A DNA stretch of 64,000 nucleotides from Eledone cirrhosa (taxonomy: Eukaryota): positions 183,396,001 through 183,460,000 of the forward strand of contig OZ024742.1 in assembly GCA_964016885.1 (NCBI GenBank), read 5' to 3'. A program made the position numbers and the translations under genes. The notes under the pieces were generated by a model, which was not told where the DNA came from, did no database searches, and saw only the letters and a program-made list of their open reading frames with translations. This document shows, piece after piece, positions 1 to 64,000 of the stretch (its first letter is position 1; every line of letters begins with the position of its first letter).

Positions 1-1547
1 GACTTACCTACGACACTGACTACCTAGACAGCCATGACCTTAGATGTTTCTGCCCTAGTAGACCTATAAGAGGTAGACCCCCCACCATAACCTCAATGGC
101 TAAAAAGACTCCCATAGGAAGGTGGATTGGGTGGACCAAAGCTATACGGACCCCCCAAAACACTGATCAGGTAAGAAAAATGGTCGCACATGCAATAGGG
201 GCTAGTATCAAAACTACCCTAAAGGGCCACATATTTAAGTTCAATGAGAAAATCTACACCCAAAATGAGGGAGCAGCCATCGGCGTCAGCATAGCTGGTA
301 ATGTTGCCAACCTTTTCATGGTATGGTGGGAAAGGAGACTTAAAGATCTCCTTAATGAAAGCTCCATAGACCTCATCATGTACTCTCGTTATGTAGACGA
401 TATCAATATAGTTATAAGAACACCCCCACTAGAGAGCACTAACAAGTTTGATTTAGAACGTAGCACGATGGAAAGCATCCAGCAGATAGCTAATTCCATA
501 CACCAGAGTATAACTGTAACTATAGACTTCCCTTCCAAACACCATAACAATAGACTACCTGTATTAGACACAGAACTCTGGATTAACACTATAGACGAGA
601 GAGCCCAAATTCTCCACTCACACTATGCTAAACCCATGGCCTCCAAATACCTGATACTCAAAAACTCAGCAATGTCCAGTAGTGCTAAGTTTAATATTCT
701 GATCGCAGATTTGGTACGAGTGATGAAGAATGTGTCCAGCATGTGCGACCCAACAGAAATGGAAGGACACATCCAACACTTCATCAACCGCATGCAGTTC
801 TCTGGCTACAACCAAAGAGACAGAGTCAGAGTATACGAAGGAGCCATGGAAAAGTATAAGACCCTCATAGAACTGGACATGAAAGGAATTTGCCCACTAT
901 ACAGGAGCAAATCATGGAATAGCTTAGATAGGGCTAGACATAAGATAGGGAAGGCCACATCATGGTACGACAACCAGAGATATCAGAGTGTCATGTTTGT
1001 GGACGCCACCCCTGGAGGGAAATTAGCTAACCAGTGTAGAAAGGCCCTGAGAAAGACCCACTTAAAAATAAAGGTGGTAGAAAAGCCAGGAACCACCATA
1101 AAATCCCTGATCAGCAAAACCTACCCTTTTAAGGAAACCCACTGTACCAATAGGAAATGTATCATTTGTAAGGTGAACCCCCGGATAAACTGTAAAACTA
1201 GAAACGTACTCTATAGCATAAGATGTACATAGGGTACTTGCAGAAACATGACAACAACATACATAGGTGAGACAGCTCGTAGCATAGGTGAAAGGATAGA
1301 CCAACACTGGGGGGAACTAAAAGGACGAAAAAACGGGTCAGTACTATACGAACATGCTAGACAACAACATGACGGTAACATAGACAACATAGAAATTAGA
1401 ATAATATCTAAACATAGGAATGACCCAGCAGATAGACAAATCAGAGAGGCCAGTGAAATAGAAATTAGAAGACCAAAGCTAAACAGAAAGAATGAGTGGA
1501 ACAACAACAACACCCAAACAAACAACACTGACCTAAGAGAAGTATAA
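1..1547 (+). pseudogene. PLE reverse transcriptase, Cys-rich linker and GIY-YIG endonuclease, with one in-frame stop
   Basis: Motifs YTQNEGAAIG, YSRYVDD, LPVLD, CxxxxCxxC, VLYSIRC..YIGET..R..QH, E..I..RPKLN. TAG at 1230-1232 where copy 2 has GAG. Confidence 0.92.
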
Positions 1548-1779
1548 ATAAGTAAATAAAATTAAATAAAATAAGATAAATAAATACATACACAAGCACA
1601 TAAACACACACTAGTCACCCAGCAGACACAACACTATACACACTAGTCACACATCACACTATACACACACGCAAACGCATGCGCAAAGAAGACAAAAAAA
1701 AATAAGATAAACAAACAAGCAAATAAATAAATAAATATATAGACAGACTGAACAAAAAAAAATGGCGTAGACATACAAC

Positions 1780-1780
<1 letters not shown>
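1..1780 (+). mobile_element. Penelope-like retroelement, copy 1 (cut by window start; 3' end runs into a TA array before the HHR)
   Basis: Very similar to 30600-32325. The 3' UTR ends at AATGGCGTAGACATACAA, then (TA)n. Confidence 0.92.
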
Positions 1781-3225
<1,445 letters not shown>

Positions 3226-3635
3226 CGGGAGAGATGACCCCTTAGCCTTTGTCAAGGCAGAATTCTAGGAGAAGGAAAACTCTGATATAACACCTGCAAC
3301 CCTAATGGTATCCAATGATGTTGAATTGTTCTTCTTTTTGGTAAATATCATCTTGGTTAAGAGAGTGGGACTGGCTTTGTGCAGTGCCTTTGCTCACTAT
3401 AAAAGCTTCACAGCACAGGCATTGCTTTATATCTGGAGATCTCTCTGCACTTGTCGTCACATGGTACCATGGGCCCAGCACTATGTGTCAATAATTGTCA
3501 CAAGTGTAGTGTTTGTACCAGAGTTTTCAAGTCGCTGGCTGGACTAAAAAGTCACACTCGTTCAGCGCATTGGTAGGGGTTCTCCTACATGGATATAAAG
3601 TAGTGGCCGTACTCGAAAACGAGTTGGCAGCCGCC

Positions 3636-3637
<2 letters not shown>
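3226..3637 (+). mobile_element. Non-autonomous retroposon (RTE-related UTR-like family), 5'-truncated
   Basis: Near-identical reverse complement of 8274-8685 and 63141-63552. The RTE link and the orientation are inferred from the (ATGT)n tail of other copies. Confidence 0.6.
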
Positions 3638-4173
<536 letters not shown>

Positions 4174-4202
4174 GAGATCAAAAGATGGTTAAATGAGTTC
4201 CA

Positions 4203-4268
4203 TGTATTATGCGCATTTCAAAAACAAATATCATCATGCAATAACATTTGTGTTTTCATCAGATAAAA
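4203..4268 (-). ncRNA. Hammerhead ribozyme motif, family B (in fragment 4174-4312)
   Basis: Minus strand: TTTTAT CTGATGA [stem II] GAA ATGCGCAT A ATACA. Stem I has one mismatch. Confidence 0.7.
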
Positions 4269-4311
4269 TAGGACATGATATGAAGGTTAAAAAACACTTG
4301 TGGATAGTGCA

Positions 4312-4353
<42 letters not shown>

Positions 4354-4390
4354 CTACGTATATATATATGTATATATATATATATAGATG

Positions 4391-4441
4391 AGATTCTACA
4401 GGACTAGAACTGTTTCATTCTTTAGAAATCATCAGGAATCT
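4391..4441 (-). ncRNA. Hammerhead ribozyme motif, family A
   Basis: Exact reverse complement of 4485-4535. Confidence 0.8.
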
Positions 4442-4484
4442 GGGTATCAAAAAATAAGTATGGTATATATATTTTTTGATACCC

Positions 4485-4535
4485 AGATTCCTGATGATTT
4501 CTAAAGAATGAAACAGTTCTAGTCCTGTAGAATCT
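4485..4535 (+). ncRNA. Hammerhead ribozyme motif, family A
   Basis: AGATTC CTGATGA T-TTC-TAAA-GAA-T GAA ACAG-TTCTAGTC-CTGT A GAATCT: 6-bp stem I, 4-bp stem III, GUA site. Confidence 0.8.
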
Positions 4536-4775
4536 CATCTATATTAAAACTTTTATACTCTGCAATGTATTGAGTACCTTACTTACTGTGGTTACTTCCG
4601 ATTCAACCCGGAATAAGGTACTATATATATATATATATATATATAATGTAGGAGGTGAGTTTTATTGTAGTACAATAAAGCAATGCAGATATCGGATAAT
4701 AAACACTCTACAGTTTGTAGGACTGGAGTATACATAATATATAAGAACAAAAGATGGTTAAAAGAGTTCCATTTA

Positions 4776-4842
4776 TTTTATTATGCGCATTTCAAAAACA
4801 AATATCATCATGCAATAATATTTGTGTTTTCATCAGATAAAA
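4776..4842 (-). ncRNA. Hammerhead ribozyme motif, family B (in hairpin element 4645-5060)
   Basis: Minus strand: TTTTAT CTGATGA AAACACAAATAT..ATATTTGTTTTT GAA ATGCGCAT A ATAAAA. Stem III is palindromic. Confidence 0.8.
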
Positions 4843-4951
4843 CATGAAGACATGATATGAAGGTTAAAAAACACTATGTTAAAAAACACTATGTTGATTT
4901 AAAACTGAACTATCCACAAGTGTTTTTTAACCTTCATATCATGTCTTCATG

Positions 4952-5018
4952 TTTTATCTGATGAAAACACAAATATTATTGCATGATGATATTTGTTTTT
5001 GGAATGCGCATAATAAAA
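4952..5018 (+). ncRNA. Hammerhead motif, family B, core-mutated (GAAA to GGAA)
   Basis: Inverted copy of 4776-4842. Confidence 0.6.
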
Positions 5019-5049
5019 TACATGGAACTCTTTTAACCATCTTTTGTTC

Positions 5050-8273
<3,224 letters not shown>

Positions 8274-8274
<1 letters not shown>

Positions 8275-8885
8275 TGGTGGCTGCCAACTCGTTTTCGAGT
8301 ACGGCCACTACTTTATATCCATATAGGAGAACCCCTACCGATGCACTGAACGAGTGTGACCTTTTAGTCCAGCCAGCGACTTGAAAACTCTGGTACAAAC
8401 ACTACACTTGTGACAAATATTGACACATAGTGCTGGGGCCATGGTACCCTGTGACGACAAGTGCAGAGAGATCTCCAGATATAAAGCAATGCCTGTGCCG
8501 TGAAGCTTTTATAGTGAGCAAAGGCACTGCACAAAGCCAGTCCACTCTCTTAACCAAGATGATATTTACCAAAAAGAAGAACAAGTCAACATCATTGGAT
8601 ACCATCAGAGTTGCAGGTGTTATATCAGAGTTTTCCTTCTCCTAGAATTCTGCCTTGACAAAGGCTAAGGGGTCATCTCTCCCGGTGATTTTGGATGGCC
8701 ATTGACTCTTAAGAGCTCCTTTGCCCTTTGACAGGTCTTGTTTTTAGTCCTGCAGGATGTCCAAAGTCACCCTCCTCACCAAGAAACCTTGGTGGGGTTG
8801 CCAGTTTAGTCGCCAACGACCCGACCATGGGACAGGTTGTACTGGGATACATGTTACCAGTAGCACCAACTGGTGACCTGACATG
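8274..8885 (-). mobile_element. Non-autonomous retroposon (RTE-related UTR-like family)
   Basis: Matches 63141-63725 over about 585 bp and the reverse complement of 3226-3637. Confidence 0.6.
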
Positions 8886-9211
<326 letters not shown>

Positions 9212-9223
9212 ATATATATATAT

Positions 9224-9423
9224 NNNNNNNNNNNNNNNNNNNNNNNNNNNNNNNNNNNNNNNNNNNNNNNNNNNNNNNNNNNNNNNNNNNNNNNNNNNNN
9301 NNNNNNNNNNNNNNNNNNNNNNNNNNNNNNNNNNNNNNNNNNNNNNNNNNNNNNNNNNNNNNNNNNNNNNNNNNNNNNNNNNNNNNNNNNNNNNNNNNNN
9401 NNNNNNNNNNNNNNNNNNNNNNN
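9224..9423. other. Assembly gap (200 N) following a TA array
   Basis: Run of N. Confidence 1.
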
Positions 9424-9690
9424 AATCCGAACCTGAAGATGTCGCCAGGATGTTACGGAACAAGGCCATTCAAATATATATAGCGTTTTTTTGCAAAAAT
9501 AAAACTAAAGGGATACCACCAGTCCGACCTTCTGTTATTTTAAATCAGTATTTGACTCCGTTCCTGCGCCAGCCATAGGATTCAACATCAATGGTGGATG
9601 AGTTGCGTAACGTAGAGTGATTTTCCTACAATTACATCAAGATTATCTAAACAGAATGACCTGTACTATCCTTTTGTGATCCCACAAAAT

Positions 9691-9729
<39 letters not shown>

Positions 9730-10054
9730 CATATAAATAAAAATGTAACTAGGAAATAAGTTTAATTATTTGGAAGCTCAACAATGCGTGTGAGATTATT
9801 TGTGCCAAGGTATTAAGAATTAGAGGAAATAGGTCAAAAGAACTGAGAAAAAAGAGTGAGAACAGTAGAATTTTACCTTAGCAATTTTAAATTTTCGGAT
9901 TTACCATCAAGAGAAGCCGTGAGGGACGGGCTCAGAGAGCAATCTGATAAGATATGATGTTATTAATAAAAAAATAAGCAGACCATTATTCAAGTTAGTA
10001 CTCCATACTGTAAAGAAAGTAAACTGCGAATACCATACATAAATAAATGCAATT

Positions 10055-10125
<71 letters not shown>

Positions 10126-10366
10126 CAAAACACACACATATATTTACATATAAATAAACACACATACACACACACACATATATATATATATATATGGCTA
10201 CACCCACATGCAAATTTCTATGTGAGTGTCTGCATGGCTTTCTGGTTTATTGACTCTCGCTTTCTCTTTCTGAGTTTCTACCTCTTAGTCTTTTTCACTC
10301 TCCCTTCAACTCTCGTTAGGTCTTCTATCTCTTTCTCTGTCTTTATGTCACTTTCTCTCTCACTAA

Positions 10367-10439
<73 letters not shown>

Positions 10440-11449
10440 CTCTTCTCCCCCCTCTCTCTCTGGGAAACTCTTGGTGTATCTATTTTGACAACAATAACCG
10501 AAATGTCAAATACATCATTACAAGTTCGTATCGTTGTCCAGTTACCAACGATATTTTGCTTTTTATTTGGAAGCAATTCGATAATATCACTCTCCTAGAA
10601 TAGCGGCTATACCGGCTATGGCGTATTCGAGAGTTGATTAAATATCATTAAATATCATTATAATATAATACCAGTAATGCACTGGGTAATTGCTGGCCTT
10701 GTGCCTAAAGTAGAAACAATTATAATATAATTTAAAAATATCTGTACGTGTTGGAATATCATTGAAGGTGCTACGCTAGACCGTTTCAATTATGTTTATA
10801 TCCCATGCTTACAACCTTCGTTGTAATAAATTAAATAAGCATCAAAATGAAATATATCGATGCGAGTTCATATCATTTACAAGAAAAAAATGTTGACCAA
10901 ATATGGTAGTTGTGATTACTCTAGGTATGTGTGTACACCGTTATTGTTGCTTCTATCTGTTGACCAAATGTGGTATCTTTGATTACTCTAAATATTTTTG
11001 TACACTATTGTTGTTGGTATGGTATGGTCTCGTAGGGGCATTGTAGAGGCATACAGCTTTTCTTGGGAATTTTAAGCCTGGCGGAGCCCATCCTTCTCCA
11101 GGTTTGAAAACAACAGGTTTCTTCCAGAGAGGGATAGAAAGTCAGAGAGAAGAAGTGTGCAATTGATATAGAGGAAGAATCTATCCCAGTACTAGACTTG
11201 TACTCTTTTTTATCAACATTGACAGGATGAATACCGGACCGAATACCAGAAAGCACTCTATTCGACGTTCTAACGACTCCGCGAATTCGTCGCCATACAC
11301 TATTGTTGTTACTTTTGATCAAATGTGGTACCTGTGATTGCTTGAAATATGTTTCTACACTATACAGCTTCTGCTGACCTACAGTAAATGATGATGAAGT
11401 ATTGTATGTAACTACCAGCCTTATTTGTCGTCTGATATTTAGTTACGAT

Positions 11450-11690
11450 TTTCAACGATCTTAGTTCAAATCCTGCCATGTTTGCCTTTGCCTTTCATCC
11501 TTACGGAGTCGATAAAATAAAGGATCAGTAATGAACTGGGGTCGATTTAATCGACTTTCACCTCCCACCAAAATTGTTGGCCTTGTGCCTGAATCAGAAA
11601 CCATTATTTGTCTTTTGATATATAGTTACGTTCTGAGTTAAAATCCCGCCGAGGATAGCTTTGCGCTTCATCCTTACCGGGTTAAGAAAA
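11450..11690 (+). mobile_element. Two tRNA-derived SINE fragments
   Basis: B-box-like AGTTCAAATCC followed by GCCTTTCATCCTTACGGAGTCGATAAAATAAAG and tail GGCCTTGTGCC..AGAAAC. Confidence 0.75.
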
Positions 11691-11699
11691 TCTGTGTTT

Positions 11700-12500
11700 T
11701 AATCTGTCTGTATGTTTTGTGGGGATGTGGATAAAGTTGAAAGGAGTGGGTGAGAAGACGGGTCCCTGTTCTATACCTTTCTGGAAATTGCAGGAGTTGT
11801 TCTTGTACATTACATAGGTCTTGACAAATAGTTTGTTATCCAGTATTTCGTGCCTTTTCTTAAGGAGATGTTATTTTACTTGAGTTTTCTTGGGCTTTAG
11901 CAATGTTAAAACTTTTACCCAAATATCCAAATATTTGCCTGATAGCATCCTTTTCGTGTCGTTCGCTGTCAAAACTTCCGGTGACCTCGGTTCCCCGGAC
12001 TGCATTTTACCGCCCCCAAATCAGGAGGAGTGCATCTCGCTTGAGGAAGTATGTCCGTGAGGTGGAGTGGCTGATGCAATAGGTATCGCTGACTGTTCTT
12101 CGCCGAAATGCTTTTGCTATTTTGTTCGCGGGTCATAGCTGAGATATACCGCATAGACTGGAGTGTAAAGTGTTCCCCTCCTGTCCTTTCCTTTGTATTT
12201 TTTTAATTATTTGATTTTTTTTTCTTTCTTCCAATTTTACTCATATTCTGGAAATTTATCAGCGTTACTACGAATAGTTGTAGATGTTGGTGAGTGCAGG
12301 GATTCCTTTAGGCTGTGGGTGGTTTATCTGTATGTTTGTAATTTTCTTTGAACCTAAAGATTTTGAGGTTTCAGATTCCTTTATTGAGATTTCGTGAAGA
12401 GGTGCGACAAAATCGCACGCTAGGTGGAAGATGCGTATTCTTCGTTTTATATTCCCAGCTGTAAATGGTGCACACATGGTATTGTAGTGATGGGACATTG
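11700..12500 (-). pseudogene. Decayed non-LTR retrotransposon RT (I/Jockey-like)
   Basis: Ordered degenerate RT motifs on the minus strand: SKSLGSKKIT..LTNIYNYS, MRYISAMT..SK..DILPQ, and KGIEQGPVFSPTPFNFI (equivalent of GVPQGSVLSPLLFN). Confidence 0.7.
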
Positions 12501-12787
12501 TTTGCTGTGGTTATTGTGACGACGAAGCCTCAACGCATTCGCTCAACCTACTAGAAATAACAACCAAATCATCGTCAAATACAACCCTAACGTATTATAA
12601 CAATGGTTAAAAATGCATATGAAGAAATATTTATTTTATAGCATGAGAAGCCCTCTGATGATTAACGACTTCCCACAATGTTAGATGTCTTAACTAGTTA
12701 AGATATTTGATATTGGTCTTATGCTATGATAAAGCAGTTGGGGTAATTGGAGTGAGTAATATTAATTGGTGGATTGGCAGTATCGGT

Positions 12788-12915
12788 AGAGGGTCGGACG
12801 CCATGCTTTGACGCATAGAGTTATGGCCCTTGCCATTCTGAGTTCAAATCCCGCCGAGGTTAACTTTGCCTCTCATCCTTACGGGGTAAAAAAAATAAAG
12901 GTAGAAACAATTATT
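12788..12915 (+). mobile_element. tRNA-derived SINE
   Basis: A box TGGCAGTATCGG, B box GAGTTCAAATCC, body GCCTCTCATCCTTACGGGG. Confidence 0.8.
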
Positions 12916-13069
12916 AATTCTTCTGAATTTATTTTCTAACATCTACCATTTATGAATATATATCATATGATCTATTCATTGAGCCATCCCTGTCACTGTT
13001 GGACACACACACACACACACACATATATGTATATGATAATTATCTCTCTCCCTCCCTCCCCCTCTCTCC

Positions 13070-13112
<43 letters not shown>

Positions 13113-13118
<6 letters not shown>

Positions 13119-13233
13119 TTCTCTCGAATGAAACAGTTCTAGTCCTGTAGAAGCCTTTTATATATTAAATATCTATACTCTACTTTGCATTGAGTACCTT
13201 ACTTACTGTGGTTACCCCCGATTGAACCCGGGA
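13113..13233 (+). mobile_element. Family A HHR element, 5'-truncated inside the ribozyme core
   Basis: Similar to 4494-4613. Confidence 0.7.
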
Positions 13234-13325
13234 GGTCAACATGAATGGACCTGTTATTTTTATCTAAACACATTTTTTCCAATTCCATCCGCCCGTCCCC
13301 TCAATCTATTTTATTTCTCATTCTT

Positions 13326-13361
13326 TCTTCTGATGAAGGGCTAGCGTCCGAAACGTTAAAA
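13326..13361 (+). ncRNA. Minimal hammerhead motif, family E (element about 13240-13447)
   Basis: TCTT CTGATGA A GGGC-TAGC-GTCC GAA ACGT T AAAA. A second copy lies at 21475-21510. Confidence 0.65.
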
Positions 13362-13445
13362 CCCTCTTCCTGCTATATCAAGCGTTAACTTAATATATAC
13401 CTTCCATATACTGTGCCGATTGTGTTGTTATTTCTGTTTACCTTT

Positions 13446-13531
<86 letters not shown>

Positions 13532-13842
13532 GAAATTTCGCTTCATTTTTTCCATTTATATATATATATATATAAATGGAAAAAATGAAGCAAAATTTCA
13601 TTTCTCACTCTTAGTACGGCTGTTACTTAAATGTAAGTATGTATACGTACATACATATATGTATACAGACGTACAGTAGTATGTATATATATACATACAT
13701 GCACACATATATATATGTACGTATCGTTTTTACCGAACATTTATTATAATGCTCGGTTTGTTTGGAAACAAACAAACACTCGAATTAAGCCGTACAGTGT
13801 TTAACAACCATCGTTGCCCATTTGTTCAAAACTGACAAAGGA

Positions 13843-13885
13843 ACGATGTACTAGTTTCAAGCTTATTAGCTATCGTCAGCATCGT
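13843..13885 (-). ncRNA. Hammerhead ribozyme motif, family C
   Basis: Exact reverse complement of 13982-14024. Confidence 0.85.
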
Positions 13886-13981
13886 ATACCTTCCTGCCAG
13901 ATGATTGAACGTCTGAAAGTATATACTTTCCTTATGCATATTAAGGGCAGGAAGGTATAAAATCATCTGGCAGGAAGGTTT

Positions 13982-14024
13982 ACGATGCTGACGATAGCTA
14001 ATAAGCTTGAAACTAGTACATCGT
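13982..14024 (+). ncRNA. Hammerhead ribozyme motif, family C (in inverted repeat about 13630-14240)
   Basis: ACGATG CTGACGA T-AGCT-AATA-AGCT-T GAA ACTAGT A CATCGT. Confidence 0.85.
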
Positions 14025-14236
14025 TCCTTTGTCAGTGTTGAACAAATGGGCAACGATGGTTGTTAAACACTGTACGGCTTAATTCGGGCTGTTTGTTTGT
14101 TTACAAACAAACCGAGCATTATAATAAATGTTCGGTAAAAACGATACGTACATATATATATATGTGTGCATGTATGTATATATATATATACATACTACTG
14201 TACGTCTGTATACATATATATATGTACGTATACATA

Positions 14237-14302
<66 letters not shown>

Positions 14303-14343
14303 ATGATATTAAAAAATGGAAACTATATTTATAAAACTATATT

Positions 14344-14404
14344 TATTCAATTATATATATTTCGAGGGTACCAAAATTTTGGTACGCTATCATCAGATAA
14401 AATA
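14344..14404 (-). ncRNA. Hammerhead motif, family D
   Basis: Inverted copy of 14502-14562. Confidence 0.7.
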
Positions 14405-14501
14405 CAAAATGTTTTATAAATATTTGACATGACCAAAGATAATATACCTTAACGGTCCAATTATTATCCTTGGTCATGTCAAATATTTATAAAACATATT
14501 G

Positions 14502-14562
14502 TATTTTATCTGATGATAGCGTACCAAAATTTTGGTACCCTTGAAATATATATAATTGAATA
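14502..14562 (+). ncRNA. Hammerhead motif, family D (hairpin element about 14302-14697)
   Basis: TATTTTAT CTGATGA TAG-C-GTACCAAAATTTTGGTAC-C-CTT GAA ATATATAT A ATTGAATA. Confidence 0.7.
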
Positions 14563-14715
14563 AATATAGTTTTATAAATATAGTTTCCATTTTTTAATAT
14601 CATTGAATATTTACTCCAGAAAACTGTCGAGTGCTCTGAATCAGTTATAAACATTTATATTTATTTGTTGTATTTCCAACAAATAACGTTCTACTTATAT
14701 GTATGTATGTATATA

Positions 14716-14755
<40 letters not shown>

Positions 14756-14852
14756 AGTGGTTTCTTAAAGACAGATATTTATATCTGTCTTCAGTCGTCA
14801 TGGTGCTTTTATTAAATATGGATTTATTAAATATGGATATATATATATATAT

Positions 14853-15301
14853 ATACACACACACACGCACACACACAGATACACACAGACACACACGCAC
14901 ACACAGATACGCACATATACACACACACACACGCACACACATACACATACGCGCGCACACACACACACACACACAGATACACACGCACACACAGATACAC
15001 ACACACACACGCACTCGCACACATACACACACACGCGCACACACACACAGATACACACAGACAAACACACACATATACACACACACACAGATACACACAG
15101 ACACACACGCACACACAGATACACACACATATACACACACATACACACGCACACATACACACGCGCACACACACACAGATACACACGCACACACACATAC
15201 ACACATATACACACACACGCGCACACACACGCACACACACACATACACACACGCGCACACACACACACAGATACACACACACAGCAACACACACACACAC
15301 A

Positions 15302-15366
<65 letters not shown>
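14853..15366. repeat. Compound (CA)n microsatellite
   Basis: Seen directly. Confidence 0.97.
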
Positions 15367-15370
<4 letters not shown>

Positions 15371-15682
15371 GTATATATTTGGCTGCGTCGGTGTGCGGGC
15401 GTACGTATATGTGCATGAGGTAAACATTAAGAACCAGATTGTATGTCTATAAATGTCTGAACGTGTGTCCTTGTGTATGCGCCACTTTCCTCTCTTTTCT
15501 GTGTGTGTCTGTGTGCGCGAGTACGTGTGTGTGTTGGTGTACGTCCGTGTATATGTGAGTATGCATCTATGTATGTATGTATGTGTCATATGTGCTCCAA
15601 TATTTAGAAATCTATTTGCATTACTATACATCTGTGTCTAAGTGTATATGCGTTTCTCTTTCTAAATGTGTGACTGTCCCTG

Positions 15683-15730
<48 letters not shown>

Positions 15731-16552
15731 TCTCGTGTGTGTGTGTATGTCAGTTTCTTTCTCTCACCATTTCCGTGTGTATTTATATGTGTAGCTTCGC
15801 CACTCTATACATGCGAATTTTATTCACTATCTCCCACTCACTTCCACTATATGCATGCGTGTATATATCTGAGTGTGCAGGCTTCTCCCCCCCCCCTCCC
15901 TCTCTCTCTCTTTCTCTCTCTCTCCCTCTCTCTTTCACTCTCTCACTCTCTCATTCTCACCCTCTCAATCATTCCTCGAGTATGTATGAACGTATCTCCA
16001 CCTCTCTCTATGTTTGCATGTTTTTCTTTCTGTCTCTCGCTTACTCTCTCACTATGCACGCTTGTATCTCTCTCTGAATATGTGTGTATCGTTGCCTCTC
16101 TCTCTCTATCTATGTATGCAAATCTCACTCCTCTATCTATATGTAAGTGGTATTACTACTTCTGGTGGCCATATTATATATCGCCCATCGTTATAGTTGT
16201 CTCATTTTCTTCTACTCCTACATCTCCACCTCCGTCTTCGTCTCGCCACAACCTTCTCCACCTCCAACTCTACTTCACACACACACACACACACACACAA
16301 TTCTCTCTTTCTCTCTCTTTCCCTCTCTCTATCTCACTGGTTATCTCAGTACACTGGCAAATCTCATAGCAGTCTCACTACAGTCGCCATATATTTCCTC
16401 AAGCTTCATTGTGTCAGCGAAGACATGTGAATGTACGTGCGTGTGTGCCCGTGTGCGCGCGCGACTGTGTGCACTAGCGAGCGTGTGTGAACACACACTC
16501 ACACACACACTCAAGCGCGCACGCGCGCGCGCACACACACACACACACACAC

Positions 16553-16680
16553 ATGATGATTTCCTTCAAATGAAACAGTTCAGGTCCTGAAGAAGCCATT
16601 TCTATATTAAATGTTGTATATACTCTACTATGTATTGGGTACCTTACTTTCTGTGGTTACCCTCGGTTGAACCAGGGATA
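16553..16680 (+). mobile_element. Family A HHR element, degenerate and truncated
   Basis: TGATGATTTCC..GAAACAGTTCAGGTCCTG..TATTGGGTACCTTAC..GAACCAGGG. Confidence 0.65.
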
Positions 16681-16704
16681 CACATACACACGCACACACG
16701 CACG

Positions 16705-16897
<193 letters not shown>

Positions 16898-17244
16898 AGA
16901 CATGCACATATGCTTTCATGCATACATTAATTCATTTATACATACATAAATAACTTACAAACACGTATGCATGCATGCATGCATACACACAATCACACGT
17001 ACATACATACGTTCACATATACGGATACACACCATGTATGACGTAGACGCCTGTGTATATATAAACCAGTGTATGTGAGCAGCGTGTGCGTATGTATGTG
17101 TTGCATGTGGTAGGTTAATTGGGGGGGAGAGAGAAAGAGAGAAAGAGAAATAGATAGCTGAGTAGATTGACATATATACAAGCATTCTCTAACGCTCACA
17201 CAGGCATGGCAGACATGTATATAAATATATACACATACATACGC

Positions 17245-17290
<46 letters not shown>

Positions 17291-17292
<2 letters not shown>

Positions 17293-17444
17293 CGAAGGAA
17301 ATGTGGTAAGGAACCAGGTGGACCATAACGCACCAAAGTACTCAATACTTGAGGTAGTAGAGTGGGTAATAGGAACCAGTAAGACCCCGACAGCTGAGCA
17401 GCCGTCGAAACGGCTTGAGCTCAGCTGTCGGGGTCTTACTGGTT

Positions 17445-17535
<91 letters not shown>

Positions 17536-17567
17536 GGCTTTTTGCTATAATATTTTCTATACCTTTC

Positions 17568-17625
<58 letters not shown>

Positions 17626-17821
17626 CGAAAGAATTGTGGTAAGGAACCAGATGGACCATAACGTATCAAAGTACTCAATACTTAGGGTAGTAGTGTGGGT
17701 AACAGGAGGAACAAGTATGACCCCGACGGCAGAGCTCAAGCCGTTTCGACGGCTATTTCTGGACTCAGTCCAGGAAATAGCCGTCGAAACGGCTTGAGCT
17801 CTGCCGTCGGGGTCATACTTG

Positions 17822-17826
<5 letters not shown>
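17291..17826 (-). mobile_element. Two copies (17291-17447, 17624-17826) of short hairpin element family F3 in TA tracts
   Basis: AACGAAGGAAATGTGGTAAGGAACCAGG..GACCCCGACAGC followed by an inverted arm; 8 copies in the window. Confidence 0.85.
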
Positions 17827-17872
<46 letters not shown>

Positions 17873-17890
17873 TAAATATATATATATATA

Positions 17891-17974
<84 letters not shown>

Positions 17975-18234
17975 GAGGACAGGGTGAGATTGAGACAGAG
18001 AAATAGGTAGATGGTAGATAGATAAAAAGAGAAACACAGAGAGAGACAGAAAGACATATACATATACACAATCATACATAAACACATACACACACATATA
18101 CTCATACAAATATGACCGACAGCCAGTCATGTTATGTATTCCAATTATGTGATGTGATTTCAGTAACATACATACACACTTAAGTGCACTTTCTCTCTCT
18201 CTCTCTTTATATATGTGTGTGTGTGTGTGTGTGT

Positions 18235-18354
18235 ACAAAGAAGAAAGACCGTGGCATATGGAGAGATGCTCTGCAGAATAGGGCCCGTCCCACCCTTGCA
18301 AGCAGGGAAAAGCGGACGTAAAATCATGATGATGATGATGTTGATGATAATGAT

Positions 18355-18355
<1 letters not shown>
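18235..18355 (+). mobile_element. LINE/SINE 3' end with (GAT)n tail, RTE-like
   Basis: GCAAGCAGGGAAAAGCGGACGTAAAA(TGA)n; the same motif recurs at about 27110-27137. Confidence 0.55.
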
Positions 18356-18424
<69 letters not shown>

Positions 18425-18547
18425 AGAGGTGAGTTTTATTGTAGCACAATAAAGCAATGCAAATATCGGATAAGTAGCACTCTACAGTTTGTAGGACTGG
18501 AGTATAAATAATATAAGATCGAAAGATGGTTAAAAGAGTTCCAAGTA

Positions 18548-18614
18548 TTTTATTATGCGCATTTCAAAAACAAATATCATCATGGGATGATATCTGCGTT
18601 TTCATCAGATAAAA
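18548..18614 (-). ncRNA. Hammerhead motif, family B (hairpin element 18420-18830; plus-strand copy 18735-18793 degenerate)
   Basis: Core and stems as at 4776-4842, with substitutions in stem II and its loop. Confidence 0.8.
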
Positions 18615-18821
18615 TAGGGATACATGATATGAAGCTTAAAAAACACTTGTGAATAGTGAAGTTTTAAATCAATATGTTGATTTAAAACTTCACTATTCAC
18701 AAGTGTTTTTTAAGCTTCATATCATGTATCCCTATTTTATCTGTGAAAACGCAAATATCATCCCATGATGATATTTGTTTTTGAAATGCGCATTGGAACT
18801 CTTTTAACCATCTTTCGATCT

Positions 18822-18882
<61 letters not shown>

Positions 18883-19197
18883 GATAACCCACCTTCTCTC
18901 TCTCCCTCTCTCTCTCTCTCCCTCTCTCTCTCTCTCTTTCTCTCTCTAACCTCATACATAGATTAGTTAAGTAAGTTTACATGTTCCAGTAATTCGCCAA
19001 TAAAATTCGATTATTCACATTGACACTCAAATACATATATACAAGGACACGCACTCAAACTGACAGGCACACACGCACATACATACATGTGCAGAAACAC
19101 CCCCACAAGAACACATCCAACCACGCGCATTCATACACACTCACCCACACACATATCTATCTAAATAAATATATATATGTATGTGTATATATACACA

Positions 19198-19297
<100 letters not shown>

Positions 19298-19346
19298 GAA
19301 TAAGTAAAAGCGAAGTAGTTTCAGATGTTCAAGTCCTTTAATAATG

Positions 19347-19418
19347 CTGTGATATATATTTCAATGACGATACTGGCCACACTGTTCTGTGTGCGAGTGT
19401 CGTGACATCATCAGACAG
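19347..19418 (-). ncRNA. Hammerhead motif, family G (element about 19298-19703 between TA tracts)
   Basis: Minus strand: CTGT CTGATGA [long stem II incl. ACGA/TCGT and CACAC/GTGTG] GAA ATATATAT C ACAG. Confidence 0.7.
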
Positions 19419-19701
19419 TTTGTTACATAATAAGGTTATGTTTCCGAGGCAATCCAAGTTGAATCGACATGGGAACGGACGAAGTGTGTGCTTTTGGGTT
19501 CTTCATCCGTTCCCCTGTGAGTACCAATTCACCCTCACCGGTCCGCGCATGTCCGAAGGAAGTTGACCATTAGCTACCGCAGATATCAACGAAATTCGCT
19601 TAGTCAGTTCACCCTCTCAGCCAAACGATGACCCATCTAGGCCTGTACCATAGTTTACTGCTACCCGTCCCGTCTGTGGCAGTCAGCCGAAAGCCTCTAT
19701 G

Positions 19702-19795
<94 letters not shown>

Positions 19796-20077
19796 GATAG
19801 AGACGAAGCGAGAGTATATTTGAATGCATATAAAAATGAGAAAACTCATCGCTAGAACAGCCGCCAAGACAGCCGAAATACAGTGATGGGCCCAAAATGC
19901 CCCAGAGGACAGTGACCAGCGGCGAGCGGCCAACAGAGAGACAATCCACACGATGGGTGACAGGCATACTAAATATAGAAAAGATAGAAAGAGGAGTAGG
20001 ACAAGATGATGTGTGTTACCACATAAAAATGACTGGAAGAAGGAAATAACAGAAAGACAATGTACAAGACAAAGTTT

Positions 20078-20213
<136 letters not shown>

Positions 20214-20304
20214 TCACCCTCATAAATCTTTCTGCTGGTATGATATGTGAGCGATACAAGAAACAGGACAGATACAAGGATGAAAGAAAACAAATAAAAT
20301 AAAA

Positions 20305-20485
20305 TAATTGTTTCTACTTTTGGCACAAGGCCATCAATTACCCAGTACATTACTGGTACTTTATTTTATCGACCCCGTAAGGATGAAAGGCAAAGTTATC
20401 CTCGGCGGGATTTGAACTCAGACCGCAAAGGGACGTAACTATGCTGGAAAGCATGGCGTCTGACTCTCTACCGATACTGCCAATA
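20305..20485 (-). mobile_element. tRNA-derived SINE, near full length
   Basis: Reverse complement of the family at 23425-23610. Confidence 0.85.
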
Positions 20486-20591
20486 ATGCAATAGTGGACC
20501 TCAAGCTGTAGTGCCTGTCCTAAATTGAAAGCTAATCAGTTGTCTCTGATCGAAATGAAGCGAGAGCGTATTTGAATACAGATAAAAATGA

Positions 20592-20685
20592 GAAAACTCA
20601 CCGCGAGAACAGTCTCAAAACTCACCGCGAGAACAGTCTCAAAACTCACCGCGAGAACAGTCTCAAAACTCACTGCGAGAACAAC
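20592..20685. repeat. 24-bp tandem repeat (AAAACTCACCGCGAGAACAGTCTC), about 3.8 units, inside a repeat related to 19800-20290 that has an inverted piece at 20750-20900
   Basis: Seen directly. Confidence 0.85.
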
Positions 20686-20899
20686 AATTCTCCCAAAATG
20701 CCCCAGAGAACAGTGACCAGCTGCCAGCGGCCAACGGAGAGACGATCTTTCTTTTCTTTCGTCCTTCTATCTGTGTCGTTTGTTTTCTCGCACACACATC
20801 ATACCAGTAGAAAGATTTATTTGGGCCCATTGCTGTTTTTGACAGCATTTTGGGTGTTTTGGGTGTTCTAGCGTTGAGTTTTCTCATCTTTATATGCAT

Positions 20900-20995
<96 letters not shown>

Positions 20996-20998
<3 letters not shown>

Positions 20999-21188
20999 AA
21001 CCAGTAAGACCCCGACAGCTGAGCTCAAGCCGTTTCGACGGCTAGTTCTGGACTGAATTAGCCGTCGAAACGGCCTGAGCTCAGCTGTCGGGGTCTTACT
21101 GGTTCCTATTACCCACTCTACTACCTCAAGTATTGAGTACTTTGGTGCGTTATGGTCCACCTGGTTCCTTACCACATTTCCTTCGTTA
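20996..21188 (+). mobile_element. F3 hairpin element
   Basis: Inverted arms around CTGGACTG, flanked by (TA)n. Confidence 0.85.
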
Positions 21189-21206
21189 TATATATATATA
21201 TATATA

Positions 21207-21317
<111 letters not shown>

Positions 21318-21330
21318 ATTCCTCTATATC

Positions 21331-21385
<55 letters not shown>

Positions 21386-21474
21386 ATATAAAAGGTAAAC
21401 AGAAATAACAACACAATCTGTACAGTATATGGAAGGGATATATTATGTTAACACTTGATATAGCAGGAAGTGGG

Positions 21475-21510
21475 TCTTAACGTTTCGGACGCTAGTTCTT
21501 CATCAGAAGA
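21475..21510 (-). ncRNA. Minimal hammerhead motif, family E (element about 21388-21585)
   Basis: Minus strand: TCTT CTGATGA A GAAC-TAGC-GTCC GAA ACGT T AAGA. Stem II has one mismatch. Confidence 0.6.
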
Positions 21511-21584
21511 AAGAATGAAAAATAAGATAGATTGAGGGGACGGGCAGGTTTGAATTGGAAAAAATGTCTTTAGATAAAAATAGC

Positions 21585-22066
21585 CAGCCCTTACCTATGG
21601 TCATGAATCTTGTTTAATGACAGAAATAATACGATTGCGAATACAAGCGGCCGAAATGGAGTTTCTCCGAAGCGTCTCTGGAGTAACGTTACTCGACAGA
21701 GTTCTTAGCTCGGAGATCAGAGAGTCACTCCAGGTAGAGCCGCTACTTCTCCGAATTGAGAGATCACAGCTCTGATATTACGGGCGTGTGGCTAGAATGC
21801 CTCAGGAAAGAATCGCTGGACAGATTTTACGAGCCAAATCAAGCTACAGGGCACCCAAAGGTAGACCCCGAGCAAAATGGTTGGATAATGTCCATTAGCT
21901 TGGTTGATCACGCTTGTGTGTCCAGCCAGATCAGTTGGAGACGGTTGCTTTTGACAGGACCTGCTGGAAGGTGTGTTTAAGGACTCTTCCCCCGCGGCAC
22001 TCTCTGGAATAAGTGGGCGTAGAAGAAGAAGAAGAAGAAGAAGAAGAAAAAGAAGAAGAAGAAGAA
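21585..22066 (+). mobile_element. RTE-clade LINE 3' end with (GAA)n tail
   Basis: LTYGHES..RIQAAEMEFLR..VTLLDRV..EIRESLQVEPLLLRIERSQL..GRVARMPQER..KGRPRAKWLD, with stops and frameshifts. Confidence 0.88.
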
Positions 22067-22302
22067 CCAAGGTTTTTTAAAACCATATCCATCCATTTAA
22101 TATCTACAATCGTTTCTATACAGGTGACAACCTTCCATGTATATGTCTACTGTGGATTTAATCAGTTATAATTAATTAATTAACGATTATTCACAGAATA
22201 TACAAACCACCTACACTGAGCTTGTCACACCTTTCCAAAATTAATAGTAGCATATTCCATTATAATCAATTACACATACACACACGTATAACATATATAT
22301 AT

Positions 22303-22418
<116 letters not shown>

Positions 22419-22422
22419 GATG

Positions 22423-22517
22423 AGATTCTACAGGACTAGAACTGTTTCATTCTTTAGAAATCATCAGGAATCCTGATGATTTCTAAAGAATGAAACAGTT
22501 CTAGTCCTGTAGAATCT
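22423..22517. ncRNA. Family A hammerhead pair, fused head-to-head (element 22417-22600)
   Basis: Minus-strand copy 22423-22472 is intact. The plus-strand copy (core from 22473) has a shortened stem I at the apex CAGGAATCCTG. Confidence 0.8.
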
Positions 22518-22665
22518 CATCTATATTAAAACTTTTATACTCTGCTATGTATTGAGTACCTTACTTACTGTGGTTACCTCCGATTCAACCCGGAATAACG
22601 TATATATATATATATATATATAGATATATATAGATATATATATATATATAGAGAGAGAGAGATAA

Positions 22666-22696
<31 letters not shown>

Positions 22697-23181
22697 TATT
22701 TCTTTATTAGCCACAGGGGCACAAAAGAAGGGGACAAATACAAAGGGGGAAGTTTACATACAATAAAAACGTGTAAAATGTTATCACAGATGGAATTTAA
22801 AAGTTAGTCGATTTTCCCCAATAGAGGGAGACAGTTTATATGGGTAACACATACCCCCGAAAAAAAATGTGCAACCCTCATCTCCAGGAGTACGAAGAGT
22901 TTGTACTCCTTTCCTCTCCTCCTCCTTTTCCTCAACCTACAGGCTGATATAGAGAGAAGGCCCATTCACTCGGGCCATTCTCGCCACTTTCACCCACCTT
23001 TCATAAAACTTGCTGGGGTACAGCACCTCTCTCTCCATCCTGATTCTTCTTCCAAAGTGGTATTTGAAAAAAAGAATCAGTTGTTGGCCGGAGAGAAAGG
23101 TGTCTGACCTCAGCCCTTTCAACCTTGTCCACCATACAACCTCTTTCGCCATAGCTATCACACAAAGGAAAACCGCCTCTC
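22697..23181 (-). mobile_element. Tx1/L1-like LINE 3' fragment within (GATA)n
   Basis: Almost identical to 52682-53168. Peptide IAMAKEVVWWTR..RIRMERE..FYERW resembles Tx1/L1 ORF2 C-termini. Confidence 0.65.
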
Positions 23182-23187
23182 AGACAA

Positions 23188-23222
<35 letters not shown>

Positions 23223-23424
23223 TAGTGGATTCTGTTTGTTGTAGCATTCTTAGTAGTCCGCAAAAGAGAAAGAACTCAATGTTTTCTATTTTCTCACAAC
23301 ATAACCACGATGTTTCAGCAAAGTGGTTGTTCACTAAGTCTGTGGCTAACTGGGCTATAGCCTGCTCCTTTCCCTACAATATTTGAAGGGTCTCAAATCA
23401 TCTTTTGCTGCTACCACACATTGA

Positions 23425-23610
23425 GGATTGGCAGTATCGGTAGAGGGCCGGACGACATGCTTTGACGCATGGAGTTACTGCCCTTGCCCATTCTGAGTTC
23501 AAATCCTGCCGAGGTTAACTTTGCCTTTCATCCTTACGGGTCGATAAAATAAAGTACCAGTAATGTACTGAGCATTTGCTGGCCTTGTGCCGAAAGTAAA
23601 AACAATTATA
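23425..23610 (+). mobile_element. tRNA-derived SINE, near full length
   Basis: A and B boxes, central GCCTTTCATCCTTACGGGTCGATAAAATAAAGTACC (recalls Meta/Sauria-type SINE domains, from memory), and tail. Confidence 0.85.
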
Positions 23611-23782
23611 CAAATTATGAAAATAGATTTAATTCAAAGTCCACGATGAAATTTTCAGTCAGAGAACTCATGAAATGAGATTCTCTCTTTGCACAAATAT
23701 CTTATTCATGTCGTAAAAATAATGAATAAATCAACTTTTTACTTTATTAGAAATTTGGAGTTCTTACTGGACCAAAAGGTAA

Positions 23783-23825
<43 letters not shown>

Positions 23826-23850
23826 ATATATATATAAATGTAGGTATGCG

Positions 23851-23892
<42 letters not shown>

Positions 23893-23944
23893 GTAAGTAT
23901 GCACTATATACATATACATATATATATATATAAATGTAAGTATG

Positions 23945-24041
<97 letters not shown>

Positions 24042-24119
24042 TATATATATTTATTTATATATTTATTTATTTATTTATTTATTAGCTTTTCGTCGAAATA
24101 GAACTCCACTTTTCTCATA

Positions 24120-24332
24120 AAGTAAAAGATGGTGTAGGACAGAACGAAGGACAGACACAAAATAAAAATCTAGTCACTGAAGAAGTCATAGAAAGTGTGA
24201 CGAAAGTGCTTTGATTATATAAACAACCACCCGGTTATCGAACCAACCAACCAAAAATTAATAAAAAATTGAATTGAAAAACTGCAGGTGCGTGTGTTTT
24301 TATTGGCAGCATCACCCTCCAAAGTATAACTA
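24120..24332 (+). mobile_element. Solo PLE pseudo-LTR containing a hammerhead (24171-24217)
   Basis: Homologous to 59735-59985: TAGTCA CTGAAGA A GTCA..TGAC GAA AGTGCT T TGATTA. Ends at CCAAAGTATAAC(TA)n. Confidence 0.8.
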
Positions 24333-24459
24333 TATATATACATACATACATATATACACCCACACACATATATATATATAATAAGGAGTTGACGGACCCA
24401 GCATATTTATCAATGTCAAGACCGGGTGTATATATATATATATATGATATATATATATA

Positions 24460-24498
<39 letters not shown>

Positions 24499-24591
24499 AT
24501 ATATATATGATATATATATATATATATATATATGATATATATATATATATGATATATATATATATATATATATATGATATATATATATATA

Positions 24592-24650
<59 letters not shown>

Positions 24651-24663
24651 ATACATATACGTT

Positions 24664-24837
<174 letters not shown>

Positions 24838-24893
24838 AACGTATATGTATATCATTAAAAAATCATATCAAATTTGATATTTACTTCATGCAG

Positions 24894-24950
<57 letters not shown>

Positions 24951-24954
24951 TGTT

Positions 24955-25014
<60 letters not shown>

Positions 25015-25018
25015 TGTT

Positions 25019-25056
<38 letters not shown>

Positions 25057-25108
25057 GAAAAATTTGAACAGGGACAGAACAGAGAGGCAGTACAATAAAT
25101 GTTTATTA

Positions 25109-25139
<31 letters not shown>

Positions 25140-25252
25140 TATGAATGTGTATATATATATATATATATATAAATATATATACATATATACATATCAGAAT
25201 GGAGGCAGTAAAAACCAGTTAGACCATTACTCACCAGAGTAATGGTCTAACT

Positions 25253-25442
25253 CAGGCATGTTAAACATGTGGCCCTTTACAAGCAAACCTGCGGCCCGCA
25301 CAAAGGGTTTTACAACGCGAGCATGTTTTATCTTCGTAATATAAAATTTAAAAAATTAGTTGTAATGTGTGCCATTAGTTGTCGTCTGGGGCTCTCAGAC
25401 AACATATATGACACATATGGAACCCTTAGTTTGACATGTCTG
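25253..25442. mobile_element. hAT-family MITE, 190 bp
   Basis: TIRs CAGGCATGTTAAAC / GTTTGACATGTCTG; perfect 8-bp TSD GTCTAACT at 25245-25252 and 25443-25450. Confidence 0.9.
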
Positions 25443-25704
25443 GTCTAACTAGTAGAAGAGTGGGAAATATGAAAAATTCAGGACCCCGTTCGTATATAGC
25501 TGTTGAAACGGCAGGAGCTCAGCAGTCGGGGACCCAAATTTGTCATCTATACACACACAAACGCACACACACACACACGCACACACACACACACACATAT
25601 ATATTCATATATATATATATATATATCTTTTTTTTTTCGTCAAATCGAACCGAGGAAACAATGTTTCGGTTGGTCTTTCCAATTGTTAATACTATCTTTC
25701 GAAC

Positions 25705-25826
25705 TCCAGGTAAAAGGAGCAACGTGAAATAAAGTGTCTTGCTCAAGGACATAACGCATCGCCTGGTCCAGGAATCGAACTGACAACCTCACGATTGCGG
25801 ATCCAGTTCTCTAACCAATCAACCAC
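25705..25826 (-). mobile_element. tRNA-headed CORE-type SINE fragment
   Basis: Minus strand: TGGTTAGAG..AGTTCGATTCC..TGTCCTTGAGCAAGACACTTTA. Confidence 0.7.
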
Positions 25827-25885
25827 ACACACACACACACTCACACATATATATAATCATATATATATATATATATATATAATCA

Positions 25886-25919
<34 letters not shown>

Positions 25920-25980
25920 CACACACACACATATATATATACACACACACACACATATATATATATATACACACACACAC

Positions 25981-26029
<49 letters not shown>

Positions 26030-26040
26030 CACACACACAC

Positions 26041-26238
<198 letters not shown>

Positions 26239-26265
26239 GAAGTGTCTCGGTGCGGAAAGTATGTC

Positions 26266-26334
<69 letters not shown>

Positions 26335-26708
26335 TTTTTCTTCGCCGACTTATACCTGAGAGGTTCGTGCGGGAGAAATCATCAAACATTCTTTCCGGCG
26401 GGGCCTCTCAGAGACAACCGGCCCCTACTGCTCCGGGTGGATATATAAATCTATATTATATATAGATTTATATGTTTCCGTGATTATACACTAAACACTT
26501 ACATTAACACTGTTTGTACTAAACCTCTTGATCACGCTCCTTGTTCTATGATGCAAAACTGTGTATTTTAAGATTTAAGACTTGTTAAAAGAACTTAGGT
26601 AATGATTTCATATAAGAACATTTGTTGAGTTATGTTCCAGTCTTCAGCTTAATAATGAGATATGGCAAAATGATTTGAAAATCGTAGGTGTCGATGAATG
26701 TGCGTATA

Positions 26709-26742
<34 letters not shown>

Positions 26743-26767
26743 GATATATATATATATATATATATGT

Positions 26768-26927
26768 AACGAAGGAAATGTGGTAAGGAACCAGGTGGAC
26801 CATAACGCACCAAAGTACTCAATACTTAGGGTAGTAGAGCGGGTAATAGGAACGAGTAGGACCCCGACGGCTGAGCTCAAGCCGTTTCGACGGCTTGAGC
26901 TCAGCCGTCGGGGTCCTACTCGTTCCT
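26768..26927 (-). mobile_element. F3 hairpin element
   Basis: Same family; apex at GCCGTTTCGACGGC. Confidence 0.85.
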
Positions 26928-27394
26928 ATATATATATGCATGTATATGTATGTGTGTGCGTGTGTAGAATAAGGTAAACAAAACAAAAGTCAGAGATAGG
27001 TAGTTAATTAGTTCATTGTTTTACGATCGTTTGAAAGGGAAGATCGATGTAAACACTCTATATATGTATTTGTATGTATGTATTTGTATGCTGTGTTGAA
27101 GAGGACCCTAGCAAGCAGGGAAAAGCGGACGTAAAAAATACAAAAAAAATACACACATACATATTACATATACATAAATACGTGTGTATGTCTACCAGTA
27201 GCGCGAAGGCAAATGAAAGATATAGAATGCAAATGACATATCTGAATTTAATATAAATCTTTAATACAATATAAAACACAACTGGAAAGAAAGTATATAC
27301 ATATCATATATGCCTTACAATTATAAGGTTGGAATTTTAAAATTACATCATCTTGTATAGGCACTAGGATTCGATAACGAAAGTGTGTGTGTGT

Positions 27395-28314
<920 letters not shown>

Positions 28315-28447
28315 ATTCTTTCCATTTCAGTCAATGGTAACATTGAGGACCGAATAAATTAAATTAACCGATATAAAAGACAGAGAAGCGAAAACCAACC
28401 AAACAGTGAGTGTGTTCTGTTATTAATTCTGGCAATATTACACAAAT

Positions 28448-31400
28448 ATGACCCTCCCCAAGTATAACAATATTTGTTTCGACACACGATTTCATATCAA
28501 AAACCTCGCAAAACTAATTCATCGCCGTTATGGCATTAGCTTGTGCCAAGCTGAAAGGTTATTGAAAGACACTATTTTCTGTTATATAGAAACTACAATA
28601 ACAACAGAACAAATCCGCTTCTTAAAACACTGTGTTTCCTCCAAAATATACACAACAAAGATATCAAAACAAGTAAATAATTTATTATTGAACAAAACAC
28701 AAGCTGAACGACTAAAACACACAATAACAGTTAATATGAAAAGAACAACATACACAAAAGTCAACGAACTTTACAGACAGAAACGCATTAACGGTAAGGA
28801 TGTCCGAAATCTCACCACACCAAACGAGAGGGATAACTTCATGAGCGTCATCCGACGTGAAACGAAATACGCCCGAAACGAATGCAATAGGCATTTCAAT
28901 AAGAAATTAGAATGGATGAATAAGAAAAAAACTAGAAGAAAGAAAAATAGAATATTCACAAAAATACCCAGATAACATCAACAATATCCGTATGACTGAT
29001 GTAGAACTACCGGAAGAATTTATCAATGACCACACAGTAAATATTTATGGGAACACTTTAATCAGTGAACAAGAACAACAAATTCTGCAGCTACCACCAA
29101 AATTTGCCATCTACAAAAAGATTAACCTTATCGAGTGCAAAACGGAGCTGGAAAAGTGTTTCACAAAAATACGTTGGAATGCAACAACAACAACAACAAC
29201 AACTATACGGACAACAACAACAATAATAACGATAGTAGTAATATAAACAATAACTCTAAGTATAGAAATAACAGCTATAATAGTAATAGTCATAACAATA
29301 ACAATAGCAGGAGAGTGAGAAATAGTAATAATGGTAATAATACTAACGATAGACAGAACAACAACAACCACAATAATAATAATAGAAACATTAACGACAG
29401 ACACAGCAGCAGCGACCACAGTAGTAATAACGGTAATAATACGAGTAACAACAACAACAACCACAGTGGTAGTAATAGAAATAATACATGTAGCAACGTT
29501 AATGATAGACACAACAACAACAACAACAAAAACAAGAAACATAATAAAAGTAACAAACACAATGGTAGAAATAACAGTAACAACAACAATAACGGTGGAG
29601 AAAACAACACAATACATCTAACGATCACAGCAACAATACATCTAGCAATCATAACAATAATAATAATGTTAATGATAGGAACAACAACAACCACCATAAT
29701 AACAATAATAGCAACACACACAACTATGACGATAGATATAATGACAACCCCTTAGAGAAACTATTCTTCAATCCAGCTGACAAAACATATAAGATGGGTA
29801 ATATCTATCCTACGAGGGTACCTTTTAATAAAAGGGTTTGTATACCACAACAAATAGATGACGAGACAGAGGCACAGTTCACCATAGCTAGAAATAAGAT
29901 TAGACAAATAGTAGGCCGGTATACTAAGAGACAAAGCAGACCAGAGGTCGAACAACTTGGGAGGAAACCTGTAGAAGGTTTGGTTAGCCTCAAGCAGCGC
30001 ACAAGGGATGGTGAGGTAGTATGTCTACCCATGGATAATTCTGGTAGGATGTCAATAGACAGCATGCCGAACTACATCAAGGCTATGCAACCCCACATCA
30101 CCAACACGAGCGAAATTGAACAGCAAATACATGATGGGAGAGAGAAAATCCTCGACGCTCACATGATGATGTGGACCGACATCCTAAAGCCAAACAGACG
30201 CACTGCCAACAACTTCCAGGTGTCTAACAATGTCATACCACCCTTGTATGGGATCCGTAAAGACCATAAGACAGTCGACGACCCGACAATAGGACCACCA
30301 ACAAGACCTGTATGAGGAGCAAATATAGCTAGCAACTACAGGATCTCCTACTTCCTCTCAATGGTTATACGCCCCATAATCAAGATGTCCCCAGATGTAT
30401 GTGACAGTACAGAGGACCTCCTCAGCAGAATCAGTGAGTGCAACAAAAACCTATCCAACTGCATAATAGGCAGTATGGATGTGGTATCACTGTACCCATC
30501 CATTAACATTGATTTTGCTGTGGAAAAATGTGTGGAGATTATCATTGAGAGTGAGGTGGAGTTCTGCGACGTCGATACAGACGAACTGGGCCTCCTACTT
30601 AGACTTACTTATGACACTAACTACCTAGACAGCCATGACCTTAGACGTTTCTGCCACAGTAGAACCCCCACCATAACCTCAATGGCAAAAAAGACTCCCA
30701 TGGGAAGGTGGATTGGGTAGACCAAAGCTATACGGACCCCCCAAAATAATGATCAGGTAAGAAAAATGGTCGCACATGGAATAGGGGCTAGTATCAAAAC
30801 TACCCTAAAGGGCCACATATTCAAGTTCAACGAGAAGATCTAGCAGCCATTGGCGTCAGCATAGCTGGTGACGTTGCCAACCTTTTTATGGTATGGTGGG
30901 AAAGGAGACTCAAAGATCTCCTTGATGAGAGCTCCATAGACCTCATCATGTACTCGTTACGTAGACGACATCAATATAGTAATAAGGACATCCCCACAAG
31001 AGAGTACTAACAAGTTTGATTTAGAACGTAGCACAATGGAAAGCATCCAGCAGATAGCTAATTCCATACACCAGAGTATAACTGTAACTATGGACTACCC
31101 TTCCAAACATCCTAACAATAGACTACCTGTATTAGACACGGAACTCTAGATTAACACTATAGACGAGAGAGTCCAAATTCTCCACTCACACTACGCTAAA
31201 CCCATGGCCTCCAAATACCTGATACTCAAAAACTCAGCAATGTCCAGTAGTGCTACGTTTAATATTCTGATCGCAGACTTGGTACGAGTGATGAAGAACG
31301 TGTCCCGCATGTGCGACCCAACAGAAATGGAAAGACACATCCAACACTTCATCAACCGCATGCAGTTCTCTGGCTACAACCAAAGAGACAGAATCAGAGT

Positions 31401-32114
31401 ATACGAAGGAGCCACGAAGAAGTATAAGACCCTCATAGAACTGGACATGAAAGGAATTTGCCCATTATACAGGAGCAAATCATGGGATAGCTTAGATAGG
31501 ACTAGACATAAGATAGGGAAAGCCACCTCATGGTACGACAACCAGAGATACCAGAGTGTCATGTTTGTGGACGCTACCCCTGGAGGGAAATTAGCTAACC
31601 AGTGTAGAAAGCTCTGAGAAAGACCCACTTAAAGATTAAGGTGGTAGAAAAGCCAGGAACCACCCTAAAATCCCTGATCAGCAAAACCTACCCTTTTAAG
31701 AAAACCCACTGTACTAATAGGAAATGTATCATATGTAAGGTAAACCCCCGGATAAACTGTAAAACTAGAAACGTAGTCTATAGCATAAGATGTACAGAGG
31801 GTACTTGCATAAACATGACAACAACATACATAGGCGAGACAGCTCGTAGCATAGGTGAAAGGATAGACCAACACTGGGGGGAACTAAAAGGACGAAAAAA
31901 CGGTTCAGTGCTATACGAACATGCCAGACAACAACACGACGGTAACATAGACAACATAGAAATTAGAATAATATCTAAACATAGAAATGACCCAGCAGAT
32001 AGGCAAATCAGAGAGGGCAGCGAAATAGAACTTAGAAGGCCAAGGCTAAACAGAAAAAATGAATGGAATAACAACAACACCCAAACAAACAATACTGACC
32101 TAAGAGAAGTATAA
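28448..32114 (+). pseudogene. Disrupted PLE polyprotein (N-terminal domain, Asn-rich tract, RT, GIY-YIG)
   Basis: LQLPPKF, PMDNSG, LYGIRKDHK..PPTRPV, GSMDVVSLYPSI, YVDD, LPVLD, YIGETAR; several stops and frameshifts. Confidence 0.92.
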
Positions 32115-32346
32115 ATAAATAAATAAATACATACACAAGCACAATAACAACAAACACATGTAAACACACACTAGTAAACTAAGATAGAATACAATAACCA
32201 ATACACAGTCACCCAAACACGAACACACATCAAACACTATACACACACGCAAACGCAGAGAAGACAAATAAATAAATAAATAAATAAATAAACAGACTAA
32301 ATAAAGATGGCGTAGGCATACAATACAACAGGAGGAAACATAATAG

Positions 32347-32390
32347 CACCACTGACGATGTTGAAGATGTGCAACGAAAGAACTTTGTTA
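32347..32390 (+). ncRNA. Hammerhead motif in PLE pseudo-LTR (family F; weak stem I)
   Basis: CA CTGACGA T GTTG-AAGATGTG-CAAC GAA AGAACT T TG. Positionally equivalent to 59789-59831. Confidence 0.6.
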
Positions 32391-32589
32391 GACTATATAT
32401 ATATATGTGTTTGTTTCTATATTATATCTGTATTTTTGACCGTTGGTCAGTCAATGGTAACATTGAGGACCAAATAAATTAAATTAACCGATATAAAAGA
32501 CACAGAAGCGAAAAACCAACCAAACAGTGAGTGTGTTCTGTTATTAATTCTGGCAATATTATTACACAAATATGACCCTCCCTAAGTAT

Positions 32590-32660
<71 letters not shown>

Positions 32661-32692
32661 TACATATATATGCATATTTATATATATGTATA

Positions 32693-32773
<81 letters not shown>

Positions 32774-32777
<4 letters not shown>

Positions 32778-32945
32778 CTTAGGGTAGTATAGTGGGTAAT
32801 AGGAAAAGAGTCAGAACCCCGACGGCTGAGCTCCGGTCGTTTCGACAGCTAGATCCGAACTAGACCAGTAGTGTGCGCTACTGGATTATTTCGGATCTAG
32901 CTGTCGAAACGACCGGACCTCAGCCGTCGGGGTTAGGACTCTTTT

Positions 32946-32950
<5 letters not shown>
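32774..32950 (-). mobile_element. Divergent F3 hairpin element with longer apex
   Basis: Inverted arms around GTGTGCG. Confidence 0.75.
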
Positions 32951-32980
<30 letters not shown>

Positions 32981-33425
32981 CCTCTACCTTTTTCCCTCTC
33001 ACTTTCACTCGCTCGACTGACCCTCTAGTAGTCCTTTTCTCACTTACAACTGCTGCGATCAGACGTGTGTCTTTTTCTCTCAAACACATTGTTTTGAACT
33101 TAAGTTCTCTCATCGTGTGGTCTTGGATTTTCTTACCTTAAGTTGTTCGCACATTGCTCGTCTTGTTGTTTCTTTTCGCTGTTTTTTCACTGTTTTCTCT
33201 TTCCTTCTCTTTTGCTTTCCTTCCCTCCCTCCTCCGTTTTCCCAATAACTTATCCAGTTATTGAGGCCTGGGCGGTAGATATATTGTCTTTAAAGCGTAG
33301 AAATATCCGAGACCCCCAGTAGACAACTGATGAGGAAAACTCCCCTCCCCCCGTTCTTGTTTTCTTCTTATTCCCACTCCATTTTAAGCTACCTTTAATA
33401 GCAACTACACAGCCATTTCTATTCT

Positions 33426-33495
<70 letters not shown>

Positions 33496-33745
33496 GAAAA
33501 GTATAGAAATTATTATGAGCAAGAAGCACACAGTATTTCATAATATATAGGTAACTATAGTGTCAAAATGGGAAAATAGTTAACGTAAGATGTGGGAAAA
33601 ATAATTCAAACTCAATTCCAAAAGAATCAGGATATAGATTCATCCAACAGAATTTAGTGAAATCCGGGGAAAAATCAATAGAGCCTTAACTCGTGATAAA
33701 ATAAAGTCTAAAGTACTCATCCTTCAATTTGGAAAAACTAAAAAT

Positions 33746-33825
33746 GCTCTGTATAGTCTTGAAAAGACTATTTCACGAAACTTTCAGTGGGGATGGTCAC
33801 GGTTGGATTCGATCATCAGCAGAGC
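33746..33825 (-). ncRNA. Hammerhead ribozyme motif, family H
   Basis: Minus strand: GCTCTG CTGATGA T-CGAA..TTCG-T GAA ATAGTCTT-TTC-AAGACTAT A CAGAGC; 6-bp stem I, 8-bp stem III. Confidence 0.8.
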
Positions 33826-33948
33826 TCAACACGATAACCAAAATCTCACTGATTATAATATGCCAAAAGGGAATTTAAAAGCAGGCTAGTTCGACATCAT
33901 GCGTAATTATGAAAATAAAACGCACATGTGGAGACATATATATATATA

Positions 33949-34034
<86 letters not shown>

Positions 34035-34110
34035 GTTGTAACATAAATTCCGGCCATTGTTATAACACTTCTTAATAAAAAAAACGGCGTCAATTTATGT
34101 TACAACCCAA

Positions 34111-34470
34111 TACATACATGATGGCTGCCCCCTCGTTATCGAGTATCGCCATTGCACGATATACCATTATTAATAATTATTAATTAATTCTATCGTGCAA
34201 TGCCTGTGCATGAAGCTATTCTTTAAAGTGAGGAAAGACTGTGCACTGAGCCAATCCCACTCTCTGAGCGACAGTAGCTATAACCCGAAAAGAAGAAAAG
34301 ATCAACATCATCGGTTACTACTGAGCCGCAGGTTTTATATCGGAGTTATCCCAGTTTCCTGAGTTGCCTTCTCCTAGAAGAATGCCCTGACAAAGGCTAG
34401 GGGCCCTTCACTCGCAGTGGTTTAACCGCGCGATCGGGTGTCCAGTCCGACTATTTCTATGTCCCCTCAC
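34111..34470 (-). mobile_element. Non-autonomous retroposon (RTE-related UTR-like), second subfamily
   Basis: Inverted homologue of 36490-36825; (TACA)n tail. Confidence 0.6.
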
Positions 34471-34850
34471 ATATACACACACATGCACCCATGTATATAC
34501 ACATATACATATACATACATATGTACATGTGTATATACATATTTACACACTTTTGGATGGCCGTTGACTCTTATGAGTTACTGGGTTACATGTTACCAGT
34601 AGCACTCAAGAGTGACCCGACATAACATACATACATACATACATACATACATACATACATACATACATACATACATACATACATACATACATACAATACA
34701 GAGATCTTTATTTTATAATATAAATGACTTCTACAGTACTAGAACTGTTTCAATTTGTTTTCTGATTGTTGCATAAGTGTGCTCTGAAATGAATATTTTC
34801 AAATCTTACTTCCTCTTTAAGAACAATGAAATTGACTATTTTGTTATTTG

Positions 34851-35255
<405 letters not shown>

Positions 35256-35372
35256 TATATACATAATAAACGACATAATATAATTATTTCATTACCGAAG
35301 GTTTCAAGAAATAGTTCTGTACAATACATAGAGCACTTCTCTTCCTTCTTTTACCTTTTTTACGGAAATACG

Positions 35373-35477
<105 letters not shown>

Positions 35478-35656
35478 TGTGTTTGTGTGTTTGTGTGTCT
35501 GTGTCTGTGTCCAAAATAGTGGGGGCGCACATGAGAAAGACAACGGAAAAAATAACTGAAAAGCAGACAGACCCATCTCCTTAGTCAACCTCTGCAAATC
35601 CCGAGAGTTTCAGTGCATTAACATGTATGTATGTTTGTATGTATGGATGTATGTAT

Positions 35657-36825
35657 GTCGGGTCACTCTTGAGTGCTCTGGTAACATGTAAGCCAGTACA
35701 ACCTGTCGCATGGTCGGGTCGTCGGCGACTAAACCGGCAATCCTACCAAGTTTACAGGACGAAAAACAATACCTGACAAACGTCGGAAGAATTGATAAGA
35801 GTCAATGGCCATTTAAAAATGTGTAAATATATATATACATATGTATATATGTATATATGTATATGAATGTATATATATATATATGTATATGTATATGTCA
35901 GGTCGCTCTCGGCTGCTACTGGTAATATGTAACCCAGTACAACCTGTCTCATGGTCGGGTCAGCAGCGACTAAACCGGCAACCCCACCAAGCTAGCTTGG
36001 TGAGGAGGGTGATATTTGGACACCCTGCGGGATGAAATACAAGACCTGGCAAAGGGCGGAGGAATTCAGCAGAGTCAACGGCCATCCAAATAGTAGTTTT
36101 GGGGGTGGGTGGGGGGGTTTCACCTGGGAGTGAAAGGCACCTAGTTGTTGCCACAACACCTTTCTAGGAGAGGGGAACTCTGAAAAAAAAACCTGCGGCT
36201 TCGTAAGCACAGGTGAGGTTGACTATTTTCCCTTTTCAGGTAGTGTTTTCGATGCTCAGAGAGTGGGATTAGTCGAGTGCAAGGCCTTTCCCCACTTAAA
36301 AACCTTCAAAGCACAGGCATTGATTGTTCAGGATATGTTACAGGTTTGTGTGGCTGGCGCTAGCCTAACATTGCACCAAACTCTATAATCTAACAAGCGA
36401 TTGCAATACTCTTAGCAGTGTTTGCAGCCATCATATGCATATATACATATGTGTATATATGCGCGGGGACATAGAAATAATCGAGCTGGATACCCGGTCG
36501 CGCGGTTAAACCACTCGGAGTGAAGGACCCCTAGCCTTTGTCAGGGCATTCTTTTAGGAGATGGCAACTTAGGAAATTGGGATAACTCCGACATAAAACC
36601 TGCGGCTCAGTAGTTACCGATGATGTTGATCTTTTCTTCTTTTCGGGCTATAGCTACTGTCGCTCAGAGAGTGGGATTGGCTCAGTGCACAGTCTTTCTT
36701 CACTTTAAAAAAAATCTTCACGCTCAGGCATTGGACGATAGCTTAATTGACAATTATTAATAATGTTATATCGTGCAATGGCCATACTCGATAACGAGGA
36801 GGCAGCCATCATGTATGTATGTATG
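35657..36825 (+). mobile_element. Cluster of three RTE-related non-autonomous fragments
   Basis: GGTAACATGTAA..CCAGTACAACCTGTC..GGCGACTAAACCGGCAA occurs twice and is homologous to the reverse complement of 8700-8885. The last copy ends GGCAGCCATC(ATGT)n. Confidence 0.55.
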
Positions 36826-36899
36826 TTTGTGTATATGTGTGTGGATGTGGAGGTATTATTAAGTTAACCCTATCCAATATGAAAGTAAACAAATACAAT

Positions 36900-37215
36900 A
36901 AAACCTAAACAACCCTAGACATACTGTACCCAGTTCCCCATACCATCATGTCTTATATGTTATAACATCGTTCACTCATCCAAAAATTCACCACAAAAAT
37001 AATTATCAATTAATCAACAAAATCTTGAAACCAAAAAGCAAGGATAAAACCGTAAACTGAAATCCGAAATCAAGACGAGAGCTCCTTGAAAAGTACAATA
37101 TTGCTTTCTCATTTAGACACAAGGACAACTTATTTGGAGAAGAAGGCAAAGTCAAGTAAGTCAACTTCATACTTGACCGATACTTTATTCCATCGGCCAT
37201 GGAAGAATACATTTA
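36900..37215 (+). pseudogene. Possible decayed LINE ORF2 C-terminus
   Basis: A-rich coding-like strand ending ..LDRYFIPSAMEEYI*. Resemblance only. Confidence 0.3.
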
Positions 37216-37224
37216 AAAAAAATA

Positions 37225-38478
37225 ATATTGGTTTCTGATTTAGGCACAAGGCCAACAATATTTTGGGAGGGGAAAGTCGATTAAATCGATCCCAATGCAT
37301 TGCTGGTACTTTATTTTATCAATCCAGTAAGGATGGAAGACAAAAAGCTAACCTCGGCAGGATTTTAACTCAGAACGTAAAGCGGCATAACCCTATGCCA
37401 TAAAACATGTTGTCCGACGCTCTACCAATACTCCCAATCCACAGCCCTAGGGGTTTTAATAATATTAAAATTAATAATAAAAACTGCCTGAATGTATCCC
37501 TTGTTAACCCGCACAAAGTGGTATGGTTCCTTTTAATTTAATCTGAACATACTGCAGGTTTTGATGGTCTTATTATTCGCACCAGTCACGAAGTTGGGGA
37601 TTTTCTCAGACCTGCGTATACCAAGTTGTTTTAAAAGCAGCCTTTCCTCGCCTCGTCGTAACTACATTGCTGAGTTGTGAGAGATTTCTCGAGGCTCACA
37701 GCTTCATTTTAACGGCCTCAGGTGGATTAAAAGGCTAAGTTGACCTCGGAATATGAAGCCATAATGTAAGGAGCCGTAACGAAACACTGCAAGTGAGAGT
37801 TAGGGTTAGGGTTTCCAATGCACTGACGATTCTGCCAATCCACCGCTTTAACTATAATTGTTTCTACATTTGACACAAGGCCAGCAATATTTGGGGGAGG
37901 GGAAGTCGATTACATGGCCCTCAGTACTTGACTAGTACTTTATTTTATCGACCCTAGAATGATGAAAGGCAAAGCAAACCTTGGCGGGATTTGAACTCAT
38001 AACGTAAAGAACTGTATCGTTAGTTGTTTTTCTTCTGGTTCTTTACATTCTGAGATCAGATCCCGCCGAGGTCAGCCTTGCCTTTCATCCTTCTGGGGTC
38101 GATAAAATAAAGTACATGTAGAATACAAAGTCGTATTAATCGACTTACCCCCTCGACACCACCCCCACCACCACAATTCCTGCTATTGGGCCAAAAGTAG
38201 AAACCATTAAAGTGTGGTGGGTTGGTAGAATTGTTTGTATATGTTCCGGTTCTTTAACGTTTGAGTTCAAATCCCACTGAAGTAAAATTTGCTTTTCATA
38301 AATCCAGGGTCGATAAAATAAAAACACCAGTAATTGACTTCCCCTCACTCAAATTGCTGTCCTTGAGTTCAAATCCCACCGAGGTTAACTTTGCCTTTCA
38401 TCCTTACGGGGTCGATAAAATAAAGTACCAGTAATACACTGGCTGATTGCTGACCTTGTGCCAAAAGTAGAAACACTT
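37225..38478. mobile_element. Cluster of about six tRNA-derived SINE copies (three minus, then three plus)
   Basis: Repeated B box and GCCTTTCATCC..GTCGATAAAATAAAGTAC motifs. Confidence 0.8.
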
Positions 38479-38605
38479 ATCTTTATGTTATTATCTTTAT
38501 GTTATTATCTTTATGTTATTATCTTTATGTTATTATCTTTATGTTATTATCTTTATGTTATTATCTTTATATTATTATCTTTATATTATTATCTTTATAT
38601 TATCA
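38477..38605. repeat. 14-bp minisatellite (TTATCTTTATGTTA)n
   Basis: About 9 units, directly after a SINE tail. Confidence 0.9.
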
Positions 38606-39506
38606 ATTATGACCTTGTGCCAATTTTAGAAATCACTACAGATTAAATAAATAACTAAATAAATAGATGAATAAATATAAAATTGAATAATGAGCAACAG
38701 ATTATTATTATTATTATTATTAAATAAAATAAAAGGAATATACAAATACAATTATCAACAAATGTTGTCATCATCACCGATAATATTATTTATAACGTTC
38801 ATTGAAATGTTATTTACAAGAAAAGTAAAAAAAATAAGAGAGAAATGAAAAAGAAAGAAAGACATATATATATATGTACATATAAAAGCTTTCAACGAGG
38901 TGTATACGACAATTGCCGACCTTAGTCGAAGATTGTCGAAGTGGTTTCGACGTAGAGTTACGAGGAATGTAATAAGTGGAAGGAGGAGAAGAGAGAAGAG
39001 AATGAGAAAATCTGTGAAGGAAAAAGAATTGCTGAAAGAACGACTAAAAAGGAAGTGATGGGGGGTAGGAAGAGGGATAGGGAAGGGTAGATAAAGGGGT
39101 GTGAAAGGGAAAAAAAAGGGGGGGGGGTGAGGAAAAAATAACAAAATATACAGAACGAACAACAAAAATTAAAAAGACCAAAATAATCAAACACTGACAT
39201 ATGTGTGTGCGAGTATACACGCGCGCGCACACACATACACACACATATATATATATTCATTATAATTCCTATATATATTATGTATATATTTATATATATA
39301 TATATATTTTCTATACCTTTCATTTATATATATATATATATATACATTTATTCATTATAATTCATATATATATATTAGGTATATATATATGGATATATAT
39401 ATATATATATCTATAAAAAAAACATAAGAAAGAATACATATATACATATATATATATATATAAAAAACATAAGAAAAAATACATATATACATATATACAT
39501 TTATAC

Positions 39507-39557
<51 letters not shown>

Positions 39558-39635
39558 TATATACATATATATATATACATATATATATATATTTATAGTA
39601 ATAGTTATTTTAATAAATATATATATTTATATATT

Positions 39636-39756
<121 letters not shown>

Positions 39757-42001
39757 ATATATAAATCAACCAGAAATTTCTGTAGCTGAAGGAGGAAGAG
39801 TTTAAAAATAAAACAATATATAAATGACAAAATAACGAAAAAAAGCCAAAAGATAAAAAAACAGTAAAAAAAATCATCCAATGAAAGAAAGTAAAAATAA
39901 AAGTTCCCCTCCTTCTTCCCTCTCTCTTTCTCTCTCACTCCCACCTCCACCCCAGTATGTGTGAGAACAGAAGTGCTTTCCTCTATAAATAGACAGAGGT
40001 CATTGAGCATGGGCGGAGCGGTGTTGTGGTGGTAGTAGTGCTGGTGGTGGTGTTGATGACGGTGGTACTGGATGTGGTGGTGCGGGTGCAGTGTGGTGGC
40101 GGTGTTATTAAAGTTGTTGTTTGTGGTGGTGGTGTTGCTGGTGAAATTACTGGATGTGGTGGTGATGGTGGTAGTTGAGTTAGAGGGGGTGTTGGAGATG
40201 GTTGTGGTGAGGTACTGGTGTTTATGATAGTGGAGGTGGTATTGATGGCGGCGATTGTGATAGTGCTGGTGGAGGTTGAGGTAATGGTGGTGATTATAGT
40301 GGTGGTCGTGGTGGTGATGATGGTGTTATTGAGGTCTGTGACAGATATTTGGCGAGATAAAATGTGACTTGAGGGAGAAAAGGTGGGAGTTAAGGCAATA
40401 TGAGAGAAAAGAGAGGCGGTGGGAGGCGAGAAATACAGAAAAGTAGAGAGTGTGAGAGAAAGAAAAAGGAAAAAGAGTGCCAGTATAAATGATGAAGAGT
40501 AAAAGTAATGAAAATCGACAGAGAGAAACGAGCAATGTAGAAAACGACAAAAAGAAAGAAGAAAATAGAGAGAATGGTGCTCATACTATAGAGAGAGGTG
40601 TAGAGAAGGCCATATATTAAATGGAGGGAATATAGAGGACATATATGTTTTATAGAGAGGGAGGTAAGAAGTGTAGAGAGAGGTATAAAAACAAAGGTAA
40701 TAATCATAACAAGGAACATAAAAGCAAAAAATACAAAATGGATACAAAGTATGAGAGAGGGAAGAGTAATAAAGTAAAAGAGAGAGGGTAGACAAGTAAG
40801 GCCGAGGAAGTAAGAGAGAGAGAGACGGTAGAAAGTAACAAGGGAGGTTATGCGTGTACGAGTGAGAGAGTGAGTGAGTGTGTGTGTGTGCGTGCGTAAG
40901 CGTTGCTAAAGTGTGAGATAGAGAGAGAGAGAGTAAGGGTGTAGAAGACCATAAGTGTGTATGTAAGTATCTATACGAATATATTAATGTGTGTGAAAGA
41001 GATGGTAAGAGTCTAAGAGACCAAGCGAGTGTGAATACGTATATGTATATGTCTTTGTCTGTGTATGTGAATGTGTGTATGTGTGCGTGTGTGGCTGGTT
41101 GGTAACGTGTGAGATAAAGAGAGAATTGGAAAAGAGTAAGAACCCAAAAGAGTGTGTGTACATGTGAATATATATATGCTTGTAAAAGTGTGTGTGCGTT
41201 TATATGTGTATGCATGTATGTATGTGTGATGTGTGTGCGTGCGTATAAATGTGTATTTATGCATGTATGTTGTGTGTGTATGTGTATCTCCATGTATGTG
41301 TCTGTATGTATATGTATGTGTGTGTGGTTGATAAATGTATGTGTGGTTGGTAACGTGTGAAAGGGAAAAAGGAGGAAGATACATAACAGGATCATAAAAC
41401 AAAACCAAACAAAACGTCACAAAACGAAACAAAACAAAGAAAAGAAGGGAAAAAATTCACTGAATACAATGAGGGTGGGAGGGGCTGGGTACTAGAAAGG
41501 GTGGGAGGCAAAATTGAAGCAGTGATGGGTGAAGGTGTAAGAGGAGGGAGGAGATAAAGAAATAGTAAGCGGGGAATGTGAAGGGAGGGGTAATATAAAA
41601 GAAGTAAGCGGAGAATGTGAAGGTTGAAAGAGAAGGGTGGAGGAGGCATAGCAATAGTGAGGGGAGGGAGGGGAATGTAAGGGGTGAAGGAAGAGGAGCG
41701 GAAGGTATAAAGACATTGAGGGGGAATGTGAATGGCGAAGGAAGAGGAGGGGGATGAGATTTGAGAGTTATGTAGAGTATTAGTAAATGTAATGAGTAAG
41801 TGGATGGGGTGTAGAGGAGAGATGCTCTTAAATTGAGAGAGAAAGAGGGTGAGAGAGGGGAAAGACAGAGGTAGAGGTAAGGGGAGGGAATGAGGATGAG
41901 AATTGTGACACATGCATAGATAAATAGGTGAGTTGTTAGATAGAGCGATAGATACATAGATAGATAGCCAGATGGAGAGATAGACATATAGAAGGATAAA
42001 G

Positions 42002-42057
<56 letters not shown>

Positions 42058-42079
42058 ATATATAGTTTTTATCTTTTTT

Positions 42080-42112
<33 letters not shown>

Positions 42113-42789
42113 GAGAGAGAGAAAGAAAGAGAGGGAAAGAAGTGAGAGAGAAATAAAGCTTTATGAATGACGGAACGTATTAGATATTGTAGGAACAAAT
42201 GAAAGAAAGGGTAAAATGCAGACGTGGTTGTGGCGGTGGTAGCGGAGGTTGTGACGGTGTAGGTGTAGTGGTGAAAGAGAGAGTGAAAGAGGGGTGGAAT
42301 GAGGGGAAAAAGAGATAAAAGAGAAGACAAGAAAGAGTGAAATTCAATAAAGAGTAGTATTGAGAGAGAAAAAAAATGAGGCAGAGTAAGAGAAAAGAGA
42401 AAGGGTGTATGTGTAAGTGTAGGGAAAGAGCGACTGAGTGAGATATAGAGTATGTTAGCATAGAAATACGAAGGGGAGGATAGAGAAGCTATAGTGTTCA
42501 AGTAAGAGAAAGAGATAGAAAATGAGAGGGATTTGTTGGCGAGGGAAGAAGCAAAACGAATGTAAATCGAGCCGGTTTACAAAATCTACTGCTTGGTTTA
42601 TCCGGTAGATGCTATCCCATCGTTCCTTGCCAACTCGATCGTCTGGTCATCCATTAATATTCTATACCAACGAGGGAAGCTTAGCTAGTCCTACACCTTA
42701 TTATAGCAAAGAAATGACAGGCAAATAATTTTGATCGAGAAGAGGAGAGACTAATGGTTTAATGTCATTGTGTGAGTGTGTGTGTGTGC

Positions 42790-42824
<35 letters not shown>

Positions 42825-42877
42825 TGTGTTTATATTCCATATTATATATGTCAATGTATATATGTGTGTGTATAAAT

Positions 42878-42928
<51 letters not shown>

Positions 42929-43549
42929 CGGGTAAAATTCCCGAGATGGTTCTTTTATATATATATACTGGTAATAAGGTAATTAAGAAATCACTGACCT
43001 TCCTGCTTATAGTTGTTTATACTATATACATAACTATAAATAGTATTATTATTATATATATATATATATAATATAAGTACCAGTAATACACTGGGATAAT
43101 TGCTGGCCTTGTGCCAAAAGTAGAAACAATTATATATATATGGGTGTGTGTGTGTGTCGTTTTTGTTCCTATCACCTTTTATCAATCCGTTTATTTTCCG
43201 TTTCTCTCTAAATAAATAAATATGAATATATATATATTATATATTGTGACAGGGAAAATAAACGAATTGATAAAAGGTGATAGAAACAAAAACGAGAGAG
43301 TGAGAAAGAAACGTGAAAAGAATGAGATAAGGGAAAGAGAGAGAGAGAGAGCAAATATGTAGAGGGAAGTAGCTAAAAAATGTAAGCCAGAGAGGGAGAA
43401 AATATTTAGAGAAGGAAAAGGAAAGGCAGAGCAGCGTAAAGTGAAGGAAAGGGAAATAAAATATAGAGAAGGAAAAAGAAAAACTGAGAATGGAAGAGAG
43501 AGAGGAAAAAAGAAAAAGGTAAATATACAAAATAAAAAGAAAACCAGAG

Positions 43550-44439
43550 AAAACGAGAGAGAACAGAGAAAGCGAGAGAGAGAGCAGAGAAAGCGAGAGA
43601 GAATAGAGAAAGCGAGAGAGCGAGAGAGAGCAGAGAAAGCGAGAGAGAACAGAGAAAGCGAGAAAGAGCAGAGAAAGCGAGAGAGAGCAGAGAAAGCGAG
43701 AGAGAACAGAGAAAGCGAGAGAGAGAGCAGAGAAAGCGAGAGAGAACAGAGAAAGCGAGAGAGCGAGAGAGAGAACAGAGAAAGCGAGAGAGAGAGCAGA
43801 GAAAGCGAGAGAGAACAGAGAAAGCGAGAAAGAGCAGAGAAAGCGAGAGAGAGCGAGAGAGAACAGAGAAAGCGAGAGAGAACAGAGAAAGCAAGCGAGA
43901 GAGAGAGCAGAGAAAGCGAGAGAGAACAGAGAAAGCGAGAGAGAGAGCAGAGAAAGCGAGAACAGAGAAAGCGAGAGAGAGCCGAGAGAGAACAGAGAAA
44001 GCGAGAGAGAACAGAGAAAGCAAGCGAGAGAGAACAGAGAAAGCGAGAGAGAGAGAGAGCAGAGAAAGCGAGAGAGAACAGGGAAAGCGAGAGAGAGAGC
44101 AGAGAAAGCGAGAACAAAGAAAGCGAGAGAGAGCCGAGAGAGAACAGAGAAAGCGAGAGAGAGAACAGAGAAAGCGAGAGAGAGAGCAGAGAAAGCGAGA
44201 ACAGAGAAAGCGAGAGAGAGCCGAGAGAGAACAGAGAAAGCGAGAGAGAGAACAGAGAAAGCGAGAGAGAGAGCAGAGAAAGCGAGAACAGAGAAAGCGA
44301 GAGAGAGCAGAGAAAGCGAGAGAGAGCAGAGAAAGCGAGAGAGAGCCGAGAGAGCGAGAGAGAGAGCAGAGAAAGCGAGAGAGAGCCGAGAGAGCAGAGA
44401 AAGCGAGAGAGAACAGATAAAGCGAGAGAGAACAGAGAA

Positions 44440-44475
<36 letters not shown>
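43550..44475. repeat. Polypurine minisatellite (AGAGAAAGCGAGAGAGAAC/GC variants)
   Basis: About 19-23-bp units; almost no T on the plus strand. Confidence 0.95.
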
Positions 44476-44478
<3 letters not shown>

Positions 44479-45023
44479 CAGACAGCATGGAAGATAGAGA
44501 CAGAGAATAAACAAAGCAAGAATAGGAAAGCAGGATGGAGAAAGAGTAAAAGAAAGAGTGAGAAAAATATAATAAGAAGGGCGAAAGGAAGACTGAAATG
44601 AACCAATGAAATGTAAAAGGCTATGTTTAACCTTTGACACAGGAATGTTGTAAGGTAGGAAGGGGAGGGAGAGAGACAAGTAGACGGGGTGTAAGGCAGA
44701 GGTTAGGGATGTAATAAAATAAAAACTCAATTAGTGGCTTGTAATAAACAAATCATCTTTCTCTGTCACAGCTACAGACGTATATACATGTGCACACACA
44801 CACACGCACACGCACACACATACATATATATAAGGGTGTTCCCACAAAATGTATACACGTATTAGAATGCTGTTGAAGTGTGTATACATTTTGGGAGACA
44901 CTGTATATACACATAGATACATGCATACATATCTGTCTATCTATCTAACTATATATATGTGTCTATCTTTAAATAAAGAAATATATGTATGTTTATATGT
45001 ATGTATACATGTATGTATATATG

Positions 45024-45116
<93 letters not shown>

Positions 45117-45223
45117 ATAATAATAAAATTGAAGACTAAAATCCAAAGAGAAGATCCCGTTAAGGGTGAAAGCAGCGATTCTTTGCTTAAACTTTAATCT
45201 GTTATTTTAATATATATATATAT

Positions 45224-45413
45224 AGGAACAAGTATGACCCCGACGGCAGAGCTCAAGCCGTTTCGGCAGCTAATTCTGGACTGAATTAGCCGTCGAAACG
45301 GTTTGAGCTCTGCCGTCGGGGTCATACTTGTTCCTATTACCCCCTCTACTACCCTAACTATTCAGTACTTTGGTGCGTTATGGTCCATGTGGTTCCTTAC
45401 CACATTTCATTCG

Positions 45414-45415
<2 letters not shown>
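45224..45415 (+). mobile_element. F3 hairpin element
   Basis: Same family; apex CTGGACTG as at 21047-21054. Confidence 0.85.
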
Positions 45416-45461
<46 letters not shown>

Positions 45462-45559
45462 ATAATAATAAATTTGAAGACTAAAATCCAAAGAGGGCTT
45501 GATAAGGATAAATATAATCTGTTATTTTAATAAATATATATATATATATATATATATGA

Positions 45560-45593
<34 letters not shown>

Positions 45594-45775
45594 ATATGTA
45601 TATGAGTGTGTGTGTATATATATATATATGAGTGTGTGTGTGTATATAAATACATATATATGTATGTATATATATATGAGTGATATATGAGTGTGTGTGT
45701 GCATATATATACATATATGTGTGTGTATATACATATATATATACACACTTGTTCCCGTATAAATGTGCACTATAT

Positions 45776-45817
<42 letters not shown>

Positions 45818-45906
45818 TATGTGTGTATATATATATATATATATGTGTGTGTATATATATATACATATATATATGAGTGTGTGTGTGTATATATATATAT
45901 ATATGA

Positions 45907-45953
<47 letters not shown>

Positions 45954-46003
45954 TGTGTGTGTATGTGTGTATATATATATATATATATATGAGTGTGTGT
46001 GTG

Positions 46004-46034
<31 letters not shown>

Positions 46035-46796
46035 AAATATCTGAGGCAATTTCGGCTTGTAAACATAAATTGCACAAAACTTTCCTGTATTACAGCCCCA
46101 CATTGTACCCTAACCGAAAGTACGAACTATACGCGGATATTTTACGTCCTGATGTGGTAGCTAAGTATGTTATGTTAATACCATTACTTATTCGTATAGG
46201 TAAGTATATATTACCTGTATGTTTTGTGAAGGTACGTATATTTTCTCGTACGTATATTTGCTTGTATATGTTATTGGCGTATATATTATATATACTGGTA
46301 CATGTGCATTTGGTTATGTGTATACGTGAGTTTTTGTCTGTGTGAGAATGCGGGTTCGTACGTATGTAGGGTGTGTTTATGTGTGTACTTTGAGTTTTGG
46401 TTGACGTACGTCCGCGAACATATGTGTATTTACATGTGGGTGTGTGTGTTCGCGCGTTGGATACGTATTTATGTGTGTATATTTATATACGTTTATTTAA
46501 TTATGTATACACGCACACACATGTGTATATATATGTGTTTTTATTTATTATTTTTATGTGTATTTGGTGTATTCGTTCGTATGAGTGCGGTTGGCGTTGC
46601 GTGGGTTCTGTATGAGCGTGTGTTTTTTTTTATTTTATGTACGTGCTTGTTTTTGCATACCCATGGGGAGTGTTTTCGCGTATGCTTGTGTATGTACATA
46701 TATGGATGTGTGTATGTATATATTTAATTTCAATTACCTCTGTATTTTATTTACTTTATTCTTAACTCTGAAGCCGAGAATCATTCGGTTTCCTAA

Positions 46797-47085
46797 ATAG
46801 AATTTTAGTCTACGACTTCACTTATACCATTTTCGTGGTTTTGTCTTTGCGTGTAATTGTTCTCATTGCTCCACATAATGACGTGTTATATTCGACTTTT
46901 CCGTTCATTGCCAGAGAACGTCTCCATGAACCACCTAATAGAATATAGTCTACGACTTCATTTATACCATAAACGTGGTTTTGTCTTCGCGTGTAATTGT
47001 TTTCACTGCACCAAATAATGACGTATTATCTTCGTTTTTTTCCCGTTCTTTGCCAGGGAACGTCTCCACGAACCAAACTATCGTC
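46797..47085. repeat. About 140-bp imperfect tandem duplication in a pLTR-like region; diverged inverted relative at about 61520-61725
   Basis: ATAGAAT..TAGTCTACGACTTCA..TTATACCAT..GAACGTCTCCA occurs twice. Confidence 0.8.
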
Positions 47086-47153
47086 TTCCTCTCTTCCTTC
47101 GGTGGCAACGTTTTTTGAAATATTTACTTCTGCGTTCACAGATTGACTTTTTT

Positions 47154-47204
47154 AGTTTCAGAAGATCCCGTTAAGGGTGAAAGCAGTGATTCTTTGCTTA
47201 AACT
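47154..47204 (+). ncRNA. Hammerhead-like motif, family I (core CAGAAGA); truncated second copy at 45149-45195
   Basis: AGTTT CAGAAGA T-CCC-GTTAA-GGG-T GAA AGCA..TGCT T AAACT. Distal pairing ACAGATTG/TAATCTGT. Confidence 0.6.
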
Positions 47205-47245
47205 TTAATCTGTTATTTTAATAAATATATACATATATATATATG

Positions 47246-47315
<70 letters not shown>

Positions 47316-47369
47316 AGAGAGAGAGAGAAAGAGTCAAACATATTTACAACCACAGACCACACACACTCA

Positions 47370-47422
<53 letters not shown>

Positions 47423-47509
47423 TTGTGTGTGTGTTTGTGTGTGTGTGCATGTATACACAGTTATAAACGTCTAGTTATACATATATAAATATGTGTTGTA
47501 TGCATGTAT

Positions 47510-47558
<49 letters not shown>

Positions 47559-47600
47559 CGATATATTAACAAATGGAAACTATATTTATAAAACCATATT

Positions 47601-47665
47601 TATTTCATTATACATATTTCAAGGACACCAAGTTAAATTATGGTGTGCTTTCATCAGATAAAATA
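47601..47665 (-). ncRNA. Hammerhead motif, family D relative (element about 47560-48090; plus arm from 47898 truncated within the core)
   Basis: Minus strand: TATTTTAT CTGATGA AAG-C-ACACCA..TGGTGT-C-CTT GAA ATATGTAT A ATGAAATA. Confidence 0.75.
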
Positions 47666-48083
47666 TAATATAGAGCAGTTTTATAAATAAATATTGACAT
47701 ACCCTTAAAGAATGCGACCATTTCTGTTGGAAGCTCCCGGATAGTGGCGTTATAAATTTATTTATACTATTATGCAAATTAGTTTCGGATATTTTAAAAT
47801 CACAGTAGATTTAAATAAGCCGTTGGGTTATGGAGAAAGAGAAAGAGAAAAAAGAAAAAAAGAAAAAAAGAAAAAAAGAAAAAAAGGGCAAACTTTTTGA
47901 AAGCACACCATAATTTAACTTGGTGTCCTTGAAATATGTATAATGAAATAAATATGGTTTTATAAATATAGTTTCCATTTGTTAATATATCGTATTAACA
48001 TATATACACTCCAATAATTTGTTGAGTGCTTTATATCAGTTATAAAAATATTTGCTTGTTGTATCCCAACAATTTAAATAGAA

Positions 48084-48175
<92 letters not shown>

Positions 48176-48209
48176 AATTATCATAGTGGAGAAACCCACT
48201 ATTAATTTT

Positions 48210-48283
<74 letters not shown>

Positions 48284-48464
48284 TTTATTAAGGCTAAATA
48301 GTGAGTGTTGTTACTCTGGAGTTTCGCCTGTTTATCACAGTAAAACAGCAGTTCGGTATCGAGTACTCTTTTCTCTCAGCTGTCAACCACATACGGATAC
48401 ACACACACACACATATATATATATGTATATATATATACATATATATATTATATATACATATATA

Positions 48465-48507
<43 letters not shown>

Positions 48508-48629
48508 CAGTATCAGTAGCTGGATTGAAGTGCCATTTGAGGTATAAACATAAAACAATGAACTGAAAAGACTGTTGAACCCGGATACGTCGAATCGACG
48601 GGAGAGTTCATCATACACACACACACACA

Positions 48630-48684
<55 letters not shown>

Positions 48685-48790
48685 GCATGCATATATATAT
48701 ATATATATATATATTCGTATCTTTTCTGATGTATCTGATAAACAGGCGAAACTTCAGAGTAGGAATATTCACTGTTTAGCCTTAATAAAA

Positions 48791-48930
<140 letters not shown>

Positions 48931-49028
48931 AAAATGTTTAAACATTTTCCTATTACCCACTCTACTACCCTAAGTATTGAGTACTCTGGTGCGTTATGGT
49001 CCATCTGGTTCCTTACCACACCTCCATC

Positions 49029-49137
<109 letters not shown>

Positions 49138-49762
49138 ATATATATATAATATATTTAGAAACACACAGATACATGCGGACACACACATATATACATGAAT
49201 GCATCCGCACCCAACTGTGAGTTAAGGGTGCCAACTTCACCGATGTTGCTCAATGAATGACTGGGACAGACCAATTCAGTTGAACTAGACTGAACCAGTA
49301 TCATCCTTATATATATATTAGCCTTAATAAAATGAATATATATATATATATATATATATAGGAAAATGTTTAAACATGATATATATTCATTTTATTAAGG
49401 CTTATATATATATAAGGATGGATATTATATATATAAGGATGGATATATATATATATATTTATATATCATAAAACATGTCTATAGAATCACCAGATAAAAT
49501 ATATACCGTTTCCTCTCCCAATTAGCATAATTAACCATATAAAAAATCAATTAGACCAAGCTATAAGAATAAAGGCTCTTATGAAGAAATCTCCGACAAA
49601 TAACCGAAAGCAGCCCTTCGCGGCGGTTGCGCCGGAGTATTTATCGAATATTTCGACAGCGTGTATAAATAGACCAGATATACAGTCAACTAAACAGAAT
49701 TAGGTGTAAAATAAACTAAAAGAATAGTGAACATATTTAGTTACCTCTATATATGTAAACCT

Positions 49763-49806
<44 letters not shown>

Positions 49807-49810
49807 CGAT

Positions 49811-49853
<43 letters not shown>

Positions 49854-50038
49854 AGCATATATATGTATGACAAAACAGATTTTATACGAAATTTCGAAGT
49901 CACTGTCAATCTTTTCTTTATAAAAATATATTCGACAGCGTGTATAAATAGACCAGATATACAGTCAACTAAACATAATTAGGTGTAAAATAAACTAAAA
50001 GAATAGTGAACATATTTAGTTACCTCTATATATGTAAA

Positions 50039-50082
<44 letters not shown>

Positions 50083-50244
50083 GATAAATCTACCAAGAGT
50101 TTACGGTAGTGTCCAATATATTACGGTAGTGTCCATATACATGCCAATTCTAACACATATATATCCCAGAAACGATCGTTAAATAATGAACTTTTTTTGT
50201 TTAATATAAGGAACTGTTTCATTGTTTTATTCATTATTTTTTTA

Positions 50245-50315
<71 letters not shown>

Positions 50316-51005
50316 CGATGGATATATATATATATATATACATATACACACACAAGCATATATATGTATGACAAAACGGATTTTATACAAAACTTCGAAG
50401 TCACTGTCAATCTTTTCTTTATAAAAATATATTGTATGCTATACTTATATCTGTTGAACATTCATTAAGTGAATGTTTGACTCTATCTCTATATGGTTTT
50501 ACATAAAACAGACACACATTGTGTCATTTAGGAAGTCTCTTTATATCACGTTGTTCCTGTCCATTTTAATTTTTCAGATATTTTTTCAACACCCCCAGCC
50601 GCCCGCGCTTATTAAATTTTGCTAATTTATCGCTGTCGAAATTTTATTTTATGTGGTAGCATTCATACGATAATTAAGTTTATTTAGACATTAAAAAAAC
50701 ATTATACATGTAAAAAAAGAAAACTACAAGAAATTCCATACGTTATAGAATAAATAGAATAAGTTATCTTTCAATATGTAAACTAAAGGTCTAATTCTGG
50801 TTTTTAAAAAAAAATCAAGGGAGACAACCTAGAAAAATTACCGATTCCCCCTCCTCCTCCGCTTATTCCAACTATTATTTAGGACCCAAGAGTATATAAC
50901 AAATTAAGAAGATAGAATGGATTTCTTAAACCATTTCATACCTTAGAAATGTTTCAGTACATATAATCAAACCAATATCTACAATACAACAATATACAGA
51001 ACAAA

Positions 51006-51056
<51 letters not shown>

Positions 51057-51059
<3 letters not shown>

Positions 51060-51661
51060 GGGCCTCGTTGCCTTAAAAATGTGAGGGGGACAAACCAACA
51101 TTTGTTGATTCTTAAAGGAGCATGTTAGTATTGCTTATGGTGCCTTTCCCCGGACCCTATCACATAAGTAAAATTTTACGCTAATTAAATGTTAAATATT
51201 CAAATGAAGTTCAGATATAAAAAAATAAGCTTAAAAACAATTTATTATATCAAATAAACAAATAAACAAATAAACAAATAAACAAATAAACAAATAAACA
51301 AAAAATAAAACATAGTCGTTTAAAAAAAAAAGTAAATTTATTGTCTTTTAGAACTTTCCAAATGTATTATCTCGCATCATTGCTGTCTAAATAATTTAGC
51401 AAGTTCATCACAACTAATCCTTTTCAAAACATTTCTATGAACGTGGCATATTAGAATATGATTCAACCTTTGCTGAGTCATAGTCGATCGCAGCCAAGTT
51501 TTGAGTCTCCGCAGAGCGCTAAAAGATCTTTCAGCTTCACAAGAACTGGTTGGAAACACTAAAAATAGCCTGAGCAATAGCTCAACATTTAGAAACATGC
51601 GACCAGACTTCTGGTTGCATTTCACCGAATGTTTTAAGATGATCCTCGAGAGATGATCCAT
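51057..51661 (-). mobile_element. 3' end of a hAT DNA transposon (C-terminal dimerisation domain remnant plus probable TIR)
   Basis: FPTSSCEAERSFSALRRLKTWLRSTMTQQRLN (51377-51661). Terminus CAGGGGCC at 51057. Confidence 0.85.
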
Positions 51662-51769
51662 TATGATGATTTCTATAAAAAAATATTTCGTTCCTTAAAT
51701 TTAAGGTTGTGTGTATGAGCTTATAAGGATGTTGACTGAATTTATGTTTTTTTAGCAAGGAGAGAATTT

Positions 51770-52145
51770 TGTCTCCAGATTTTATTACCTAGGGAGATTA
51801 AATACCATCTTCCCGTTGCAGAACATTGGCAAACTCCTACTCCCAGCCTCCCTGCATGCTAAGTACACCTAACGTCTAGCTTCTCTCTTAGCGGTTGTGT
51901 ATCCTTCCCTACTCCCACCATTTTTCCAAGCCTTCCATGCCAGTCTTTTGTCTCTAATGGCCCTATCTACCGTGCTGTTCCACCACCAGGTCACTCTCTG
52001 TCTGGTTGAAGCTCTGCCCCAACCACAAGTTTCTTCAGTAGTCTGCAGTAAGTTGCCACGCAAGAAATTCCAGTTATCATCTATGTCATACAACTCTAAA
52101 TCGTCTTCTTTTTCGTCATACACGTCTTGAAGGGCTTTGCTAAAT
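51770..52145 (-). pseudogene. RTE-like LINE fragment (region between endonuclease and RT)
   Basis: NWNFLR..EETCGW..TWWWNSTVDRAIRDKRLAWKAWK..YTTAKREARR. Confidence 0.8.
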
Positions 52146-52166
52146 TTATATATATATATATATATT

Positions 52167-52412
52167 CTAGCATAGTACCCGTCCAAATTGACGGTGTTTA
52201 CAGCTAAACAATATTTAATTTAACAATTCTTTAATTACAACATTTTATGTAATGCTACTTGAATCCTTTATTTTTCTTCTCTATCTTAATGTTATCATTT
52301 CGGAAATCGATGTGTTTCATTTTACATTCATGTAAATAAATTACAATGATTTTCTTCCACATTTACTCTAATTATTATGAACTATATATGTACTATATCA
52401 TGATGACTTTCT

Positions 52413-52415
<3 letters not shown>
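52167..52415 (-). mobile_element. Possible Helitron-like non-autonomous element end
   Basis: CTAG followed by hairpin CCGTC-CAAATT-GACGG, the reverse complement of a hairpin+CTAG terminus. Confidence 0.45.
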
Positions 52416-52489
<74 letters not shown>

Positions 52490-52595
52490 TCGATTGTTGA
52501 AATTGTTTTTATATTTTTACACGACTGTATGTAAAATCCCCGGCATGTCTTTGTATTGTCCCCTTTCTTGTTGCGCCCTTGTGGCTAATAAAGAA

Positions 52596-52669
<74 letters not shown>

Positions 52670-53168
52670 TCAAAAACGAAGGAGAGGCGGTTTTCCTTTG
52701 TGTGATAGCTATGGCGAAAGAGGTTGTATGGTGGACAAGGTTGAAAGGGCTGAGGTCAGACACCTTTCTCTCCGGCCAACAACTGATTCTTTTTTTCAAA
52801 TACCACTTTGGAAGAAGAATCAGGATGGAGAGAGAGGTGCTGTACCCCAGCAAGTTTTATGAAAGGTGGGTGAAAGTGGCGAGAATGGCCCGAGTGAATG
52901 GGCCTTCTCTCTATATCAGCCTGTAGGTTGAGGAAAAGGAGGAGGAGAGGAAGGGAGTACAAACTCTTCGTACTCCTGGAGATGAGGGTTGCACATTTTT
53001 TTTCGGGGGTATGTGTTACCCATATAAACTGTCTCCCTCTATTGGGGAAAATCGACTAACTTTTTAAATTCCATTTGTGATAACATTTTACACGTTTTTA
53101 TTGTATGTAAACTTCCCCCTTTGTATTTGTCCCCTTCTTTTGTGCCCCTGTGGCTAATAAAGAAATAT
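52670..53168 (+). mobile_element. Tx1/L1-like LINE 3' fragment within (TATC)n
   Basis: ORF tail ends at 52926; the 3' UTR ends AATAAAGAAATATATCTATC. Confidence 0.65.
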
Positions 53169-54660
53169 ATCTATCTATCTATATAAACGTGTAGGTTAAG
53201 GAAGGCAAAAGAGAGAAAACGGGAACACCGCCCTACAAAACGTGCTCCTGGTGTTGAGGGTTGTTCTATCTACGTGGTGTAAAACAACCACGCAGTAACG
53301 TGCCTCCTATTGGGGATTTCGATTGTTATTTCATTTTAATATATAGTTTATTTTAATTTAGTAATGTTACAGTTTACACAATTTTCATGTAAAACCCCCG
53401 CCGTCACGTACTGTAATGTCCCATTTCTTGTGCATCCTTTTGGCAAATAAAGAAACATATCTGTATAGATAAACATGTAGGTAGGTAGAGATAGATATAT
53501 AAATATAGATAGACAGGCAGACAGATAGAAGATATGTTGACCAAAGGACAGATAGACAGTAAGGTAAGTGTGTTGGTAGGAAGATAGATAAATAGTGGTT
53601 GTAATGGCTGCTGTTCACTTATTTTCTGTCCCTAAGGGTATTTTACCCAATTTCTAACGGAACTGTTTCCACTAACAAGAGAGTGGTCGAAAGGTTGGTC
53701 ACTGGCGCCTTAAAACCAGTTGTTTCAGGCTGACGGGGCTCGTTAACCTACGTTGTTAGTCCGTCTTTGTGAAGGAAAATGATTTAAAACCTCAGCTGCC
53801 TTGCGGCTATACCCACAAATGGGAAAGGCTTCGGGAATCAATCTTAAGGAAAATTTCGTAGTCAGAGTCCCTAAGGCAGTTCAAGGCTGTAATTAGCAAT
53901 GTCCTGGTAACTCCTGCGACAGCACTAGAAATATGCATATCGGCACTTACCTTTCCATTGGATTATATTAGTGACATGGTGAGGGAGCACCTACTTCATG
54001 AGCAACAGTCTGTCCCCCATATCTAGCTACCCAGACAGACGGATGCCTAAAAGTCATCCCAATGTAGATTATTATAGTAATATTCAATCATTATCAAAGA
54101 TATTTGAGAAAATCGAAAAGAGCACACCTGAAGACAGAAACATAGACAGGGGCGTCTGCGATTAATCGAAACTTGCATCTCTCGGACGCTGGGTGAGTGT
54201 ATTAAACATTAATTCAACCTCATGTTTACACTTCTAGCTACAGGCTTAAAACCTAAAAAGAAGGCAGTCGGTGGTCAGGGAGTCGTCAGCGTTATTGTTA
54301 ACACAGTGTCTCGGCATCCGAGAGATAGATGCAGAGTCCGATTTATCGTTGGTGCCGATGTCCACTTTTATTCCGCCGCCGATTTTTATCAACTAATATT
54401 TATAGTGATCAACTAATATTATAGTCATCTGCATTGGAACGACTTCATAAGGTATAGATACCGGAATATTCTTGACTTTTTATGGAGGCATTAAATCTGC
54501 ACAAGAAGTGAAGTACAGATTACAGGAAGTGGAGTACAGATTACAGGAAGTAGAATAGAGATGTAGAGGGGGTAAATGCTGCAAGTAGAGAATCGAAGGT
54601 GAAAAGTGAAAGGCGGTGAATGTGGGTTGAGGGCGGACTGTGATTGGTGATATCACATTG

Positions 54661-55460
<800 letters not shown>

Positions 55461-55983
55461 CTATTTGTGTCTATGTGTATATGAATAAGATATGTCACTC
55501 TGGTCTCTCCCGTCTACGCATAAACATTGATAGACACAATGATACAGTCTCACCGTGCAAGCTTGAGACATAGTTCTGTTTTATAGTTACAGTGTTATAA
55601 CAGGACTGAGTGGTTGCCAGAAGGAGCATCATTGCTGGAGTTATAATGTCCAGGAGGAGATTATGTAAATATATACTGGCAACTGACTCAGCCCGCAGGA
55701 AATGCCGGAAGGAATAATAGTAAACTGCCTTCTGGGAGTTATTTTCTGTCAGTTTGAAGACCGATGAACGTTGGCGTTAAATAACTTCAATAATGACACT
55801 TTACTAGGGACGTGAACTTTCCACCCGCTTCTTAAACACTTAATATTCACTTACTTACTGTAGACAGCAAAGTCTTACGGGTTTCTTTTAATACATCTAC
55901 AGCTCCACACACACACACACACACACATACACACACACACACACACACACGCGCACGCACATACACACACACGCATACACGCG

Positions 55984-56026
<43 letters not shown>

Positions 56027-56338
56027 GCGCACGCACATACACAGACGCGCACACACTCGCACGCACACACACACACACGCGCACGCACGCACACACACAC
56101 ACATACACACACTCACACAACCGTGTTTACGAGCATACACCCATGCACATGTATACACATGCAACACACACACACACGCACACACACACGCACACGCGCA
56201 CGCACGCACACGCACACACGCATACATACACACACACACACACAAATATACACACACTCACACAACCGTGTTTACGAGCATACACACATGCACATGTATA
56301 CACATGCAATTATATACACATGTACATACACACATAAG

Positions 56339-56387
<49 letters not shown>

Positions 56388-56974
56388 TCACACAGATGCA
56401 CGTACGCACATGCATATACGCATGCATGCACATACATGCACATACATAAACATGCATGTATACACACATGCACATACATACACATACACACAGATGCACA
56501 TAAATACATCCACGTATGTATACATGCACATACATACATATGCATATATGCAGATGCACATATATAGACACTCACACACACGCACATATATAGACACTTA
56601 GACATACACGTACACATGGCCACACATGCAGACACACACGTGCACATACTCATATATGTACATATGCACACATGTTTCGGATAATTCATACATGCACATG
56701 TACACGCATGGAAGAAATGGGAAAGGGGTGAGTGCGGAAGGGATAAAGGTGGTAGGGAGGGAGGAAGAGAATGAAGAAAGGGGGGAAGGGAGTGAGGAAA
56801 AGGTTGAAGGAAGGGAGGGGAAGTGAGGGAGGAAGAAAGGAAGGAAGGGAAGAATGGCGGATAGGGAGGAAGATATCCTTGGATTGCAACATTACCAAAG
56901 GTTGTGAGCGGGGTTAGGGTTAAGTTAAACCAAGAAATTGCTTACATTAACCACCTAAGAACAGAAACAATTTT

Positions 56975-57118
56975 TTTCTACGAGTTTCCATACAGTTTTC
57001 CATTTCACAAATTTCAATGACAATGTAGAAAACACTTGTCAAATGTGCAGTACAGTGGGATTGAACACGAAACCACATAGTCACGAAGCGAAATTTTTAA
57101 CCACACAGCTATGCCTAC
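56975..57118 (-). mobile_element. Degenerate tRNA-headed SINE of octopus OR/OK-like type
   Basis: AAAACACTTG..CAGTGGGATTGAAC..AACCAC..TAACCACACAGCTATGCCT; family assignment from memory. Confidence 0.5.
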
Positions 57119-57393
57119 CCCAAATCAGCCCCTATAGAGCAGACTTGCGATGAAAATCCTCCAATCGCGGTCATTCTGCCCCTTTTATTCAGAGAGTATG
57201 TATATATATATATATAAAATTACGTTATCTATTTCTACTATTCCTTTCTTAAGACCGTAGAATATACTTTGAGGGAAGGTTTGCTGCTATTTTTTGTAGA
57301 TTGAGAGACCATGTAGAGACTCCTTCATATATATATATATACTGTATATATATATGAGACGAATGAACAAAAACATCCCTCTCTCTCTCTCTC

Positions 57394-57475
<82 letters not shown>

Positions 57476-57728
57476 CCTCACACTCAGTGAGAGTTGATTT
57501 CCCCTCATTAATTCTTCGAATAACGAATGGTGCGAAACATGAAACTCAAGGTAACGATTTATATACACAAATTCAACTTCAAGAATAGCGTTTTCAGACA
57601 CAAATATTGACCAATGAAAAGTGTATGTGTGTGTGTGAACACACAGGCCATAGCTATATACCCCAAAGCATGTTGCCCGACGCTCTACCGATACTGCCTA
57701 TCTACCACCATATATATATATATATATA

Positions 57729-58350
<622 letters not shown>

Positions 58351-58499
58351 ATACTTTGGGAGGGTCATGTTGCCAATAAGAAACACACGCACCAGTTGCT
58401 TTCACTTCAATTTATTATAATAACTTTATAATAAATTTATAAATTTATAAATTTCTGGTTGGTTGGTTGGTTCCACAACCAGATAATTGTTTATATATT

Positions 58500-58542
58500 G
58501 TCATAGTTCTTTCGTCACACACTCTGTGACCTCTTCAGTGAC
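58500..58542 (-). ncRNA. Hammerhead motif, family F (PLE pseudo-LTR)
   Basis: Reverse complement of 59789-59831. Confidence 0.75.
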
Positions 58543-59788
58543 TGGGGATTCCTTTCTTTGTTTCTGTGCCTCTCCTTTGTTCTGTCCTACGCCATTTTGT
58601 TTCTGTGTGTGTGTTGTGTGCTCAGTCTGCGCATGCGCCACATCCGGGTGTCTGTGTGTGTTTATGTTCATTTATTTATTTGTTTATTTATTTACATGTT
58701 ACTGGTTGGTTGTTTGTTCTATGTGTGTGTGTGTTTTCATTTTGTCCTTAATTGTAAGTTGTGATGTTGCTGTTCCACTCATATTTTCTATTTAATTTTG
58801 GCTGTAGTTCTTTTATGTTTATTGCTTCTGTAATTTGTCTAAACATTGCGTCTTTTCTGTGTGTGGATTCTATTTTTATTTCTATGTTCTCTAATTTACC
58901 ATTGTGTTCTATTTTAGCATGTTGGTAGAGTACAGATGATTCTTTACTATCTTGAAGGTCTCGCCAGTGTTCATTTATCCGTTCCCCTACACTACGAGCT
59001 GTCTCACCTATGTACACTATATTTTTGTCTCTACATTGTCCTTCAGTACATCTTATGCTATACACTACATTTCTAGTTTTACAGTTAATATGGGGGCTTA
59101 TTTTACAGGTTATACATTTCTTATCTATACATGAGGGTCTTTGAAAAGGGTATGTCTTGCTAATAAGTGTTTTTACGGAGGTACCTGGTCTTTCTACTAT
59201 CTCAATATTAAGATAGTAGAAAGACCAGGTACCTCCGTAAAAACACTTATGCTATACACTAGTGTATAGCATAAGATGTACTGAAGGACAATGCAGAGAC
59301 AAAAATATAGTGTACATAGATGAGACAGCTCGTAGTGTAGGGGAACGGATAAATGAACACTGGCGAGACCTTCAAGATAGTAAAGAATCATCTGTACTCT
59401 ACCAACATGCTAAAATAGAACACAAGGGTAAATTAGAGAACATAGAAATAAAAATAGAATCCACACACAGAAAAGACGCAATGTTTAGACAAATTACAGA
59501 AGCAATAAACATAAAAGAACTATAACCAAAATTAAATAGAAAATATGAGTGGAACAGCAACATCACAACTTACAATTAAGGACAAAATGAAAACACACAC
59601 ACACATAGAACAAACAACCAACCAGTAAGTAACATGTAAATAAATAAACAAATAAATAAATGAACATAAACACACACAGACACCCGGATGTGGCGCATGC
59701 GCAGACTGAGCACACAACACACACACAGAAACAAAATGGCGTAGGACAGAACAAAGGAGAGGCACAGAAACAAAGAAAGGAATCCCCA

Positions 59789-59831
59789 GTCACTGAAGAG
59801 GTCACAGAGTGTGTGACGAAAGAACTATGAC
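59789..59831 (+). ncRNA. Hammerhead motif, family F (PLE pseudo-LTR)
   Basis: GTCA CTGAAGA G GTCAC-AGAGTGT-GTGAC GAA AGAACT A TGAC. Confidence 0.75.
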
Positions 59832-60042
59832 AATATATAAACAACTATCTGGTTGTGGAACCAACCAACCAACCAGAAATTTATAAATTTATAAATTTAT
59901 TATAAAGTTATTATAATAAATTGAAGTGAAAGCAACTGGTGCGTGTGTTTCTTATTGGCAACATGACCCTCCCAAAGTATAACAATATCGGTTTCAACAC
60001 ACGATTTCAGATAAAGAATCTTGCTAAACAAATTCAGAAACG

Positions 60043-60110
<68 letters not shown>

Positions 60111-61263
60111 GTCAATACTCATCTTTTTCCATTTCTCCGAGGGTTCTTAACCCCACTATCAGGCTAAATAATTTCTTTAATTTCTTTAGTCAAAATACGG
60201 AGATAGCTTACATTTCTAATAATTTCAAACCAACTCGGTGTTTCGAAAATATTCTTAATATATATAAATATATATATATTATACACAAAACGTCGCCCCC
60301 CACTCTCAAGCGTGAAACTAATACCAACACTGTTCGTACTGCACTCCTTGTTTTTGTTTTGTCCCTTGCCAATATATATATATATATATTATTTTATATA
60401 TATATAATAATATATATATATATATATATATATATTATTTTCTTTTATTAATTGAGTTCTTTACACGAGGAATTAACATTGGTTTTGAAATAACTAATAA
60501 CTAATTAACCCGCGTGTGTTTTATATTTTACTCTTAATAATTCGGCCGGAGAATTATATTCCCATTTGCCCTTTATAGCATAACTTTCTGCATTTACTGC
60601 GGTTATGAGAAGCGGTTCTTATTCGGGTACAACTTCTGATTTAGCCTAAGAAAATATCTATTTGCGTGTGTAATTTATACAAGCATATATTTATTTTTTT
60701 ATTTTCAATTGAGTTCTTAAACACGTTGGATTGATAATGTTTTCAAAAAAACTAATTAACCCGCGTGTATATTATTTTTTTCCTCATTTCGTGAGTTGTC
60801 TCCCCTTCCCGCTTCGTGTCGCTATGATACTTCCTCAGTCAAAAACTGCCGGAATTTCAAATTTGGCGGTCATTCGAGGCGAGAGAGAGCTACTTTACGG
60901 ACATGATTCTTGACAGCGGTAAGAAATTGTTTTCTTATATCAATGTTTAATGGGCTTCCACTGATGATTTATAAGTGCCCACCTAAATATATTCTTACAC
61001 GAATATATATTAGGCTTCTACATAAACTGGAAACATTCTCCCAAACTTGTAGATAACTTATAATGAAACAATTGTTTGGAAAGAGAGATATACTTTAACT
61101 TTAATTATATCTCATAAAATAATACAACTGGTTTTTCCACATTATACATATTGTTAGCACCCCAAACACTTAAATTGGGTTTATTTTTTAATATAACCTA
61201 ATGTTTATTGAGTGAGATGGTTACCAGTCAGAGTTTAGCTTTAAACTATCTCTGTTATTGTAT

Positions 61264-61328
<65 letters not shown>

Positions 61329-61922
61329 TATATAAATTGGAAGTGGTCGGACGTTGTATATGTAGGTGTAGTCGGATAAACGTCGAAACGGCGAAATTTT
61401 ACACAGTTATGCAGAATGACCCGAGGAGGCGTTGGGTCGACTTTCAAGCCACAGGCTTCCATGGTTACGGAGAAAATCGATGAAACAGGAATTTCCCATT
61501 CAAATTGAACTGAGAGTAATCTGTGAACGCAGAAGTAAATATTTCGAGAAACGTTGCAACCGAAGGAAAACAGGAAGACGATATTTTTGTTCGTGAAGAC
61601 GTTCCCTGGCAATGAACGGAAAACAAGCAAGGATAATATGTCGTTATGTGGAGCGAGGAGAACTATTTCAAGCAAAGACAAGATCAAGTTTATGGTATAA
61701 ATGGAGTCGTTAGACTAATATTCTATTTAAAATAACAGAATGATTTCCAACCCCGGAGTTTAAGAATGATGTAAATAAAATTGAAAACGAAAATGACAGA
61801 GGTTATTAAAATAGTAAAAGTAAATAGTGAAGATTTAGGCCAGTACATACGTATGCCCCGACGGACATACATATACATACGCCCACACAAATACATACAC
61901 ACCCACAAACACACACACACAC

Positions 61923-62038
<116 letters not shown>

Positions 62039-62042
62039 GCGT

Positions 62043-62462
62043 ATATATAAACCTTATGCATTTCTACAGTATTTTCACCAAACTTAAGACATAGGTTACT
62101 TATGTACTCCGGATGGTCATGGGCACTTTCATTTTTCCAGATATTGATTATAGGGCCTCCCGGCAGATAACCCCCTTTAATCACTTCCTTGGAGTCGATT
62201 GAAGCACTGCAGTGCAATGCAACAAAACGTCATAACTTCTGGAGTTCGCAACTGATTTTCACAAAACTTGACACATGGGCTACGTTTGTCCTACAGATGA
62301 AGGTGAACTCTCAGAATTGGCACATATTGAGCAGGGGACCCCTGGGGGCAGGTACCTCCTTTTGGAAAAAGCCATAGTTTTCGAAGCAGCACTGAAGTAT
62401 TGACATAAATGGTATACACAACTGCTATTTAATACCCGAGCAACCCCGGGTACCTCTGCTAG
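62043..62462 (+). mobile_element. Non-autonomous Helitron-like element
   Basis: 3' end TACCCGAGCAACCCCGGGTA-CCTCTG-CTAG|T (subterminal hairpin plus CTAG). The 5' boundary is uncertain. Confidence 0.7.
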
Positions 62463-62500
<38 letters not shown>

Positions 62501-62545
62501 AGGAGATGTAGATGTTTTGTTCATTCGTCTCACGTACACACACGC

Positions 62546-62669
<124 letters not shown>

Positions 62670-63125
62670 TTTTCATCATTTATCCTACGTATTTCGTTTT
62701 TTCTTTTTCGTGTAGTATTTTGCTATTTATTACTACTCCTTCTTTGATGTTTTCTAACTGTTTATTTACGGCACAACACACATTCTTTCCTCTTTTTTTT
62801 GACAAAAGTCTATTTATATTTCCCTCTTTCTGGCGTTATCATTTGCACAACTTGTCTGCAACATATCCTGTCCTGTCACGATTTCAGGCGTAAGACTTTT
62901 TATTGTTTTTTTTTTTGTTTGTTTACGTACTCGTTTTTGTCATATTCGTAAGACACTAGCTTTCCCCTGTATCTATGTTGTTGTATTGTCCCATATTCTT
63001 CTTTTGGGGCTCGATATTATGCAATGCAAACCATATGTGCGAAATTGCATTACCCAGACAGTGGCTGATTAGGAAGTCAGATGTTTTGTTCATTCGTCAC
63101 ATACATTTCAATTGTTTTCCTTTGC

Positions 63126-63721
63126 TACATACATACATACATGGTGGCTGCCAACTCGTTTTCGAGTACGGCCACTACTTTATATCCATGTAGGAGAACC
63201 CCTACCGATGCGCTGAACGAGTGTGACTTTTTAGTCCAGCCAGCGACTTGAAAACTCTGGTACAAACACTACACTTGTGACAATTATTGACACATAGTGC
63301 TGGGCCCATGGTACCATGTGACGACAAGTGCAGAGAGATCTCCAGATATAAAGCAATGCCTGTGCCGTGAAGCTTTTATAGTGAGCAAAGGCACTGCACA
63401 AAGCCAGCCCCACTCTCTTAACCAAGATGATATTTACCAAAAAGAAGAACAAGTCAACATCATTGGATACTATCAGAGTTGCAGGTGTTATATCAGAGTT
63501 TTCCTTCTCCTAGAATTCTGCCTTGATAAAGGCTAAGGGGTCATCTCTCCCGGTGATTTTGGATGGCCATTGACTCTTAAGAGCTCCTTTGCCCTTTGAC
63601 AGGTTTTGTTTTTAGTCCTGCAGGATGTCCCAAGTCACCCCCCTCACCAAGAAACCTTGGTGGGGTTGCCAGTTTAGACGCCAACGACCCGACCATGAGA
63701 CAGGTTGTACTGGGATACATG

Positions 63722-63726
<5 letters not shown>
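63126..63726 (-). mobile_element. Non-autonomous retroposon (RTE-related UTR-like family) with (TACA)n on both sides
   Basis: Matches 8274-8857. Confidence 0.6.
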
Positions 63727-63752
<26 letters not shown>

Positions 63753-64000
63753 CATACATACATACATACATACACACATACATATACACATATATATACA
63801 TATACTTTCTCTCTCTCTCTCACGCCTCCACACACATATATATATATTACATATAAATCAAAATGGGTGCAAGTAAATATATATACACACATACATATAA
63901 ATACATACATGCACATACAGACATCCTCACATTCACACACACACAATGAAAAAATAAGACAAGGTCTAGTAGTTAATTCATCCATTGTTTTTCGATCGTT

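What the first reader, a model, noticed from the sequence alone, without database searches (positions are those of the whole stretch)
4385..4620. Family A: perfect hairpin with a hammerhead on each strand
Arms 4384-4456 and 4470-4542 are exact inverted copies, each with a full HHR (6-bp stem I, 4-bp stem III, GUA). A near-identical copy at 22417-22600 has the same outer end (..CTCATCTAT into TA) but folds back about 20 nt later. Older copies lie at 13113, 16553 and 34722 (-). The high identity suggests recent activity. A read-through transcript would form dsRNA that sequesters the ribozyme.
Basis: partly seen in the sequence, partly recalled or inferred. Interest (0 to 1): 0.7.

Follow-up and report, generated by a model that had tools for sequence, protein, structure and literature searches.

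The report
Two-ended Penelope retrotransposon stub hairpin
The hairpin is real and is a 240-base head-to-head stub of a young Penelope-type jumping gene sitting in a TA repeat; sister copies, whose two arms share splicing state and private changes, show that such hairpins likely form when one uncut RNA is copied from both sides of a DNA break, and one such stub heads an array of ribozyme repeats sampled across about 377 kb.

Summary
Observation confirmed: exact 75-bp arms, each with a full type I hammerhead. It is no ribozyme element of its own. It is a very short insertion of a young Hydra-clade Penelope-like retrotransposon (intact 714-aa RT/GIY-YIG ORF): an inverted copy without tail, plus a forward copy with the tail, in (TA)n. 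That layout, opposite-strand hammerhead pairs and an intron ending in helix I are published. Family data add mechanism. 39 of 98 copies start at the first bases of stem I, 30 nt behind a TATA box; none start at the ribozyme cut. 12 junctions are precisely spliced against 724 unspliced; 4 of 9 spliced loci are spliced on both arms, none mixed. One locus shares four private A>G changes on both arms. So both arms likely come from one uncut RNA. A tail-bearing inverted arm heads a 78-nt hammerhead satellite of about 377 kb. This scan noted Hydra identity and two-ended copying before on other DNA of this genome; I found no note of this satellite or the splice tracer. No cleavage or RNA data.

The parts
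4316..4381 (.). (TA)n target, left flank
4382..4466 (-). inverted arm without tail, element positions -25 to +60 (+1 = first base of stem I)
4391..4441 (-). type I hammerhead motif, minus-strand copy
4467..4469 (.). 3-nt linker between the two truncated 5' ends
4470..4620 (+). forward copy with tail, element positions -15 to +136
4485..4535 (+). type I hammerhead motif; predicted cut after 4529
4485..4486 (+). first two bases of stem I: predicted transcription start (+1) and the AG that ends the parent's 2.3-kb intron
4552..4620 (+). tail: the parent's 5' untranslated region between the two fixed end points (+67 and +136); runs on into the ORF in full-length copies
4621..4646 (.). (TA)n target, right flank
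22414..22602 (+). second hairpin copy: arms 22414-22469 / 22471-22526, apex in stem I, tail to 22602
13114..13231 (+). older subfamily copy, starts inside the ribozyme core
16554..16680 (+). older subfamily copy, cut site changed
34713..34752 (-). short older remnant

Best explanation
The hairpin is a very short head-to-head insertion of a young Hydra-clade Penelope-like retrotransposon in a (TA)n tract, likely made when the element's protein nicks both DNA strands and copies one uncut RNA twice, from two fixed internal start points. Shown: parentage, the two fixed 3' ends (+60/+67 on one arm, +136 on the other), the TA target, and concordance of the two arms. Inferred: one cDNA is primed at +136 (arm with tail), the other at +60/+67 (arm without tail); each runs until it is cut short or falls off the RNA's 5' end, and the two ends are then joined. 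Most stubs stop at +1, the predicted capped start, so they are complete copies of the first 136 nt of the mRNA. The window's copy reaches -15 and -25, so its template was likely an unspliced read-through RNA that still held the end of the intron. The hammerhead is the parent's pLTR ribozyme; in the RNAs that were copied it was not cut. This copy has no promoter and is likely inert.
For: Parent: long copies run upstream into an RT + GIY-YIG ORF; in full-length copies the tail continues into the ORF; intact 714-aa ORF behind a pLTR in L055; Hydra motifs match the paper's text and printed proteins. Ends: 96 of 98 tail copies end at +132 to +143, 92 of 98 into TA-rich DNA; 46 of 51 adjacent inverted arms end at +56 to +74; raw reads of three other samples show loose ends at +67, +133 and +136 into TA and opposite-strand joints. 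Two primings: neither arm of the window copy is contained in the other; the tail-less arm reaches over 5 nt further upstream in 19 cases against 5 (24 ties, n=48, p=0.007). One template: arms differ by 1.9 per 50 nt within a locus against 3.5 between loci (36 pairs, 0 of 2000 permutations); 12 spliced junctions against 724 unspliced, yet 4 of 9 spliced loci are spliced on both arms and none shows an unspliced junction in the 3-3.5 kb fetched; L078 has four A>G changes, each in 1 of 92 copies, on both arms. Start: TATA at -30, CCAAT at -84; 39 of 98 starts at -2 to +5, 17 at +1, 0 at +46; G before +1 in 13 of 17 against 3 of 46 elsewhere. A related PLE protein nicks and extends both strands and starts at two internal sites in vitro, with uncut RNA as main substrate (PMC11167929, parts 1-2 read).
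Against: The start site is predicted only. In 7 of the 13 cases the G before +1 could come from the adjacent arm or a duplication, leaving 6 clear cases. 8 of the 11 starts at +2 sit on a near-palindromic 5-mer that favours joining there whatever the RNA end. The sample holds only one tail variant (98 distinct of 100 listed, 110 in all) and by design only copies with a tail. Concordant arms would also arise from two RNAs of one source locus that was itself spliced or edited, or from conversion between arms after insertion; 68 arm-specific against 33 shared variant sites show that arms also drift. Pfam gave no family for the RT piece or the EN piece and no tree was built, so the clade rests on motifs. 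The hammerhead fold is not the minimum-energy fold and only one base pair shows a two-sided change.
Confidence: 0.8

Rival explanations
1. Snap-back: a single cDNA primed at the tail folds on itself and is copied back, giving the second arm.
For: Explains arm concordance for splicing and private changes; 24 of 48 pairs have both 5' ends within 5 nt.
Against: The second arm must then lie within the first. In the window copy and in 19 of 48 pairs the tail-less arm reaches further upstream, in L036 by kilobases. The tail-less arm also ends at fixed points.
Confidence: 0.1
2. Two RNAs from the same source locus are copied by a protein dimer, one for each arm.
For: The related PAc protein is predicted to be a dimer; L016/L039 joins this family head-to-head to another family's ORF.
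Against: Both-arm splicing at 4 loci in two sequence variants, and four private A>G changes on both arms of L078, would each need a special source copy.
Confidence: 0.15
3. The hairpin is a self-masking ribozyme element or small-RNA source in its own right, mobilised or kept as a unit.
For: Read-through RNA would form a -141 kcal/mol hairpin; stubs are numerous.
Against: Apex positions differ from locus to locus, so hairpins are not copied as units; every base is parent sequence; the TATA box is lost in this copy.
Confidence: 0.04
4. Assembly or sequencing fold-back artefact.
For: Perfect arms inside microsatellites; no read was shown to bridge this particular apex.
Against: Fixed, unequal arm ends in 51 loci; opposite-strand joints in raw reads of three other samples; arm-to-forward joints in contigs of other runs.
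Confidence: 0.02

Closest known systems
Hydra clade of C-terminal EN+ Penelope-like elements, e.g. Hydra-1_Obim (Craig et al. 2021, PMC8557442; passages and supplement excerpts seen)
   Same: DKT, RW-basic, CxCX5C linker, CxxC and CxH around the EN end, no CCHH, hammerhead in the pLTR, (TA)n target, inverted 5'-truncated copy with a tail on one end only.
   Different: A different family from Hydra-1_Obim (other N-terminus and hammerhead); RWR for RWK; tail about 70 nt rather than 30-40; carries a 2.3-kb microsatellite-rich intron after the ORF, so the unit is about 4.7 kb unspliced and 2.4 kb spliced.
Drosophila virilis Penelope pLTR (PMC4209133 results read; PMC2377424 passages)
   Same: Intron end maps to the 5' strand of helix I, giving different hammerheads for spliced and unspliced RNA; introns kept in most genomic copies; opposite-strand hammerhead pairs 100-700 bp apart were noted in Schistosoma.
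   Different: There a 75-nt intron lies 46 nt after a TATA-less start. Here the intron is 2.3 kb, begins 86 nt after the stop codon and holds a TATA promoter, the predicted start is at helix I itself, and spliced genomic copies exist.
Poseidon PAc of Anolis (PMC11167929, parts 1-2 of 4 read)
   Same: Two internal reverse-transcription start sites bounding the tail; both strands nicked and extended; AT-rich target; ribozyme cleavage not needed.
   Different: Other clade; that work does not address how the inverted arm forms or whether both arms use one RNA in the parts read.
Metazoan non-LTR retrozymes (PMC7229834 passages; bioRxiv 10.64898/2026.07.22.740005 part 1 and passages)
   Same: Tandem type I hammerhead units; proposed to derive from PLE termini.
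   Different: The window element is not tandem. The C28 array is tandem but its unit is 78 nt (reported 170-400), it was found at one locus, and it is 97% identical to a living parent.

Membership tests
EN+ Penelope-like element | single ORF with RT and C-terminal GIY-YIG endonuclease | tested here: met
   714-aa ORF in L055 with YRDD and a C-terminal IVY..YIG core; by motif, Pfam gave no hit for the pieces tested
EN+ Penelope-like element | partial tandems (pLTR), inverted 5'-truncated copy, tail at one end | tested here: met
EN+ Penelope-like element | hammerhead in the pLTR | tested here: met
Hydra clade | DKT for DKG; RWK-type motif; CxCX5C linker; CxxC and CxH in the EN end; no CCHH | tested here: met
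   SDKT, RWR, CNCLNKEAC, CDLC, CMH; no CxxC inside the GIY-YIG core and no second His
Hydra clade | insertion into (TA)n | tested here: met
   92 of 98 copies
Hydra clade | generally under 3 kb | tested here: inconclusive
   about 2.4 kb without the intron, about 4.7 kb with it
Hydra clade | placement in the RT tree | not tested
   compared by eye only with proteins printed in the supplement
type I hammerhead ribozyme | conserved core and three stems | tested here: met
   descriptor; 95.8% of cells paired in 29 distinct copies, one two-sided change in stem I; core and leading AG were selection criteria for that alignment
type I hammerhead ribozyme | self-cleavage | not testable with these tools
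   no assay; fold is not the energy minimum; 0 of 98 copies start at the 3' product
non-LTR retrozyme (window element) | tandem non-coding units with a hammerhead each | tested here: not met
   inverted, single, and pure parent sequence
non-LTR retrozyme (C28 array) | tandem units with intact hammerheads | tested here: met
   119 of 200 sampled units intact
non-LTR retrozyme (C28 array) | circular RNA and spread to new loci | tested here: inconclusive
   all 553 junction matches on one strand, the 100 listed at one locus; no RNA data

The most novel reading that the evidence does not exclude
Penelope-like elements insert by priming both strands of the cut target on one capped, uncut RNA molecule at two internal sites. 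When the 5' copy of those sites is used, the result is a double 'run-off to the cap' hairpin, and such a stub can seed a hammerhead satellite or retrozyme, as at the 377-kb array on C28. Rare spliced and A>G-edited copies are natural single-molecule tracers that show it.
Probability: 0.55. Interest if true: 0.7.

Novelty: new member of a known kind. Interest (0 to 1): 0.45.

Why it matters
How Penelope-like elements build their inverted ends is named as open in PMC8557442. This family is young, has intact ORFs and carries natural tracers (splicing, A>G marks) that separate one-RNA twin priming from snap-back, so it gives a ready test system. It also offers a parent and a derived hammerhead array at 97% identity with the seeding junction still readable, which is the step that the retrozyme-origin hypothesis infers from trees. 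The window's hairpin itself is an ordinary, likely inert copy.

Tried and rejected
Rfam scan of the window: 0 hits. The repeat finder on the whole window was swamped by microsatellites. Free folding does not give the hammerhead (z about -0.2). Pfam did not recognise the family's RT or EN pieces. Run search: no RNA holder listed; this says nothing on expression. Reads laid on the window hairpin could not be tied to this locus and none was shown to bridge its apex. Insertions templated by the ribozyme's 3' product: 0 of 98 at +46, 1 within +44 to +48. An LTR-like jump of the short cDNA to the RNA's 3' end: the junction mark I looked for occurs twice, at one locus, so it has no support. The right end of the C28 array is cut by another repeat array, so I could not test whether it ends at +60/+67. 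The twin-hairpin start signal from earlier notes: small predicted hairpins lie just after +67 and +136, weak and not alike in sequence; conservation not tested. Paper searches for twin priming, strong-stop or same-RNA copying in Penelope elements and for octopus Penelope hammerheads listed nothing that states it, judged from listings only; the library lacks most subscription papers, and the preprint's supplements could not be seen.

Full report
Observation. The arms are exact and 75 bp long, 4382-4456 and 4470-4544, with a type I hammerhead on each strand. Both flanks are (TA)n. Below, +1 is the first base of stem I (window 4485). The forward copy covers -15 to +136, the inverted one -25 to +60, so ten of the thirteen loop bases are element sequence.

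Parent. The window lies in a 3.0-Gb animal genome; 'octopus-type' is my inference and the wording of earlier notes, not a tool result. A DNA search gave 311 candidates, 40 scored. Long copies run upstream through a microsatellite-rich stretch into an RT + GIY-YIG frame. A piece of that frame has 665 candidates, the 40 scored at 98-100% identity. In most of the 20 such loci fetched, the hammerhead and the tail continue into the ORF, with ATG at +182. L055 holds an intact 714-aa ORF. Its motifs (SDKT, RWR, CxCX5C, CxxC and CxH at the end, no CCHH) are those given for the Hydra clade and resemble by eye the Hydra proteins printed in that paper's supplement; it is not Hydra-1_Obim itself. Pfam did not recognise the pieces tested and I built no tree. 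An inverted 5'-truncated copy with a tail on one side is the published layout of these insertions, and opposite-strand hammerhead pairs were noted in 2014.

Ends. I sampled copies by an exact 21-nt word at the tail end: 110 matches, control 0, 100 listed, 98 distinct analysed. 96 end at +132 to +143. 51 have an adjacent inverted arm; 20 of these end at +56 to +63 and 26 at +66 to +74, where the aligner runs on into TA. Raw reads of three other samples put loose ends at +67, +133 and +136 and show opposite-strand joints. Two fixed internal end points match the two reverse-transcription start sites found in vitro for an Anolis element, which nicks and extends both strands.

Starts. A TATA box lies at -30 and a CCAAT box at -84; the TATA box is kept at -29 to -32 in diverged subfamilies. 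39 of 98 copies start at -2 to +5, 17 exactly at +1, none at +46, the start of the ribozyme's 3' product. 13 of the 17 have a G before +1 against 3 of 46 elsewhere, but only 6 are free of an alternative source. That an extra G marks a copied cap is recalled from L1 work, not from a call. 8 of 11 starts at +2 are joined through a near-palindromic 5-mer, as is the window's second copy. So most stubs are likely whole copies of the first 136 nt of an uncut RNA. I wrote this idea down before looking at earlier notes, which had reached it for other families.

Intron. Loose read ends pointed to a splice. A search found 12 exact junctions at 9 loci that join a point 86 nt after the stop codon to +3. 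In L053 the part removed is 2,330 nt, GT to AG, 60% microsatellite; 724 copies keep the donor. The acceptor AG is +1/+2 of stem I, so splicing cuts the stem to 4 bp (predicted -0.2 against -4.2 kcal/mol). An intron ending at helix I is known from D. virilis.

One template, two primings. Four of the nine spliced loci are spliced on both arms, two more have a second arm starting at +3, and none shows an unspliced junction in the stretch fetched; L174's arms are 100% identical over 218 bp. In L078 both arms carry four A>G changes, each seen in 1 of 92 copies, which looks like RNA editing. Arms are closer within than between loci. Snap-back would explain this, but it needs the second arm to lie within the first; the tail-less arm reaches further upstream in 19 pairs against 5, and in the window copy neither arm contains the other. 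Two primings on one RNA fit best. A spliced or edited source locus, or later conversion between arms, is not excluded.

Array. A 76-78-nt go-back joint in reads led to 553 exact junction matches, the 100 listed all on C28. Ten stretches between 30.4967 and 30.8737 Mb all hold head-to-tail units of about 78 nt, -13 to +65; if continuous, about 4,800 units. Of 200 sampled, 62 have a hammerhead identical to the window's and 119 are intact. The array begins with (TA)n and an inverted, tail-bearing arm reaching about -13, the window's geometry. Recurring spacings suggest growth at DNA level; no dispersal or RNA was shown, so I call it a hammerhead satellite that meets the tandem criterion of a retrozyme only.

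Verdict. Shown: parentage, ends, target, splicing, arm concordance, array. Inferred: capped start, single template, order of priming. Untested: cleavage, expression, long-read support of this locus. Earlier notes of this scan report Hydra identity, cap run-off and two-ended copying on other DNA and retrozyme arrays of 359-536 nt; two word searches showed no note of this 78-nt array or of both-arm splicing. New member of a known kind; interest 0.45.

Noticed in passing
G000:C28:30496700-30873700 (L176-L182, L190, L191, L194): Satellite of about 78-nt hammerhead units of this family, headed by an inverted tail-bearing arm and ending against a tandem array of another hammerhead repeat.
   Followed up: partly
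window 4183-4313, 4647-5055, 18608: A second family with a hammerhead (long stem II, palindromic stem III), also as fold-back; 4647-4735 matches the region before the ORF of a Hydra-type element nested in this family's intron in L035.
   Followed up: partly
window 13879 (-) and 13988 (+): Head-to-head hammerhead pair of a third family; the same sequence forms the tandem array next to the C28 satellite.
   Followed up: no
L016 / L039:1480-3150: This family's tail and hammerhead are joined head-to-head, at a short microhomology and without TA, to a truncated ORF of another PLE family with a Pfam GIY-YIG hit: two-RNA insertion or later deletion.
   Followed up: partly
L017 / L018: Perfect palindrome with tails on both arms and a TA core flanked by pieces of the +53 to +67 region.
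   Followed up: no
L078; L131: Clusters of sense-strand A>G changes (four, one of them at the cut site; three in the tail), suggestive of RNA editing fixed in DNA.
   Followed up: partly
L187, L188: Two neighbouring copies with tails facing each other share a 2-nt duplication at +1 found nowhere else.
   Followed up: yes
window 24177, 33819, 47657, 58041, 60838: Further hammerhead descriptor hits of other families; the window also holds 200 N.
   Followed up: no
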